64,000 nucleotides of DNA from Candidatus Gottesmanbacteria bacterium GW2011_GWA2_43_14. Lineage in GTDB: Bacteria > Patescibacteriota > Microgenomatia > 2-02-FULL-39-11. Shown here piece after piece: positions 1 to 64,000 of this stretch. The DNA lies in contig LCFP01000012.1 of NCBI GenBank assembly GCA_000999095.1, positions 4,140-68,139 on the forward strand, given 5' to 3'. The notes beneath the pieces were generated by a model. The model worked only from the letters and a program-made list of their open reading frames with translations. It was not told the origin of the DNA and ran no database searches. Every line of letters begins with the position of its first letter. Position 1 is the stretch's first letter. Position numbers and translations under genes: made by a program.

Positions 1-776
1 CAGTTGACCGGGTACGTCTTTGGAATACAGCCGGTCCGACAAATGATCCCGATTACCGTCTGGGGGACGATTTCAAGAACATTGCTCTCCATGGAAGTTT
101 AGTTGGCAATTCTTTGCAGCTTTTATCTAGCGGCAATCTGGAAATTGGGAGCGATATCAACAGCAATACGAATATCACTCATACCAAGATAACCTATGCC
201 GATCTGTCACTGTTTCAGATCGGACCTGATGAATATGCAAATCTCTGGCAGACCGACTACGACAATTTAAACTGGCAGGTTATGGGCGGACAACTTTACC
301 AATTCGGACAAAACGGAGTGCCTGTGGCTGATACCGTCTGGTATAACCACGCATCCAACCGAAACTTAAGCGGTTCGCCACAAACCGGAGCAGATGATAA
401 ATTCAGAAGTTTCAAAGCTTCGGATCCGAATTTCCTGGCTATACTCGATTCAAGCTCGTTTTGGGATAAATCGACAGATATAAACGTGCAGATTTGGGCC
501 AGAAAAATGTCGACTGATGGAGGAACTGTTAATCAGACCTGTACGATAAAGAAAACCGGCAAAAAAAGTAAAAACGTTTGTGTCAATATCAGTAAAAACA
601 TATTGCGCATAAAGATAAACCAGACAAGCAATATTACCAACGATATACGGGGTTATGCCACATCCGGTAAAAATACAATAAACGGAACCGGAGGAACTAT
701 TAAAACCGGAAATGCGACGGTAAATATAACGGTCAATAATTCGGTCAACAGGTCAAGGATCATCATAGGAAGGTGA
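1..776 (+). CDS. Asn-rich secreted/surface protein, C-terminal part. Hypothetical.
   Basis: The frame of ORF 114..776 has no stop back to nt 3, so the gene starts upstream of the window. It is rich in N-x-S/T tripeptides (NIT, NQT, NVS, NGT, NAT). No recognisable domain. Confidence 0.4.
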   Translation, partial: VDRVRLWNTAGPTNDPDYRLGDDFKNIALHGSLVGNSLQLLSSGNLEIGSDINSNTNITHTKITYADLSLFQIGPDEYANLWQTDYDNLNWQVMGGQLYQFGQNGVPVADTVWYNHASNRNLSGSPQTGADDKFRSFKASDPNFLAILDSSSFWDKSTDINVQIWARKMSTDGGTVNQTCTIKKTGKKSKNVCVNISKNILRIKINQTSNITNDIRGYATSGKNTINGTGGTIKTGNATVNITVNNSVNRSRIIIGR

Positions 777-814
777 TCCTTTTAGGAATACTTCGAGCAA
801 TATGAATGAGGGGA

Positions 815-1507
815 TTAATTTCCCCGCACTGCCTGTTCTTTGTCGGGTGCGGTGCCTTGGAAGCGGACCTGGCCGTTTTCGACTCCCAGTTTGTATATAT
901 CGACACTCGGCTGTCTGTCCGCAATGACATCATCGATCAAATTCAGCAATGCAGGAGAGTATTCGGTGATATATTTCTGGGGAATGCTTATATTGGCGAT
1001 TTTCGCTCCGTGGATTTTTATCAGGCTCTGGTTATTTTCAATCGATCCTGAAACTTTTAAATAGACAGGCAAGTTGGTTTTGGGGATTTTGAATTTATTC
1101 ACGCCCTCTGAAATGTCCGCCTGTGCAATCCCTAAGGATACAAGATAATTGACCGCATCCTGATAGCTGACTGTGGCGCTGCCTTCGACTGAGCCGTCAC
1201 TGACAATCCTGATCTGAACATTTCTGAAGGGAAAGTAAGCATAATCATTGTGACGGTTATCAACCAGTGCCGTCAGTTCCTGGCTGGTAAAAGTGGCATC
1301 AACCGGATGGCCTCCCGTGACTAATAAAGTCTGGCCAAGAGGGGTATTTGTGGGCAGCGCTTCCGTGGTCACATTCAATTTGGCTTTAACGGAGCTGAGA
1401 TCTTCGGCAGTATATCTGATACCCAGAGTTTTCGGTCTCATCAGAAAAAAAACCAGGGCAATGCCAATTATTAAATCAACGAGAAGAAAAATCAGGAGTT
1501 TTTTCAT
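815..1507 (-). CDS. Membrane-anchored hypothetical protein
   Basis: 230-aa ORF with an N-terminal hydrophobic helix (MKKLLIFLLVDLIIGIALVFFL). No recognisable catalytic motif. Confidence 0.4.
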   Translation of the reverse strand: MKKLLIFLLVDLIIGIALVFFLMRPKTLGIRYTAEDLSSVKAKLNVTTEALPTNTPLGQTLLVTGGHPVDATFTSQELTALVDNRHNDYAYFPFRNVQIRIVSDGSVEGSATVSYQDAVNYLVSLGIAQADISEGVNKFKIPKTNLPVYLKVSGSIENNQSLIKIHGAKIANISIPQKYITEYSPALLNLIDDVIADRQPSVDIYKLGVENGQVRFQGTAPDKEQAVRGN

Positions 1508-1549
1508 TGATTAATATTATCATATCGAGAATGCATTGTTTAGTTGACT

Positions 1550-2338
1550 CTATTGGCAGTCGGAGTCGCAGGCGAAACCATCCCCGTCGCCGTCCCTTCC
1601 GGTACAGCCGCAATTAACCAGCTGGAATTGGGCTTCGGCGCAGGAGGTCATTTTGGCACACGATTTGCTGCAGTCGCAGATATATAAGGAAGCATCTCCG
1701 CCTGGTTCTGAAGTAGTCACGGGAGTCGGTTGAATTTCGCAGGCCGATCCCCATAATCCTTTCTGTTCTTCACGGGCGAGGCGCTGGGCTTCCATAAATC
1801 TTTCCTGGTATTTCACATCAGGCTGGTAAGTGTACGAATAGGCATAGCCTTCGCGGATGAGGATTTCATTTACCAGTTCTTCTCCGAGCCAAATGTATCT
1901 AAGGAGCCTGCCGTATCTGTCTTTTTCGGAAATATCCTTTTCCAACCTCACCAGTTTTCCTTCAACCAATTCTGTGTTTTTATCAGAAGCTTCTTTGGCG
2001 AAGCATTGGAGTGCTTTGGCCGGATGGACTGATTCCGGAGTATCGATGCCGATATACCTGACCGTTTCTCCGGTTTCTATTTTCACCGTGTCGCCGTCAA
2101 CGACGTTTACTACTCTGACTAAATCAGCATCATCAACGGTTGTCGTGGAAGGTTCCGGAGTCAGCATTTCGGCCGGACTGCCAGAAGGAGCGGGCGGATC
2201 GATTTTCTCGGGAGTGGGGGAAACTGAAGGGGAAGGGGTGAGGGACGGGGAGGATGAGGCGACTTCCGGGCCGGATTTGGCGGTTATTAAATTTGCCAGG
2301 ATGAAGAAAATCAGGAGTATGCCGAGTATTATTTTCAC
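1550..2338 (-). CDS. Secreted thermonuclease (Staphylococcal nuclease (SNase) family) with a C-terminal Excalibur Ca-binding domain
   Basis: Signal/TM N-terminus and a Pro/Ser/Thr linker. SNase motifs are present: VVDGDTVKI, RYIGIDTPE, DRYGRLLRYIW, VNEILIREGYA, GLWG. The C-terminus is Cys-rich with DGDGDGFACDSDC, an Excalibur-like signature. Confidence 0.8.
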   Translation of the reverse strand: MKIILGILLIFFILANLITAKSGPEVASSSPSLTPSPSVSPTPEKIDPPAPSGSPAEMLTPEPSTTTVDDADLVRVVNVVDGDTVKIETGETVRYIGIDTPESVHPAKALQCFAKEASDKNTELVEGKLVRLEKDISEKDRYGRLLRYIWLGEELVNEILIREGYAYSYTYQPDVKYQERFMEAQRLAREEQKGLWGSACEIQPTPVTTSEPGGDASLYICDCSKSCAKMTSCAEAQFQLVNCGCTGRDGDGDGFACDSDCQ

Positions 2339-2419
2339 CGAAGAAATTATAGAACATAAAAAGAAATAATTAAAAGGGGATTGACAGGACGTGATAATTG
2401 AGCTAACCTATTCGGAAAC

Positions 2420-2467
2420 ATGGATATATCGGCAGGCTCAACCATTACCACTACTACCTTCTTTTAA
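2420..2467 (+). CDS. Putative Thr-rich leader peptide (MDISAGSTITTTTFF)
   Basis: A 15-codon ORF with five Thr in six codons (acc att acc act act acc). Its stop codon directly abuts a G-run that can pair with the 5' strand of a downstream terminator. Confidence 0.45.
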   Translation: MDISAGSTITTTTFF

Positions 2468-2468
2468 A

Positions 2469-2520
2469 GGGGGGTTCCGGCAGTGGCAGATGAGGACCTC
2501 CCCATAAGGGAGGTTTTTTT
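2469..2520 (+). promoter_or_regulatory. Attenuator. The hairpin GGGGGGUUCC/GGACCUCCCC (2469-2503) and the intrinsic terminator CCUCCC-cauaa-GGGAGG+U7 (2496-2520) are mutually exclusive.
   Basis: Base pairing read directly from the sequence. The terminator sits 88 nt upstream of the tdh start, with no upstream + strand gene to terminate. Confidence 0.5.
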
Positions 2521-2608
2521 AATGCATGAAATGTCACAAAATTATGACTAAATATATGTCTGGTTTTATTTTTTCCGGTTTATTATTTACAAAAACAGGA
2601 GGGAAAAT

Positions 2609-3559
2609 ATGAAAAAAATATTGGTGACAGGGGCTTTCGGACTGGTCGGTTCTGACCTGGTTGTCGAATTGGGCAGGAAATACGGCCATGACAACGTCGT
2701 CCTTTTGGCCCACGAGACTAAACGGCAGGTCGATTTCCCCCTTGAGAAAGGCGATGTAAGGGACAAAAGCACACTTGCAAAAATCATCAAAAAATATAAC
2801 GTGGGACAGATTTACCACCTGGCCGGACTACTGTCTGTCGGAGGCGAAAAAAATCCACCCCTTGCCTGGGACATCAATATCAACGGACTGAGAAATGTGC
2901 TGGATTTGGCGGTTAACCATAAATGCAGACTTTTCTGGCCGAGCTCGATTGCTGTCTTCGGGCCGACCACACCAAGGGACAAGACACCACAGCATACGGT
3001 CCTCGAACCGACGACCATGTACGGCGTCACTAAACTGGCCGGTGAACTTCTATGCCAATACTATTTTTTAAAATACGGCCTGGATGTCAGAAGCCTCAGG
3101 TATCCGGGGCTGATCGCTTACAAAGCGCCGCCGGGGGACGGCACCACAGAGTATTCCGTGCATATCTTTTACGGGGCTTTGAAAAATAAATCGTACAGCT
3201 GTTTTCTGAAAAAGGGCACCGTGCTGCCGATGATGTTTATAACTGATGCCGTTACCGGAACAATCGGCCTGATGGAAGCGGACCCGGGAAAAATTTCGGT
3301 CCGCACCAGTTACAATTTTTCGGCCATTAATTTCGCTCCGGAAGAACTGGTCCTTGAGATAAAAAAACACATGCCGGAGTTTAAATGCAGTTATAAGCCT
3401 GACCACAGGCAGAAGATTGCCGATTCCTGGCCGAAATCAATCGATGACGCCGTTGCCCGGAAAGACTGGGGCTGGCGGCATGAATACAATTTGCCCAGGA
3501 TGACCACAGTGATGCTAGAAAAATTAAAAGAAAAGTTGTCCCGGATGAAATCGGGATAG
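2609..3559 (+). CDS. tdh: L-threonine 3-dehydrogenase of the SDR / UDP-glucose-4-epimerase-like type
   Basis: Rossmann motif GAFGLVGS. It aligns closely along its length with epimerase-like TDH: RYPGLI, GDGTTEYSV, LPMMFITD, and a WGW..Y.L C-terminus. Confidence 0.85.
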   Translation: MKKILVTGAFGLVGSDLVVELGRKYGHDNVVLLAHETKRQVDFPLEKGDVRDKSTLAKIIKKYNVGQIYHLAGLLSVGGEKNPPLAWDININGLRNVLDLAVNHKCRLFWPSSIAVFGPTTPRDKTPQHTVLEPTTMYGVTKLAGELLCQYYFLKYGLDVRSLRYPGLIAYKAPPGDGTTEYSVHIFYGALKNKSYSCFLKKGTVLPMMFITDAVTGTIGLMEADPGKISVRTSYNFSAINFAPEELVLEIKKHMPEFKCSYKPDHRQKIADSWPKSIDDAVARKDWGWRHEYNLPRMTTVMLEKLKEKLSRMKSG

Positions 3560-3573
3560 AAAAGGAAAAAATT

Positions 3574-4818
3574 ATGTCCAAGCTGAATTTTTATAAAGTT
3601 TTAGAGGCAGAGTTGAAAAGGGTAGATGAAGCGAAAGTGGCCAAGAGGCAGGAGAAGGTCATCGAGAAGTTCAATGACGATTTCTTTCCCAAAGCCGTCA
3701 TAAACGGCCGGGAATATGCAATCTTTAACTCCAATGATTATCTGGGGTTGAGGTTTTTCGAGGAACTCCGAAGCGGCGAGGCCGAGGCAGCGGGAAAGTA
3801 CGGCACGGGGCCCGGCGCTGTCAGATTTATCTCCGGGACGATGAAGGTTTATAAGGATCTGGAGAAAAAAGTCGCCGGCTTCCATTACCGGGAAGAGGCC
3901 ATGGTTTTCTCCTCCGCCTTTGCGGCAAATCTGGCTGTTATTGCCTGCTTGAGCAAAGGACAGAGTAAGGATTCGCTTCTGTCGGGTCAGACTCTGATTG
4001 TTTCCGATGAGCTGAACCACAGAAGCATTATCGACGGGGTGAGGGTAGCCGGCCTTGCCAAAGAGCAAAAACTTATATACAAACATCTGGATTATGCTTC
4101 TTTGGAACAGGTTTTGGAGGAGAATCTGGGTAAGTTCAAACGCGTATTGGTAGTAACCGACGGCATCTTCAGCATGCTGGGGGAATATGCCGATGTCGGC
4201 AGGCTGGAGAAAATCTGCAGGCAGTTTAACGGCAGGTTTGAGGAAGGGGTATTCCTGATCGTCGATGACAGCCACGGGGTGGGTGCCTGCGGGGAAAGCG
4301 GACGGGGCTGCGAGGAACTGACTGGCGGGAAGGCGGATATACTGGTTGGCACTTTCGGCAAAGCCTTCGGCAGCGACGGGGGATATGCGGTCGGGAATAA
4401 AATCCTGATCGACTATCTGCGGGAAGCGGCTGCAACTTATATCTATTCCAATTCCATTTCGCCGGGAGTGGCCGGGGCTGCTTTGGCGGCGGTCAGGCTG
4501 GTCGATTCTGCCAAAGGCAAAAAGCTTTTGCGGCAGCTGGAGGAAAATATCAGTCTTTTTAAAAAACTGATGAAAAAGTACGGTTTTACCATGGCCGCTG
4601 ATTCCGTACATCCCATCCAGCCGGTCCTGATTGCCGATCCCTTCAAGACAAAAGCGCTGACCGACAAATTGTTTGCCAAAGGATACCTGGTGACCAATAT
4701 CAATTATCCGGTTGTCCCTAAAGGCAAGGATGAGATCCGGGTGCAGATAAGCGCTGCGCAATCAAGGGAAGATATTGAGAAATTTGCGAGAGAGGCGGCC
4801 GCTGCCAGAGAAAGTTAG
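3574..4818 (+). CDS. kbl: 2-amino-3-ketobutyrate CoA ligase (glycine C-acetyltransferase)
   Basis: PLP alpha-oxoamine synthase family: NDYLGL, DELNHRSIIDGVR, DDSHGVG, GTFGKAFG lysine motif, YPVVPKG. Sits directly downstream of tdh. Confidence 0.85.
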   Translation: MSKLNFYKVLEAELKRVDEAKVAKRQEKVIEKFNDDFFPKAVINGREYAIFNSNDYLGLRFFEELRSGEAEAAGKYGTGPGAVRFISGTMKVYKDLEKKVAGFHYREEAMVFSSAFAANLAVIACLSKGQSKDSLLSGQTLIVSDELNHRSIIDGVRVAGLAKEQKLIYKHLDYASLEQVLEENLGKFKRVLVVTDGIFSMLGEYADVGRLEKICRQFNGRFEEGVFLIVDDSHGVGACGESGRGCEELTGGKADILVGTFGKAFGSDGGYAVGNKILIDYLREAAATYIYSNSISPGVAGAALAAVRLVDSAKGKKLLRQLEENISLFKKLMKKYGFTMAADSVHPIQPVLIADPFKTKALTDKLFAKGYLVTNINYPVVPKGKDEIRVQISAAQSREDIEKFAREAAAARES

Positions 4819-5100
4819 GAGGCCAGGGTTTTGCCGTCTTTTTTGAAGTGGCGTTTGTGGACGTCTTCTGTCAGTTCCATGCCTTTTTTCTGAAGTTCTT
4901 CTATTCTTGAGAATGTTTCATCCATTTTATTGACTAATTCTTCGGTGGTTTCCTTTTTCTTTTCCTCGAATTCCCTGATGATTTTATCCTTGACCTGGTT
5001 TGCTTTTGGTGCCTAAGAGGAAAATGGTGAAAGCGCCTACCAGGCCGCCTATAAAGAAGCCGAACCAGAAGTTGCCGGCTTTATTGTTCTCGTTTGTCAT
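4815..5100 (-). pseudogene. YtxH-like membrane protein gene with an apparent +1 frameshift
   Basis: The minus-strand reading MTNENNKAGNFWFGFFIGGLVGAFTIFLLGTKSKPGQG* stops early. The -1 frame continues APKANQVKDKIIREFEEKKKETTEELVNKMDE...KTLAS*. Joining them at tta-g-gca restores the YtxH consensus (GxxxGxxxGLLxAPK). The shift lies near 5010-5016. Confidence 0.55.
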
Positions 5101-5359
5101 CTTTTTTTTCCTTTTTGCCCGAGAACATTTTGAAGATGGAGAAGACCGCGTTTACGCCGTCGCCGAAACCGCTCAATTTTTCAAAGGATTTGCCCAGGTT
5201 GCCGGTCATATTGACGGCTCCGTCGACCATGGTATTGAATTTCATGAGCATTTTACGGATTTCACCGAGGATCTGGAAGATCTGCCAACCGATAAAGACA
5301 AGCAGGACGGTCAGGATGGTGACGACGGCAAAGAGCAGGATTTGGGTCGGATCAATCAT
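5081..5359 (-). CDS. Small N-terminally anchored membrane protein, DUF948/YtxG-like
   Basis: 92 aa with an N-terminal TM helix and a C-terminal Lys/Glu-rich tail. Adjacent to the ytxH-like gene, as in the Bacillus ytxG-ytxH arrangement. Confidence 0.4.
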   Translation of the reverse strand: MIDPTQILLFAVVTILTVLLVFIGWQIFQILGEIRKMLMKFNTMVDGAVNMTGNLGKSFEKLSGFGDGVNAVFSIFKMFSGKKEKKDDKREQ

Positions 5360-5447
5360 TTGATGGTAGATTTAATTCTAATTTTTGACAGGGCGTAAGT
5401 CAACTGTCGCAACCGAAAAATATGGGTTTATCTTTTTCAATCATAAT

Positions 5448-5503
5448 CCCGGATGTGTCTAGCTATATCACACCTGGTGTGATACGGAGGGGGGATGGGA
5501 TTT
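5448..5503 (+). repeat. Copy 1 of a roughly 50-nt intergenic repeat that contains the 17-bp perfect palindrome ATCACACCTGGTGTGAT
   Basis: cccggatgtgtctagctatatcacacctggtgtgatacgg(aggggg)gatgggatt. Matches in reverse orientation at 62594-62643, and its core matches 10078-10105. Confidence 0.85.
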
Positions 5504-6146
5504 AGTCGGCGGGGTCGACGGAGACGGTGCGGGTGAGTGTTTTCTTCTTGCCGAATTTGCTGATGGATTCGATGACTATGGTATTGACTCCCTCTTCCAG
5601 GGTAAAACTGGATGAGAATCCGCCATTGTCGTTTAAGGCAATTCTTTTGTTGTTGATCTCGACCACGGCATCGTGATCGGTCTTGCCGACAATTTCTATC
5701 CTCCCGTTTTTCAGGATTTCCCCTTCCTGCGGTTTATCGATAACCAAATTGGGCGGGCTGACATAAGCTTTCAGCTGGAATGACAGGTAGATGAAAAACA
5801 AAAGGAGGAAGGAGGCGAAAATAATAATGGTGATATTTTGCGGGGTAAAGCGGAAAACCGGTTCGTTGAGAGGTTTGCTGATACCCTCGGGCAGAATATC
5901 GTCGTCCTCATCGTATTCATACTGGCGGCGGAAAACGGCAACAATTTCTTCCGGTTTCAACTCCAGAAATTTGCTGTAGTTTCTAAGGAAGCCTTTGATA
6001 TAGGGGAGCGAGGGCAGTTTCACCCAGGCATTATCCTCCAGAGCCGCCAGGTATTTTTTCCTGATTTTGATCTGGTTTTCAACTTCATCAAGAGTAAGCC
6101 TTTTTTCCAGGCGGGCCTTTTTCAGAATTTCACCAACAGTACGCAT
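5502..6146 (-). CDS. rodZ: RodZ-like cytoskeleton/HTH membrane protein
   Basis: N-terminal XRE-type HTH (LTLDEVENQIKIRKKYLAALEDN), a central TM helix, and a C-terminal beta-rich domain. Confidence 0.6.
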   Translation of the reverse strand: MRTVGEILKKARLEKRLTLDEVENQIKIRKKYLAALEDNAWVKLPSLPYIKGFLRNYSKFLELKPEEIVAVFRRQYEYDEDDDILPEGISKPLNEPVFRFTPQNITIIIFASFLLLFFIYLSFQLKAYVSPPNLVIDKPQEGEILKNGRIEIVGKTDHDAVVEINNKRIALNDNGGFSSSFTLEEGVNTIVIESISKFGKKKTLTRTVSVDPAD

Positions 6147-6172
6147 GAAATAGCGGTTTTAAACGAAATGAT

Positions 6173-8197
6173 TTAGGCAGCAGGCTCCGGTTCGTTTTTA
6201 CCGGCGAAAAACTCATCAGGGTTTTTAACCAGGACGTCTCTGGGTTTGGACCCTTCGGCCATGCCGACAATTCCTTCCGCTTCAAGCTGGTCCAAGACCC
6301 TGGCCGCCCGGGCGTAGCCTATTGATAATCTTCTCTGCAGTAAAGAGGCGGAAGCGCGGTCATACTGGCAGACTACCCGGACAGCCTGTTCAAATAACGC
6401 GTCATGGCCGTCTTCGCCCGTGGTGCCGGCGGGGCCACCGGCGCCTTTTTTCCAGGTGGGCGCCATGGAAGTGACTTCCTCGGTATATTCAACCGGCACA
6501 TTTTTGTTTTTCATATATTCAACCAGTTTGGCAATTTCGCCTTCGTTGACATAAGTACCCTGGATGCGGGTCGGTTTGGCCTGGTCGGGCGGGATATAAA
6601 GCATGTCACCCCGGCCTAAAAGTTTCTCGGCTCCCGGCATGTCGATAATCACCCGGGAATCGATCATCGAGGAAACGTTGAAGGCGATACGGGAAGGGAT
6701 ATTGGCTTTGATCAGGCCTGTTATAACATCAACGGAAGGCCGTTGGGTGGCCACAACCAAATGGATGCCGGTGGCCCGGGCCATCTGGGCAATACGACAG
6801 ATGGAATCCTCGACCTCGACGGGAGCGTAGGACATGAGGTCAGCCAGTTCGTCGATAAAGATAATGATATAAGGCAAGGCCTGGAAACCGGACAATTCGT
6901 TGTAGTGGTCGATATTCCTGACGCCGACTTCGGAGAAGAGCTTGTAACGGCGGTCCATCTCTGACATGGACCACTTGAGGGCGGAGAGAATTTTGTCAGG
7001 TTCGACAATGACCGGTGTCAAAAGGTGGGGAATATCCTTATATAAGGTAAGCTCGACTCTTTTGGGATCAACCAATATCAGTCTGACTTCGCTGGGGCTG
7101 TTTCGGAAGAGGATGGATGCGATCCAGGAATTGATGAGAACCGACTTGCCTGAGCCGGTCGTACCGGCTATAAGAACGTGAGGCATTTTGGCGATGTTGC
7201 CGACTACGGGACTGCCGGAAACATCCAGTCCCAGGGCAACTAGTAATTTATTCTTGCCCCGCTTCATGGAATCGCTGGACAGCATCTGTTTGACGGTGAC
7301 GAATTCGAGGGAGCGGTTTCCCAGGGCAATTTCCAGGGCATACTGGGTAACGGCCGGTCCTAAATTGACTTCGACCACCCGGGCATTGATGCCGAAACTT
7401 TCCAGAGTCTGTTCAATGGTTTGGGCGTTTTGCTTCATGTCACCCCGGTCGGCTTTCTGTCCGGGAGCAGAAGCAAGAAGCGATAAAGGCGGGTATTCCC
7501 AAACTTCTTCGGAGGCATTGAGATTGGTGACCACAGACGATCCCAAATCTCCGGGAGTTCCGGGCAGTTGGGCAGGAGCTTTTGGCGCTTTGGATTTTTC
7601 CCTGTCACTGATTTCTTTTTCAATCGGCGTATTTGTCAGTCTCGGGACGGGCGGCGGACGGATGGGCAGTTTATCGGCAAAAAGGTCTTTTTTCTTGGTT
7701 TTGACCGGGAGCTTTTCAAACAGTTCTAAAACGGATTCGGCGACTTTGACGATTTCCGCCAGAGAAATGTCAAAAAGCACCATCAGCCCCACAAAAAGCA
7801 TCAGGGAAATCATGACAAAAGAGCCGATTTCCGAGATGCGGTCGCTCGCAATCAGCCAGATAAAAGTACCCACCACTCCGCTTTGGGTCAAACCGCTCAA
7901 ACAGAAAAAAACCAAAAGAAGGCCAAGAAGGATATTGGGCCGGGTCAGGGAAATTTTGAGTTTCAGAAAGGACAAAGAAAAAGTGAGACCAAGTATGGGC
8001 AGGAGATATTTCATGACGCCGAAATAGTAGTCGGCCGTAAATTGCAGACTGTCCAAAACAGAGCCCTGCTGAAAAAAGCTGAGGGTCAGTAAAATCGATC
8101 CGATTATAAGAAACAGGGAGAGCAGGGAAAAGATAGTGCCTTTTCTCGGTTTGAGGATTGATTTCCTTCTTCTTCTGTAGTGTCTGCGTTTAGCCAT
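6173..8197 (-). CDS. ftsK: DNA translocase FtsK/SpoIIIE
   Basis: N-terminal TM helices, Walker A GTTGSGKS, and a C-terminal gamma winged-helix (LFEQAVRVV...QRRLSIGYARAARVLDQLE). Confidence 0.9.
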   Translation of the reverse strand: MAKRRHYRRRRKSILKPRKGTIFSLLSLFLIIGSILLTLSFFQQGSVLDSLQFTADYYFGVMKYLLPILGLTFSLSFLKLKISLTRPNILLGLLLVFFCLSGLTQSGVVGTFIWLIASDRISEIGSFVMISLMLFVGLMVLFDISLAEIVKVAESVLELFEKLPVKTKKKDLFADKLPIRPPPVPRLTNTPIEKEISDREKSKAPKAPAQLPGTPGDLGSSVVTNLNASEEVWEYPPLSLLASAPGQKADRGDMKQNAQTIEQTLESFGINARVVEVNLGPAVTQYALEIALGNRSLEFVTVKQMLSSDSMKRGKNKLLVALGLDVSGSPVVGNIAKMPHVLIAGTTGSGKSVLINSWIASILFRNSPSEVRLILVDPKRVELTLYKDIPHLLTPVIVEPDKILSALKWSMSEMDRRYKLFSEVGVRNIDHYNELSGFQALPYIIIFIDELADLMSYAPVEVEDSICRIAQMARATGIHLVVATQRPSVDVITGLIKANIPSRIAFNVSSMIDSRVIIDMPGAEKLLGRGDMLYIPPDQAKPTRIQGTYVNEGEIAKLVEYMKNKNVPVEYTEEVTSMAPTWKKGAGGPAGTTGEDGHDALFEQAVRVVCQYDRASASLLQRRLSIGYARAARVLDQLEAEGIVGMAEGSKPRDVLVKNPDEFFAGKNEPEPAA

Positions 8198-8295
8198 AGG
8201 CAGTGATTTATTATATCAGAGTAGGCTCTGCATAAAACATCCTATAGTATTTATAAGGGAATGTCAAGAGCAGCAGTCCATGCTAAAATACTCGC

Positions 8296-9264
8296 ATGAA
8301 AAAAAGCATCGTCAAAGTCAGAAATCTGACCAAAGTCTTCGTATCGGGAAAATTCAGCCTGAGACGAACAAAAAAAGAAAAAGTGACTGCCGTAGACGGT
8401 ATATCATTTGATATTCATGAGGGTGAAATCCTGGGGCTTTTGGGGCCTAACGGCGCGGGCAAAACCACTACCATCCAGATGATCCTGGGCCTGATAACGC
8501 CTACCTCAGGTACGATCTCAGTTTTCGGCAAAAATCTGGAGAATAAGCGCAAAGAAATCCTGAAACAGGTAAATTTTTCATCGACATATACACATCTGCC
8601 TTGGAATCTGACGATTTGGGAAAATCTTTATGTCCAGGCACTTTTGTACGCTATCGAAAATCCCAAAGAAAGGGTGGCGGAAATCCTGAAACTTTTTTCG
8701 CTGGAAAGTAAAAAAAACAAGGAAGTCAACGAATTGTCTTCCGGCTGGACAACCAGGCTTAATATGGCTAAATCGTTTTTGAATAATCCCAGGTTTCTGC
8801 TTCTGGATGAACCGACCGCTTCCCTTGATCCCGAAAGCGCGGAATCGATAAGGGAGCATATCAGGAAAATCAGGAGAAAATACCAGACCACTATTCTCTT
8901 CACCTCCCATAATATGGCCGAGGTGGAAGACATCTGCGACCGTGTTATTTTTCTCAATCTGGGCAAAATCATTGCCCGCGACACTCCTGAAGGATTGGCC
9001 AAAAGGATAAAAATATCCAGAGTTGAGATGATGATTGTGGACGGCCTGAAAAGGTTGCGTTCAATTGTGCGTGAGAATAAGTGGCAGGTCCAGGTATCCG
9101 GCAGATTTACAACAGTAAAGATACCCGAGGCTGATATCCCTAAATTTCTGAATATGCTTTCCGAAAAAAAAGTATCTTACATGGAGATTTCCATAGAAAA
9201 ACCTACTTTGCAGGATTTTTTCTTATTAACGGCTTCCGCCAGAATGCGGCCATCTATCGGCTGA
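8296..9264 (+). CDS. ABC transporter ATP-binding protein
   Basis: Walker A GPNGAGKTT, a variant signature LSSGWTTRL, and Walker B LLLDEPTASLD. Confidence 0.85.
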   Translation: MKKSIVKVRNLTKVFVSGKFSLRRTKKEKVTAVDGISFDIHEGEILGLLGPNGAGKTTTIQMILGLITPTSGTISVFGKNLENKRKEILKQVNFSSTYTHLPWNLTIWENLYVQALLYAIENPKERVAEILKLFSLESKKNKEVNELSSGWTTRLNMAKSFLNNPRFLLLDEPTASLDPESAESIREHIRKIRRKYQTTILFTSHNMAEVEDICDRVIFLNLGKIIARDTPEGLAKRIKISRVEMMIVDGLKRLRSIVRENKWQVQVSGRFTTVKIPEADIPKFLNMLSEKKVSYMEISIEKPTLQDFFLLTASARMRPSIG

Positions 9265-9270
9265 AAAAAC

Positions 9271-10065
9271 ATGGAAGAAATAAACTGGTCAGGTGTCAAA
9301 GGCATAATCGTCAGGCATATGTTTGCCTGGAGGCGGGATCTCGACCGTCTGGTCGATGCTTTCTGGTGGGCGACTGTTGACCTGGTTTTCTGGGGATTGA
9401 CCTCAAGGTATGTCGAACAGTACAACCTGGGTTTTGACATAGTCGCAGTTTTCATCGGCGGTATTATTTTCTGGTCAGTCATCATCGGCAGCCAGCGTGA
9501 TATCAATATGCCGCTTCTCGATGAAGCCTGGAACCGTAACCTGATAAACCTTTTTACCACGCCTATCAGTCTGGTGGAGATGGTCATCGCAACCGTCCTT
9601 TTGGGTTTACTCAAGCTGACGATGACGATGACTTTTCTGTCGCTTTTGGCTTTTTTGCTCTACAAATACAATATTTTGAGTAACGGTTTTTATATCCTGC
9701 CTTTTTTTGCCAACCTGATTCTGATGGGCTGGACTGTAGGCTTTATCATCGACGGACTGATCCTGCGGTACGGTTATAAAATCCAGGCATTTGCCTGGGC
9801 GCTTATTTTTGTGATTTATCCGTTTGCAGCCGTGATTTATCCGGTAGGGGTTTTACCGAAATGGGCTCAGGTCATCTCACGACTGGTCCCTGCCAGTTAT
9901 GTTTTCGAAAACATGAGGAGGATTATCAGTCATGAAACCGTCAATTTTAACGAACTGGTAATCAGTTTCCTTCTAAACGTCCTTTATCTGACACTGGCGA
10001 TTATCTTTTTGAAAAGAATGTTCCGCCAGGCACTGAAACTGGGCAAACTGATAAAACTGAACTGA
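9271..10065 (+). CDS. ABC-2 family transporter permease
   Basis: Six predicted TM segments. Starts 7 nt after the ATPase gene. Confidence 0.7.
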   Translation: MEEINWSGVKGIIVRHMFAWRRDLDRLVDAFWWATVDLVFWGLTSRYVEQYNLGFDIVAVFIGGIIFWSVIIGSQRDINMPLLDEAWNRNLINLFTTPISLVEMVIATVLLGLLKLTMTMTFLSLLAFLLYKYNILSNGFYILPFFANLILMGWTVGFIIDGLILRYGYKIQAFAWALIFVIYPFAAVIYPVGVLPKWAQVISRLVPASYVFENMRRIISHETVNFNELVISFLLNVLYLTLAIIFLKRMFRQALKLGKLIKLN

Positions 10066-10077
10066 AGGATACCGGAA

Positions 10078-10105
10078 GGTGTCTAGCTATATCACACCTG
10101 GTGTG
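10078..10105 (+). repeat. Core copy 2 of the palindromic repeat (ggtgtctagctatatcacacctggtgtg)
   Basis: Exact match to the core of copies 1 and 3. Lies 13 nt after the permease stop and about 40 nt before the thyA start. Confidence 0.8.
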
Positions 10106-10141
10106 CGATTGATATCGACAAGGGAAATATTCTTTTATAGA

Positions 10142-11152
10142 ATGGAAGCTGCGATGGCTGACAAAAATCATCCGGAATACCAGTATTTAAATCTGCTTAA
10201 GGATATTCTGGACAACGGCGTCTGGAAAGTATCCCACTCAACAGGTGTTAAGCTGAAAAGCGTCTTCGGCCGGCAGATCAGATTTGATTTGTCCAAGGGC
10301 TTTCCCCTTTTGACCACCAAAAAAGTTTTCAGCCGCGGCATCATCCATGAACTGATCTGGTTTCTCTCAGGCTCCTCCAATATCAAATATCTGGTTGAAA
10401 ATAACGTCCATATCTGGGACGAATGGGCGTACAAAAAATACACCTGGGCGATGGAAGACTCGGCCAAAGGCCGATCGTCCTCTGGACGAAAAAAACAGAT
10501 GCCGATTCCTTATGAAGAATTTATTAAAAAAATAGCCGAAGACAAAAAATTCCTGGAAAAATGGGGGGAACTGGGACCTGTCTACGGAGTTCAATGGCGG
10601 CGCTGGCCTGCCTATGACGAAATGAATAAGGGGAGGATCAAAGAAATTGACCAGCTGGGATGGGCAATTGAAAAAATAAAAAAATATCCCCAGAAAAAGC
10701 ACTATATCATTTCGGCCTGGAATGCAGGTTCAATTTATGAAATGTCAGGCAGCCATTCGGCCTCGATGGTGATTGCGCCCTGCCATACGATGTATCATAT
10801 TAATATTACAGGGGATAAGTTGTCGCTTCTTTTATACCAGAGAAGTGCCGATTCATTCCTGGGCGTGCCCTTTAATATAGCAAGCTATGCCCTGTTGACG
10901 CTGATGCTGGCCCAGGTGACAGGCTATAAGCCAGGTGATTTCGTCCATACTTTCGGCGACATCCATATTTATGAAAACCATTTCGACCAGGTAAAGGAAC
11001 AGCTGAAAAGGACTCCGAAGCCGTTGCCTGTCATGAAGTTAAATCCGGAGATCAAAAACATAGATGATTTTAAATTTACTGATTTTGAATTATCGGGTTA
11101 CGATCCGCACCCGCCGATAAAAGGCGAGATCACGGTCGTAGGAGGATTTTAA
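10142..11152 (+). CDS. thyA: Thymidylate synthase (ThyA). Start uncertain (10142 or 10154).
   Basis: FGRQIRFDL, the PCH catalytic Cys motif (MVIAPCHTMYHINI), and SADSFLGVPFNIASYALLT. Confidence 0.85.
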   Translation: MEAAMADKNHPEYQYLNLLKDILDNGVWKVSHSTGVKLKSVFGRQIRFDLSKGFPLLTTKKVFSRGIIHELIWFLSGSSNIKYLVENNVHIWDEWAYKKYTWAMEDSAKGRSSSGRKKQMPIPYEEFIKKIAEDKKFLEKWGELGPVYGVQWRRWPAYDEMNKGRIKEIDQLGWAIEKIKKYPQKKHYIISAWNAGSIYEMSGSHSASMVIAPCHTMYHINITGDKLSLLLYQRSADSFLGVPFNIASYALLTLMLAQVTGYKPGDFVHTFGDIHIYENHFDQVKEQLKRTPKPLPVMKLNPEIKNIDDFKFTDFELSGYDPHPPIKGEITVVGGF

Positions 11153-11153
11153 A

Positions 11154-11642
11154 ATGGTGCATTTGAAAATATCGCTGATTGCGGCAATCGGATCCCACCG
11201 GGAGCTGGGAAAAGACAATAAACTTCTTTGGAGTATCCCCGAGGATATGCACCACTTTAAACAGATAACCTGGGGTCATCCTGTTGTCATGGGCCGTAAA
11301 ACTTTTGAATCTATAGGCAAGCCTCTCGACGGACGGCTGAATATAATTCTGACTAAAGAAAAAGATTTCCATCCTGAGGGCTGTTTTATCGCCCATTCCA
11401 TCCCGGAGGCAGTCAGCCTGGCCGAGAGTCGCAATGCCGAGGAGGTTTTTTTCATCGGCGGCGGAGACGTTTACCACCAGACGATCAAAATGGCGGATAA
11501 GCTTTACTTGACGGTCGTCGAGGGTAAATATGACGCCGATACCTACTTTCCCGATTACAGCGAATTCAAAAAAGTGCATTTCCAGAAGAAAGGGGAATAT
11601 AAAGATTATAAATATACTTTTCTGGAACTGTCCAAACTTTAA
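11154..11642 (+). CDS. folA: Dihydrofolate reductase
   Basis: ISLIAAIGSHRELGKDNKLLW...GRKTFESIG. Starts 2 nt after thyA. Confidence 0.85.
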   Translation: MVHLKISLIAAIGSHRELGKDNKLLWSIPEDMHHFKQITWGHPVVMGRKTFESIGKPLDGRLNIILTKEKDFHPEGCFIAHSIPEAVSLAESRNAEEVFFIGGGDVYHQTIKMADKLYLTVVEGKYDADTYFPDYSEFKKVHFQKKGEYKDYKYTFLELSKL

Positions 11643-11650
11643 TCTTTTAA

Positions 11651-12325
11651 ATGTTTCCCATCCGCGACCATAATCCGTCGAAGAGTTTTCCCGTCATCAC
11701 GGTGTTAATCATTTTGATCACCTCTTACGTTTTTTTCCTGCAGTTAACAGCTTTCGACCCTGAGGCTTTCATCATGAATTACGCCCTGGTGCCTGCATTG
11801 GTCGATTTCGGCAATCCTGCAACCTGGTGGCCTTTTATCTGGTCGATGTTCATGCATGGCGGGTGGCTGCACATCATTTCCAACTTGTGGTTTCTCTGGA
11901 TATTCGGAGACAATGTCGAGGCATTTCTGGGACATATAGGATTTTTGCTTTTTTATCTGTTAACCGGAATTGCCGCCAGCCTGGTGCAATTTTTTTTCAT
12001 GAGCGGATCGGAGATTCCGACTCTGGGAGCCTCCGGGGCAATCGCCGGAGTCTTGGGAGCTTACCTGGTTTTGTACCCCAGACACAAAATCGATACGTTG
12101 GTAATATCTTTCGGCGGATTCCTGCAAAAACTACAGATACCGGCTTCATTCATGCTCGGATACTGGTTTATCATCCAGCTGTTTTCGGGTGTCGGCAGTT
12201 TGGGAGCGGCCGGTCAGGGCGGCGTCGCCTGGTGGGCCCATATCGGCGGCTTTGCTTCAGGCTATCTTTTCACCCAGGCAGTCAAAGGCAACAACCGGAC
12301 TGAAACAGAACCGGATGCAGGGTAA
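11651..12325 (+). CDS. Rhomboid family intramembrane serine protease
   Basis: HGGWLHIISNLWFLWIFG, GASGAIAG (GxSG) and AHIGGFASG (His). About six TM helices. Confidence 0.8.
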   Translation: MFPIRDHNPSKSFPVITVLIILITSYVFFLQLTAFDPEAFIMNYALVPALVDFGNPATWWPFIWSMFMHGGWLHIISNLWFLWIFGDNVEAFLGHIGFLLFYLLTGIAASLVQFFFMSGSEIPTLGASGAIAGVLGAYLVLYPRHKIDTLVISFGGFLQKLQIPASFMLGYWFIIQLFSGVGSLGAAGQGGVAWWAHIGGFASGYLFTQAVKGNNRTETEPDAG

Positions 12326-12381
12326 TTTTCTGTTTTGTTTTGATAAATTAGCCTTTTTTGCTATAATGAGAAACTCTTAAG

Positions 12382-12786
12382 ATGAAAAGGATGTTTTTAT
12401 CATTAGTACTGTTTTTTGTCCTGTTACTTCCGGCAGGTGTAAACGCCCAAGAGACACCATCGTCAACACCCGAACCAACGGTGACGGCAACGCCAACCGG
12501 CAGCAGTGCGACAGCTACAAATTCACCTTCCGAACCGACGGCAACATCCAGGCCTCAGGCAACCGTCACCAGAACTCCGGTAAGAAGCACAGCCACGCCT
12601 TTGCCTCCGACCGTCACACCGACCATTACTTTGTCACCCACGCCCAGCCAGACACCGACTCCGACTCCGGCACCTTCTTTTTTGGCCAGGAGCGGGGGAG
12701 GAGCGGGTTTTATTTTGATTCTGGCAGGTTTAGCTCTTCTGGGCGGTTCCGTCTACTACCTGCGTAAACAAAAGCGCTCAGTTTAG
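12382..12786 (+). CDS. Secreted Thr/Pro-rich protein with a GlyGly-CTERM-like tail (GGG, then a TM helix, then basic residues)
   Basis: Signal peptide, a TP-rich linker, and the C-terminus ...ARSGGGAGFILILAGLALLGGSVYYLRKQKRSV. Immediately downstream of the rhomboid gene. Confidence 0.5.
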   Translation: MKRMFLSLVLFFVLLLPAGVNAQETPSSTPEPTVTATPTGSSATATNSPSEPTATSRPQATVTRTPVRSTATPLPPTVTPTITLSPTPSQTPTPTPAPSFLARSGGGAGFILILAGLALLGGSVYYLRKQKRSV

Positions 12787-12927
12787 CTTCCATATTTTTT
12801 ATTATCCCCTTTTTATATATTCCTGATATTTCTCTCATGTGCTGAAACTACGATAACGGCATAATAATGTTACTTACAGGCCTGCCGCCTTAAAACATTT
12901 TATCTCAACAAAATATCCATCTTTGCC

Positions 12928-12957
12928 AGAAACCCCCGAATACTCGGGGGTTTTTTA
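12928..12957. terminator. Bidirectional intrinsic terminator
   Basis: An A-run, then the CCCCCG-aatact-CGGGGG hairpin, then a T-run. It lies between convergent genes (12382..12786 + and rnj -). Confidence 0.6.
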
Positions 12958-12973
12958 TATTTCCGGGGGGATT

Positions 12974-14677
12974 TCAAACATTGATGACGACGGTCAGGAT
13001 GAGCGGACGGCGGTGGGTTTCCCTGAAGAAAAATTCCTCCAGATTGCCTTCGATCTGCCGTCTGACAAAATGCCAGTCGGTAATGCGGCCCTTTTTCAGT
13101 TTCAGGGAATTGACAATGACATTTTTAGCCTTCTCTATCAGTCCTTCCGACTCTTTCATATAAACAAAGCCGCGGGAAATAATATCCGGATCAGCTGAAA
13201 CGCGGCCGGAAGACTGGTCAATGGGCACAACCACAACCACAATTCCTTCACTGGCCATCGTCTGGCGGTCGCGAAGAACCACATGGCCGATATCGCCGAC
13301 ACCCAATCCGTCGATCATAATATTTTTTAAATTGAGGCGGTCTTTAACACTGACCTGGCCTTCTTTGGTAAATTCCAGAATTTCCCCCTCCTGGGGTTGC
13401 AGGACTTGTTGATGTTTATAGCCCATATCATAAGCCAGTTCGGCATAATGTCTCATTTGCCTGATGGTGCCGCCGATCGGCAGAATAAATTTGGGCCTGG
13501 TCAGGCCGATCATCAAAGCCAGGTCACTTTTGGATCCATGGCCTGAAACATGCAGGGCATCGGTGATTTCCGAATAGGCGACTCTGGCGCCGGCTGCGGT
13601 CAGGGAATCTATCAGGCCATGAACGGCGCTTTCATAGCCGGGAATGGGATCGGCGGAAAAGACCACGATATCCCCTTCTTTTATCGAGACAGACTTATGG
13701 ATGCCTTCGGCAATTCTGGACAGGGCTGAATTGGGCTGAGCCTGGCTGCCGGTAACAATCAGAGCCAAATCCTTGGGAGGGTGCTTGCGGATGTCTTTTT
13801 CGCGGACAACAAAGTTGTCGCTATAGTGCAGATAATTTAATTTGCGGGAGACATCGATATTTTTCTCGATCGACCTGCCTAAAAAGGCAATTTTGCGGTT
13901 GTGGCGGATAGCCACATCAACCGCCTGTTGAATCCTGGAGATGTTCGATGACTGGGTGGTGAAGATAAATTTACCAGGACAGTTCCGGATTTCTTTTTCC
14001 AGGGCATCTTCGATGACTCTTTCAGAGAGGGTATAACCTTCGGATTCCACGCGGACACAGTCTGATAAGAGGCAGACAATGCCGGAATTGGCGCTTGCTG
14101 CGATTTTGCCGACTTCAGTCTGCCTGCCGTCAATAGGCGTCCAGTCGAATTTGAAATCAGAGCCGTGGTAAAAATTGCCGACCGGAGTCCTGATAAAGAG
14201 ATTGGAGGCATCCGGTATGGAATGGGTGACATGGATGAAGCTGACGGTAAACGGGCCGAGCGTCAGATTTCTATCTTCGGCAATTTCATTCACCTGAAAC
14301 TGCAGACCGAAATCAGCTAATTTAACTTTGGCCAAGGCCGAAGTCAGTTTGTTGGCGTAAACAGGCACTTTTAGATCGGGCAGAATATAAGGCAGGGCGC
14401 CGATATGGTCTTCATGCCCGTGAGTCAGGACGATGCCGCGGATCTTGTCTTTTTTGTCCTGAAGATAGGTGATATCGGGAATAACCAGATCAATGCCGTA
14501 CATGGCTTCATCGGGAAAACCTATACCGCAGTCGACGATCAGTATGTCGCTGATAGTTTTCGGGTCTGAGCGAAGCTCATAGATATACATGTTTTTGGTG
14601 ACATTGCCGATGCCTCCCAGGGGGATCAGTCTTAAAAATTGGCCAAAGGGATTTTTATATATGGGTTCTGTTTGCAT
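12974..14677 (-). CDS. rnj: Ribonuclease J
   Basis: Metallo-beta-lactamase motif LTHGHEDHIGALPY. The length and beta-CASP region match RNase J. Confidence 0.85.
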   Translation of the reverse strand: MQTEPIYKNPFGQFLRLIPLGGIGNVTKNMYIYELRSDPKTISDILIVDCGIGFPDEAMYGIDLVIPDITYLQDKKDKIRGIVLTHGHEDHIGALPYILPDLKVPVYANKLTSALAKVKLADFGLQFQVNEIAEDRNLTLGPFTVSFIHVTHSIPDASNLFIRTPVGNFYHGSDFKFDWTPIDGRQTEVGKIAASANSGIVCLLSDCVRVESEGYTLSERVIEDALEKEIRNCPGKFIFTTQSSNISRIQQAVDVAIRHNRKIAFLGRSIEKNIDVSRKLNYLHYSDNFVVREKDIRKHPPKDLALIVTGSQAQPNSALSRIAEGIHKSVSIKEGDIVVFSADPIPGYESAVHGLIDSLTAAGARVAYSEITDALHVSGHGSKSDLALMIGLTRPKFILPIGGTIRQMRHYAELAYDMGYKHQQVLQPQEGEILEFTKEGQVSVKDRLNLKNIMIDGLGVGDIGHVVLRDRQTMASEGIVVVVVPIDQSSGRVSADPDIISRGFVYMKESEGLIEKAKNVIVNSLKLKKGRITDWHFVRRQIEGNLEEFFFRETHRRPLILTVVINV

Positions 14678-14682
14678 AATTA

Positions 14683-15768
14683 TTACCAGGTAGGCAGAAA
14701 TTTTTTAACATTGTCATTGGTGAGGGTGACTTTGCTGACCTGATTTTCAATAATCTGCCTGGCAACTTTGCGGCAGACGCCGTCGATAGTCCTTTCCAGC
14801 GTTCTGATGCCGGAATCGTAACCGAGCGGCCTGACTATGGCACTCCAAACATTATCTTCTATCTGCAGTTGCCCGGCAGAAAGACCGGTAGCGGCCAGGA
14901 TTTTGGGATAAACATAAGATTTGGCGATGACAATTTTTTCTTCATCATTATAGGAGGGCATCTGAATGGGTTCCAGTCTGTCCATAACCGCCGTTGAGAT
15001 ATTATTGGTATTGTTGGCTGTGGCTATAAAGAGGACTTCGGACAGGTCAAAGGGAAAATCTATGTAATGGTCGATAAAACCTACATTTTGTTCAGGGTCC
15101 AGAAGTTCGACCAGAACGCCCATAATATCCGACCGGGCATGCTCGGCCACGCGGTCAAGTTCATCCAAAAGGATAACCGGATTTTTACTGCCGGCACGTC
15201 TTAATGCTTTTATCAACTGGCCGACTTCGGCATCGGGATGGACGCGTGATTCCCCTCTCAAGTCAAGGGCCGAACCCATGCCGCCGAAAGGAATTCTGAC
15301 AAATTTCCGGTTCAGGGCTTCGGCGATTGAGATGGCCATGGTTGTTTTGCCGGTGCCGACCAGGCCGACAAAAAACAGGATGGGTGCCCTGGTAAAATTG
15401 TGTTTGGCATCAGGATGTATCTGGCTCAAATTCAGATTCAATTTCATGACTGATAAATATTCCAGTATTCTGTCTTTTAATTCGCCCAGACCGTAATGAT
15501 ACTTATCCAGAATCAGTTTGGCATTTTTAATGTCCAGATTATCAGGAGTCTTGTATTGCCAGGGAAGGGAAGTGATCCAGTCAATGTAAGCGGCCACGGC
15601 GTCAAATTGGCTGAACTGGGTATGGTATTTAAAGCTCAATTCCGCCCGGTGGATCATGGTTTGGGCTTTTTCTTTGAGTTCCTGCGGTAAGGTAACGGAG
15701 TTTATTTTTTGAGTCAGTTTTGTCAGTTCCGCAAATTCTCCGTCGGCGGCGTTTGTTTGGTTGTCCAT
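14683..15768 (-). CDS. Lon-like AAA+ ATPase that lacks the Lon N-terminal (LAN) domain and the protease domain
   Basis: YIDW..LPW, DKYHYGLGELKDRILEYLSV, Walker A GLVGTGKTT, Walker B ILLDELDRV, LLDPEQN. The ORF stops exactly where the Lon protease domain would begin. RNase J starts 5 nt later. Confidence 0.7.
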   Translation of the reverse strand: MDNQTNAADGEFAELTKLTQKINSVTLPQELKEKAQTMIHRAELSFKYHTQFSQFDAVAAYIDWITSLPWQYKTPDNLDIKNAKLILDKYHYGLGELKDRILEYLSVMKLNLNLSQIHPDAKHNFTRAPILFFVGLVGTGKTTMAISIAEALNRKFVRIPFGGMGSALDLRGESRVHPDAEVGQLIKALRRAGSKNPVILLDELDRVAEHARSDIMGVLVELLDPEQNVGFIDHYIDFPFDLSEVLFIATANNTNNISTAVMDRLEPIQMPSYNDEEKIVIAKSYVYPKILAATGLSAGQLQIEDNVWSAIVRPLGYDSGIRTLERTIDGVCRKVARQIIENQVSKVTLTNDNVKKFLPTW

Positions 15769-15815
15769 CAGTAAAATTATAACAGGCTTTAAGATTTGCT
15801 GTCAGTGGAAAGATT

Positions 15816-16970
15816 TTAAATCCCCTCAAGGGCTTGCGTTATATCTGCTATCAGATCATCCGCATCCTCGATGCCGACGGACAGTCTGATCAGTGTATCG
15901 CTAAGTCCGATTTTCGCCCGGTCTTCTGCCGGAATCGATGCATGGGTCATCGAAGCCGGATGCTCGATAAGCGATTCGACCACACCCAGAGATTCCGCCA
16001 CGGCGATAATTTTCAATGATTCCAGAAATTTTACCGACAGGGCAAGATCGGTATCCAGTTCGAATGAAAGCATACCGCTTGCGCCTGTCATCTGTTTTTT
16101 GGCAATGTCGTAATTCGGATGGGTGGAAAGTCCCGGATAATAAATTTTTTTGACTTTCGGCTGACGGCTGAGGAAGTCCACGATTTTCAGGGCGTTTTCT
16201 TCATGCCTTTTCATTCTCAAAGAAAGGGTTTTGATGCCTTTCAATATCTGGTAGCTGTCAAAGGGAGAGAGTATGGCTCCCACGGCATTTTGCAGGAATT
16301 TCAGACGAACAGACAACTGTTCGTCCCTGACAACAACGCCGCCTGCCACACAATCGGAATGGCCGCCGATATATTTGGTCATGGAGTGAATAACTATATC
16401 AGCTCCCAAATCCAGCGGTTTTTGGAAATAGGGCGAAGCGAAAGTATTGTCGACAACCGTCAAAATGCCTTTGGCCCGGGCTGTTTCGGCAACCGAGGCA
16501 ATATCGATTATTTTCAGAAGGGGATTGGTCGGCGATTCTATCCAGATCACTTTGGTGTTTTTCGTCAGATGAGGAAGAATTTCTTTGCCCTGGCAAAAAT
16601 CGGCGAATGTAAATTCCAGCCCGAAATCGCCAAAGACTTTGGTGAATAGTCTCCGGCTGCCGCCATAAACATCATCGATTGAAAGCAGGTGATCCCCCTG
16701 TTTGAGAAGCAGAAGAATGTTGGTCATGGCAGCCAGTCCGGAAGAAAAAGCAAAAGCGTATTTGCCGTTTTCAAGCGCGGCCAAGTTTTTTTCCAGGGCT
16801 TCCCGCGTCGGATTGCCGCTTCTGGAGTATTCATAGCCTGCTGTTGGCCGGTCGACTTTTGCCCGGGCAAAGGTGGTCGAGAGGTGGATCGGGACAACAA
16901 CATCGCCGCTGCCGCCCTCTTTTAAATTGGGTTCATTGCCGGTATGAATGGCTTTGGTAGCAAATTTCAC
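15816..16970 (-). CDS. Cys/Met-metabolism PLP-dependent enzyme (cystathionine gamma-synthase / beta-lyase / methionine gamma-lyase family)
   Basis: PLP-lysine motif SMTKYIGGHSD and an N-terminal AIHTG. GTG start. Confidence 0.75.
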   Translation of the reverse strand: MKFATKAIHTGNEPNLKEGGSGDVVVPIHLSTTFARAKVDRPTAGYEYSRSGNPTREALEKNLAALENGKYAFAFSSGLAAMTNILLLLKQGDHLLSIDDVYGGSRRLFTKVFGDFGLEFTFADFCQGKEILPHLTKNTKVIWIESPTNPLLKIIDIASVAETARAKGILTVVDNTFASPYFQKPLDLGADIVIHSMTKYIGGHSDCVAGGVVVRDEQLSVRLKFLQNAVGAILSPFDSYQILKGIKTLSLRMKRHEENALKIVDFLSRQPKVKKIYYPGLSTHPNYDIAKKQMTGASGMLSFELDTDLALSVKFLESLKIIAVAESLGVVESLIEHPASMTHASIPAEDRAKIGLSDTLIRLSVGIEDADDLIADITQALEGI

Positions 16971-17114
16971 AAAAAAAACCTTCCTTGAGGGATAGTCAGA
17001 TTTCTAACTCGAGAAAATCCGGCTTCCGTTACGGAAGGCAACAACAAATTTCAATAATTGTTCCGTGATTCATGTTTGAGAGTAAATAATAGCAGAAAGC
17101 CCTGATTTTGTCTA

Positions 17115-19286
17115 TTAAAACCTTCTTCTTTTAGGAGGACCGAAGCGGTCACGGCGGGGAGGACCGGAGTCCCTTCTTGGCTGGGGCGGTCTTTTCTTGG
17201 CATCTTCGCCGAAAAGCATGGACAGATTGATGCGGCCCTGGTCATCGATTTCCATGACCCGGACTGTTACTTTCTGGCCGATGGTAACGACATCGTTGGG
17301 ATTGGAAACAAAATCGGTGGCCATCTGGGAAACATGGACCATGCCTTCGCGGCCGGGAAGAATTTCCACAAAAGCGCCGAAGGAGAGGATGCGCCTGACC
17401 AGTCCTTCATAGACTTCCCCCGGCTGGACTTCCTTGATAATACCGGATACCCATTTGAAGGCGATCTCCACTTTTTCCGGATCGATGCCGGCGATGGTGA
17501 CCTGACCGTCATCGTTGACATTGATATCACAGCCTGTTTCGGCAATTATCTGGCGGATGATTTTGCCTCCCGGTCCAATGACTTCGCCGATTTTTTCTTT
17601 GGGAATTGTAACGACTTTGATCTTGGGTGCGTATTGAGAAATGTGGGTGCGGCTTTGGGGAAGGACTTTCAGCATTTCTTTCAGGATATAAAGACGGGCT
17701 GTCCGGGCTTTTTCCAAAGTCTCTTGAATTATTTCCTGCGACAGACCGTCATTTTTGACATCCAGCTGGATGGCGGTAATGCCTTTTTCCGAACCGGCGA
17801 CTTTGAAGTCCATATCTCCGGTGAAATCTTCGATGCCGATAATATCGGTGAGCAAAACGTATTTATTTTTCGCCCCGACTAAACCAATGGAAATACCGCT
17901 GACGGGACTTTTGATGGGAACACCGGCATCCATTAATGCCAAAGTAGAACCGCAGGTCGAAGCCATGGATGTCGAACCGTTGGAAGACATTATTTCCGAA
18001 ACCAGTCTGACGGTATAGGGAAAACTGCTCTGTGGAGGAATGACCGGCCACAAGGCTCTTTCAGCCAGGGCGCCGTGTCCGACTTCGCGCCTGGAGGGAA
18101 AACCAACTCGGCCCGTTTCACCGACTGAGTATGGCGGCATGCTGTAGTGGTGGATGTATCTTTTGGCTGTTTCGCCTTCCGGACTCTCAATAAGCTGCTC
18201 CATGGACGGTGACCCCAGTGTGGCCACAGTCAGTGCCTGGGTTTGACCCCGGCGGAACATGGCGCTGCCGTGGGTACGCGGCAACAGTCCGACTTCTCCT
18301 TCGATATCTCTAATTTCGTCTGCTTTTCTGCCGTCCGGTCTTTTGTTTTTTTCAAGAATGTTCCTGCGGATTGTTTCCTTAAAATTGTATTCAAGGGCTT
18401 TTTCAATGTCTTTCTTGTCATATTCCTCGTCGGTAGCGGCAATTTTATCGATCAGATCCGATGTTTCGTTGCCTTCCCTTTCTTTGCTGACCCGGGTCGT
18501 AACCAAAGCGTCGATTTCTTTCTGGAAATCTTTTTTTATGATGCTTTTAAGTTTTTCGATGTCAGCATCAGGATCAACCACGATTTTTTCCTTGCCTACG
18601 GCTGATTGCAATTCATTGATTAATTTAATGATTTTTTTAATTTCGTCTGAAGCAAATTTGATGCCCGAAAACATGTTTTCTTCACTGATTTCATTGCCGC
18701 CGGCTTCGATCATAACTGTTTTATCAGCGGTGCCGGAAACAATAAGGTCCATATCGGAAAATTCAAGTTCTTTGTCGCCGGGATTGGCGAAAAAACCCTT
18801 GTCGCCGTTTTCCGTCGGCACAAGTCCTACCCGGACGGCTCCGATCGGGCCTTTCCAGGGTAGCGGTGAAATGGACAGGGCGGCACTTACGGCTATCATG
18901 CCTAAAATATCCGGTTCATTCTGGCCGTCAACAGAGAGGATAGTGATAATAACCTGGACATCGTGGTGGTAATTGTAATCAAAAAGGGGCCTGATAGACC
19001 TGTCGATTAACCTGGCTCTAAGAATGGCGTCATCGGAAGGACGGCCTTCGCGTTTGACCCAGCGGCTGCCTTTGATTCTGCCTCCGGCGTACAGCCTTTC
19101 AACATATTCGACCGAGAGGGGGAAGTAATCCAGATTGGATTCTTTGGCCGAGGCCATCACTGTGGCTATGACCATGGTGTCGCCGTAGCGCGCCAGGACA
19201 GCAGCCGTGGCCTGTTCGGCAAACCGTCCGACTTCCAAAGACAGAGTTCGGCCGCCGATTTCCGCTGATTTTGATATGACTTTCAT
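17115..19286 (-). CDS. pnp: Polynucleotide phosphorylase
   Basis: Two RNase PH domains plus KH and S1 domains. Basic RR-rich C-terminal tail. Confidence 0.9.
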   Translation of the reverse strand: MKVISKSAEIGGRTLSLEVGRFAEQATAAVLARYGDTMVIATVMASAKESNLDYFPLSVEYVERLYAGGRIKGSRWVKREGRPSDDAILRARLIDRSIRPLFDYNYHHDVQVIITILSVDGQNEPDILGMIAVSAALSISPLPWKGPIGAVRVGLVPTENGDKGFFANPGDKELEFSDMDLIVSGTADKTVMIEAGGNEISEENMFSGIKFASDEIKKIIKLINELQSAVGKEKIVVDPDADIEKLKSIIKKDFQKEIDALVTTRVSKEREGNETSDLIDKIAATDEEYDKKDIEKALEYNFKETIRRNILEKNKRPDGRKADEIRDIEGEVGLLPRTHGSAMFRRGQTQALTVATLGSPSMEQLIESPEGETAKRYIHHYSMPPYSVGETGRVGFPSRREVGHGALAERALWPVIPPQSSFPYTVRLVSEIMSSNGSTSMASTCGSTLALMDAGVPIKSPVSGISIGLVGAKNKYVLLTDIIGIEDFTGDMDFKVAGSEKGITAIQLDVKNDGLSQEIIQETLEKARTARLYILKEMLKVLPQSRTHISQYAPKIKVVTIPKEKIGEVIGPGGKIIRQIIAETGCDINVNDDGQVTIAGIDPEKVEIAFKWVSGIIKEVQPGEVYEGLVRRILSFGAFVEILPGREGMVHVSQMATDFVSNPNDVVTIGQKVTVRVMEIDDQGRINLSMLFGEDAKKRPPQPRRDSGPPRRDRFGPPKRRRF

Positions 19287-19331
19287 TAATTAATTATAAG
19301 TAAGCAGTTTATTTTCAGGGGAGATTCCGGA

Positions 19332-19601
19332 TTATTTTGATAAATCGAGTTTTTTGATGATCTCCTTGTACCTGGTTTCCGCTTTGCTAGACAAATATGT
19401 TAACAGTCTTCTTCTTTTGGATATCATGCCTAAAAGACCGCGCCTTGAATGGTTGTCCTTGGGATTGCCTTTCAGGTGTCCGACCAGTTTATCTATTTTG
19501 TGGGAGAGGAGAGCAATTTGAACCTCAGGACTGCCGGTGTCTCCTTTTTTGGTGGCGTATTCACCAATAATTTTCTTTTTATCGTCAATCGGAAGCGCCA
19601 T
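19332..19601 (-). CDS. rpsO: Ribosomal protein S15
   Basis: 89 aa with the S15 signature (LLSHKIDKLVGHLKGNPKDNHSRRGLLGMISKRRRLLTYL). Confidence 0.9.
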   Translation of the reverse strand: MALPIDDKKKIIGEYATKKGDTGSPEVQIALLSHKIDKLVGHLKGNPKDNHSRRGLLGMISKRRRLLTYLSSKAETRYKEIIKKLDLSK

Positions 19602-19705
19602 TTAATAAATTAATCCGCCCGTTGTATGTTGGCGGAGATTCATATATAAACCTTAATTTCCTAAGCATTATAATCTAATCCCGGAAAAATTTCAATGAGA
19701 ATTTT

Positions 19706-20743
19706 TTAGAGAAGGGTAGAGCCTTTGTAGATTTTCGGCTTCAACCAGTCTGGAGGGGTTTCCGGAGGTGATCCTGCCTCTCTTACTGACGGGCTTTGTC
19801 CCTGTTGCTGCTGTTTAGGCTGTTGCTGGGGTTGGGTTTTGGGACGGAATGGCTGCTGCTGTTGCTGTGTCTGCTGCTGCTGTCCTGAAACCGGCTGTCT
19901 TTGAAACGGCCGTTGGGGACGGGCAAAAGAAAAAGGTTTTTGGGATTGATCCTGCCTGGGAAACTGCGGCAGATTCTGACCGGTTTTAGCTTGGGATTGT
20001 TTTTGCCTGGCACCGTTTTTGAGCAAAAGTGCGGCTGTTTCAAAAGTGGCGGCTGTAACCTCGGGCGAGGCGAAATTGTTGGTTTCCTCAGATAGTCCCA
20101 TCATAAGATTCGTAGCAATGTCCGGCTCCAGGGACAATCCCATTTCGCTTATAAGAGTGGCGGCTAGCTCTGAAATCGAAGAAGCACTGGTGTCGATAAT
20201 ATTGGCTTTACCGTATTTTTGATTGTTGCCTGCCACATCGATATTGATGAGCGGTTTTTCATTAAAAAGACTCTGGTTCCCGTTATAAAGACTGTCCAGA
20301 TCATCAAGTTTGCTTGCACCGACGGTGATGATGCAATCGGTTGCGCCGCCGCTGTAATTGTACTGCATCATTTCGGGTGTAATGGGGGGATAGCCTTCTC
20401 TTGGTTCGATAACTAAATTAAAAGTATCATTTTCGATATTGTAGCTGACTTTCTCGATGGAGCCTTCCTGGTATGGGAAGGAAATGATCAGATTCCGGCC
20501 GTTTTGACTGCCGATCGCTTTGCCGATTTTGTCCACACCTACTAATTCATTGTAGCCGACAGTCATTTCTGTGGCTGAAACCATTGAAATCTGTTTGCCG
20601 GCTGCCGATAATGACAGATAAAATGAAAGAGCTGCCGCTACTGCATCAAAAGAAGGATTTGCTGGCAGGGCAATTAAAATAGCCTTGGAAGATTCCAGCA
20701 GAGTTCTCGCTTGATTTACTTGGTCCCGATTAAGGTTTGCCAT
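19706..20743 (-). CDS. DHH-family (NrnA-like) domain protein with degenerate catalytic motifs and a Gln/Pro-rich tail
   Basis: The fold resembles the NrnA N-domain, but PDxD is replaced by PSFD, DHH by DVAG, and GDTGRF by SEETNNF. No DHHA1 domain. Ends in a Q/P-rich tail of about 90 aa. Confidence 0.5.
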   Translation of the reverse strand: MANLNRDQVNQARTLLESSKAILIALPANPSFDAVAAALSFYLSLSAAGKQISMVSATEMTVGYNELVGVDKIGKAIGSQNGRNLIISFPYQEGSIEKVSYNIENDTFNLVIEPREGYPPITPEMMQYNYSGGATDCIITVGASKLDDLDSLYNGNQSLFNEKPLINIDVAGNNQKYGKANIIDTSASSISELAATLISEMGLSLEPDIATNLMMGLSEETNNFASPEVTAATFETAALLLKNGARQKQSQAKTGQNLPQFPRQDQSQKPFSFARPQRPFQRQPVSGQQQQTQQQQQPFRPKTQPQQQPKQQQQGQSPSVREAGSPPETPPDWLKPKIYKGSTLL

Positions 20744-20784
20744 ATTTGGGCTTTTAAAAAGACCCCTTTAATATCGGGGTCAAA

Positions 20785-22281
20785 TTAGCCTATAGATATT
20801 ATACTATCACCTGTCAAGACCTCTATGTTTCCGGCCAATCCGACACCGGCTTCTGTACCGGTTTCCGCTTTGGTTATGTCGGTTTTATGAAATTTGAGTG
20901 ATTTGATTTTTGTTCTGCCGATTTCTACATCATTGCGCATGATTTTTATTTGATCTCCTTTGGCTATTCTGCCTGAAGTGACTTTGGCGCCCAAAACAAT
21001 TTCGCCCTTGTAATTGAAGACAGCCAGAACATTGGCTTTGCCGAAGATTTCCACCAGGTCTCCTTTTCTTAAAGCTTCGATAACTTCTTCCAATTCATCC
21101 AGCAGCTCATAAATAATATTATAAGTTTTAATTAGTACTTTCTCCGATTTTGCCAATTTCAGTACCTGATCTGACGGTTTTACGGCAAAGCCGATAATCA
21201 GGGCTTTGGTGGTTTTTGCCAATAAGACATCTGATTCCGAAATATTGCCCACACCTGACAAGATGATTTTTGTCCGGTCTTTAAGGCTGCTAAGGCCTAC
21301 GGAAATAGCTTCCAAAGTACCTGTTGTATCGGCACGGACGATCAACCTTATTTGTTCCGTTAATAATTCATTTTCAGTTGTTTCAACTATCGGTTTCGGA
21401 GATTGAGGTGAAATGGATTTCCCCTGCGGTTTTACTATTTCAGACTCATTTTTCAGGTAAAGGCTGGAGCCGACAGCCGGCAACTTATTCCAGCCTAAAA
21501 CTTCAGCCGGATCCCCGGCGCTGACAGTTTTCAAGGGCTGACCAAGCCAATCTGTTAAAGCCCGTATACGGAATTCCTGCTTATCGGATACGCAATCGTC
21601 ACCGATTGACAGAGATCCCCGGCGTACAATCACCGTGGCTGTAATGCCTTTATTTTTGGATAATAAAGATTCGATAACAACGCCGTGGAATTGACCGCTT
21701 TTTTCTGCTGTTTTAAACAAATCATTCAATACCAGAATCATTTCCAGCAGTTTATCGATACCGCTGCCGTTTTTCGCCGAAACCGGAACAAGCGGAGTTT
21801 CCCCGCCGTACTCTTCAAGTTCGACGCCGTTTTTCGAGAGTTGTTTTTTAACCATCTCCTGATTGAGATTGGGCAGATCAATTTTATTCAAGGCTACCAG
21901 AAACGGGATTTTAGCCCTTTTTATATGTTCAATTGATTCGATAGTTTGAGGTTTGACACCGTCATTGGCAGCGACCACCAGGATGGCGACATCGGCAACG
22001 GTTGCCCCCCGGCTTCTCATTTCGGCAAAAGCCTGGTGTCCGGGAGTATCTATAAAAGTAATTTTTTGGGGAAAAGCAGGTTGTTTTAAAAGGGTTTGAG
22101 GAACATCTATTTGGTAGGCGGCTATGTGTTGGGTGATGCCTCCGTGTTCGCGGGCGGCAATATTAGTTTTTCTTATTGTATCTAAAAGTGAAGTTTTGCC
22201 GTGGTCAACATGACCTAAAACAGCCACTACCGGAGGCCTAGCAGAAACAGTTTGCACATTTGATTTTTTGTTTTTGGCCAT
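20785..22281 (-). CDS. infB: Translation initiation factor IF-2 (short form)
   Basis: GTPase G1 motif [25 protein letters not shown], and C-terminal beta-barrels. Confidence 0.9.
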   Translation of the reverse strand: MAKNKKSNVQTVSARPPVVAVLGHVDHGKTSLLDTIRKTNIAAREHGGITQHIAAYQIDVPQTLLKQPAFPQKITFIDTPGHQAFAEMRSRGATVADVAILVVAANDGVKPQTIESIEHIKRAKIPFLVALNKIDLPNLNQEMVKKQLSKNGVELEEYGGETPLVPVSAKNGSGIDKLLEMILVLNDLFKTAEKSGQFHGVVIESLLSKNKGITATVIVRRGSLSIGDDCVSDKQEFRIRALTDWLGQPLKTVSAGDPAEVLGWNKLPAVGSSLYLKNESEIVKPQGKSISPQSPKPIVETTENELLTEQIRLIVRADTTGTLEAISVGLSSLKDRTKIILSGVGNISESDVLLAKTTKALIIGFAVKPSDQVLKLAKSEKVLIKTYNIIYELLDELEEVIEALRKGDLVEIFGKANVLAVFNYKGEIVLGAKVTSGRIAKGDQIKIMRNDVEIGRTKIKSLKFHKTDITKAETGTEAGVGLAGNIEVLTGDSIISIG

Positions 22282-22308
22282 TGTTGTCGAACCGCAAGAC
22301 TAGCTTAT

Positions 22309-23433
22309 TCATGCTTCTTTCGGTTTCTCTGATTCTTTTTTAGCTTTTGACTCCTTAGCTTTTGCCTGTTTTGGGTCATCCGATACCGACAGGTCATCTC
22401 TTTTACTACTTTTTACCTCTCGGGTTGAATTTTTCTCTACTTTTTCCTTAGTTCCTGTCTCTTCCGGCTCGGTTTTTGCCTTACCTGACTTGGGTTTTAT
22501 ATCAATTTTGTAATCTGTCAGCTTTGCCGCCAGACGGACATTTTGACCGTCTTTACCAATGGCCAGAGAAAGCTGATCATCAGGGACCAAAGCTTCAGCC
22601 AGTTTATTTTTTTCATTGACAATAATTTCAATATCCTTTGCCGGTGCCAATGACTGGGAAATGAAAATTTTGGGATCATCACTCCATTGGATGATGTCCA
22701 CTTTTTCGGCGCCCCCCAGTTCGTTAATTACTGCTTGGACCCTAACGCCTTTTTGACCTACACAGCTGCCGACAGGATCAACACCGGATTGTGTCGAGGC
22801 GACCGCGATTTTAGTCCTATTGCCTGCTTCCCGGGCGATTACCCGTAAGACTACCGCACCGTTATTTACCTCAGGCACTTCTCTTTTGAAAAGCGCTGAC
22901 ACCAAGCCTTTGGAGGCGCGGGAGACAATGATTTCATTTCCACGCATTGTCTGTCTGATACTTTCTATATAAAAGGAAAGTCTTTGATTTAAACGGTATT
23001 TTTCATTAGGGATTTGTTCTTGAGGAGGCATGACTCCTTCTGCACGACCGATATCAACAATTATATTAGGTCCGTCAAACCGCAAAATCATACCGTTGAC
23101 GATAGTTCCTACTTTTGTGGAATAATCAGCTATGATAGCTTTTTTTTCAGCCTCACGTATACGTTGGAGGATGACTTGTTTGGCTGTTTGAGCGGCAATC
23201 CGGCCAAAACCCGCCGGAGTAATGTCTTTTTTATCTTTATAGACTTTAGCTTCTCCTGATTGTGGATCTATAGTTATTTCTAATTCTTCAATCTCTTCAA
23301 TCCCGTAATCTTTACGATACGCTGCCAGGATAGCTGCTTTAATTGTTTCCAGGACAATCTCAGGATCAATACCTCGTTCATTAGCTACCTGGTTTAAAGC
23401 TAGGGCAAATTCACTTCTGACTGTTGCCGGCAT
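22309..23433 (-). CDS. nusA: Transcription factor NusA
   Basis: N-terminal domain plus S1 and 2xKH domains, with a Lys/Glu-rich tail. Confidence 0.85.
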   Translation of the reverse strand: MPATVRSEFALALNQVANERGIDPEIVLETIKAAILAAYRKDYGIEEIEELEITIDPQSGEAKVYKDKKDITPAGFGRIAAQTAKQVILQRIREAEKKAIIADYSTKVGTIVNGMILRFDGPNIIVDIGRAEGVMPPQEQIPNEKYRLNQRLSFYIESIRQTMRGNEIIVSRASKGLVSALFKREVPEVNNGAVVLRVIAREAGNRTKIAVASTQSGVDPVGSCVGQKGVRVQAVINELGGAEKVDIIQWSDDPKIFISQSLAPAKDIEIIVNEKNKLAEALVPDDQLSLAIGKDGQNVRLAAKLTDYKIDIKPKSGKAKTEPEETGTKEKVEKNSTREVKSSKRDDLSVSDDPKQAKAKESKAKKESEKPKEA

Positions 23434-23450
23434 AATAAAACTCCTACTTT

Positions 23451-23476
23451 ATAAAAATTGGTGGGTATTTCCCACC
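23451..23476 (-). promoter_or_regulatory. Hairpin (GGUGGG-aaaua-CCCACC) plus U-run in the nusA 5' leader
   Basis: On the minus strand: gctGGTGGGaaataCCCACCaatttttat, followed by an AGGAG ribosome-binding site and then the nusA start codon. Confidence 0.35.
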
Positions 23477-23586
23477 AGCTTTTATACTTACCAACCCCAA
23501 TTCTAGCATATTGAGCTATTGGGGTGCAACCGAAGAGATGGACAGTTAATATAATAATGTATAGGCGTTTAATTAAATCTTGACTA

Positions 23587-23614
23587 TTGACACCATTTTT
23601 TCCAGTGGTAGAAT
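23587..23614 (+). promoter_or_regulatory. Candidate sigma70-type promoter of rpoBC (TTGACA, 16-nt spacer, TAGAAT)
   Basis: cttgactaTTGACAccattttttccagtggTAGAATatag, about 80 nt upstream of rpoB. Confidence 0.35.
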
Positions 23615-23693
23615 ATAGTAAATTCGCGAGACAAGAGGCGTACAGCTGTCAAAGTACGCTTATTTTGTTGTTTTTGGATCTTCTTTATTCCCG

Positions 23694-26600
23694 ATGCCAA
23701 AATCTAAAACTGAATCCCGGAAACATGAATTGCCCAAAAGAATCTATTGGGGACAACAAACCGATAATCTCCCTGAATTGGATTTAATCCAAGTTCAGAA
23801 AGAGTCTTATAACTGGTTTATCAACCATGGACTTTCCGAACTTCTACAGGAAATTTCACCTGTCGAAGATTTTACCGGAAAAAACTGGAGTTTAACTTTC
23901 GGTAAATATTATTTTGACAAACCCCGTTATTCTCCTGATGACTGTCTGCAAAAAGGTTTAACTTTTGATTCACCTCTTAAAGCGGAAACTACCCTTTTAA
24001 ACAAACAAACCGGTAAGGAAATCCGGCAAGATGTCTTCCTGGGTGATATTCCCTCAATGACTGAGAATGGCACATTTATTATAAACGGTGTAGAGCGTTG
24101 TATCGTCAACCAGATAGTCAGATCTCCCGGAGCATACTTTACCGGTGATACCGACCCCAGTACGGGGAAAATGCTATTCTTAGCTGAAGTCAGGCCACTT
24201 TTTGGATCCTGGCTTGATTTTTCCATCTCCAGAAATGATATCTTGCTGGTCCGAATTGACCGAAGGAGAAAATATGCAGCCACTACGCTTCTTCGGGCAA
24301 TTGGTATTTCTTCAGATGAAGAACTTTTAAAACTTTTTGCCGATGTTGATCCGGATAATACATATATTTCAAACACTCTTTTAAAAGACCCCACAAAAAC
24401 ACAGGAGGAGGCGGTAATTGAGATTTACCGTAAAATGAGACCTGGAGAACCGACCGTATTGGATAATGCCCAGGAACTTTTTAAAAACCTATTTTTTAAT
24501 ACCCGTCGTTATAGCTTAGGATCTGTAGGTCGCTATAAAATCAATAAAAAACTTAAACAATCTGTCGAGAATACGCCTGGAAATTGGGTTCTGACAAAAG
24601 AAGACATCATTGGTATCATCAAGTATCTTATTAGCTTAACAAAGGGTAAAGGAGATGTTGATGATATTGATCATTTGGGAAACCGACGTATAAGGAGAGT
24701 TGGGGAACTGGTTGCAAACAGTGCTTTTAAAATCGGATTAATGAGGCTGGAGAGGTCTATTAAGGAGAGAATGAGCTTGGCACAAACTCAAATGGAAATT
24801 ACTCCCAGCCAGATAGTAAATGCCAGACCTATTATTGCCACAATTAACGATTTTTTCCGCACCAGTCAGTTGTCAACAATATTAGATCAAACAAATCCAT
24901 TGTCAGAGGTAGATAATCTGAGAAGATTAACAGTGATGGGAGTTGGTGGCATTTCCCGTGAAAGAGCTTCATTTTCTATCAGAGATATTAATTCAAGTCA
25001 ATATTCGCGAATCTGTCCTGTAAGAAGTCCTGAAGGTCCTAATATCGGATTGGTTACCTACATGTCTCTTTATGCCAAAGTCAATGAATATGGATTTCTG
25101 GAAGCACCTTACATAGAGGTTAATTTTGACGAAAAACATCAGAAACCTAAAGTTTCGAATAAGATCGTTTATCTGACGGCTGATGATGAACAGGAATCTT
25201 ATATCACCCATGCCAGTGTGCCTATTGATAGTAAAGGTTTTATTGCTGAAGAAAGAGTTGCTGCTCGTTACAAAGGTGACTTTTTGGAAACTGACGCTAA
25301 AAATATTAGCTATATTGATGTTGTTCCAAGACAAGTTGTTGGTATAGCCGCTTCTCTTGTTCCATTCATCGCTCATGACGAAGCTAATCGGGCTTTGATG
25401 GGCACCCACATGCAATGCCAGGCAGTACCATTAGTTAAACCCGATTCGCCAATTGTGGGTACAGGTATGGAAGGGGTTGTACCTCAAGCACTGGGTAGAA
25501 CGATTATTGCACCCGAAAATGCAAAAGTAGCCTATGTTGATGCGCAAAAACTTACTTTAAAAGGTAATAGTGGTAAAGTCTATGAATTTGAGATAGAGAA
25601 ATTTAAAAGAACAAGTCAAAATACCTGTTTTTCCCAAAATCCGTTGGTTTCACTAGGAGACTCGGTAGAAAAGAATCAGCCAATAATAGACAGCCCCGCT
25701 TGTGATAAAGGAGAATTGGCTTTAGGTCAGAACTTGATCATCGCTTACGCTTCGTTTGATGGTATGGGATATGAAGATGCCATAGTTATTTCTGATCGAC
25801 TTGTAAAAGATGATAATTTTACATCGATCTCCATCGAAGAATATGAAACAGAAGTAGTCGATACAAAATTGGGACCGGAGGAAACAACTCGTGATATTCC
25901 AAACGTCGGTGAAGAAGCCTTGGCAAATTTGGATGACAAAGGGATAGTTATAATCGGGGCTGATGTCGGTCCAAATGATATTTTAGTTGGAAAGATCGCT
26001 CCAAAAGGAGAAACGGAATTAACAGCAGAAGAGAGATTATTACGAGCTATATTTGGCGAAAAAGCCCGAGAAGTAAGGGATACATCTTTAAGAATGCCCC
26101 ACGGAGAAAAGGGAGTTGTCATTGATGTTAAAATCCTTGACCGTGAAAAAGGTGACGAACTTCATCCGGGAACTATTAAAAAAATAATAGTAAAAGTAGC
26201 ACAAGTCAGAAAAGTAGTCGTAGGAGATAAATTGGCCGGACGGCATGGTAACAAAGGTGTCATTTCTAAAATTGTACCTGCTTCTGATATGCCATATTTG
26301 CCTGATGGTACCCCTGTTGATGTCATAATTTCTCCCCTTTCCGTCCTTTCCAGAATGAATTTGGGTCAATTATTGGAAGCACATTTGGGTTGGGCAGCCC
26401 AAAAAGGATCATATAAGATAGCTGTTCCAGTTTTCGAACCGATAAAGGAAGAGAGAATTGTATCAGAACTCAAGAAATACAATTTGCCTGTTGACGGTAA
26501 AACAATCTTATTTGATGGGAGAACAGGTGAACCTTATAAGGAACCTGTAGTGGTAGGAATAGCTTATATCATGAAATTAATTCACATGGTTGAGGATAAA

Positions 26601-27080
26601 ACGCATGCCCGTTCAACAGGACCATATTCTTTGGTTACTCAACAACCTTTAGGCGGTAAAGCCCAGATGGGTGGACAACGATTAGGAGAAATGGAAGTTT
26701 GGGCTTTAGAGGCACATCGTTCGGCATATACTTTGCAGGAAATGCTGACAATTAAATCAGATGATGTTGTCGGCCGCGCCCGGGCTTTTGAAGCCATCGT
26801 AAAAGGGACAGATATTCCCGCTTCTACTATTCCGGAATCATTTAAAGTTTTAGTGAAAGAACTACAAGCATTAGGACTGAATGTTATTCCTACGGGTACT
26901 GTTACATATGCTAAAAAAACTACTGGTACCATCGGCAGTGACGATAATCAGGAGGAAGTAGAAAAACAGGCGGCAGCGTTAGCTGAAGCAGCCGGTGTAG
27001 AGATAGTTGAAGTAGGTTCAACTGTTGTTCAGAATGAAGCTTCTGAAGGTGAAAAAGAAATTAAGGAGGTAAAAGAATAA
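23694..27080 (+). CDS. rpoB: RNA polymerase beta subunit
   Basis: 1128 aa with conserved beta-subunit blocks (GNRRIRRVGEL, NPLSE..NLRRLT, RSPEGPNIGL). Confidence 0.95.
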   Translation: MPKSKTESRKHELPKRIYWGQQTDNLPELDLIQVQKESYNWFINHGLSELLQEISPVEDFTGKNWSLTFGKYYFDKPRYSPDDCLQKGLTFDSPLKAETTLLNKQTGKEIRQDVFLGDIPSMTENGTFIINGVERCIVNQIVRSPGAYFTGDTDPSTGKMLFLAEVRPLFGSWLDFSISRNDILLVRIDRRRKYAATTLLRAIGISSDEELLKLFADVDPDNTYISNTLLKDPTKTQEEAVIEIYRKMRPGEPTVLDNAQELFKNLFFNTRRYSLGSVGRYKINKKLKQSVENTPGNWVLTKEDIIGIIKYLISLTKGKGDVDDIDHLGNRRIRRVGELVANSAFKIGLMRLERSIKERMSLAQTQMEITPSQIVNARPIIATINDFFRTSQLSTILDQTNPLSEVDNLRRLTVMGVGGISRERASFSIRDINSSQYSRICPVRSPEGPNIGLVTYMSLYAKVNEYGFLEAPYIEVNFDEKHQKPKVSNKIVYLTADDEQESYITHASVPIDSKGFIAEERVAARYKGDFLETDAKNISYIDVVPRQVVGIAASLVPFIAHDEANRALMGTHMQCQAVPLVKPDSPIVGTGMEGVVPQALGRTIIAPENAKVAYVDAQKLTLKGNSGKVYEFEIEKFKRTSQNTCFSQNPLVSLGDSVEKNQPIIDSPACDKGELALGQNLIIAYASFDGMGYEDAIVISDRLVKDDNFTSISIEEYETEVVDTKLGPEETTRDIPNVGEEALANLDDKGIVIIGADVGPNDILVGKIAPKGETELTAEERLLRAIFGEKAREVRDTSLRMPHGEKGVVIDVKILDREKGDELHPGTIKKIIVKVAQVRKVVVGDKLAGRHGNKGVISKIVPASDMPYLPDGTPVDVIISPLSVLSRMNLGQLLEAHLGWAAQKGSYKIAVPVFEPIKEERIVSELKKYNLPVDGKTILFDGRTGEPYKEPVVVGIAYIMKLIHMVEDKTHARSTGPYSLVTQQPLGGKAQMGGQRLGEMEVWALEAHRSAYTLQEMLTIKSDDVVGRARAFEAIVKGTDIPASTIPESFKVLVKELQALGLNVIPTGTVTYAKKTTGTIGSDDNQEEVEKQAAALAEAAGVEIVEVGSTVVQNEASEGEKEIKEVKE

Positions 27081-30000
27081 TGGATAAAAAAGGCAATTTC
27101 GGAAATATTGTTGATTTTGAAGGCTTGAAAATTACATTAGCATCTTCGTTGGATATCCTTAATTGGTCATATGGTGAAATCTCAAAACCGGAAACCATTA
27201 ATTACCGGACCCTCAAGCCGGAAAAAGACGGCCTTTTTGATGAAAGAATTTTCGGACCTACGAAAGATTGGGAATGTTATTGCGGGAAATATAAACGAAT
27301 TCGTTACCGTGGTATTATATGTGACAAATGCGGAGTTGAAGTTACCCAAAGCAAGGTCAGAAGAGAAAGAATGGGACATATTAAATTGGCCGCTCCGGTT
27401 TCCCACGTCTGGTTTTTCAAAGGTACACCTTCTAAATTATCGTTAATCATGGATATTACACCGAAAGCATTGGAAAATATAATTTACTTTGCTTCTTATT
27501 TAGTAATCGATGTCGATCGGGAAGGTCATAAAAAAGCTCAGGATGTTTTAAAGCAGGCTTTTGAGAAAAGAAAAGAAGAAAGACAGAAGATTAATAAAGA
27601 GAGAATTGAAGATATTGAAAAAGAACATTCACAGGAAAAAGATAGTGTTAAAGAACGAATCAAAAATAAAGAAACTCGTGATTTGACATTGCAGGAATTA
27701 GATTACCGTAAAAAACAGCAATTAACTATGTTGGCTGAAGAAAACGCGTCAGAAGAATCAACGGCCAAAGAAATTTTCAGTACAATTCTTGATTTGGTTA
27801 ACAGAGTAAAACCATTATCAGTTATTTCCGAAGATGAGTATCTCAAGTTGAGAGAATATAATGTCGGTTCCTTTATAAAAGTGGGCATGGGGGCAGAATG
27901 TCTATTGGAAATATTGCGCAAAATGGATTTGAATAAGACCATTATTGAATTGAGAAAAGAAGCCCAAGATACTTCCGGACAAAGAAAAATAAAAGCTACC
28001 AAGAGATTGAGAGTAATCGAAAGCCTTAAGAAAGCGGAGATAGATCCTTCCTGGATGATTTTGTCCGTTTTACCGGTAATTCCTCCGGATTTAAGACCAA
28101 TGGTTCAGCTGACCGGAGGTAAATTTGCGACATCTGATTTAAATGATTTGTATCGCCGGGTAATTAACCGCAATAACCGCCTAAAACATCTGATTGAGTT
28201 GGGAGCTCCGGAAATTATTTTGAGAAACGAAAAAAGAATGTTGCAGGAGGCAGTTGATTCACTTATTGATGCCAGTCAGAGACCTTCAGGCCGTACTTCA
28301 GCCGGACAGGCATTAAGGTCACTTTCAGACATGCTGAGAGGAAAACAGGGACGTTTCCGGCAAAATCTATTAGGCAAAAGAGTTGATTATTCCGGTAGGA
28401 GCGTCATAGTAGTCGGACCTGAACTTCAGCTTACCCAGTGCGGATTACCTAAAGAAATGGCTTTGGAATTATTTAAGCCCTTCGTCCTAAGGGAGTTAAT
28501 ACTTCGCGGTCTGGCACCAAATGTCAAAAGCGCCAAGAACATTTTGGACGGTCGTGAAGCAGAAGTATTTGATATTTTAGAAGAAATCACCCGTAATCAT
28601 CCTGTTCTGTTAAACCGGGCTCCAACTTTACACAAGTTGGGTATTCAGGCGTTTTTTCCGATCCTGATCGAAGGATCTGCTATCAGAATTCATCCTTGTG
28701 TTTGTGCAGGTTATAATGCCGATTTTGATGGCGATCAGATGGCGGTTCATGTGCCGTTGTCACAGGCAGCCCAAGACGAAGCGAAAAACCTGATGTTACC
28801 TTCAAACAATCTTTTAAAGCCGGCAGACGGTACCCCCATAACAATTCCAAACAAAGAAATGGCTTTAGGTTGTTATTACCTAACCAGTTTTTCCAAAGCA
28901 TCAGCCGATATTCCTGACTCTGAGCTGCCGATTTTCAGCGACGGTCCGCAGGCAATATTAGCTTATCAAAACGGTAAAATTGAAGTTAGGCAACCTATCA
29001 GGGTCAGAATCGAAGGCAAAATATTAAGAACCAGTGTCGGCAGGGTTTTGCTAAACGAGATTCTCCCGGTAGATTTAAGGTACTTTAATGAACCTGTCAA
29101 GGTGGGTACGATTAAAGCCCTCGTAACCAAGGCATTCGATCTTTATTCCAAAGAAGAAGTTACCCAACTGATAGATAAGTTCAAAGACCTCGGATTTTAC
29201 GGAGCCACTATTGCCGGTGGAGTGTCCGTCTCTGTTTTTGACAACATTATAATTCCTGAAAAGCAAAAGATGATACATGAAGCGGAAACAAAAGTAACGG
29301 AAGTTGAGGAGAATTACCAGCAAGGATTGATAACCAATGAGGAAAGGAAACGCCTGGAAAATGAAATCTGGATTGATATTACAGAGAGGTTGGCCGATGC
29401 CACCTGGGATGCCATGACTGTAGATAATCCTGTCAAAATTATCATCAATTCCGGAGGAGCACGTGCTTCCAAGGACCAGTTAAAACAACTGTCAGCGGTT
29501 AAAGGCCTAGTCGTTGATCCATTGGGTAAAATCGTTGAATTACCCACAAAATCCAATTACCGGGAGGGCTTATCCATTTTTGAATACGTGACGTCAACCA
29601 GAGGTTCTAGGAAGGGATTGACAGATTCTGCCTTAAAAACGGCTGATGCGGGATATTTAACCAGAAGACTGATTGATGTGGCGCATGATGCCATTATCAG
29701 AAGCGAAGATTGCGGCACAAGCAATGGTTTAAGGTTCGACAGGAGTGATAAAAGACAGGCTTCTCTGGAATTGAGAGTTATGAGCAGGGTTTTAGCCGAA
29801 GATGTTCATGCTCCAAAACAGAAGAAAGCTATCATGAAAAAAGGCGAGCTGATAACTGAAGACAAAATGCCACTTTTGAAAGATGTGGAGACGGTTATCG
29901 TAAGATCACCGCTCACCTGTCAATTAAAATACGGTTTATGCGCCCAATGTTACGGTATAGATTTATCCAGCAAGAAATTTGTGGAATTGGGGACTCCGGT

Positions 30001-30799
30001 GGGAATATTGGCTGCCCAGTCAATCGGGGAACCGGGTACGCAATTGACAATGAGAGTCAGGCATGCTGGTGGAATTGTCGGTTTGGACGTTACCCAAGGT
30101 TTACCAAGAGTTGAGGAGTTGTTTGAGGCCAGAACGCCCAAAATTTCATCTCCATTGGCTGAAATTTCCGGTAAAGTGACAGTCGAAGAATTAGATGAAG
30201 GCTACCAAATTACCATTAAAAGTGTCGGTATTAAACCGATTGAACAAAGAACTTATTCTGTATTAAAGACCAGTGAACTTAAAGTCAAAACAGGCGACCT
30301 GATTTCTGCAGGAGAAGCTTTAACATCAGGTCCTTTGGATATAAAACAAGTATTGCAGATAAGGGATCTTTTGGAAACGCAAAATTACCTGCTGTCTGAA
30401 GTTCAAAAAGTTTATGAATCTCAGGGAATTCCTATTCATGATAAGCATTTTGAAGTGATTATCAGAAAAATGAGCGACAAGGTTAGAATCGAAAGTTCGG
30501 GTGACACCATTCTGCTGCCGGGAGAAATGGTGGATAAGTCAGCTTTTGAGGAGGAAAATGCCCGGATCCTGGCCAGTGGTGGAGAACCGTCAACTGCACA
30601 AGTTGTTATCTTGGGTATTACCAGAGCTTCACTATATACAGAGTCATGGCTTTCCAGCGCTTCATTTCAGGAAACTACTTCGGTTTTGACTGATGCAGCC
30701 TTAGCCGGTAAAGTCGACCGTTTGTTGGGACTAAAAGAAAATGTTATAATCGGCCGTCTTATTCCGGTATCAGAAGACCGGGCCAGAATCGGAGTTTAA
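27080..30799 (+). CDS. rpoC: RNA polymerase beta' subunit
   Basis: Zn-finger CxxC..CxxC, the NADFDGDQMAVH catalytic motif, and a trigger loop. Confidence 0.95.
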   Translation: MDKKGNFGNIVDFEGLKITLASSLDILNWSYGEISKPETINYRTLKPEKDGLFDERIFGPTKDWECYCGKYKRIRYRGIICDKCGVEVTQSKVRRERMGHIKLAAPVSHVWFFKGTPSKLSLIMDITPKALENIIYFASYLVIDVDREGHKKAQDVLKQAFEKRKEERQKINKERIEDIEKEHSQEKDSVKERIKNKETRDLTLQELDYRKKQQLTMLAEENASEESTAKEIFSTILDLVNRVKPLSVISEDEYLKLREYNVGSFIKVGMGAECLLEILRKMDLNKTIIELRKEAQDTSGQRKIKATKRLRVIESLKKAEIDPSWMILSVLPVIPPDLRPMVQLTGGKFATSDLNDLYRRVINRNNRLKHLIELGAPEIILRNEKRMLQEAVDSLIDASQRPSGRTSAGQALRSLSDMLRGKQGRFRQNLLGKRVDYSGRSVIVVGPELQLTQCGLPKEMALELFKPFVLRELILRGLAPNVKSAKNILDGREAEVFDILEEITRNHPVLLNRAPTLHKLGIQAFFPILIEGSAIRIHPCVCAGYNADFDGDQMAVHVPLSQAAQDEAKNLMLPSNNLLKPADGTPITIPNKEMALGCYYLTSFSKASADIPDSELPIFSDGPQAILAYQNGKIEVRQPIRVRIEGKILRTSVGRVLLNEILPVDLRYFNEPVKVGTIKALVTKAFDLYSKEEVTQLIDKFKDLGFYGATIAGGVSVSVFDNIIIPEKQKMIHEAETKVTEVEENYQQGLITNEERKRLENEIWIDITERLADATWDAMTVDNPVKIIINSGGARASKDQLKQLSAVKGLVVDPLGKIVELPTKSNYREGLSIFEYVTSTRGSRKGLTDSALKTADAGYLTRRLIDVAHDAIIRSEDCGTSNGLRFDRSDKRQASLELRVMSRVLAEDVHAPKQKKAIMKKGELITEDKMPLLKDVETVIVRSPLTCQLKYGLCAQCYGIDLSSKKFVELGTPVGILAAQSIGEPGTQLTMRVRHAGGIVGLDVTQGLPRVEELFEARTPKISSPLAEISGKVTVEELDEGYQITIKSVGIKPIEQRTYSVLKTSELKVKTGDLISAGEALTSGPLDIKQVLQIRDLLETQNYLLSEVQKVYESQGIPIHDKHFEVIIRKMSDKVRIESSGDTILLPGEMVDKSAFEEENARILASGGEPSTAQVVILGITRASLYTESWLSSASFQETTSVLTDAALAGKVDRLLGLKENVIIGRLIPVSEDRARIGV

Positions 30800-30802
30800 T
30801 TT

Positions 30803-31258
30803 ATGCCGACAATAAATCAATTAGTTAAAAAAGGCAGGAGGAGATCCGCCAAAAAAGTCAAAGCTACAGCTTTGAGAAAATATTTTAATGCCAAAGACCG
30901 TGAGATGAAGCAAATTGCTGCTCCCTTTAAACGCGGAGTGGTCACACTTGTTAAAACCATGACTCCGAAAAAACCCAATTCCGCATTGAGAAAAGTAGCC
31001 AGGGTCAGACTATCCAATAAACAGGAAGTAACGGCATATATTCCCGGTATCGGACACGAGCTTTCCGAGCATGCCATTGTTCTTGTCAGAGGGGGACGTG
31101 TAAAGGATTTACCGGGTGTAAAATATCATATTGTCCGGGGAAAATTCGACACTTCAGGCGTCAACGGACGCCGTCAGGGAAGATCAAAATACGGAACTAA
31201 AAAAGGAGAAGTTGCAGGTTCAGCTCCCATGCCTTCCGCCCCAACACCGGCCGCTTAA
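30803..31258 (+). CDS. rpsL: Ribosomal protein S12 (with an insertion and a C-terminal extension)
   Basis: [42 protein letters not shown]. Confidence 0.9.
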
Positions 31259-31280
31259 ATAAGTTTTTAAAAAATACTAT

Positions 31281-31757
31281 ATGTCCAGAACAGGAAAAAT
31301 AAAAAAAAGAACAATCGAAAACGACCCTCTGCATAACAACAAGCTGTTGGCAAGATTTATAAACCGGGTGATGCATAGCGGTAAAAAAAGCGTTGCCCAG
31401 AAAACGGTTTATGGGGCATTGGAAATAATCCAGGAAAAAAATATGGATCCTCTAAATGTTTTTCAGACAGCCTTAAGTAATGTTTCTCCCAGGATGGAGG
31501 TCAAGCCTAGAAGAGTCGGCGGGGCTTCATACCAGGTTCCTACTGAAGTTCGGGGAGAGAGAAGGGTAGCTCTTTCCATCCGTTGGCTTATTGAAGCTGC
31601 CCGGAAAAGATCCAGCAAGGAATACCATACATTCTCGGAAAAACTAGCAGCAGAACTGATAGATGCATTCAATAATGCTGGAGAAGCAGTCCGGAAACGT
31701 GATATAATGCATAGAAATGCAGAGGCCAATAAAGCCTTTGCTCATTTCCGTTGGTAA
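31281..31757 (+). CDS. rpsG: Ribosomal protein S7
   Basis: 158 aa. S7 family. Confidence 0.9.
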   Translation: MSRTGKIKKRTIENDPLHNNKLLARFINRVMHSGKKSVAQKTVYGALEIIQEKNMDPLNVFQTALSNVSPRMEVKPRRVGGASYQVPTEVRGERRVALSIRWLIEAARKRSSKEYHTFSEKLAAELIDAFNNAGEAVRKRDIMHRNAEANKAFAHFRW

Positions 31758-31842
31758 GGCAGAAACCCAATTATCCGTTGCCTGATTTTCAGGAATAACA
31801 GATGGGTCAGGAGATAAGCGGAACCGTTGGGTTTTTTTATTT

Positions 31843-33842
31843 ATGGCACAAAATGTAACCGTCACCAAAAACAGGAACGTACCTTTGGCCAGGTTGAGGA
31901 ATATCGGCATTATTGCCCATATTGATGCCGGTAAAACCACGACCACCGAAAGGATACTTTATTATACCGGTAAATCCTACAAGATCGGTGACATTGATGA
32001 GGGTACAACCCAGATGGACTGGATGCCTCAGGAGAAAGAAAGAGGCATAACTATCACCGTTTGGATGCGGAAGAAGGCGTCCAGTCCCAATCAGAGACTG
32101 TCTGGCATCAGGCGGATAAATACAAAGTTCCCCGGATATGTTTTATTAACAAGATGGATAAACTGGGTGCTGACTTTCTGAGAACTGTGCAAATGATTAA
32201 AGACCGCCTGGGAGCCAATCCGGCCATCATGAATTTACCGATAGGCAAAGAACATGAATACATAGGCGTTGTCGATCTTTTAACCAGAAAAAGCATGATT
32301 TGGGGAACCGATGTGCTCGGAGCGAAATATGATCTGTCAGACGAGATTCCGGCCGGTATGAAAGATGAAGTGGAAAAATACCGCCACAAACTGATCGAAC
32401 AGATTTGTGAGCAGGATGATGCCCTTTTGGAAAAATACCTGGGCGGAAATGAACCGTCTCTGGAAGAATTAAAGAAAGTATTGAGGAAGACTACCATCGC
32501 CTATAAACTGGTGCCGATTTATGCCGGTTCATCATTAAGAAATAAGGGAGTTCAGCCTCTTTTGGATGCTATTGTCGATTACCTCCCGTCGCCTTTGGAA
32601 GTATCAGGCATCAAAGGCATTAATCCCAAGACAAACCAGGAGGAATTGAGAAAAACTGATTCTAACGAGCCGTTTTCGGCTCTGGCCTTCAAAATCCAAT
32701 TGGATCCGCATGTAGGTAAATTGACTTACATCCGGATTTATTCAGGTAAATTGACCTCCGGTTCATATGCCTGGAATGCCTCTAAAGACAAGCAGGAAAG
32801 GGTCGGCCGCCTGCTTTTAATGCATGCCAATAACCGTGAAGAAATACAGGAAGCTTATGCCGGAGAGATAGTAGCGGTTGTGGGTTTGAAGGAAACGGGT
32901 ACAGGTGATACTTTAAGCCAACAGACAAGGCCAATTATTTTGGAGAAGATTACTTTTCCGGATCCTGTTATTTCTCTGGCCATTGAACCGAAAACCAAGG
33001 CTGACCAGGAAAAAATGGGACAAGCCCTGCAAAGACTTGCCGAAGAAGACCCGACTTTTATAGTTAAATCAAATTTGGAAACAGGACAAACTATCATCTG
33101 GGGCATGGGTGAACTTCATCTGGAAGTTCTGGTCGACAGAATGAAAAGGGAATTCAAAGTCGATGCTAATGTCGGAGCGCCACAGGTTGCTTATAAAGAA
33201 ACGATCAAAGGTAAAGCCGAAGGGGAGGGAAAATATATACGTCAGACAGGTGGCCGGGGACAATACGGTCATTGTTTCCTTAGAGTTGAACCAAAAGCCA
33301 GAGGTGAAGGTTACGAATTTGTTGACGCCATCAAAGGCGCGGCAATACCCAATGAATTTATTCCTTCAGTGCAAAAAGGAGTCAAAGAAGCATTGGATAA
33401 GGGCATTCTAGCCGGATACCCGGTAGTTGATATGAAAGTCACCCTTTATGACGGCACATACCATGATGTGGATTCATCAGATATCGCCTTTAAAATTGCC
33501 GGCAGTATAGCTTTGCAGAGTGCAGCCAAACAGGCCGGTTTAATCCTTCTGGAACCGATCATGAAGGTCGAAGTGACGACTCCTGATGAATTTATGGGTA
33601 CGGTCATCGGAGATATATCGAGTAAAAGAGCTCAAATCCTGGGAACGGAAAAACGCGGTACTGTTTCCATTATTATCGCATTGGTACCTTTAGCGGAACT
33701 TTCAGGATATGCGACAACCTTAAGGTCTGTTTCCCAAGGCCGGGCAACTTACTATATGGAGCCTTCACATTACGAGGAAGTTCCTAAAAACATTACTGAA
33801 AAAATCGTTTCCTCAGTTTCCCATCCGTCTACCCGGGGTTAA
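31843..33842 (+). CDS. fusA: Elongation factor G with an apparent internal deletion and frameshift at about 32052-32066. The G3/DTPGH segment is missing.
   Basis: ORF 31843..32181 encodes the G1/G2 region up to ERGITIT. ORF 32061..33842 resumes at (V)[26 protein letters not shown] in another frame. About 35-40 codons are absent between them. Confidence 0.85.
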
Positions 33843-33854
33843 ACTTCCGTCTTC

Positions 33855-34772
33855 TTACTTCTGAAGTTCTTTTTTCCTGAAGAAAAAGCGCAGGATCAAG
33901 ATCGCGGGGATGATGATGACTGAGTAGACAAAAGCCCAGATAGCCAGAGTGCCTACTTTTCTCAGGTTGGCAATTAATGATCTGACCGCTGTTTTAAAGA
34001 TGACGTCCGGCCTCCAGGTTTCAGAGGGTGCGTATGGCAATGAGAATTCATCGGTTGATAAATTTATGGTGATTCGGGCAAGTTGGGCGTTTTTCTCAAG
34101 GTAATTTTGCCGACCCTTGTAGGAATCGATCTGGTTTTCCAAATTAATCAGTTCCTGCTGAACCCTGAGGATATCGGAGATTTCCACAGCAGATTCAAAA
34201 ATAGCCTCGAATTTAGCTTTAGTACGGTTTAATGTAACCAGTTTGGCGTCAATATCCTCATATTCATCGGTGACGTCATTGCCGTATAAATTTTCCCAGA
34301 CAACTTTAACCGCCAGACCCCTTAAAGAATTTAAGGTTGCATCCAATTGGGAAGCCGGTACTCTGACTGTCAGGGAAGCATAAGGTGCATCTTCAGGAGA
34401 TGAAAGGCTGCTGTTGACCATATAGCCGCCGGCCGCCTTGACCTGGCTTAAAATATCATCCAGGGCTGTCCGCACGTTTTTTACCTGCAGGGAAATATCG
34501 GAATTCTGGATGACAAGTCTGTCTTGTGCGTTATTAGTCGGAGCATAATCCGCTGAAGAAGGAATTATGCTTTTGCCTAAGCCCCGGGAACCAAGTCCCA
34601 TCTCCGGTGCGGCCATATCGAAGCTTTCGGTCATACCCAAATTCGGTTGATAGCTTTTTCTGAGGTTAACTGAAAAGAGACCGGAATTATTTTTCAGAAG
34701 GAAATATAAAACGGCTACAGCCAAAAGTGCCGTCAGTCTGTTGTTTTTTATCCAGGAAAAAACAGCCTTCAT
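33855..34772 (-). CDS. DUF4349-like membrane protein (N- and C-terminal TM helices, coiled-coil core)
   Basis: 305 aa on the opposite strand, inserted between fusA and tuf. Confidence 0.4.
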   Translation of the reverse strand: MKAVFSWIKNNRLTALLAVAVLYFLLKNNSGLFSVNLRKSYQPNLGMTESFDMAAPEMGLGSRGLGKSIIPSSADYAPTNNAQDRLVIQNSDISLQVKNVRTALDDILSQVKAAGGYMVNSSLSSPEDAPYASLTVRVPASQLDATLNSLRGLAVKVVWENLYGNDVTDEYEDIDAKLVTLNRTKAKFEAIFESAVEISDILRVQQELINLENQIDSYKGRQNYLEKNAQLARITINLSTDEFSLPYAPSETWRPDVIFKTAVRSLIANLRKVGTLAIWAFVYSVIIIPAILILRFFFRKKELQK

Positions 34773-34815
34773 AATTCCATATTAGGTAAAGATTGAGTGC
34801 CTGTCAACCTCCTCT

Positions 34816-34851
34816 TGCGCCTGCCTCAACTGATGTTGTATAATCCTTTTT
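34816..34851 (+). promoter_or_regulatory. Candidate tuf promoter with an extended -10 (TGtTATAAT)
   Basis: cttgcgcctgcctcaactgatgtTGtTATAATcc, about 55 nt upstream of tuf. Confidence 0.3.
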
Positions 34852-34901
34852 ACCCAAAATTAATTGGGAGTCTTTTTTATTTATCATTGAAAGGAGTTCT
34901 C

Positions 34902-36086
34902 ATGGCACAAGGCGTATTTCAGAGAAATAAAACACATTTAAACATCGGCACCATCGGCCACGTCGATCACGGGAAAACTACATTGACATCAGCTATCACT
35001 CACGTTTTGGCTTCAAAAGGACTGGCTAAAGCTTTAAAGTACGAAGAAATAGATAACGCTCCTGAAGAAAAAGCCCGCGGCGTCACCATCAACATCCATC
35101 ATTCGGAATATGAAACTGAAAAACGGCATTATGCACATATTGATGCTCCGGGACATGCCGATTACATTAAAAACATGATAACGGGCGCCGCCCAGATGGA
35201 TGGAGCCATTTTAGTGGTTTCAGCTCCGGACGGACCAATGCCTCAGACACGCGAGCATATTCTTTTGGCCAATCAGGTAAACGTACCGGCTATTATCGTT
35301 TTTATGAATAAAACAGACATGGTTCAGGATAAGGAACTGTTGGATTTGGTAGAAATGGAAGTCAGGGAACTGTTAACCAAATATAAATTCCCTGGTGATA
35401 AAGTTCCGGTTATCCGGGGCAGCGCTCTAAAGGCTCTTCAGGGTGATGCGGAAGCAATAAAGTCCATAGAGGAATTGATGAAAACCGTGGACGAGTATAT
35501 ACCGGAACCGGTCAGGGATCTGCAAAAACCGTTCCTGATGCCTATTGAGGATGTTTTTTCCATAAAAGGCCGCGGTACTGTAGTAACCGGCAGAGTTGAA
35601 AGGGGCAAGATCAATGTCAATGAAGAAGTGGATATTGTCGGCGTCAAAGCGACTCAGAAGACTGTTATAACCGGAGTCGAAATGTTCAGAAAGACACTTA
35701 ATGAAGCCCAGGCCGGAGACAATGTCGGTCTATTATTGAGAGGTATCGAAAAACATCAGGTCGAAAGGGGCCAGGTTGTAGTCAAGCCGGGATCTGTTAC
35801 ACCGCATACGGAATTCGAAGCGGAAATTTACATTCTGACCAAGGAAGAAGGCGGCCGCCATACACCATTTTTTACAGGATACCGGCCCCAATTTTATATC
35901 AGGACAACCGATGTGACCGGTGAGGTGACCCTGCCGAAAGGCATAGAGATGGTCATGCCGGGTGACAGTACCAAGATGACAGCCAAACTGATTGTACCGG
36001 TAGCTCTGGAAGAAGGCCAGAGGTTTGCTATCCGTGAAGGAGGGCATACCGTCGGTGCCGGTGTCATCACAAAGATCATAAAGTAA
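34902..36086 (+). CDS. tuf: Elongation factor Tu
   Basis: [41 protein letters not shown]. An AAGGAG ribosome-binding site lies 6 nt upstream. Confidence 0.95.
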
Positions 36087-36102
36087 CTTGAAAACCAAAT
36101 AA

Positions 36103-36411
36103 ATGCCGAAAGGGAGAATTCGCGTCCGATTAAAAGCCTACGATGGCAGGATCATTGATGATTCCTGTCAGAAGATACTGGACACTGCAATCAGGACCGG
36201 CGCCAAGGTAGTCGGTCCTATTCCGCTGCCTACTGATAAAGGGCATTATTCTGTACAAAGGTCTCCCTTCACTGATAAAGATTCGCGTGAGGATTTTATG
36301 ATAAAGATTCATAAAAGGCTGATCGATATTATTGAACCGACGGATAAAACCATTGACTCGCTGATGCATTTGGAATTGCCTGCAGGTGTGGACATTGCTA
36401 TCAAAATGTAA
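36103..36411 (+). CDS. rpsJ: Ribosomal protein S10
   Basis: 102 aa. S10 family. Confidence 0.9.
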
Positions 36412-36497
36412 GGTATAGGGTTATTTTATTTTTTTACTTGTGCAACTAAAAAAGCAACATCAGTAAGTTTTTAGTTTGACGGATTTTTTGGGAATTT

Positions 36498-36531
36498 TAT
36501 AAAGCCCCGAGATTCCGGGGCTAATTTTTTT
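36498..36531 (+). promoter_or_regulatory. Hairpin (GCCCCGaGATTCCGGGGC) plus T7 immediately before the rplC start codon
   Basis: An unusually long 120-nt spacer separates S10 and L3. The T-run overlaps the ATG. Confidence 0.3.
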
Positions 36532-37176
36532 ATGTTTAAAGCAATATTGGGTTCAAAAATAAACCAATCACAATTATTTGATAAGGAAGGCAACCGGCTG
36601 GCCGTAACTCACATAACGGCAGGCCCCTGTCAGGTTGTTTCGGTTAAAACCGAAGAGACAGACGGCTATCGGGCGGTGGTCATCGGATTCGGCACTAAAA
36701 GAATCAAATTACTCACCAAAGCCCAAATGGGTAATTTCAAGAAAGCGGGGTTGGACAAAATACCTCCCCGCTTTTTAACAGAGATTGAAACCGGCAGGGA
36801 ATTGACCGGCGAAGCCAAACCAGGACAAAGTTACAATGTCGCCGACGTATTTAAAGAGGGGGATACCGTTCAGGTGACGGGAACTTCCAAAGGAAAAGGT
36901 TTTGCCGGTGTTGTTAAACGCCATGGTTTTGCCGGAGGTCCCAGGACCCATGGCCAGTCTGACAGGGAAAGGGCTCCCGGTTCAATAGGTCAAACAACGA
37001 CCCCTGGCCGTGTTTACAAAGGTAAACGCATGGCCGGCAGAATGGGAACTGACAGGGTTACCATTAAAAATTTGAAAGTAGTTAAAATTGATGCTGAAAA
37101 AAACATTTTGACCGTGGGCGGTTTGGTACCCGGGGGCAGGAATTCACTGCTTCTGATCAGAAAAACCGGAGATTGA
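36532..37176 (+). CDS. rplC: Ribosomal protein L3
   Basis: L3 family. Confidence 0.9.
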   Translation: MFKAILGSKINQSQLFDKEGNRLAVTHITAGPCQVVSVKTEETDGYRAVVIGFGTKRIKLLTKAQMGNFKKAGLDKIPPRFLTEIETGRELTGEAKPGQSYNVADVFKEGDTVQVTGTSKGKGFAGVVKRHGFAGGPRTHGQSDRERAPGSIGQTTTPGRVYKGKRMAGRMGTDRVTIKNLKVVKIDAEKNILTVGGLVPGGRNSLLLIRKTGD

Positions 37177-37946
37177 CGATTATGCCAAGCAAAAAAATTG
37201 TTAAGACTGATACAAAGGCAAAATCCAAGACTGAAGCATTATTGGAAACTGCCTTATATAACCATGAAGGTAAGGCTTCCGGTAAAATTTCCCTGCCAAA
37301 GGAAGTTTTTGACAGGGAAGCTAAACCGGAATTGCTGAATATGGCAGTCAGGATTTATCTGGCAAATCAAAGATCCGGTACCCACAAAGCAAAAACACGC
37401 GGCATGGTCACTGGATCCACCAGGAAATTGTTCCGCCAAAAAGGAACGGGACGCGCCAGACACGGCGACATCAAAGCCCCGATTTTTATCGGCGGAGGAG
37501 TCGCCCACGGACCTCTGCCCAGGGATTACCGTTTGGCTTTTCCGAAAAAAATGAAAAGACTTGCTCTTTACGGAGCATTGACTGCCAAATATCGCGAGAA
37601 TAGCCTTAAAGTAGTTGCCAAAATGGAAGAACTGCAGCCCAAAACCCGGGATCTTTTCAGGGTATTAAAAAATCTCGATTTGGAGCCTGATAAAAAAAAT
37701 GAGAAAATGACAACTCTTTTGATCACTGATGGAAAAGCAGATAATCTGGTCAAAGCCGGCAGAAATTTGGCTAACGTAAAAGTCTCTCCCGTCAACCAGT
37801 TGTCAGCTTATGAAGTATTGGTAAACCGGAAACTGGTCATGACCCAAAAAGCGGTAAAGATGCTCACCTCGGATGATGAAGCACCTGCAAAAACAGAAGC
37901 AAAAAAAACGGTTAAAAAAAGTCCGAAAAAAATCTCTAAATCATGA
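37173..37946 (+). CDS. rplD: Ribosomal protein L4 (with a Lys/Ala-rich C-terminal tail)
   Basis: L4 family. Confidence 0.9.
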   Translation: MTIMPSKKIVKTDTKAKSKTEALLETALYNHEGKASGKISLPKEVFDREAKPELLNMAVRIYLANQRSGTHKAKTRGMVTGSTRKLFRQKGTGRARHGDIKAPIFIGGGVAHGPLPRDYRLAFPKKMKRLALYGALTAKYRENSLKVVAKMEELQPKTRDLFRVLKNLDLEPDKKNEKMTTLLITDGKADNLVKAGRNLANVKVSPVNQLSAYEVLVNRKLVMTQKAVKMLTSDDEAPAKTEAKKTVKKSPKKISKS

Positions 37947-38242
37947 AAAACAGTGTTATCGTAGTCAGGCCGATTATCAGTGAAAGGTCGCTTTCCGACG
38001 CTCAAAAAGGTGTCTTTACTTTCGAAGTAGTAAAAAATGCAACCAAAGGTAAAGCAGCTTCCGAGATTAGCAGACTGTTTAACGTTAAAGTTACCGGCAT
38101 CACCTCTCAAATAGTTAAAGGCAAGACCAGATTCGCCGGCCGCAAAAGGATTAAAGTCAGACAACCGGATATTAAGAAAGTTAGGGTAACATTAACAAAA
38201 GGTCAAACAATTACTTTATTTGAGGTAGGTCAGACAGCATGA
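37943..38242 (+). CDS. rplW: Ribosomal protein L23
   Basis: L23 family. Confidence 0.9.
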   Translation: MKNSVIVVRPIISERSLSDAQKGVFTFEVVKNATKGKAASEISRLFNVKVTGITSQIVKGKTRFAGRKRIKVRQPDIKKVRVTLTKGQTITLFEVGQTA

Positions 38243-39024
38243 AAAACTTAAGCCGTAAAAGACCGGAAAAACAATTAACCCAAATTCTGTCAAAACATTC
38301 CGGCAGGAACCAGACAGGTAAAGTTACCGTCCGTCATCAGGGCGGCCGGGAGAAAAGATATTACCGCCAGATTGATTTCAGGAGGGACAAATTCGGAGTC
38401 TTGGGAAAAGTGGTCGCATTTGAGTATGATCCAAACAGAAATGTAGATCTGGCTTTAATTCATTATGCAGACGGAGAGAAAAAATATATCCTATCACCCA
38501 TTGGCTTGGAATTGGGCCAGACTGTTATTTCCGGTTCGGAAGTCGAAGCTCATGTCGGAAATGCCATGCCCATGTCCCGCGTCCCGATCGGCATGGCAAT
38601 TCATAACGTTGAATTGCATCCGGGAAGAGGCGGACAGGTGGTTCGCGGAGCCGGAACAATGGCCACAATTCTGGCAAGGGAAGGCGGATTTGCCCATGTA
38701 AAACTTCCCTCAGGTGAAATCCGCAAAATAAGAGATAATGGATTGGCTACAATTGGACAGCTGGGCAACCAAACTTGGAAAGACACACAGATCGGCTCAG
38801 CCGGACGCGCCAGACATATGGGACAGCGTCCTAGTGTCAGGGGTACGGCAATGCATCCGGGCTCACATCCTCACGGAGGCGGCGAGGGCAGAAGTGGTGA
38901 AGGTCTGAAGAGTTCAAAAACACCCTGGGGCAAAGTTGCCAGGGGTATGATAACCAGAAAAAGGGGTAAATACTCGGATAAATACATCATTTCAAAAAGG
39001 AAGAAAAAAGGAAGGATTAAATAA
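38239..39024 (+). CDS. rplB: Ribosomal protein L2
   Basis: L2 family (GRNxxG, HPHGGGEG). Confidence 0.95.
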   Translation: MKNLSRKRPEKQLTQILSKHSGRNQTGKVTVRHQGGREKRYYRQIDFRRDKFGVLGKVVAFEYDPNRNVDLALIHYADGEKKYILSPIGLELGQTVISGSEVEAHVGNAMPMSRVPIGMAIHNVELHPGRGGQVVRGAGTMATILAREGGFAHVKLPSGEIRKIRDNGLATIGQLGNQTWKDTQIGSAGRARHMGQRPSVRGTAMHPGSHPHGGGEGRSGEGLKSSKTPWGKVARGMITRKRGKYSDKYIISKRKKKGRIK

Positions 39025-39027
39025 AAA

Positions 39028-39312
39028 ATGTCCAGATCAAGCAAAAAAGGTCCTTATATTGACGTTAAACTGTTAAAAAAGATTATGCTGCAGAAAAAAG
39101 GCGATGACCGTTCGCCCATTAAAACTTGGGCCCGCGGCAGCCAGATTTCTCCTGAATTTGTCGGACATAAATTTGCCGTCTACAATGGCCATAAATTTAT
39201 TGAATTTTATGTATCCGAGACTATGGTCGGTCACCGTCTGGGCGAGTTTTCACCCACGAGAACTTTCCGCGGACACGGTCAAGTTACCAAGAGAGTCCTG
39301 GAAAAAACTTAA
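39028..39312 (+). CDS. rpsS: Ribosomal protein S19
   Basis: S19 family. Confidence 0.9.
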
Positions 39313-39318
39313 AAATAT

Positions 39319-39723
39319 ATGGAAGCCACATCTTATACCAGGTATATCAGAATATCGCCGAAAAAGATCAAGTCGTTGGCCAAACTGACGGTCGGTTTGC
39401 CTGTTTCTGCAGCCCTTGACAGACTATCTCTGACTGCCGGCAAACCGGGACAGCTTTTAATAAAAGCTATTGCTTCAGCCAAAGCAAATGCCGTTAACAA
39501 TCTAAAACTCTCCGAAAAAAACCTGGTTATCAGGGAAGTATCAATAGAAAAAGGTCCTTTTTTCAAAAGATTCCAGCCGGTTGCCCGGGGAATGGCCCAT
39601 TCATATAAAAAAAGAACAAGCCATTTGAAAATCAGGGTAGCAGAGAAAGAAGTGAAGGAAGAAGTTAAAAAAGTTTCGGCCAAAGGCCGATTGTCCATTG
39701 GACAAAAAAAGAGGTCCGCCTAA
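39319..39723 (+). CDS. rplV: Ribosomal protein L22 (C-terminal tail ...VSAKGRLSIGQKKRSA)
   Basis: L22 family. Confidence 0.9.
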   Translation: MEATSYTRYIRISPKKIKSLAKLTVGLPVSAALDRLSLTAGKPGQLLIKAIASAKANAVNNLKLSEKNLVIREVSIEKGPFFKRFQPVARGMAHSYKKRTSHLKIRVAEKEVKEEVKKVSAKGRLSIGQKKRSA

Positions 39724-39724
39724 T

Positions 39725-40384
39725 ATGGGTAAGAAAGTCAATCCGATGGTTTTCCGTTTGGGAGTTATCAATACCTGGGATTCCCGCTGGTTTGCCGACA
39801 ATAAACAGTATAAATACTTTATCCTGGAAGACAGTTTCCTGAGGGATCTGTTTTTCAAGCGGATCAAAGGCGCAGGCTTAACAAAAGTGGAGATTGAAAG
39901 ATCGATCAACACTATCAGTATTACCATGCACGTTGTACGTCCGGGTTTGGTCATCGGTCGGGGGGGCCAAGGTATGGAAGAATTGAAGAAATTTGTTCAA
40001 AAAAGCATACTCAATTTCCGCACAAAATATAAGAAGACTTTGGACAAGAAAGATGCCCTGAAAATTGATTTGAAAGTGGAACCGGTCAAAGAGCCGAATC
40101 TGAATGCTCATTTTATGGCCACCCAGATTTCCGAACAGCTTCAGAAAAGACTGCCGCACAAAAGGGTTGTCAATTTTGCCCTGGAAAAGATGATGAACAG
40201 CGGCGCCAGGGGGGCAAAAATACTTTTGGCAGGCAGGATAGCCGGAGCTGAAATTGCCAGGCGGGAAACCTACAAGAAAGGCACTATACCGCTGTCAACC
40301 ATCAGGGAGAATATTGATTATGCTTCGGTACCGTCTTTGACGAAATCAGGTTATATAGGCATTAAAGTCTGGATCTGCCGTTAA
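39725..40384 (+). CDS. rpsC: Ribosomal protein S3
   Basis: MGKKVNPMVFRLG... KH domain. Confidence 0.9.
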   Translation: MGKKVNPMVFRLGVINTWDSRWFADNKQYKYFILEDSFLRDLFFKRIKGAGLTKVEIERSINTISITMHVVRPGLVIGRGGQGMEELKKFVQKSILNFRTKYKKTLDKKDALKIDLKVEPVKEPNLNAHFMATQISEQLQKRLPHKRVVNFALEKMMNSGARGAKILLAGRIAGAEIARRETYKKGTIPLSTIRENIDYASVPSLTKSGYIGIKVWICR

Positions 40385-40403
40385 TTAGTAATTCTAAATT
40401 ATT

Positions 40404-40811
40404 ATGCTGACACCAAAAAGAACCAAACACCGCAAGCAGTTCAGGGGAAAAATGAGAGGCATGGACAAGCGCGGCTCGGTAATAATTTTCGGAAAATTCG
40501 GCCTTAAAGCCCAATCAGCCGGTTGGATATCTTCAAAGCAGATTGAGGCAGGTCGCAGAGTCTTGACCCGCTATACACAAAAAGGCGGCCGGGTCTGGAT
40601 CAGAATTTTCCCTGACAAGCCGATTACCGACAAGCCGCCAGAAGTCAGGATGGGCGGCGGTAAAGGGGATGTAGTAGAATATGCAGTCACCGTCAGACCG
40701 GGCAGAATCCTTTATGAAATGAGCGGTGTGACGGCCGAATCAGCCAAAGAGGCGATGAAGACTGCCGGCGGCAAGATGCCGGTCAGAACAAAATTTATTG
40801 TCAAAACCTGA
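40404..40811 (+). CDS. rplP: Ribosomal protein L16
   Basis: L16 family. Confidence 0.9.
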   Translation: MLTPKRTKHRKQFRGKMRGMDKRGSVIIFGKFGLKAQSAGWISSKQIEAGRRVLTRYTQKGGRVWIRIFPDKPITDKPPEVRMGGGKGDVVEYAVTVRPGRILYEMSGVTAESAKEAMKTAGGKMPVRTKFIVKT

Positions 40812-41019
40812 TATGAAAAGAACTCAAATCAAAGAATTGGCCAATAAAACTCTCAAAACCCTTGGAAAGGAAGTGGCGGATTTACAGTCTCAATTCAAAA
40901 AAAAGACAGTTGAAGCCTCAACGGGTAAAATAAAAAATGTCAGCTGGAAGCGTGATATGAAAAAAGATATTGCACGTCTAAAAACCGTTATCAGAATGAA
41001 GGAGATGGCAGACAAATGA
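40798..41019 (+). CDS. rpmC: Ribosomal protein L29
   Basis: L29 family. Confidence 0.85.
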   Translation: MSKPDMKRTQIKELANKTLKTLGKEVADLQSQFKKKTVEASTGKIKNVSWKRDMKKDIARLKTVIRMKEMADK

Positions 41020-41243
41020 AAATTCAAAGTGGCAAAGTGGTATCTATAAAAATGTCAAAAACCCTGGTGGTGGAAGTGGTCAGGCAGTCAATACACCCTT
41101 TGTATAAAAAAATACTGAGAAAAAGCAAAAAGTACCATGTCCACAATGAGGATCCGGGGATAAAATTAGGGGACATGGTCACCATTGTTAAAACCAGGCC
41201 ATTATCGAAAACTAAGCATTATAAAGTAGGGGAGAAATTATGA
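41016..41243 (+). CDS. rpsQ: Ribosomal protein S17
   Basis: S17 family. Confidence 0.9.
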
Positions 41244-41614
41244 TCCAATTAAGATCGATTCTCAATGTAGCTGATAATACCGGTGCCCAAAGGCTGTCGG
41301 TAATCCAGGTTTACGGCCATGGCAACCGGATGAAAGCCTATGCCGGAGAAATTGTCACCTGCGTTGTTAAAAAAGCCGCAGCGGAAGGCATAGTCAAAAA
41401 TCATGAGATGGTTAAAGCAGTGATTGTCAGGACACGCAAGGAAACCAGGCGGAAAGACGGCTCCTATATCCGTTTTGACGATAATGCCGCGGTTATTATT
41501 GACAATCCCAAGGATAAAAATCCCAAAGGAACCAGGATTTTCGGCCCCGTTATCCGGGAGCTGAAGGAATTGGGATTTAATAAAATTGTTTCCATGGCTA
41601 CAGAGGTTTATTAA
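41240..41614 (+). CDS. rplN: Ribosomal protein L14
   Basis: L14 family. Confidence 0.9.
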
Positions 41615-41615
41615 T

Positions 41616-41954
41616 ATGATGAAATTTAAAAAAGGCGATGAAGTACTGATTACTGCCGGCAAGGATAAAGGCAAGAAAGGCAAAATTGAAAGAATTTATG
41701 CTTCTTCATCCACAGCCCTTATACCGGGCCTGAATCTTTTTAAAAGGCATCTTAAAAAAAAGGATGAAAAAAATCCGGGAGGCATCATCGAGTTTCCCAG
41801 AGCTCTTTCTTTCGGCAAATTGGCACTGATCTGTTCAAAATGCGGCAAACCCACCAGAGCCGGTTTTAAGATCGATAAAAAAGTATCGGACAAAGGCCGA
41901 TTGTCCTTTGGGCAAAAAAAAAGAATCTGCCGTAAATGCGGCGGACTCTTATAA
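41616..41954 (+). CDS. rplX: Ribosomal protein L24 with a C-terminal Cys4 (zinc-ribbon-like) extension
   Basis: MMKFKKGDEV KOW motif. The tail reads CSKCGKPTRAGFKIDKKVSDKGRLSFGQKKRICRKCGG. Confidence 0.85.
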   Translation: MMKFKKGDEVLITAGKDKGKKGKIERIYASSSTALIPGLNLFKRHLKKKDEKNPGGIIEFPRALSFGKLALICSKCGKPTRAGFKIDKKVSDKGRLSFGQKKRICRKCGGLL

Positions 41955-41966
41955 ACCATTAATTAT

Positions 41967-42512
41967 ATGTCACAATATTACACTGATTATTTAAAGGAAG
42001 GCAGACAGAAATTGGCCAAGGAATTGAAAATAGCCAATATTATGGCTGTGCCCCGATTGAAGAAAGTGGTTATCAATGTCAGTTTGGGTGAAGCTCTGGC
42101 AAACAAAAAAGCAGTGGAAACGACAATGGAACATATAGGTCTTATTACCGGGCAGAAACCGGTCCCAACCCGGGCCAGGAAAGACATCTCAACTTTTAAA
42201 TTGAGAAAAGGTGAAATCGTCGGTATAAAGGTGACTTTAAGAGCGGGAAAAATGTATGATTTTGTGGAAAAACTGGTCAAAATAGTTCTTCCCAGAATCA
42301 GGGATTTCAGGGGTATTCCTTTAAGCGGTTTCGACAGCCGGGGAAATTATACTTTAGGCCTTTCCGAACAGATTGTTTTTCCGGAAATCGATGCTTCCAA
42401 AATCGATAAAGTCCGGGGGCTGGAGGTTACCCTGGTTACTGACTCAAGTGAAAAAGAGAGTAAAAAGCTGATGGAGTATTTGGGCTTCCCTTTTGTCAAA
42501 ATTAAGCAATGA
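41967..42512 (+). CDS. rplE: Ribosomal protein L5
   Basis: L5 family. Confidence 0.9.
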   Translation: MSQYYTDYLKEGRQKLAKELKIANIMAVPRLKKVVINVSLGEALANKKAVETTMEHIGLITGQKPVPTRARKDISTFKLRKGEIVGIKVTLRAGKMYDFVEKLVKIVLPRIRDFRGIPLSGFDSRGNYTLGLSEQIVFPEIDASKIDKVRGLEVTLVTDSSEKESKKLMEYLGFPFVKIKQ

Positions 42513-42543
42513 AATTTCATGATATAATCAGACACTTGTAAAT

Positions 42544-42729
42544 ATGGCTAAACAATCAGATATAATCAAATTCCAAAAAAAGCAGAAATTCGAAGTAAGG
42601 CAACGTAACCGCTGCCAGCTTTGCGGCAGAGCCCGCGGGTATATGCGGCGTTTCGGTCTTTGCCGTTTGTGTTTCCGGGAAAAAGCCCAAAAAGGCCAAC
42701 TGCCCGGCGTCATCAAATCCAGTTGGTAA
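42544..42729 (+). CDS. rpsZ: Ribosomal protein S14, type Z (zinc-binding)
   Basis: 61 aa with [23 protein letters not shown]. Confidence 0.9.
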
Positions 42730-42735
42730 AAAATT

Positions 42736-43128
42736 ATGACACATGATCCCATTTCCGATTTTTTCGCCAGAATTAAAAACGCTTATATGGCCCGACGGGA
42801 CGAAACCGAGGCGCCTTATTCGAAAATGATTCTGTCTTTGGCGGAAATTCTGAAAAACCAGGGTTATCTGGGAAAAGTCGAAATTCAGGAGGAAAAACAC
42901 CATAAAAAACTGCTTATGAGCCTGCTTTACCAGGACAAGGAACCGAAATTGACCGATGTGGTTATGGTCAGCCGTCCCGGTAAAAGGGTCTATGTCAAAA
43001 GAAACGAACTGCCGAAAGTGCTCAGCGGTTTTGGAATGGCCATCATATCCACACCCGAGGGTCTGATGACCGACAAGTCTGCCAGAAAAAAAGGCATAGG
43101 CGGAGAGTTAATTTGTAAACTGTGGTAA
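42736..43128 (+). CDS. rpsH: Ribosomal protein S8
   Basis: S8 family. Confidence 0.9.
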   Translation: MTHDPISDFFARIKNAYMARRDETEAPYSKMILSLAEILKNQGYLGKVEIQEEKHHKKLLMSLLYQDKEPKLTDVVMVSRPGKRVYVKRNELPKVLSGFGMAIISTPEGLMTDKSARKKGIGGELICKLW

Positions 43129-43688
43129 AAAAAATGGCAAAATTAAGACAAAAACCCATTACATTTGAAAGCGATACCCGTGTCAGCCTCAATCAGGGCA
43201 GAATCAAAGTGTCCGGACCCAAGGGCGATATGGAAATCGAATTGCCATCGGTTGTTAAAGCGCAGGTGGCACAAAATGAAGTCACGCTTGCGGCTGCCAG
43301 CGTCAAAGACAATCCGATGGTAGGGCTTTATAATTCACTGATCAGAAATGCGATCACAGGCGTCAAAAGCGGTTGGCAGAAGACTCTGGAGCTGGTCGGT
43401 GTCGGCTTCCGGGCTCAAGTCGACGGAGGCAATTTGACTTTAAATGTGGGTTTTTCCCATCAGGTAAAAATTAACGCCCCACAGGGTATCTCTTTCGAAG
43501 TCAAAGACAATAAAATTACAGTTTCCGGCATCAACAAGTATGAGGTCGGGGAAGTGGCGGCAAATGTGCGCCGCGTCAAACCGCCGGAACCTTATAAAGG
43601 TAAAGGTATCCGTTATCTCAACGAAGTAGTCAGAAAGAAATTGGGTAAGGCCGCCAAAGCCATAGGAGGTGCTCCCGGAGCAAAATAA
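43122..43688 (+). CDS. rplF: Ribosomal protein L6 (the true start may be the ATG at 43134)
   Basis: L6 family. Confidence 0.9.
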   Translation: MVKKMAKLRQKPITFESDTRVSLNQGRIKVSGPKGDMEIELPSVVKAQVAQNEVTLAAASVKDNPMVGLYNSLIRNAITGVKSGWQKTLELVGVGFRAQVDGGNLTLNVGFSHQVKINAPQGISFEVKDNKITVSGINKYEVGEVAANVRRVKPPEPYKGKGIRYLNEVVRKKLGKAAKAIGGAPGAK

Positions 43689-43691
43689 AAC

Positions 43692-44048
43692 ATGAACAGG
43701 AAAATTTTATTAGCGCGAAAAAATAAGTCCAAATCCATTGTGCAAAAGGGTAAACGCGGTACAGCCGAACGTCCCAGACTGTCCGTTTTCCGTTCCAACC
43801 GCTACATTTATGCCCAGCTGGTAGACGATATGAAAGGCAGGACTTTGATATCAGCCAGCGAGAAAGAACTGAAAGCCAAAGCTGAAACAAATAAAAGCGT
43901 TAAGGCCAAACTATTGGGAGAACTATTAGCAGAAAAGTCGCTTAAAAAAAAGATAAACAGGGCGATTTTCGACCGCAGGGGTTATCAATATCACGGCCGG
44001 GTAAAACAGTTGGCCGAAGGAGCAAGGAGCAAAGGCCTTGAGATCTAA
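43692..44048 (+). CDS. rplR: Ribosomal protein L18
   Basis: L18 family. Confidence 0.9.
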   Translation: MNRKILLARKNKSKSIVQKGKRGTAERPRLSVFRSNRYIYAQLVDDMKGRTLISASEKELKAKAETNKSVKAKLLGELLAEKSLKKKINRAIFDRRGYQYHGRVKQLAEGARSKGLEI

Positions 44049-44049
44049 C

Positions 44050-44490
44050 ATGGATGATGAATTTTCGGAAAAAGTCGTTCAGGTAAACCGTGTTTCCAAA
44101 AAAACAACCGGCGGCAACAAGATCGGCTTTTCCATTCTGGTGGTAGTCGGAGACAGGAAAGGCAAAGTCGGTGTCGGATTGGGCAAAGCGGCTGATGTGG
44201 CCTCGGCTGTAAGAAAAGGTTCCTCCTATGCCAGGAAACATATGGTCAAAATTCCCCTGGTAAATACCACTATACCCCACGAAATCAGAATGAAATTGGG
44301 TGCGGCCAGGATTCTCTTAAAACCGGCCCCTCCGGGCACCGGCATCAGGGCGGGCGGCAGCGTCAGGGCAGTTGTTGAGGCGGCCGGAATAAAGGATATC
44401 GTTTCCAAAATTCTAGGTACGGACAACAAGGCGTCCAATGTTTACGCCACCTTTGCCGCACTGCAAAAGTTGAAAGAAAGGCGTCTATGA
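44050..44490 (+). CDS. rpsE: Ribosomal protein S5
   Basis: S5 family (VNRVSKKTTGG). No L30 gene follows: rplO overlaps the rpsE stop. Confidence 0.9.
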   Translation: MDDEFSEKVVQVNRVSKKTTGGNKIGFSILVVVGDRKGKVGVGLGKAADVASAVRKGSSYARKHMVKIPLVNTTIPHEIRMKLGAARILLKPAPPGTGIRAGGSVRAVVEAAGIKDIVSKILGTDNKASNVYATFAALQKLKERRL

Positions 44491-44927
44491 TAGATTTGAA
44501 GAATTTACCCAGGCAGACAGACAGAGCAGCCAAACGCTTAGGCCGGGGCCACGGCAGCGGCAGGGGCAAAACAGCCGGCCGGGGTACCAAAGGCCAGAAG
44601 GCCAGAGGCAATATACCCGTCAGGATAAAAGAAGGCGGTATATCCTTTGTCAAAAGACTGCCGTTATTACGCGGACGGGGCAGAAACAAAAGCATCCGTT
44701 CCAAGCCGTTTGTCATTAATCTTAAAAATTTGACTGATGTCCCGAAAAATTCGGTCATTGACCTGAATTTTTTAATCCAGCGTAAAATGGTAAAAAAGGA
44801 TGTTGCCGAAAGTTACGGCATCAAGCTTTTAGGTGATGGTGATATAAAAATACCGTTAACCGTCAAAATTGCCTGCTCAGGCTCTGCCAAAAAGAAAATC
44901 GAAAAAGCGGGCGGCAAAGTAGAATGA
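44487..44927 (+). CDS. rplO: Ribosomal protein L15
   Basis: L15 family ([15 protein letters not shown]). Confidence 0.9.
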
Positions 44928-46210
44928 ACAAATATTTAAGATCTATCTCACTGGCTTTTAAAACCCCGGAACTCCGCCGCAAAATAATCTTTACCGCAGT
45001 CATCTTTCTCGTCTTCAGGATATTCGCCCACGTTCCGGTACCGGGAGTCAATCTGGTAAAACTCAGGGCTCTTTTTTCGCAGAGCGAATTTTTAGGACTT
45101 TTGGATATCTTTTCCGGAGGCACCCTGGCCAACTTTTCAGTCATGGCCATAGGTTTAAATCCTTATATCAATGCTTCTATTATCCTGCAGCTTCTGACTA
45201 TTGTCTTTCCCAAACTTGAGGAGTTGCAGAAGGAAGGCGAAGCCGGCAGGGAGAAAATTAACCAGTATACCCGTTTTCTGGCAGTGCCATTGGCAACTAT
45301 GCAGTCATTGGGCATGTACGCCCTTTTGCGGAATCAGGGGATAATTGAGAATCTTTCCCCTTTGACTTTAATGTCTTTGGTGGCGACCATGACCGCCGGC
45401 ACGGTAATTCTGATGTGGCTCGGCGAACTTATATCCGAATTCGGCATCGGCAACGGCATATCACTCCTTATCTTTGCCGGCATAGTCGGGCGGATGCCCG
45501 TCTTTTTAGGGCAGACTTTTTCACTGGTATCCCAGGAAATGATCATTAATCTTTTGATATTCGTGGCTTTGGGATTTGCCGTTGTGGCCGGAATCGTTTT
45601 TATAAATGAAGCGGTCAGGCAGGTGCCGGTCAATTATGCCAAAAGGATTAGGGGCAACCGTCTGTACGGAGGCCAGACCACCTATCTGCCGCTCCGACTA
45701 AACCAGGCAGGCGTCATTCCCATCATCTTTGCCGTCTCGATCGTTTTAATCCCCCAGCTTCTGGGCCGTTTCCTGTCGCAAATACCCAATCCGGCCCTGT
45801 CGAAAGCAGCCAGCTCTTTGGCTGCTGTTTTTTCGGCACAGGGAATCGTCTACAACCTCGTTTATTTCCTCCTGGTAATCGGTTTTACCTATTTTTATAC
45901 GGCTATAACTTTCAATCCCCAGAAAATTGCCGGTGAAATCCAGAAATACGGCGGCTTCATCCCGGGAATTAGGCCGGGAGCTCCGACTGCCAACTATTTA
46001 AATTATATTCTTACCAGGATTACCCTGGCTGGTGCTTTATTTTTGGGTTTAATCGCCATACTGCCCTCTCTTGCACGTCTGGCGACAGGTATTTCCTACC
46101 TGACGATCGGAGGTACCAGTATCCTGATCGTTGTTTCCGTTGTTTTGGAAACGGTTAAACAGATTGAGTCCCAACTGGTCATGCGCAATTATGAGGGCTT
46201 CCTGAAATAA
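44924..46210 (+). CDS. secY: Preprotein translocase SecY
   Basis: 10 TM helices. SecY family. Confidence 0.95.
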
Positions 46211-46215
46211 CTTTT

Positions 46216-46800
46216 ATGCACCTCATCATCTACGGTCCGGAAGGATCAGGCAAAGGCACTCAGGCAAAACTCTTAAGCGAACATTACCGTTTACCCATCA
46301 TTACTTCCGGCGATTTAGTCAGGGAAATGGCTGAAAGAGATCAAAGTGATATTGGAAATGCTTGCCGTCAGGCTTTGAAAACGGGCACGTATGTTTCCGA
46401 TAACGTCATGTTTGAAATCTGGCGCCAGAAACTTTCCTCACCCGAATCCCGGAAAGGCTTTATACTTGACGGATTTCCCAGGAATGTGTACCAGGCCGAT
46501 TTCCTGCTGGATCAGGTCAAAAAAAACGGTTACGGTATCGACCGGGCGGTCTATATCAGATTAAGCGATGAAGAAGCCCACAGAAGGCTGACCAAGAGGA
46601 GCCGTAAATTATTTGAGGGCAGTTCGGAACTTCACGACAGTCCGGAAAGAATCTCCCATCGCCTGCAAACTTACCGGGCTAAGGAACAGGGGACTTTGGA
46701 TTTTTTCCGGAAAAAGAATCTGCTTTTAGATGTTAACGGTGAAAAAGAGATAGAAAAGGTATTTAAGGATATCATTGCCGGATTGGAACCCGGGAGTTGA
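46216..46800 (+). CDS. adk: Adenylate kinase
   Basis: GPEGSGKGTQA. Short form without the zinc LID. Confidence 0.85.
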   Translation: MHLIIYGPEGSGKGTQAKLLSEHYRLPIITSGDLVREMAERDQSDIGNACRQALKTGTYVSDNVMFEIWRQKLSSPESRKGFILDGFPRNVYQADFLLDQVKKNGYGIDRAVYIRLSDEEAHRRLTKRSRKLFEGSSELHDSPERISHRLQTYRAKEQGTLDFFRKKNLLLDVNGEKEIEKVFKDIIAGLEPGS

Positions 46801-46804
46801 CCAA

Positions 46805-47362
46805 ATGGCGAAAAAAGTCGTTTTACTGATCGCCGGCTTGTGCGGGTCAGGCAAAACAACAGCCGCCCGCATTTTCCGTTTACAAGGCATACCCGTAGTC
46901 AGAATGGGAGACGCGACCGACCGGTTTTTGAATTCGAAGAGCAAAAAAATAAATGAAACCAATGAACGCAGGGCAAGAAGGGAATTAAGGGAAAAATTCG
47001 GGCAGGATTACTACGCCAGGGAGTCTCTGCCTAAAATTAAAAAAGAACTGGCAGGCCGGAAATTGTTGGCCCTGGAAGGCTTGAGAAGCGAAGAGGAGAG
47101 GCTGGTTTTTTCAGGGGAATTTGTTGATTGCCGCCTGCTTTACTTGGAATCGTCCAGAAAGTTGCGCATAAAAAGGCTGGTAATGAGGAAAAACCGGCCG
47201 TTAAAAAAAGAGCAGATTATTCTGCGGGAAAGATATGAAAGGGAATCCTTAGGTACCCACAGGCTGAAAAAAAAGGCGGATTACCTGGTAAAAAATGACG
47301 GAAGGTTGGAAAGTTTCCATGAGAAAATCAGGCAAATCATCGAAAGACTTAAAAATGATTGA
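46805..47362 (+). CDS. P-loop nucleotide kinase-like protein (possibly dephospho-CoA kinase / NMP kinase family)
   Basis: MAKKVVLLIAGLCGSGKTT Walker A. An extra gene between adk and map. Confidence 0.45.
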   Translation: MAKKVVLLIAGLCGSGKTTAARIFRLQGIPVVRMGDATDRFLNSKSKKINETNERRARRELREKFGQDYYARESLPKIKKELAGRKLLALEGLRSEEERLVFSGEFVDCRLLYLESSRKLRIKRLVMRKNRPLKKEQIILRERYERESLGTHRLKKKADYLVKNDGRLESFHEKIRQIIERLKND

Positions 47363-48158
47363 TTATAAAAAAGACAATGAGATAAAAATCATGCAGGAGG
47401 GGGGACTTATCCTGACGGAAATCATGAATCTGTTGTTGGACCGCGCCCGTGTCGGCGTCAGCATGATTGAGCTGGACCGTCTGGCCGAAAAGGAAATTAT
47501 TCAAAGGGGAGGTGAGCCCTCCTTCAAAAAAGTGCCCGGCTATAAATGGAGTATTTGCGCCTGTGTCAACGAAGTGGTCGTTCACGGCATTCCTGACAAT
47601 TATCAGATCAAAGCCGGTGATGCAGTCGGAATTGACTGCGGAGTCTATTACAATGGTTTTCATACGGATGCTTCCTGGACAGTCAGGGTAGGCAGTGGCA
47701 GTCAGGATGGAGCGTTGGACCGCTTTTTGGCCTCAGGCCGGAAAGCTTTGACCTCCGCATTAAAGGAGGTAGTTCCCGGAAATTATATTTATGATGTTTC
47801 CAAAGCCATCCAGACAGAGGTAGAGAGCGCAGGCTACAGCGTGGTAAAAAGCCTGATAGGTCACGGTGTCGGACGCTCCTTACATGAGGAACCGGAAATA
47901 CCGGGTTTTACCCGCGGCCAACGGGAAGATACAGTCATGATAAAGCCGGGCTTGGTGGCAGCCGTTGAGGTGATTTATAATATGGGTGGTGCTGACGTTG
48001 TTTATAAGGGAAATGACGGATGGACAATCAAAACCAAAGATGATAAAATATCTGGACTTTTCGAAGCCACCGTGGGGGTATCGAACCACGGTGTTCTTCT
48101 TTTGACGAAAATAAATGGCACATCAGGGAACAATAGAGAAAATAGGCCAGGTAATTGA
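47355..48158 (+). CDS. map: Methionine aminopeptidase type I
   Basis: Pita-bread fold metal ligands (D..D..H..E..E). Confidence 0.85.
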
Positions 48159-48333
48159 GGCATTACCCAATACTCTGTTCCGGGTCAAATTGGACGACGG
48201 CAAAGTAATACTTTGCCATCTGTCGGGAAAAATGAGGATTCATTATATTAAAATTCTGCCCGGGGACATGGTCAGGGTTGAGACAACAGCCTATGATCTA
48301 ACCAAAGGCAGAATTACTTACAGAATGAAATGA
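48115..48333 (+). CDS. infA: Translation initiation factor IF-1
   Basis: [26 protein letters not shown]1-like. Confidence 0.9.
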
Positions 48334-48345
48334 GGCGTATAGAAA

Positions 48346-48459
48346 ATGAAAGTACAGTCATCAGTACAAAAAAGATGTAAAAAATGTAAAGTGGTTGTCC
48401 GGCGGGGAAAAGTCTATATTACTTGCGGGAATCCGAAGCACAAACAGCGTCAAGGATAA
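48346..48459 (+). CDS. rpmJ: Ribosomal protein L36
   Basis: [37 protein letters not shown] (C..C..C..H zinc ribbon). Too short for the ORF track. Confidence 0.85.
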
Positions 48460-48465
48460 AATAAT

Positions 48466-48873
48466 ATGGCACGTATAGCAGGAATTGATTTACCAAACCA
48501 TAAAAGAATCGATATCGCCCTGACATACCTTTATGGCATCGGCAGGAGAAATGTGGTTGCTCTCTTGTCAACAGCCAAAGTCGAGGCCTTCAAAAGGGTA
48601 GGTAAATTATCCGAGGAAGAAGTCTCCCGCATTATGAAAGTACTGGACAAGGATTTCAAAATCGAGGGTGACCTTAAAATTGAAGTTGCCGAAAATATCA
48701 AAAGACTCAAGGAGATCGGCAGCTACCGCGGTTTGCGGCATACGCACAATCTGCCGTCACGTGGGCAAAGAACCCGGGTCAATGCCAGAACCAAAAGAGG
48801 CCGCAGACAGACTGTAGGTGCCATGAGAAAAGATATGAGGGCCAAACTGACAACTCCGGCTCCCGCCAAATAA
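48466..48873 (+). CDS. rpsM: Ribosomal protein S13
   Basis: S13 family. Confidence 0.9.
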   Translation: MARIAGIDLPNHKRIDIALTYLYGIGRRNVVALLSTAKVEAFKRVGKLSEEEVSRIMKVLDKDFKIEGDLKIEVAENIKRLKEIGSYRGLRHTHNLPSRGQRTRVNARTKRGRRQTVGAMRKDMRAKLTTPAPAK

Positions 48874-48876
48874 CTT

Positions 48877-49245
48877 ATGAAAAAAACAGCAAAAATCAGC
48901 GAAAAAGGCAAAGTTTTTATTACTTCCACTTTCAACAATACCATCATTACTTTGACCGATGAAAAAGGCAACACTTTAGGCTGGGGTTCGTCCGGCAGCG
49001 TCGGTTTCAAAGGCACACGCAAATCAACGCCCTTTGCCGCAACCAGCGCGGTTGATCAGGTGGTAAAAAAAGTCATGATGAAAAACCGCTTGAGAAGCGT
49101 CGAAGTTTATATTAAAGGACCGGGTTCAGGCAGGGATGCGGCCTTAAGAGCGTTGAAAAGCGCCGGATTAACCATTTCCATGATTGCCGACGTCACACCC
49201 ATGCCCCACAACGGGGTCAGGCCGAAGAAAAAGAGGAGAGTCTAA
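48877..49245 (+). CDS. rpsK: Ribosomal protein S11
   Basis: S11 family. Confidence 0.9.
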   Translation: MKKTAKISEKGKVFITSTFNNTIITLTDEKGNTLGWGSSGSVGFKGTRKSTPFAATSAVDQVVKKVMMKNRLRSVEVYIKGPGSGRDAALRALKSAGLTISMIADVTPMPHNGVRPKKKRRV

Positions 49246-49866
49246 ATGGCAAGATACAGAGGACCCAAAAACAGAATTGCCAGAAGGGAAGGCATTGATC
49301 TGGGGCTTAAGACCCCCGGATCCAATTCCCACGCCAATCTACTGAAAAGACTGAAGATAACTCCCGGTATGCACGGGCAAAAAAGAAGGAGAAAACCTTC
49401 GGATTACGGTTTGCAGTTGAGGGAAAAACAGAAGGTAAAAAGGCTTTACGGACTTTTGGAAAAACAGTTCAGGAGATATTTCGAAAAAGCATCAAGCCAT
49501 CCCCAAAATACCGGTGAGATGATGCTGTCTCTCCTGGAAAGACGTTTGGACAATGTGGTCTACCGCATGAATTTGGCTCCTACCAGGACCAGTGCCCGGC
49601 AGTTCGTCACCCACGGACACGTGACGGTTGACAACAAAAAAGTCAATATTCCCTCATTTTCGGTTAAAGCCGGCCAGGTGATCTCCTATGAACCGAAGTT
49701 TCTGGAAAACCCCCTGGTGAAGAAAATGCTGGAAATAAAAGATGCCACCCTTGCTTCCTGGCTTGCCAAAAAAGGTCCGGTGGGCAAAATTGCCCGCTTG
49801 CCGAAAAGGGATGACATTGCCGAACCGATTAACGAACAGCTTATTATTGAGTTTTATTCGAGATAA
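49246..49866 (+). CDS. rpsD: Ribosomal protein S4
   Basis: S4 family. Confidence 0.9.
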   Translation: MARYRGPKNRIARREGIDLGLKTPGSNSHANLLKRLKITPGMHGQKRRRKPSDYGLQLREKQKVKRLYGLLEKQFRRYFEKASSHPQNTGEMMLSLLERRLDNVVYRMNLAPTRTSARQFVTHGHVTVDNKKVNIPSFSVKAGQVISYEPKFLENPLVKKMLEIKDATLASWLAKKGPVGKIARLPKRDDIAEPINEQLIIEFYSR

Positions 49867-49882
49867 CCTTTAAGGAGGATAT

Positions 49883-50800
49883 ATGCAGGAACCAAGATTC
49901 AACATCAGGGAGGAAACATCTTCTGAGGATTACGGCAAGTTTTCATTTGAGCCTTTGGAACAGGGTTACGGTCACACGCTCGGTGTTTCCCTGAGAAGGG
50001 TGCTCCTGACAAGCCTTAAAGGAGCCGCCATTACCAAAGTAAGGATTGATTCTGTTAAACATCAGTTTTCCACCATGCCGGGGTTGAAGGAAGATGTCAT
50101 CCAGCTATTATTGAATATCAAAAAAATCAGGGTCCAGCTCCTGTCAGACAAAGGCATGACCGCTAAATTAAACGTTAAAGGGCCGGGGAAATTTTATGCA
50201 AAAGATATAAGCGCGCCCGAAGCGGAGATAATCAACAAGGATTTATATTTGGGTGAACTGACATCCAATAAAGCCAAAATGAACATGGAGCTTTATATTG
50301 AACCGGGATTAGGTTATGTAACCGCCGAAGACTATGCGGGGAGCAAGGAAATGAATATGATGATTCTGGATGCCCTATACAGCCCGGTTGTCAGGGTCAA
50401 TTACAAAGTGGAAGCCACCCGTGTCGGCCGTGTGACTGATTTGGATAAATTAATTATGGAAATTTGGACTGACGGATCGATAAGTCCCAAGGACAGCATT
50501 AAAGAAGCTTCCAAAATTCTGGTGGCTTATTTTATGCAGATTTTCGAACCGAAAGCCAAAAGCACGGACAGCGTAGCCGTAACCCCGTCGGTTTCCGAAG
50601 AGGTTTTGAAAATGACCCTGGAAGAGCTTGACCTGCAGACCAGGATTGTCAATGCGCTTCATAACGGAGGCATCGATACCGTCGGTCAGCTTTTGGGGAC
50701 ACCGAAAAAAGATCTTTATAAAATCAAAAATCTGGGAGCAAAATCCATTACTCACATTGAGGGAATTCTCAGGGATAAAGGTATCGCCCTGACTGTCTGA
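49883..50800 (+). CDS. rpoA: RNA polymerase alpha subunit
   Basis: N-terminal dimerisation domain plus C-terminal domain. Confidence 0.9.
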   Translation: MQEPRFNIREETSSEDYGKFSFEPLEQGYGHTLGVSLRRVLLTSLKGAAITKVRIDSVKHQFSTMPGLKEDVIQLLLNIKKIRVQLLSDKGMTAKLNVKGPGKFYAKDISAPEAEIINKDLYLGELTSNKAKMNMELYIEPGLGYVTAEDYAGSKEMNMMILDALYSPVVRVNYKVEATRVGRVTDLDKLIMEIWTDGSISPKDSIKEASKILVAYFMQIFEPKAKSTDSVAVTPSVSEEVLKMTLEELDLQTRIVNALHNGGIDTVGQLLGTPKKDLYKIKNLGAKSITHIEGILRDKGIALTV

Positions 50801-50804
50801 AGAA

Positions 50805-51254
50805 ATGAGACATAACGTATTCGGCCGAAAATTAAACCGGGATGTTAAGGAGCGCAAGGCTCTGTTCCGAAGCCTGGTCAATGCCTTTATAGAAAAAGGC
50901 CGCATCAAAACAACCAAGGCCAAAGCCAAAGCGGTGATTTCCCTGATCGAGAAACTGGTCACCAAGTCAAAAGACGGTTCCAGGGCATCGATGACGGTTC
51001 TTATGTCATTTTTCAACCGCAAGGAACCGGTCCATAAACTGACGCATGAAATCGCTCCCCGCTTCAAGGATAAAGTCGGTGGTTATATCAGGATGATTCA
51101 GTTGGGAAGACGCCACGGGGATAATGCCCAGGAGGTTTTGCTGGAATGGACAGTGCCGGAGCCTGTTCCGGTAAAAGCTGCCAAAGTTCCGGCCGCGAAA
51201 AAAACAGCCAAACCCGAAGCAAAAAAAGAAGTTAAAAAGAAAGGTAAAAAATGA
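50805..51254 (+). CDS. rplQ: Ribosomal protein L17
   Basis: L17 family, with a K/A-rich tail. Confidence 0.9.
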   Translation: MRHNVFGRKLNRDVKERKALFRSLVNAFIEKGRIKTTKAKAKAVISLIEKLVTKSKDGSRASMTVLMSFFNRKEPVHKLTHEIAPRFKDKVGGYIRMIQLGRRHGDNAQEVLLEWTVPEPVPVKAAKVPAAKKTAKPEAKKEVKKKGKK

Positions 51255-51673
51255 AAGGCGCAACCAGACCTACCAGAAGCGGGGAAATTGTCAGGAATTG
51301 GCATCTGATCGACCTTAAAGGCAAGATATTGGGTCGGGCCGCCGGCGATATCGCCGCCAAATTAATCGGCAAGAGCAAACCCTATTTTGTACCGAATTTG
51401 GATTGCGGCGACTATGTGATTGTCGTAAATGCTACCGGAGTGGAAGTCACCGGAAAAAAAGAGTCGCAGAAAGAATATCATCATTTTTCAGGCTATCCGG
51501 GCGGACTTAAGAGAAAACCTTACCACCGGGTCATGCAGGAGAAGCCGGAAAGAATCATACAAGAGGCGGTATCGGGCATGCTGCCGAAAAACAAACTGAG
51601 GGATTCCATGCTTACCAGGCTTTACGTTTATCCGGGCAGTGAGCATCCTTACAAGGCAAAACTTACGAAATAA
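51251..51673 (+). CDS. rplM: Ribosomal protein L13
   Basis: L13 family. Confidence 0.9.
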   Translation: MKGATRPTRSGEIVRNWHLIDLKGKILGRAAGDIAAKLIGKSKPYFVPNLDCGDYVIVVNATGVEVTGKKESQKEYHHFSGYPGGLKRKPYHRVMQEKPERIIQEAVSGMLPKNKLRDSMLTRLYVYPGSEHPYKAKLTK

Positions 51674-51675
51674 AT

Positions 51676-52137
51676 ATGGCAGCTAAAAAAGAAAAGAAAA
51701 AACAGGCTCAATATTACGAAGCGGTTGGCCGCAGAAAGGAAGCCACGGCCAGGGTCCGCCTTTACACCATTACCGGAGATTCCGTTGATGTAAACGGTAC
51801 ATCCGTTAAAAAAGGTGAAATTGTAGTCAACAAAAAGCCGGTCGAACAATATTTTCCGGGAGAAGTTGCCAAGCGAATTTATCTTGAGCCGTTCAGGACG
51901 ACCAATACTGTCGGCAGGTTTACCGTTTCGGCTCTGGTTACGGGAGGCGGATCTTACGGCCAGATGGGGGCTTTCATCCATGCGGTTTCCAGGGTCCTCC
52001 AGGATATTGATAAGGACAAATTCCGCAGCATCCTCAAAAAAAGAGGTTTTTTGAAAAGGGATCCGCGTATGAAGGAACGCCGCAAAGCCGGTCTGGCGCA
52101 ATCCGCCCGCGCCAAAAAACAATCCCCCAAAAGATAA
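51676..52137 (+). CDS. rpsI: Ribosomal protein S9
   Basis: S9 family (GGG.TGQ..A). Confidence 0.9.
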   Translation: MAAKKEKKKQAQYYEAVGRRKEATARVRLYTITGDSVDVNGTSVKKGEIVVNKKPVEQYFPGEVAKRIYLEPFRTTNTVGRFTVSALVTGGGSYGQMGAFIHAVSRVLQDIDKDKFRSILKKRGFLKRDPRMKERRKAGLAQSARAKKQSPKR

Positions 52138-52140
52138 ATC

Positions 52141-52170
52141 AATACCTACACCCTCAATACCTACACCCTC
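52141..52170 (+). repeat. Tandem 15-bp direct repeat (aatacctacaccctc x2)
   Basis: Two exact adjacent copies directly after the rpsI stop. A third partial copy, ctacacctcc, lies inside the terminator. Confidence 0.8.
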
Positions 52171-52172
52171 CA

Positions 52173-52202
52173 GGTGTTATGAAGCTACACCTCCGTTTTT
52201 TA
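52173..52202 (+). terminator. Intrinsic terminator after rpsI (AGGUGU-uaugaagcu-ACACCU, then ccg and U6)
   Basis: Hairpin plus T-run read from the sequence. Confidence 0.5.
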
Positions 52203-52267
52203 TATAAACTAAAAATTCTACAATATCAGTATGTCCCGAGGCAGAAACAGAACAATAAATGATATAG

Positions 52268-53122
52268 TTATCCCGGCTTTCTGGTGGTGGCGATAATGTA
52301 CCTCCAGGATCCGTTTGCCTTCATATCACGGAAACCGACAGTTGCACACATTGCATTGACGAAATTTTTCTCCAATTTCAGCAATTTCAGAATGGAAAAA
52401 GGGATAACGGTCAGGCGGTATAACGTCTCCAGCATAGGGTTAATCCTGGGGGTGATTTCCTCTACTTTAATTGAGGTAAAATCGGCTTCCTTAAGCAATT
52501 TCGGGAAGCAGCCGTGATAAAATTTGTCAAGTCCGAACATGCCTGTTCCTGTTTTGATTTCCTGCCACAGCCGTTTTTGCGCCGGGGTCTGTTTTTTGCT
52601 TGAAGTTATGGTGTATTCAAATAAAACCAGTAACCCTTTAGGTTTAAGAAACTTACGGAATTTGCCTAAAGCCTTTTTATAATTCGCCACGTGAACCAGG
52701 GTCTCCATGGTGTAAATTGCGTCGAAATGATTTTCCGGAAAATTATATCTGGTGTAATCCCCCTGAATAAAATTTACTGCCGGACCCATTTTTGCCTTTT
52801 CAGCTTTTTTCCTGGCAATTTTTATGGAATTATCAATAAAATCGATGCCGGTCATCCGATAGCCGTATTTTCGGGCTAGGTGTATAGCGACATGTCCCTC
52901 CCCGCATCCCGCGTCCAGAACTTTGGAACCTATCGGTAAATCAAGTTTTTCCGCCAGATATTCTTCCATTTTAAGCTGAGCCTGGTACATGGAAAGCTTT
53001 TCCTGCCCGGGAGGATAGTATCCGAAATGCCGGATGCCTTTAAGAATGAGGGAGTAGCCCAGGCGGGATTCAAAAGTATGATAATAATCAATGACTTTTT
53101 GTTGATTTATACGGGAATTCAT
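52268..53122 (-). CDS. Class I SAM-dependent methyltransferase
   Basis: VLDAGCGEG motif I, with later motifs present. Specificity unknown. Confidence 0.7.
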   Translation of the reverse strand: MNSRINQQKVIDYYHTFESRLGYSLILKGIRHFGYYPPGQEKLSMYQAQLKMEEYLAEKLDLPIGSKVLDAGCGEGHVAIHLARKYGYRMTGIDFIDNSIKIARKKAEKAKMGPAVNFIQGDYTRYNFPENHFDAIYTMETLVHVANYKKALGKFRKFLKPKGLLVLFEYTITSSKKQTPAQKRLWQEIKTGTGMFGLDKFYHGCFPKLLKEADFTSIKVEEITPRINPMLETLYRLTVIPFSILKLLKLEKNFVNAMCATVGFRDMKANGSWRYIIATTRKPG

Positions 53123-53226
53123 CAGTTTTATTATAGTACACCAGTATTTCCAATATCCTCCAATATTTTTTAATATCTTGTAACTTCTTCTAATATTTGT
53201 TAAAAATAAATAAAGTTGATTTTCAT

Positions 53227-54216
53227 ATGCTTCTTGATTACGCTTATTCGATTACTCCGGCCATCACCGATCATCTATACCAGCTTGATGTCTTGAACAA
53301 AGCTTTGACTCTCATGCCTCATTTGCCGCATATCGAAGAGAATTTAAAGAGAAAATCACTCCTTAAGAGTTCCGTTTATTCCGCCAGGATTGAAGGCAAC
53401 CGCCTGAGAATGGAGGATGTGGAAAACTCCACGTTTGAGTTACGTGGCGAAACCCGCGAAAAACTGGAAATTGCCAATATTTTAAAAGCTATCCGCTGGC
53501 TCGATTCGCAAAGGTCAAATGTGCTGTCAAAAGCTTTTCTTATGGAACTGCATAAAATAGTCATGTCAGGTTTGACTGAAGAGCTGGGCAGGTTCAGGAG
53601 CAGTCAGTCGGCCATCTTCAATCAGGCAGGCGTCGCCATTTATCTGCCTCCGCCGGCTTCCGAAGTCGGGACATTGGTGGAAAAACTGATTGAACAGGCC
53701 CGATCCTCGAAAGATGCGGGGCCTTTGGTGTCAGCCCGCTTCCATTTTGTTTTCGAGAAAATCCATCCTTTTCTGGACGGCAACGGCAGGGTTGGCAGGC
53801 TGGTTTCGGCTTTCATCCTGGAAAAAACAGGTTACGGTTTTAGGAAGCTTGTTTCTCTGGAAGAATATTTGGAAAATGAAAGAGAAAGGTATTATCATTT
53901 TCTGAATACCGCAGGCAAAGACATAACCGGATTTATTGAATTTTTTCTTGAAGGGTTTGTATTGCAGGCGGAAAAAGCCTTGGTCAATTTGGGAAAAACA
54001 AAGGAAGAACTGCCGGAAGACAGCCTTCTCCCCAGGCGGCGTGAAATTCTGGAAATTATCAGGGACCAGAAAATGGTTTCATTCGATGCCATAAAAAGGA
54101 GGTTTTTTAAAGTGCCGTCAAGCACAATCCATTACGATTTAAAACAGCTGACAAAGGACAGGTTCATAAAAAAACTCGGCAAAACCCGCGGTTCGCTTTA
54201 TACACCGGCCGACTGA
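53227..54216 (+). CDS. Fic family protein (AMPylation domain plus a C-terminal winged helix)
   Basis: Fic motif HPFLDGNGRVGRL. Confidence 0.85.
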   Translation: MLLDYAYSITPAITDHLYQLDVLNKALTLMPHLPHIEENLKRKSLLKSSVYSARIEGNRLRMEDVENSTFELRGETREKLEIANILKAIRWLDSQRSNVLSKAFLMELHKIVMSGLTEELGRFRSSQSAIFNQAGVAIYLPPPASEVGTLVEKLIEQARSSKDAGPLVSARFHFVFEKIHPFLDGNGRVGRLVSAFILEKTGYGFRKLVSLEEYLENERERYYHFLNTAGKDITGFIEFFLEGFVLQAEKALVNLGKTKEELPEDSLLPRRREILEIIRDQKMVSFDAIKRRFFKVPSSTIHYDLKQLTKDRFIKKLGKTRGSLYTPAD

Positions 54217-54223
54217 CTGACAA

Positions 54224-55081
54224 ATGAAAATAGCTTTTATCACCTTTAGAGATGTTCCCGCACTTAATCCCGGCGATAAGTTGCTGGTCAAACCCGTAGA
54301 GTCGTTGGGACATCAGGTTTTCGCTGTCCCCTGGGATAGGAAGGCAACCGACTGGTCAAGTTTTGATGCTGTTATTCCGCGTTCCTGCTGGAATTACCAT
54401 TTAAAGTTTGCTGATTTTTTATCCTGGTTAAACTCGGTCAGCCGGTCAGGCCCGAAGATATTGAATCCGTTGGAAATCATCCGCTGGAATGCCTATAAAA
54501 CATACTTATTTGATCTTGAAAAAAAAGGGGTTGAAATAATTCCGTCTGTGCTGGTCAAAAAAAATTCCCCGTCGATACCGGAGGATATTTTTTACAAATT
54601 CAAATCTGAAGAATTGGTCATAAAGCCGACGGTGGGAGCCTCAGCTTTCAATATTATCTCAGTCAAAAAATCTGAGCTAAAATATAAGCTGAAAGATCTG
54701 GATCGGGTACTGCGGCATTCCGATTGCCTCATTCAACCGCTTTTTGAGGAAATTTATGGAGGAGAGATTTCCATGGTTTTTATTGATAAAGAGTTCAGCC
54801 ATGCGGTTATCAAACGCCCGCGGAAAAATGAATTCAGAGTTCAGATCGAATTAGGTGGGACGGAAAAACCCGTAAAATTGCCCGGGGAAGTCATTAACGC
54901 CGGCAAAAAGATCATTGATAATGTTGCCGGTGATTTATTGTATGCGCGGGTCGACGGACTAATTAATAAAGGAAGATTTATTCTCATGGAGCTTGAGTTG
55001 ATTGAGCCTTACCTATTCGTGGAATTTCATCCACCTTCCGCCTTCCGCTTTGCCGAAGCATTGAATCGGTTAATTGTTTGA
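54224..55081 (+). CDS. RimK-like ATP-grasp ligase
   Basis: Collinear with E. coli RimK: FDAVIPR, LVIKPTVGASAF, and a C-terminal ...ARVDGL....ILMELELIEP. Confidence 0.7.
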   Translation: MKIAFITFRDVPALNPGDKLLVKPVESLGHQVFAVPWDRKATDWSSFDAVIPRSCWNYHLKFADFLSWLNSVSRSGPKILNPLEIIRWNAYKTYLFDLEKKGVEIIPSVLVKKNSPSIPEDIFYKFKSEELVIKPTVGASAFNIISVKKSELKYKLKDLDRVLRHSDCLIQPLFEEIYGGEISMVFIDKEFSHAVIKRPRKNEFRVQIELGGTEKPVKLPGEVINAGKKIIDNVAGDLLYARVDGLINKGRFILMELELIEPYLFVEFHPPSAFRFAEALNRLIV

Positions 55082-55961
55082 AAACAGCCAGGTGGCCTGA
55101 GATTCTTTCCTCTTTATTGCTGCTTCTCCAGGGAGTTTCGACAGTAATGACAGGTATCTTTATTGAAGACAGATATGCTCCCATAGTCTGGGCTTTTATA
55201 AATTTTTTCCACAACCGGTTCAGTATTGCAAAGCCGAATCCCAAAGGGGAATATCCCGCAATTTTTAATTTTCTGCCGTAATAATCCGTTTCTGTTAAAG
55301 AAAATTTATTCTCTTTAAGAAATTTTATTATCCTCACAGCAGTCTCCTGCGGAACAAATTTATTGGCATAAAAAAACATGCCTTGTTTTTGGGGGCTTTC
55401 ATGAAGAGAGAGGACAAAGTCCGGCCGGAATTTTTCAACCTCCTTTTTTATAAGGGCTGCTTCCCGGCTTCGGAAAATAACAAAATCGCGGTTGATGTCC
55501 AGGCCTTCGGCATTATATCTTGATTTGCATGTTGCCCCGACTGGATTTGCCGGGGTTATGATTCTGATTTCCATTTCCCTGTAGCGGCTGAAACGGCTGC
55601 GCAGTTCTTTAAGTATCTCCGGTATGGCCATCATGGCCGCCTGTTCATTGCCGTGGATGCCGGCGATAACCAGTAATTTTTTATTTGTTTTTATGCCTTT
55701 AAAATTTATTTTGAGGATGGGATATTTTTTATCCCGGTAGGTTATCTCAGCTATTTTTGAGATTGCATATAATTTTTTGAAACTTAAAATCTTCCTGTAA
55801 TATTCATCCAAATTGAAATCCAGATAATAGATGCCCAATTCCGTTTCTTCTTCAGGACCCTTTCCGGGATATCCGGTTAAATGGTATTTCCAAAAAAGCC
55901 TGAGGTTTTTATAAACGGCTCTCAACATTTCGAAATAATAATTACAGCTGTCAGTAAACAA
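54984..55961 (-). CDS. M14-family zinc deacylase/peptidase (succinylglutamate desuccinylase / aspartoacylase / MpaA-like)
   Basis: LLVIAGIHGNEQAAM (HxxE zinc site) and later His/Glu residues. Its 3' end overlaps the ATP-grasp 3' end by 98 nt on the opposite strand. Confidence 0.7.
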   Translation of the reverse strand: MFTDSCNYYFEMLRAVYKNLRLFWKYHLTGYPGKGPEEETELGIYYLDFNLDEYYRKILSFKKLYAISKIAEITYRDKKYPILKINFKGIKTNKKLLVIAGIHGNEQAAMMAIPEILKELRSRFSRYREMEIRIITPANPVGATCKSRYNAEGLDINRDFVIFRSREAALIKKEVEKFRPDFVLSLHESPQKQGMFFYANKFVPQETAVRIIKFLKENKFSLTETDYYGRKLKIAGYSPLGFGFAILNRLWKKFIKAQTMGAYLSSIKIPVITVETPWRSSNKEERISGHLAVFKQLTDSMLRQSGRRKVDEIPRIGKAQSTQAP

Positions 55962-56580
55962 TTACCGGAGTACCGACGGGGGCCCAGGCAAAGAGCTGTT
56001 CGGCTTCGGGAGTTTTCATATTGATGCAGCCGTGGGACATCGGTTGTCCGAAGTTGTTATGCCAGTAGGTGCCATGGAAGGAAAAACCGCGGTACCAGGG
56101 AATCTGGCTATTGCCGTAAAACATGACCCAGGGAACGTTGGGCAGGTAGTAATAAGTATTATTGGCCTTGTTGCCTCCGGACATCTTTTGCGCCCGGACT
56201 TTGCGTTCAATAGTGAAAGTACCTCTCGGAGTCGGATACCATTTACCGGTCGAGACGATAAAATCAAAGAGTAAAGAATTTCCCTCAAAAGCATAAACAT
56301 GCTGGTTGGCCAGGTTGACTTCTATCCTTTTGGCTCCTACCTGTTCTCCTAAAACAAAAGCAAAGGAATCGTTGATCGGAGGGACAGTTACATTTGTGCC
56401 GAAATATTCACCGGAAGTTGCCGCTGGATCAAACTGGTCGGAGATTTGGTTTTCATTTTCATGTGGCAGGCAGCCGATGGCAGCTGCAGGCTGGATTGGT
56501 TCAAGCGGTTTAATGATAAACCATAAAGCGGCCAGTTCGGCAAAGGTCAAAAATATCAGTAAATAAGAAATTTTCTTCAC
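55951..56580 (-). CDS. L,D-transpeptidase (YkuD domain)
   Basis: N-terminal TM helix. Catalytic motif SHGCINM. Confidence 0.8.
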   Translation of the reverse strand: MKKISYLLIFLTFAELAALWFIIKPLEPIQPAAAIGCLPHENENQISDQFDPAATSGEYFGTNVTVPPINDSFAFVLGEQVGAKRIEVNLANQHVYAFEGNSLLFDFIVSTGKWYPTPRGTFTIERKVRAQKMSGGNKANNTYYYLPNVPWVMFYGNSQIPWYRGFSFHGTYWHNNFGQPMSHGCINMKTPEAEQLFAWAPVGTPVIVY

Positions 56581-56640
56581 TTTTTCCAGTATATGCTATG
56601 GAAAATACGTTTGACAACATCTTGGTCTTGGGGAAAAAAT

Positions 56641-57021
56641 TTAAGCGGTTGGATTATAAGTATCAATGTCTTTCATGGGGTAATGTTTCAGATTAAGGGA
56701 AACTAAGATCAGATTATTGACGTTTGCGGTTCCCGCGATCAGACAGTCCAGCAAGTTGAGATTTTTAAATTTCTTATTGAATTGTTGGAAATACAGTCCT
56801 GCCTGTTTGGCAACCGGAGATGTTATATCCCAAGCCTGAAATTCATTTAAAACATTTTCTGTTTTGAGCAGTTCGGAAGGGTATATATTTTTGTATATTT
56901 CGGCAATGGTAACAGTTGAGATGGAAAGTGAGTCTTTATTTTTCAGCTGAAGCAGTAAATCCGTAAATTTTTTATTCCCCCTTAAGACCCAGATCAGGAC
57001 ATCCGTATCAATTAAATACAT
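56641..57021 (-). CDS. vapC: PIN-domain toxin VapC
   Basis: MYLIDTDVLIWVL plus later acidic residues. Confidence 0.75.
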   Translation of the reverse strand: MYLIDTDVLIWVLRGNKKFTDLLLQLKNKDSLSISTVTIAEIYKNIYPSELLKTENVLNEFQAWDITSPVAKQAGLYFQQFNKKFKNLNLLDCLIAGTANVNNLILVSLNLKHYPMKDIDTYNPTA

Positions 57022-57023
57022 GG

Positions 57024-57302
57024 TTAGTAATTTCTGTCTGAGGCTTTTCTTTCCTTTTCAACCCATGCGGAAACGTCTTTTTTAGTCCGCCATTCGGGAT
57101 GGTTAGCTGCTGTCAGGACACCGCTTGCAATTTTCAGTGCTTTTGTAAAAGTGTCGGGGTTGAATTTTTTCTTGCCGACAAGCTGGGCAATTTTTTCGTC
57201 TTTTTTTTCGTCCCGCAATATTATCGTATGGCCGTCTCTGGCTTTGGCGATATAGTCTGCGATTTGCTGGCGGAACTGGCTGATAGAAACGTTTATGATC
57301 AT
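57024..57302 (-). CDS. Phd/YefM-like antitoxin
   Basis: 92 aa. Its stop lies 2 nt before vapC. N-terminal ISISQFRQQIADYIAKA..GHTIIL. Confidence 0.6.
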   Translation of the reverse strand: MIINVSISQFRQQIADYIAKARDGHTIILRDEKKDEKIAQLVGKKKFNPDTFTKALKIASGVLTAANHPEWRTKKDVSAWVEKERKASDRNY

Positions 57303-57370
57303 TGGTTAATATTAGTACATATTGTACATTTTGTCAATCTCAGACGGATCTTATTTAACGCTTTTCTGTG

Positions 57371-57443
57371 TCGGGGCGACACGATTTGAACGTGCGACCA
57401 CACGACCCCCAGCCGTGTGCTCTACCAACTGAGCTACGCCCCG
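57371..57443 (-). tRNA. tRNA-Pro (anticodon GGG)
   Basis: Manual fold: acceptor CGGGGCG/CGCCCCG, U8 A9, D-arm GCUC-AGUUGGUA-GAGC, anticodon stem CACGG/UCGUG with loop CU-GGG-GG, T-arm GCACG-UUCAAAU-CGUGU, discriminator A. CCA is not encoded. Confidence 0.8.
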
Positions 57444-57703
57444 ATATTTTTACTCTCTATTAACTTCAAAATTAATTCTTTTATTTGTTTTCCAAAACCT
57501 GTTTTATAAAATTTTTCTCGTAACTTTGCATCCTTTTCGCATTGGTATTTTTCGAAATATTTTAATAAGAAAGGGCCGTTATATCGTGACCATTGATTTG
57601 ACCCGTTATTATGTTCATTGACTCGAATTTTCGGAATTTTTGTTGTTGATCCGACATATACCTTTCCATTCTTTTTACTTTTCATAAAGTAAAGGTAAGG
57701 CAT
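57434..57703 (-). CDS. GIY-YIG nuclease family protein (small, YhbQ/UPF0213-like)
   Basis: YLYFMKSKKNGKVYVGSTTKIPKIRVNEHN, i.e. GIY...YIG...R..E.H(N). Its last four codons are encoded by the tRNA-Pro 5' end. Confidence 0.7.
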   Translation of the reverse strand: MPYLYFMKSKKNGKVYVGSTTKIPKIRVNEHNNGSNQWSRYNGPFLLKYFEKYQCEKDAKLREKFYKTGFGKQIKELILKLIESKNIGA

Positions 57704-57714
57704 TTTTTAATATT

Positions 57715-57770
57715 TGCTCTACCTCGGCCAAAGGCCGATCAGCCTTTGGCTGAAACTGAGCTACGCCCCG
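57715..57770 (-). other. Partial duplicate of tRNA-Pro nt 1-25, with a 30-nt palindromic hairpin inserted in the D-loop
   Basis: The reverse complement reads CGGGGCGTAGCTCAGTT[tcagccaaaggctgatcggcctttggccgag]GTAGAGCA, matching the tRNA 5' half. The GIY-YIG start codon follows 10 nt later. Confidence 0.7.
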
Positions 57771-57863
57771 TTCCGATTAATCCCTTGTATTTTACCATAC
57801 GTTATGCCAGAATGGTTTTGATTTTCTGCCCCCTATAAACTTTTTAACGGAAGGAGACTCTCA

Positions 57864-58898
57864 ATGAGCGTCAACCAGAAACTTCAGGCTATCCGGGTGG
57901 CTATGGATCAGATCGAAAAGCAGTACGGACGCGGCTCCATTATGCGTTTGGGCGACCAGTCGGCCGATAAATTCGCCATGGAAGTCATCCCCACGGGTTC
58001 ACTGGCTTTGGATATCGCTTTGGGAGTCGGCGGCGTGCCCCGCGGCCGCATTATTGAGATTTTCGGCCCGGAGGCATCAGGCAAAACTACCGTTACCCTT
58101 TCAATTATCGCAGAGACACAAAAAATGGGAGGAGTGGCAGCTTTTATTGACGCCGAGCATGCTTTGGATCCTATTTGGGCGGAGAAATTGGGTGTCAAAC
58201 TCGATGACCTTCTGGTTTCCCAGCCGGACACAGGCGAGCAAGCCCTGGAAATCGCCGAAACTTTGATCAGGTCCGGCGGAATCGATCTGGTTGTCATAGA
58301 TTCGGTGGCAGCCCTTGTGCCGAGAGCTGAAATCGAGGGCGAGATGGGCGATTCCATGGTCGGTGTCCAGGCCCGGCTTATGTCACAGGCTTTACGCAAA
58401 CTGACAGGGGCTATTTCCAAATCCAAGACTGTGACCATTTTTACCAACCAGCTGAGGCAAAAAATCGGCATAATGTTCGGCAATCCGGAAACAACTCCCG
58501 GAGGCTTGGCCCTTAAGTTTTATGCCACCATGAGAATGGATACAAGGAAAATTGAGACCCTCAAAGCCCAGGATAAAGTAATCGGCTCCCGTCACCGGGT
58601 CAGAATTGTTAAAAATAAAGTAGCCGCGCCTTTCCGCATTGCAGAATTTGATATTCTGGAAAATGGCATCTCCAAAGAAGGAGCGATTATAGATATCGGA
58701 CTGGAATTCGGCATTCTGACCAAGTCAGGCGTTTTCATAAAATACCAGGACAAAGTACTCGGGCAGGGACGGGAAGCTGTCAGGATATATCTGTCCGAAA
58801 ACCCGAAAGTAGCCAAAGAAATAATGGACGGTATCTGGAAAGCGCATAAAAGCGGTCAGCAAAAAGAAAAGATAGTCGGCAAAGAAGAAACCAAATAA
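57864..58898 (+). CDS. recA: Recombinase RecA
   Basis: Walker [10 protein letters not shown], with L1/L2 loops. No intein. Confidence 0.95.
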
Positions 58899-58902
58899 GA
58901 CC

Positions 58903-59379
58903 ATGGAGGACGAAGACTTCGGTAAAGTCAAGAATTACGCATTGAAATTGCTCTCTTTGCGGCCCCGGTCAGTCCGGGAGATGGAGAATAAACTATCCTC
59001 ATATCTTGCCAGAAAGAAATACCCCGCCGGATTTCTCGAAAAACTGATCGCAGAGCTTACGCGGCTCAATTTCCTCAATGATCTGGAATTTGCCCGCTGG
59101 TGGGCCGAACAAAGAGGAAGAGCCAACATCAAAGGCAAAACTTTCATCAAAAAAGAGCTGCAGTCCAAGGGAATTGACCGCGAGGTGATTGCCGAGGTTT
59201 TGTCAGCCCTGGGAACTGAGGACGAATACGAAAAAGCGCTTCAGCTGGCCGGTAAAAAATTCTCAAAATTAGCTTTAGACCGCCAGTCTGAACAAAAACT
59301 AGGCCGTTATCTGCAAAACAGAGGTTTTTCCTATGATGTTGTAAGAAAAGTGATTGACTCATTGAGCCAAAGAGGATAA
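58903..59379 (+). CDS. recX: RecA regulator RecX
   Basis: 158 aa with three-helix repeats. Directly downstream of recA. Confidence 0.7.
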   Translation: MEDEDFGKVKNYALKLLSLRPRSVREMENKLSSYLARKKYPAGFLEKLIAELTRLNFLNDLEFARWWAEQRGRANIKGKTFIKKELQSKGIDREVIAEVLSALGTEDEYEKALQLAGKKFSKLALDRQSEQKLGRYLQNRGFSYDVVRKVIDSLSQRG

Positions 59380-59558
59380 AATAGGACAACATTTTAGGGA
59401 TTTTGGGATTTTAAAAAGGTTATATATGTCATTCCATCCAAATTCAGCCGTTAACATATATTTAACCGCAGATTGCGGATTATTTTCCGCGGAATTCTTC
59501 AGATCTTAAAATCCCCTAAATAGCATTAATATTAGATGTCCTTAAAAGGAGGAAATTT

Positions 59559-61079
59559 ATGTTGTCAGTTCTAAAGACCATTCTGTCCAGGTTGGAAAAA
59601 ATTGAAAAACAGCTGGATACGGAAAAGGAAGCAATTCCAGTCCAGGTAACGCCCAAGGCAGCTCCTGTTGCCAAGCTTGATTTATCCCAGGTCAACCAGG
59701 AAGCCAAAGCCATCATTATCGAAGCCAGAGATGAGGCTTTCCGCATCAAAAGGGAAGCCGAGGATAAAGCCGGCAAGCTGCGCCAGGAAATCCTGTCAAT
59801 TGAGCAGCGGGTTTTAGGAAAGGAAGATGCAGTCGATAAAAAAATAAGCCAGATGGAAGCCGGAGAGAGGGAATTAAATAGGAAAGAGGCATCAATTGCC
59901 GGCAGTGTAGCCGAAGCCGATAAGTTGAGAACGGACCTGATCACTAAACTGGAAAGCGTGGCACACATGACCCGCGAAGAAGCCAAGAAGCTGATACTGA
60001 CGGCTGTCGAAGATAAATTAAAGGAAGAAATGGCCAAGAGGATCAGGGAAGCCGAATCAGAGGCCAAACAGGAAGCCGATACCAAAGTCAGGGAGATTCT
60101 GATCGATGCCATGCGTCACGGAGCAACTGATTACGTACCGGAATATACTGTTTCGGCACTGAAGATTACAGACGAGGATTTCAAAGGCAGGATTATCGGC
60201 AAGGAAGGCCGCAATATCCGGGCTTTCGAGATGGCCACCGGTGTTGATGTAGATCTGGATGAGGAAGGGGTCATCAGACTGTCTTCCTTTGATTCGGTGC
60301 GCCGGGAGATCGCCAGGGTCACTTTGGAGAAATTGCTCCGCGACGGCCGCATCCAGCCGGTCAGGATAGAGGAGCTGGTCAGGCAGACGAAGCAGGAAGT
60401 TGAGCGGGTGATGTTTAAAGAAGGGGAGAAATTATGCCACGCGGTAGGTGTTTACAATCTGCCGAGTGACAAAATTGCCCTTTTGGGACGGTTCAAATTC
60501 CGGTTTTCCTACGGTCAGAACATGATTGCCCATACCTTGGAAGAGACGAAAATCGGCATTGCCCTGGCCCACGAGCTCGGGGCTGATGTCAATATAGTCA
60601 GGCTGGGATGTCTTTTGCATGATATCGGTAAGGTGATAACCGACAAGGAAGGCAGCCATGTCCAGCTGGGAGTCGAGCTTTTGAAGAAAAACGGCATGCC
60701 CCAGGCGGTCATTGACTGCGTGGCGTCACACCACGAGGATATTCCTTTCCCGTCTTTGGAGGCGGTCATCGTTTACGTGGCTGATGCCATCTCCGGATCG
60801 CGTCCGGGAGCCCGTTACGAGAATATTGATGAATATGTCAAAAGGCTCTCGACCTTGGAGGAAGTGGCCACTTCTTTTCCCGGCATCGAGAAAGCCTATG
60901 CCCTTCAGGCGGGCCGCGAACTTCGGGTTATCGTTGACCCGGGCAAACTGGATGATGCCGCCATGACGGTGGTAACCAGGAAAATCAGGGATGAAATCGA
61001 GAAAAAGTTTCCGACTTTTCCCGGACAGATAAAGATCACTGCCATCAGGGAATTGCGGGTTGTGGAAACAGTACATTAG
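59559..61079 (+). CDS. rny: Ribonuclease Y
   Basis: Coiled coil, then a KH domain (GKEGRNIRAFE), then an HD domain (LHDIGK, HH). No obvious N-terminal TM helix. Confidence 0.85.
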   Translation: MLSVLKTILSRLEKIEKQLDTEKEAIPVQVTPKAAPVAKLDLSQVNQEAKAIIIEARDEAFRIKREAEDKAGKLRQEILSIEQRVLGKEDAVDKKISQMEAGERELNRKEASIAGSVAEADKLRTDLITKLESVAHMTREEAKKLILTAVEDKLKEEMAKRIREAESEAKQEADTKVREILIDAMRHGATDYVPEYTVSALKITDEDFKGRIIGKEGRNIRAFEMATGVDVDLDEEGVIRLSSFDSVRREIARVTLEKLLRDGRIQPVRIEELVRQTKQEVERVMFKEGEKLCHAVGVYNLPSDKIALLGRFKFRFSYGQNMIAHTLEETKIGIALAHELGADVNIVRLGCLLHDIGKVITDKEGSHVQLGVELLKKNGMPQAVIDCVASHHEDIPFPSLEAVIVYVADAISGSRPGARYENIDEYVKRLSTLEEVATSFPGIEKAYALQAGRELRVIVDPGKLDDAAMTVVTRKIRDEIEKKFPTFPGQIKITAIRELRVVETVH

Positions 61080-61243
61080 AGCTTTCTGACGCGATAAATC
61101 ATCTCCGTGTTCCAAATTGGGGCTTGACAACAACATAAAAAAATTCTACATTTGATTTTGGATTTTCACAGCAATCTGAAAAATTATTCGCCTGCCCCTG
61201 CGACTTTGCCGGTCGTGGAAAAAAAGGAGGTGAATATTGCTAA

Positions 61244-61516
61244 ATGACAAAAGCTGATTTGGTTGAGTTCGTTGCCAAGAAAGCCAATCTGACTGCTAAA
61301 GCCGCCAAAGATGCCGTCAATTCCGTCTTCAGTGCCGTCACCGATACTCTCAAGAAAGGTGACAAAGTTGTTGTGACAGGGTTCGGTACTTTTATGGTCC
61401 GCTCCAGAGCCGCCAGAAAAGGTAGAAATCCGCAGACAGGAGCACCCATTAATATTCCAGCCAGAAAAACTCCTGGTTTTACTGCCGGAAAAGCGCTTAA
61501 AAAGTCGATCAGATAA
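61244..61516 (+). CDS. hup: DNA-binding protein HU
   Basis: MTKADLVEFVA...GFGTF.VR.R.AR.GRNP.TG. Confidence 0.9.
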   Translation: MTKADLVEFVAKKANLTAKAAKDAVNSVFSAVTDTLKKGDKVVVTGFGTFMVRSRAARKGRNPQTGAPINIPARKTPGFTAGKALKKSIR

Positions 61517-61536
61517 AACTGGTCACCAAGAATTTT

Positions 61537-61586
61537 TATATAGAAGAACTCTCAGTATATGAGGAGGGTTCTTCTATATATTTTCC
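61537..61586 (+). terminator. Intrinsic terminator after hup (13-bp stem TATATAGAAGAAC/GTTCTTCTATATA, then a T-run)
   Basis: Perfect 13-bp inverted repeat with a 17-nt loop, followed by TTTT. Confidence 0.6.
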
Positions 61587-61631
61587 CCGGAAGACTATTT
61601 CCGAACCCTCTAGTGCTATACTATTACCTCA

Positions 61632-62624
61632 ATGAAGACCATTTATGTCTCCCATTTGAAAAAATATTACCGTATTTTCAAAAGGCGTGAGGGGCTTTTA
61701 TCGGCTTTCAAATCATTGGTTTCCAGGCCGCAGCATACAGTCAAAGCGGTCGATGATATTTCTTTCTCAATCGGTGAAGGTGAGCTGGTCGGTTTTATCG
61801 GGCCCAACGGTGCCGGAAAAACAACCACGCTCAAATGCCTCTCCGGCCTTTTATATCCGTCGGCAGGTGTAGTTGAAGTTCTGGGATTCAAGCCATTCAA
61901 AAGAAATAATAATTATTTAAAACAGATCAGCCTGGTCATGGGGCAGAAAAACCAGCTCTGGTGGGATTTGCCGGCCATGGAATCCCTGCGTCTGAACAAG
62001 GAAATTTACGATCTCACCGAAAGGCAGTTCAGGGAGAATCTGGAGGAACTGTCTCAGCTTCTGGAAGTCGGTGATATGGCAAAGGTGCCGGTCAGGCAGC
62101 TCTCTTTGGGCCAAAGAATGAAAATGGAACTGATTGCCGCCCTCATTCACCATCCCAAAGTCCTCTTTTTGGACGAGCCGACCATAGGATTGGATATCGT
62201 CATGCAGAAAAAAATGAGGGATTTTATTGCCGGTTACAACCGCAACCACAAGGCGACCATTATTCTGACCAGCCATTATATGGCCGATGTCAAAGAGCTG
62301 GCCAAACGGGTCATCATCATCGACCGGGGCAGACTTCTCTATGACGGCAACCTGACCGATTTGATAAAAAAATATGCCGACCACAAAGTCATCACCGCCC
62401 ATTTTGAAAAAGAGGTCAAGAGCGAGGATTTCAGGAAACTGGGCAAACTCAAGTCAGTCAACGGTAAATCAGTTAGTTTTACGGTTTCAAGGAACCGGGC
62501 CAAGGCGGTTGCGGTGGATCTCTTAAAAAATTACCGCATCCGCGATTTTGAGATCGAGGAACCGGAACTGGAAGACGTCATTTCCATTATCTTCCAATCC
62601 CATCCCGTATCACACCAGGTGTGA
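61632..62624 (+). CDS. ABC transporter ATP-binding protein
   Basis: Walker A GPNGAGKTT, signature LSLGQRMK, Walker B LFLDEPTIGLD. The stop codon lies inside repeat copy 3. Confidence 0.85.
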   Translation: MKTIYVSHLKKYYRIFKRREGLLSAFKSLVSRPQHTVKAVDDISFSIGEGELVGFIGPNGAGKTTTLKCLSGLLYPSAGVVEVLGFKPFKRNNNYLKQISLVMGQKNQLWWDLPAMESLRLNKEIYDLTERQFRENLEELSQLLEVGDMAKVPVRQLSLGQRMKMELIAALIHHPKVLFLDEPTIGLDIVMQKKMRDFIAGYNRNHKATIILTSHYMADVKELAKRVIIIDRGRLLYDGNLTDLIKKYADHKVITAHFEKEVKSEDFRKLGKLKSVNGKSVSFTVSRNRAKAVAVDLLKNYRIRDFEIEEPELEDVISIIFQSHPVSHQV

Positions 62625-62643
62625 TATAGCTAGACACATCCGG
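62594..62643 (-). repeat. Copy 3 (inverted orientation) of the roughly 50-nt palindromic repeat
   Basis: Its reverse complement, cccggatgtgtctagctatatcacacctggtgtgatacgggatgggattgg, matches copy 1 apart from a 6-nt indel. Confidence 0.85.
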
Positions 62644-62679
62644 GTTGAGAGATGGGAGAGGCAGATATATGAGGTAATC

Positions 62680-63474
62680 ATGAAAAAATACTGGTTTGTC
62701 ACCAAAAATTCCATGTCCGAATACCTGACTTACAGGCTCAATTTTGTCTTATGGCGGGTCAGGGTGGTTGTTTCGGTTTTGATCACATTCTTTTTGTGGC
62801 AGACTATTTTTTCCGGCAAGGAAGTAATTTTCAATTACAGTGAAAGCCAGATGATGACTTACATTATCCTGCTTTCATTCATCAGCGCCGTTGTCCTGTC
62901 CACCCAGACATTCCGGGTAGCGGAGGAAATTAACAGAGGGACGCTTTCCAATTTTCTCATCCGTCCGATCAGCTATTTCCGTTTCAACATCGCCCGGGAT
63001 CTGTCCGACAAGATGATCAATATTGCCTTTTCCCTGGTTGAGGTGCCCCTGATTATTCTCCTTTTCCGGCCAGCCTTTTTCTGGCAGACTGATCCGCTCA
63101 ACTGGCTGCTATTTGCGGCCGCGCTTTTCCTGTCATCCCTTTTATATTTCGAAATCAGCATGCTTTTGTCTTTCATCGGTTTCTGGTCCCGGGAAGTCTG
63201 GGCGCCCAGGTTTATCTTTTTTATCCTGATTGCCTTTTTGGCAGGCACGTATTTTCCCCTGGATATCGTGCCTCCCGCTGTTTACAGCATACTCAGAGTC
63301 CTGCCGTTTACTTATCTGGTTTTTTTCCCTTTGAGGATTTATCTGGGAGGATTGGATTCACAGGCTTTGGTTGTAGGGTTCGGCGTTACCATAGTCTGGC
63401 TGTTTATTCTGTTTTTCGTCATGCGCAGGGTCTGGCAAAACGGCTTAAAATATTACACGTCAGAAGGACAATGA
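62680..63474 (+). CDS. ABC-2 family transporter permease
   Basis: Six TM helices. Start taken at MKKYWFV, preceded by a GAGGT ribosome-binding site. The upstream part of track ORF 62548.. overlaps the repeat and the ATPase gene. Confidence 0.7.
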   Translation: MKKYWFVTKNSMSEYLTYRLNFVLWRVRVVVSVLITFFLWQTIFSGKEVIFNYSESQMMTYIILLSFISAVVLSTQTFRVAEEINRGTLSNFLIRPISYFRFNIARDLSDKMINIAFSLVEVPLIILLFRPAFFWQTDPLNWLLFAAALFLSSLLYFEISMLLSFIGFWSREVWAPRFIFFILIAFLAGTYFPLDIVPPAVYSILRVLPFTYLVFFPLRIYLGGLDSQALVVGFGVTIVWLFILFFVMRRVWQNGLKYYTSEGQ

Positions 63475-64000
63475 AAAAATACTTTAAAGTCTGGTGGCTG
63501 ATGACCAGCCAGTCGATCCAAATGTTTTTTGTTTCCCGTCTCGGGGCGCTTCTTTTCCTGTCGGGGAAAATCCTGCGTTTCATTTTTTTCTTCGGCTTTC
63601 TGCTTTTGCTGTTCAGCAAAACAGAGGCTCTGGCAGGATATGACCTGAATCAGGTTATTTTGTTTTATTTTACTTTCAGCCTCATCGATTCGGCGACCCA
63701 GATGCTGTTTAGGGAAGTCTACCGTTTCCGCCAATATATCGTCACCGGCAATTTCGATATGCTCCTGGTCAAACCGGTCAATCCGCTATTCCGCTCGCTT
63801 TTCGGCTGGACCGACATCCTTGACCTGATCACGCTCGGCCCCTTCATTCTAATGATTGTTTATGTCTTGACGAAAATTCCGGGCATCAATTTTGCTTCTG
63901 TGGCAATTTATATTGCTCTTCTTATAAACAGCATGATTCTGGCCACTTCATTCCATGTTATCGTTTTGGCACTGGCTGTTATGACGACGGAGATTGATCA
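63471..64000 (+). CDS. Second ABC-2 family permease (partial; runs off the window end)
   Basis: ATG at 63471 overlaps the previous stop (ATGA). MKKYFKVWWLMTSQ... is hydrophobic, and the frame stays open to nt 64000. Confidence 0.6.
   Translation, partial: MKKYFKVWWLMTSQSIQMFFVSRLGALLFLSGKILRFIFFFGFLLLLFSKTEALAGYDLNQVILFYFTFSLIDSATQMLFREVYRFRQYIVTGNFDMLLVKPVNPLFRSLFGWTDILDLITLGPFILMIVYVLTKIPGINFASVAIYIALLINSMILATSFHVIVLALAVMTTEID

What the first reader, a model, noticed from the sequence alone, without database searches (positions are those of the whole stretch)
57371..57770. GIY-YIG nuclease gene sandwiched between tRNA-Pro(GGG) and a partial duplicate of the tRNA 5' half
The complete tRNA-Pro (57371-57443, -) donates its first 10 nt to the last four codons (..IGA*) of an 89-aa GIY-YIG (YhbQ-like) gene. 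Upstream of that gene, in the direction of transcription, lies CGGGGCGTAGCTCAGTT + [30-nt perfect palindromic hairpin GCCAAAGGC...GCCTTTGGC] + GTAGAGCA (57715-57770). This is a copy of tRNA nt 1-25 with a hairpin inserted in the D-loop. The 17-nt exact direct repeats flanking a nuclease gene look like the footprint of a nuclease-associated insertion into a tRNA gene that regenerated the target. Alternatively it is a duplicated tRNA promoter-proximal segment.
Basis: seen in the sequence. Interest (0 to 1): 0.65.

Follow-up and report, generated by a model that had tools for sequence, protein, structure and literature searches.

The report
Mini nuclease gene embedded in tRNA
A tiny selfish nuclease gene and its 30-base twin-hairpin repeat have lodged inside a proline tRNA gene and rebuilt an intact tRNA copy behind them; the same layout recurs at many tRNA genes across ultra-small (CPR) bacteria and I found no description of it.

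Summary
An 89-aa GIY-YIG ORF (57434-57703, minus strand) reads into an intact tRNA-Pro(GGG) and stops on tRNA nt 8-10 (TAG). Upstream, behind the ancestral tRNA promoter, lie tRNA nt 1-17, a 30-nt insert and nt 18-26.

The insert is two tandem 15-nt mini-hairpins, not one long palindrome. It is a dispersed mobile repeat. Three more copies sit in frame in thyA, rplV and rplX, and the closest thyA homologues lack it cleanly.

The closest recA relative (76% identity) has the same promoter and tRNA but no nuclease gene, so an empty site exists. All 45 complete-ORF loci found in Patescibacteria, Bacteroidota and one MAG labelled Bathyarchaeia show the same design at about 11 tRNA isotypes. The ORF sits between an intact tRNA and a hairpin-interrupted, usually truncated copy.

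The closest described system is the Ssn family of small GIY-YIG nucleases, which cut single-stranded DNA beside hairpin repeats. That paper never mentions tRNA, and its repeat motif does not match here.

Best reading: a selfish nuclease-repeat pair that colonises tRNA genes by recombination and regenerates the target. The insertion is well supported. The mechanism is inferred.

The parts
57371..57443 (-). Intact tRNA-Pro(GGG), the regenerated functional copy. Its nt 1-10 are the last 10 nt of the nuclease ORF, and nt 8-10 (TAG) form the stop codon.
   Evidence: ARAGORN; Rfam RF00005 at 61.4 bits, full length; sequence.
57434..57703 (-). 89-aa single-domain GIY-YIG nuclease ORF with no stop codon of its own. 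It has low G+C.
   Evidence: Pfam PF01541 at E=4e-13. The AlphaFold model has pLDDT 95.2, and strand 3-9 carries the first motif Tyr, so the 89-aa start is the right one. Foldseek top hits are UPF0213, Slx1, I-TevI and UvrC. There are 22 invariant residues among 23 homologues, including Y16, R27, H31 and E63. G+C is 0.31-0.35.
57704..57714 (-). 11-nt spacer AATATTAAAAA between the tRNA remnant and the ATG.
   Evidence: Sequence.
57715..57723 (-). Copy of tRNA nt 18-26 (GGTAGAGCA), the 3' part of the remnant D arm.
   Evidence: Sequence compared with the intact tRNA.
57724..57753 (.). Twin mini-hairpin repeat: two 15-nt units, each with a 6-bp stem and a 3-nt loop. It is inserted cleanly between tRNA nt 17 and 18.
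   Evidence: Family consensus TCNGCC-ANA-GGCNGA + YCNGCC-TNT-GGCNGR with co-varying stems.
57754..57770 (-). Copy of tRNA nt 1-17, at the position of the ancestral tRNA 5' end.
   Evidence: Exact 17-nt direct repeat. Same distance from recA as the intact tRNA in the empty site L057.
57789..57797 (-). Extended -10-like element TGGTAAAAT inside a promoter block that is conserved in filled and empty relatives. It is the presumed promoter for remnant, ORF and tRNA.
   Evidence: Alignment A2: the block CATTCT..ATGGTAAAATACAA is conserved in window, L057, L011 and L012. The simple scan found no promoter-like or terminator-like site between here and the tRNA. Function is inferred.
10460..10489 (.). 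Second copy of the twin-hairpin repeat, in frame in thyA, encoding SAKGRSSSGR.
   Evidence: The five closest ThyA homologues (83-88% identity) lack exactly these 10 aa, and the DNA alignment shows a clean 30-nt insertion without target duplication.
39676..39705 (.). Third copy, in frame in the C-terminal tail of rplV (L22), encoding SAKGRLSIGQ.
   Evidence: The segment was not seen in 12 L22 homologues, but their tails are too variable for a clean test.
41886..41915 (.). Fourth, slightly degenerate copy, in frame in the tail of rplX (L24), encoding SDKGRLSFGQ.

Best explanation
The locus is a small selfish element inside the tRNA-Pro(GGG) gene of a Gottesmanbacteria-like (Patescibacteria/CPR) genome. 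The element is a catalytic-domain-only GIY-YIG nuclease gene together with its cognate 30-nt twin-hairpin repeat.

Shown:
- The ancestral tRNA began right behind a conserved promoter next to recA.
- In the window only tRNA nt 1-26 remain there, split by the hairpin pair between nt 17 and 18.
- The nuclease ORF follows, and then a complete tRNA.
- The ORF runs into that tRNA and uses the conserved U8-A9-G10 as its stop codon.

Inferred expression:
- Remnant, ORF and tRNA are co-transcribed from the tRNA promoter.
- RNase P releases the tRNA. This cut removes the ORF's stop codon, so it may limit nuclease expression.

Inferred mechanism, by analogy with Ssn nucleases:
- The protein binds the mini-hairpins when the DNA is single-stranded and nicks next to them.
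- The break lies inside tRNA-homologous sequence and provokes RecA-dependent recombination with a tRNA gene.
- A single-crossover (Campbell-like) or homing-like event between an element carrying [ORF + hairpin-interrupted tRNA copy] and a resident tRNA yields one of two products.
- If the exchange is 5' of the hairpin, the product is remnant-hairpin-ORF-tRNA, as in the window.
- If the exchange is 3' of the hairpin, the product is tRNA-ORF-hairpin-tRNA, the mirror class.
- The highly conserved tRNA sequence acts as a portable homology arm. The duplication keeps the essential, probably single-copy tRNA intact and ties the ORF to it.
- The hairpin pair alone also spreads as a non-autonomous 30-nt unit. 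It inserts after 5'-TT on one strand and is tolerated in frame in proteins.
For: Anatomy of the locus.

Empty site with the same promoter and tRNA position.

Recurrence:
- All 45 complete-ORF loci have a co-oriented tRNA gene or tRNA fragment touching the ORF.
- The isotypes are Pro, Val, Ala, Asp, His, Gly, Ile, Gln, Met, Phe and Arg.
- The ORF ends on tRNA TAG 8-10 in 13 loci and on a stop at nt 21-23 in 10 (TAG in 9, TAA in L043).
- 36 of 45 loci have a twin hairpin and 44 of 45 have at least one unit. Of the 43 pairs listed, nearly all lie within tRNA-derived sequence next to the ORF; a second pair in L021 lies between the ORF stop and the intact tRNA.
- Mirror class: L018, L022, L027, L030, L032, L033, L036, L038 and L047 have an intact tRNA, then the ORF, then a full tRNA copy with the hairpin pair in its D loop.

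The hairpin is a structure under selection. Stem positions 3/13 co-vary (A-T 18, G-C 17, C-G 8). Loops are A-N-A in unit 1 and T-N-T in unit 2.

The hairpin is mobile and specific to these genomes:
- Four twin pairs (one degenerate) lie in 64 kb; six units are perfect, against a mean of 0.7 perfect units in shuffles.
- Control recA loci (360 kb) have no twin pairs.
- The thyA copy is a clean 30-nt insertion polymorphism.

Signs of recent recombination at these elements:
- L004 and L002 are 100% identical for 1282 nt, starting exactly at the first hairpin base. Upstream of that they are unrelated.
- L047 has a 410-nt tandem duplication with two identical ORFs.
- L051 has tandem arrays of hairpin-bearing tRNA-Met fragments.

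Target switching: sister ORFs from the same candidate phylum sit at different tRNAs, Val and Asp, in Levybacteria and in Moranbacteria.

The nuclease is probably active. Catalytic residues are invariant, the fold is confident, and spacing matches SsnA (Y5/Y16/E63 here, Y6/Y17/E64 there).

Precedents:
- Ssn nucleases bind hairpin repeats in single-stranded DNA and cut just upstream (PMC11893778).
- The GIY-YIG homing endonuclease SegB is enriched next to tRNA genes and drives duplication of a tRNA-segB segment (PMC13096335).
Against: - No biochemical activity is known for this clade. GIY-YIG enzymes are hydrolytic and cannot rejoin DNA, so clean 30-nt insertions without target duplication are not explained by the nuclease alone.
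- The protein has no DNA-binding domain.
- The regenerated tRNA is itself an intact potential target. Classical homing immunity, in which the insertion destroys the site, therefore does not apply simply.
- The left homology arm is only about 26 nt and is split by the hairpin.
- No near-identical elements were found at two different tRNAs.
- No copy was found on phages, viral contigs or true plasmids, so no vector for horizontal spread is known.
- The element at recA-tRNA-Pro(GGG) is shared by several Microgenomates lineages at 62-67% protein identity. That fits long vertical residence and therefore low mobility.
- The published Ssn repeat motif does not match.
Confidence: 0.6

Rival explanations
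1. Domesticated host nuclease. The GIY-YIG protein is an Ssn-like cellular enzyme, for example one that restricts or modulates incoming single-stranded DNA carrying the hairpin repeats in these DNA-scavenging bacteria. It was fixed long ago next to tRNA genes only because that gives strong co-expression. The tRNA remnant is a fossil and nothing moves today.
For: - The recA-tRNA-Pro(GGG) position is conserved in several Microgenomates.
- Catalytic residues are under strong conservation.
- SsnA in Neisseria has such a host-level role.
- No phage or plasmid copies were found.
- Remnants often diverge from the intact copy, which implies old events.
Against: - Eleven different tRNA isotypes are occupied.
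- Three distinct architectures exist.
- Empty sites are interleaved with filled ones.
- There are decaying copies (L049) and recent tandem duplications (L047).
- G+C is low.
- An identical element sits in two contexts with the breakpoint at the hairpin edge.
- Domestication and residual mobility do not exclude each other.
Confidence: 0.22
2. RNA-level function. The hairpin-bearing tRNA remnant is a structured 5' leader that acts in processing, stability or translation control. Alternatively the nuclease acts on tRNA or precursor RNA rather than DNA.
For: - The remnant keeps the D stem around the hairpins in the window.
- The ORF's stop codon lies inside the tRNA, which couples translation to RNase P processing (inference).
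- A GIY-YIG::TrmH (Gm18, D loop) fusion was noted in the 2006 survey of the superfamily (PMC1564403).
Against: - The same hairpin pair occurs in frame inside thyA, rplV and rplX.
- In other loci it sits at different tRNA positions: nt 8, 12, 13, 17, the T arm and the anticodon loop.
- Several remnants lack the D-stem partner (L011, L013).
- SsnA does not touch RNA.
Confidence: 0.08
3. Scar of an integrase-type integrative element, with an att duplication in a tRNA gene, most of which has since been deleted.
For: Direct repeats of tRNA sequence flanking foreign, low-G+C DNA are the hallmark of such islands (established knowledge).
Against: - The duplicated part is the 5' end, whereas integrases duplicate the 3' part.
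- The whole insert is 327 bp with one ORF.
- No integrase-like gene was seen among the called genes in the loci where gene content was listed or in the ORFs flanking the window element. The other loci were not screened for integrases.
- The hairpin repeat is always present.
Confidence: 0.03
4. Split, permuted or intron-containing tRNA gene, or an assembly artefact.
For: tRNA sequence is interrupted by a long insert.
Against: - A complete, high-scoring tRNA is encoded contiguously.
- The fragment duplicates it rather than complementing it.
- The arrangement is present in three assemblies and dozens of other genomes.
Confidence: 0.01

Closest known systems
Ssn family of site-specific single-stranded DNA nucleases (SsnA with NTS/SRM hairpin repeats; Chenal et al. 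2025, PMC11893778)
   Same: - It is a single-domain GIY-YIG protein of about 90 aa with no DNA-binding domain.
- Catalytic residue spacing is the same.
- The gene lies beside short hairpin repeats with 3-nt loops.
- Those repeats are dispersed in the genome and occasionally sit inside genes.
- A Sinorhizobium homologue (38% identity; hhalign probability 96.6%) is flanked on both sides by repeats containing an NTS-like hairpin.
   Different: - The repeats differ: 15-nt units in inverted pairs, TCNGCC-ANA-GGCNGA.
- The published SRM pattern matches 0 of 45 loci and has 0 hits in the window.
- The gene is embedded in a tRNA gene duplication and overlaps the tRNA. The Ssn paper never mentions tRNA.
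- Assignment to CDD cd10448 could not be tested.
Free-standing GIY-YIG homing endonucleases, especially phage SegB in tRNA gene clusters (PMC13096335; Brok-Volchanskaya 2008, cited there)
   Same: - A GIY-YIG nuclease gene sits next to tRNA genes.
- Presence/absence polymorphism occurs at a conserved site.
- A tRNA+nuclease segment is duplicated, with microhomology between the ORF 3' end and the tRNA 5' end.
   Different: - SegB is a larger protein than the 89-aa ORF here (a 28-aa C-terminal truncation is reported for it) and lives in phages.
- It does not split the tRNA.
- No hairpin repeat is described for it in the parts read.
- No relative of the window protein was found in the phage or viral collections.
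REP/BIME with RAYT, IS200/IS605, and Rickettsia palindromic elements (PMC3733652)
   Same: - Short palindromic repeats occur as inverted dimers.
- They are linked to a dedicated nuclease gene.
- Some are inserted in frame in protein-coding genes.
- Insertion occurs 3' of a short target without duplication.
   Different: - The associated enzyme in those systems is an HUH tyrosine transposase that can cut and rejoin. Here it is a hydrolytic GIY-YIG.
- The unit is only 30 nt.
- The nuclease gene sits inside a tRNA duplication.
Integrase-mediated genomic islands in tRNA genes
   Same: Foreign DNA sits in a tRNA gene, flanked by direct repeats of tRNA sequence, with the tRNA regenerated.
   Different: - The 5' part of the tRNA is duplicated, or in other loci any loop region.
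- There is no integrase.
- The insert is only 327 bp.

Membership tests
GIY-YIG nuclease superfamily (Pfam PF01541) | Sequence match to the family profile above the curated threshold | tested here: met
   49.8 bits against a cutoff of 22.6, E=4e-13, covering profile positions 1-74 of 78.
GIY-YIG nuclease superfamily (Pfam PF01541) | Alpha/beta fold with a three-stranded sheet, and the motif Tyr, Tyr, Arg and Glu residues conserved | tested here: met
   The AlphaFold model has pLDDT 95.2 with strands at 3-9, 15-20 and 45-52. Foldseek top hits are UPF0213 BH0048, Slx1, I-TevI and UvrC, though E-values are weak for this small domain. Y16, R27, H31 and E63 are invariant; Y5 is present in the sequences that have the N-terminus.
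Ssn family (CDD cd10448) | Single-domain GIY-YIG protein of about 94 aa | tested here: met
   The protein is 89 aa, and Pfam finds no domain outside the GIY-YIG region (T5orf172, PF10544, hits the same stretch below its cutoff). Most of the 150 best family representatives listed are about 80-120 aa.
Ssn family (CDD cd10448) | Assignment to CDD model cd10448 or to the Ssn clade in a GIY-YIG phylogeny | not testable with these tools
Indirect evidence: 38% identity and hhalign probability 96.6% to a Sinorhizobium homologue flanked by NTS-like repeats.
Ssn family (CDD cd10448) | Gene flanked by SRM repeats (HGTCWY..., the published degenerate pattern) | tested here: not met
   The pattern has 0 hits in the window and 0 of 45 loci within 200 nt of the ORF. 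The canonical NTS matches as a positive control. A different hairpin repeat lies next to the ORF in 44 of 45 loci.
Ssn family (CDD cd10448) | Cleavage of single-stranded DNA only, a few nt upstream of the hairpin | not testable with these tools
   This needs biochemistry.
UPF0213 / YhbQ-like (CDD cd10456) | Close sequence similarity to EF2693, BH0048 or YhbQ | tested here: inconclusive
   These are the best solved relatives, but the match is weak: E=1.9e-5 and 4.7e-4 with the family profile. Foldseek gives 27% identity and TM 0.53.
Homing endonuclease gene (free-standing) | Presence/absence polymorphism at an otherwise conserved site | tested here: met
   The window, L011 and L012 are filled. 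L057, L058 and L090 are empty. RecA identities are similar across both groups.
Homing endonuclease gene (free-standing) | DNA-binding domain that gives a long recognition site | tested here: not met
   Only the catalytic domain is present.
Homing endonuclease gene (free-standing) | Cleavage of the allele lacking the gene, followed by copying through repair | not testable with these tools
   This needs cleavage and co-transfer assays.
Integrase-type island in a tRNA gene | Tyrosine or serine integrase gene, with duplication of the 3' part of the tRNA | tested here: not met
   The 327-bp insert holds only the GIY-YIG ORF, and no integrase is among the neighbouring genes. In the window the 5' part is duplicated.
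REP-RAYT / IS200-IS605 | HUH (Y1) transposase next to the hairpin repeats | tested here: not met
   The adjacent ORF is a GIY-YIG protein.
Split, permuted or intron-containing tRNA gene | No contiguous full-length tRNA; the fragments complement each other | tested here: not met
   A full-length contiguous tRNA is present, and the fragment is a duplicate of its 5' end.

The most novel reading that the evidence does not exclude
This would be a previously unrecognised class of mobile element. A minimal GIY-YIG nuclease with twin-hairpin recognition sites uses the conserved tRNA sequence itself as a portable homology arm. With it the element integrates into tRNA genes of many isotypes and lineages and pays back the target by duplication. 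Its 30-nt hairpin pair also acts as a miniature non-autonomous element that inserts in frame into essential protein genes. That would be a GIY-YIG counterpart of the REP/RAYT system, with a new duplicative, recombination-based insertion mode.
Probability: 0.35. Interest if true: 0.85.

Novelty: new variant of a known kind. Interest (0 to 1): 0.72.

Why it matters
- It gives a concrete genomic niche and a testable biology for a large clade of tiny GIY-YIG nucleases. The profile search counts 1160 clusters (50% identity) at E<=1e-10. The only characterised relatives, the Ssn nucleases, were described in 2025.
- It points to a selfish strategy not described in the papers I could search. The element sits between a tRNA promoter and the tRNA, borrows the tRNA's own bases as a stop codon, and regenerates the essential gene.
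- It explains recurrent tRNA 5' fragments and odd N- and C-terminal extensions in CPR gene calls. Peptides such as SAKGR, PKAD and SSVG are hairpin- or tRNA-encoded.
- It shows that essential genes of ultra-small bacteria (thyA, L22, L24) carry mobile 10-codon inserts.
- If the hairpin specificity holds, each lineage offers a matched pair of nuclease and 15-nt site for single-stranded DNA tools.

Tried and rejected
- A 24-mer search with up to 3 mismatches found no other hairpin copy. This was misleading, because the two units vary independently. A structural scan found the other copies.
- The consensus promoter/terminator scan did not flag the conserved TGGTAAAAT block and found no terminator. 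The hairpins are therefore not terminator-like.
- Scans of IMG/VR with the family alignment, and of INPHARED phages and PLSDB with the protein, found nothing beyond three weak Sinorhizobium hits.
- The metagenome scan with RecA returned mostly distant bacteria. Only L057, L058, L060 and L090 were informative.
- The L22 homologue alignment could not show a clean insertion because the tails are too variable. ThyA could.
- The Ssn paper's SRM pattern did not match.
- NCBIfam and PHROGs gave only weak generic homing-endonuclease matches.
- Nine literature searches found no description of GIY-YIG genes embedded in duplicated tRNA genes. The library lacks most subscription journals, so prior description cannot be excluded.
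- I considered and rejected a tRNA intron or split tRNA, an integrase att scar, a terminator or attenuator, and an assembly artefact. The reasons are given under the rival explanations.
Full report
**1. The observation**

ARAGORN finds a single tRNA in the window, tRNA-Pro(GGG) at 57370-57443 on the minus strand. Rfam places it at 57371-57443 with 61.4 bits over the whole model.

The ORF 57434-57703 (-) encodes 89 aa and matches Pfam GIY-YIG at E=4e-13. Read on the minus strand, it ends ATC GGG GCG TAG. Its last 10 nt are therefore tRNA nt 1-10, and its stop codon is the conserved U8-A9-G10.

Upstream of the ATG, in order, lie:
- an 11-nt spacer;
- GGTAGAGCA, which is tRNA nt 18-26;
- a 30-nt insert;
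- CGGGGCGTAGCTCAGTT, which is tRNA nt 1-17.

The 17-mer occurs exactly twice in 64 kb. Shuffles give a mean of 0.05 matches, and none of 100 reaches two. The ORF is 31-35% G+C, against 45-57% around it. The same arrangement is present in two other assemblies.

The fragment copies 26 tRNA nt, not 25. The insert is not a perfect 30-nt palindrome.

**2. What the hairpin is**

The 30 nt are two tandem 15-nt units, TCAGCC-AAA-GGCTGA and TCGGCC-TTT-GGCCGA. Each has a 6-bp stem and a 3-nt loop. In this copy the two units happen to be similar enough to fold as one long imperfect hairpin as well.

A structural scan shows that the window holds four such twin pairs:
- 10460-10489, in frame in thyA, encoding SAKGRSSSGR;
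- 39676-39705, in frame in the tail of rplV, encoding SAKGRLSIGQ;
- 41886-41915, a degenerate copy in frame in the tail of rplX;
- 57724-57753, in the tRNA remnant.

Shuffled sequence gives 0.7 single perfect units on average. Control recA loci totalling 360 kb hold 15 generic units and no twin pairs.

The thyA copy is a true insertion. The five closest ThyA homologues (83-88% identity) lack exactly these 10 residues. Only 3 of 119 homologues have residues aligned in those columns, and one more (P0197) carries a near-identical SAKGRSSVGR that the alignment places a few columns away. At the DNA level the insertion is a clean 30 nt with no target duplication. A second lineage (L139) carries a near-identical insert at the same place.

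**3. What the nuclease is**

The AlphaFold model is confident, with pLDDT 95.2. Its best structural matches are all GIY-YIG domains: UPF0213 BH0048, Slx1, I-TevI and UvrC. By sequence, the nearest solved proteins are the UPF0213 proteins EF2693 and BH0048, at E=2e-5 and 5e-4.

Among 23 homologues of 46-66% identity, 22 residues are invariant, including the motif residues Y16, R27, H31 and E63. A profile search of 1.84 billion cluster representatives finds 1160 clusters at E<=1e-10. Most of the 150 best listed are 80-120 aa. The identical L22 protein is labelled Candidatus Gottesmanbacteria, which names the likely source organism.

**4. The architecture recurs**

Look-ups of homologues and a scan of 185,579 species genomes gave 9 + 47 loci. 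Almost all are Patescibacteria: Gottesman-, Roizman-, Shapiro-, Collier-, Levy-, Woese-, Curtiss-, Berkel-, Magasanik- and Moranbacteria, plus Saccharibacteria. A few are Bacteroidota, and one is a MAG labelled Bathyarchaeia.

In all 45 loci with a complete ORF, a co-oriented tRNA gene or tRNA fragment touches the ORF. The isotypes are Pro (GGG, TGG, CGG), Val (CAC, GAC, TAC), Ala (GGC, TGC), Asp, His, Gly, Ile, Gln, Met, Phe and Arg.

Three layouts occur:
- **W, as in the window (about 30 loci).** A tRNA 5' remnant comes first, interrupted by the hairpin pair after nt 8, 12, 13 or 17. Then comes the ORF, then an intact tRNA. The ORF has no stop of its own. It ends on tRNA TAG 8-10 in 13 loci and on a stop at nt 21-23 in 10 (TAG in 9, TAA in L043), which produces the 'SSVG' tails.
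- **M, the mirror (9 loci).** An intact tRNA comes first, then the ORF, then a nearly complete second copy with the hairpin pair in its D loop. The ORF reads through nt 1-17 and the 30-nt pair in frame.
- **3'-fragment type (L008/L016, L040, L023, L051, L052, L054).** An intact tRNA comes first, then the ORF, then a 3' fragment. The fragment carries a hairpin in the T arm or after the anticodon loop.

Twin pairs are found in 36 of 45 loci, and at least one unit in 44 of 45. Of the 43 pairs listed, nearly all lie inside tRNA-derived sequence beside the ORF; a second pair in L021 lies between the ORF stop and the intact tRNA. Unit 1 has an A-N-A loop in 39 of 43 and unit 2 a T-N-T loop in 41 of 43. 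Stem positions co-vary. The left flank ends in TT or CT in 36 of 43.

**5. Insertion, not ancestral design**

The closest recA relative in the metagenome scan is L057, at 76% RecA identity. It has the same divergent recA, the same promoter block (CATTCT..ATGGTAAAATACAA) and an intact tRNA-Pro(GGG). That tRNA starts 91 nt from recA, against 93 nt for the remnant in the window. L057 has no GIY-YIG gene and no hairpins. L058 and L090 are also empty.

Filled relatives (L011 at 75% and L012 at 73% RecA identity) are no closer than the empty ones. They carry the hairpin at nt 12/13 rather than 17/18, and their nuclease is 62-67% identical to the window's. Shapirobacteria have the 3'-fragment layout at the same tRNA. 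This is a gain-and-loss pattern on an old time scale.

Signs of more recent activity:
- L004 and L002 are 100% identical over 1282 nt starting exactly at the first hairpin base, and are unrelated upstream.
- L047 has two identical ORFs in a 410-nt tandem repeat.
- L051 has arrays of hairpin-bearing tRNA-Met fragments.
- L049 is a decaying copy with an in-frame stop.
- Sister ORFs from the same candidate phylum sit at different tRNAs.

**6. How it most likely works**

Shown:
- A nuclease gene plus hairpin repeat lies between the ancestral tRNA promoter and a regenerated tRNA.
- The hairpin pair is independently mobile.
- The nuclease is conserved.

Inferred:
- Remnant, ORF and tRNA are co-transcribed. 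The simple scan finds no promoter-like or terminator-like site in between.
- RNase P releases the tRNA and thereby removes the ORF's stop codon. This would restrict translation to unprocessed precursors.
- By analogy with Ssn nucleases, the protein binds the mini-hairpins in single-stranded DNA and nicks beside them. Ssn enzymes bind a hairpin in single-stranded DNA and cut a few nt upstream.
- The break lies inside tRNA-homologous sequence and triggers recombination with a tRNA gene.

A single exchange between an element carrying [ORF + hairpin-interrupted tRNA] and a resident tRNA gives layout W or layout M, depending on which side of the hairpin the exchange falls. This accounts for both classes and for the tandem arrays.

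Weak points of the mechanism:
- GIY-YIG enzymes cannot rejoin DNA.
- The clean 30-nt insertions are unexplained.
- The regenerated tRNA remains a potential target.
- The left homology arm is short.
- No vector for horizontal transfer was found.

**7. Comparison with known systems**

The closest described system is the Ssn family (PMC11893778). It shares the protein size and single-domain design, the catalytic spacing, and the linkage to dispersed hairpin repeats. A Sinorhizobium homologue (38% identity; hhalign probability 96.6%) is flanked by repeats containing an NTS-like hairpin and has no tRNA nearby.

Three points separate this locus from Ssn as described:
- The published SRM pattern matches none of the 45 loci.
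- That paper does not mention tRNA at all.
- Assignment to cd10448 could not be tested.

Phage SegB shows that GIY-YIG homing endonucleases associate with tRNA genes and can duplicate tRNA-nuclease segments (PMC13096335). SegB is a larger phage protein. REP/RAYT elements, IS200/IS605 and Rickettsia palindromic elements share the hairpin repeats and the in-frame insertions, but they use HUH transposases (PMC3733652). Integrase islands duplicate the 3' end of a tRNA and carry an integrase.

Nine full-text searches found no description of this tRNA-embedded layout. The library is incomplete, so an earlier description cannot be excluded.

**8. Verdict**

The locus is one member of a widespread tripartite arrangement that I found undescribed: a minimal GIY-YIG nuclease, a twin-hairpin repeat and a duplicated tRNA segment. 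I rate it a new variant of a known kind (an Ssn-like nuclease-repeat pair, or a free-standing homing endonuclease). The insertion history is well supported. The mechanism is inferred.

Noticed in passing
window 10460-10489, 39676-39705, 41886-41915: The 30-nt twin-hairpin repeat is inserted in frame in thyA, in the tail of rplV (L22) and in the tail of rplX (L24). Each copy adds 10 residues of the form S-A/D-K-G-R-x-S-x-G-R/Q. The thyA copy is absent from the five closest homologues (83-88% identity) and present at the same site in another lineage (L139).
   Followed up: partly
L004 1-157 compared with L002 1-1743: Two assemblies share 1282 identical bases starting exactly at the first base of the hairpin block. 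Upstream they are unrelated: L004 has a divergent tRNA-Pro(CGG) instead of recA plus the tRNA remnant. This looks like a recent rearrangement with its breakpoint at the hairpin edge. A misassembly is unlikely but not excluded.
   Followed up: partly
L047 2344-3330: An intact tRNA-Ala(TGC) is followed by a 410-nt unit present twice. Each unit has an identical 94-aa GIY-YIG ORF reading through a hairpin pair into a tRNA-Ala copy. This is a recent tandem amplification.
   Followed up: partly
L051 2098-2800 and L052, L054 (Bacteroidota): Bacteroidota relatives (36-38% identity) show the same principle with a single hairpin, TCCGCC-TGA-GGCGGA (L051, L052) or TCCGCC-GC-GGCGGA (L054). It is placed after the anticodon loop or in the T loop of repeated tRNA-Met or tRNA-Phe 3' fragments on both sides of the ORF.
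   Followed up: partly
P0002, P0008, P0013 and similar database proteins: Many database versions of these proteins carry spurious extensions. N-terminal extensions are translated from the hairpins and tRNA remnant (for example PKADRPLAEA). C-terminal tails are translated from tRNA D arms (SSVG, LGS, IGD).
   Followed up: partly
window 56641-57302 (-): A Phd/YefM-like antitoxin (92 aa, weak Pfam match) and a PIN-domain toxin (126 aa) lie directly downstream of the tRNA. They have their own sigma-70-like promoter at 57337-57309.
   Followed up: no
L001 1717-2822: In the ENA scaffold that otherwise matches the window, recA aligns in three pieces (residues 1-181 at 100%, 162-276 at 87%, 283-344 at 100%). 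This suggests frameshifts or strain variation in that assembly.
   Followed up: no
L137 1330-1425 and 1822-1925 (Sinorhizobium sp. K101 replicon): A distant homologue is flanked on both sides by repeats of about 95 nt. They contain the hairpin ATTCCTGTG-ACAAG-CACAGGAAT, which resembles the Neisseria NTS core. The strict published SRM pattern does not match it, and no tRNA lies nearby.
   Followed up: partly
ThyA homologues P0199, P0203, P0215: Other thyA homologues carry a different short insert (LPAGRHG or PPAGEAG) at the same surface site. The site may be a hot spot for small palindromic insertions.
   Followed up: no
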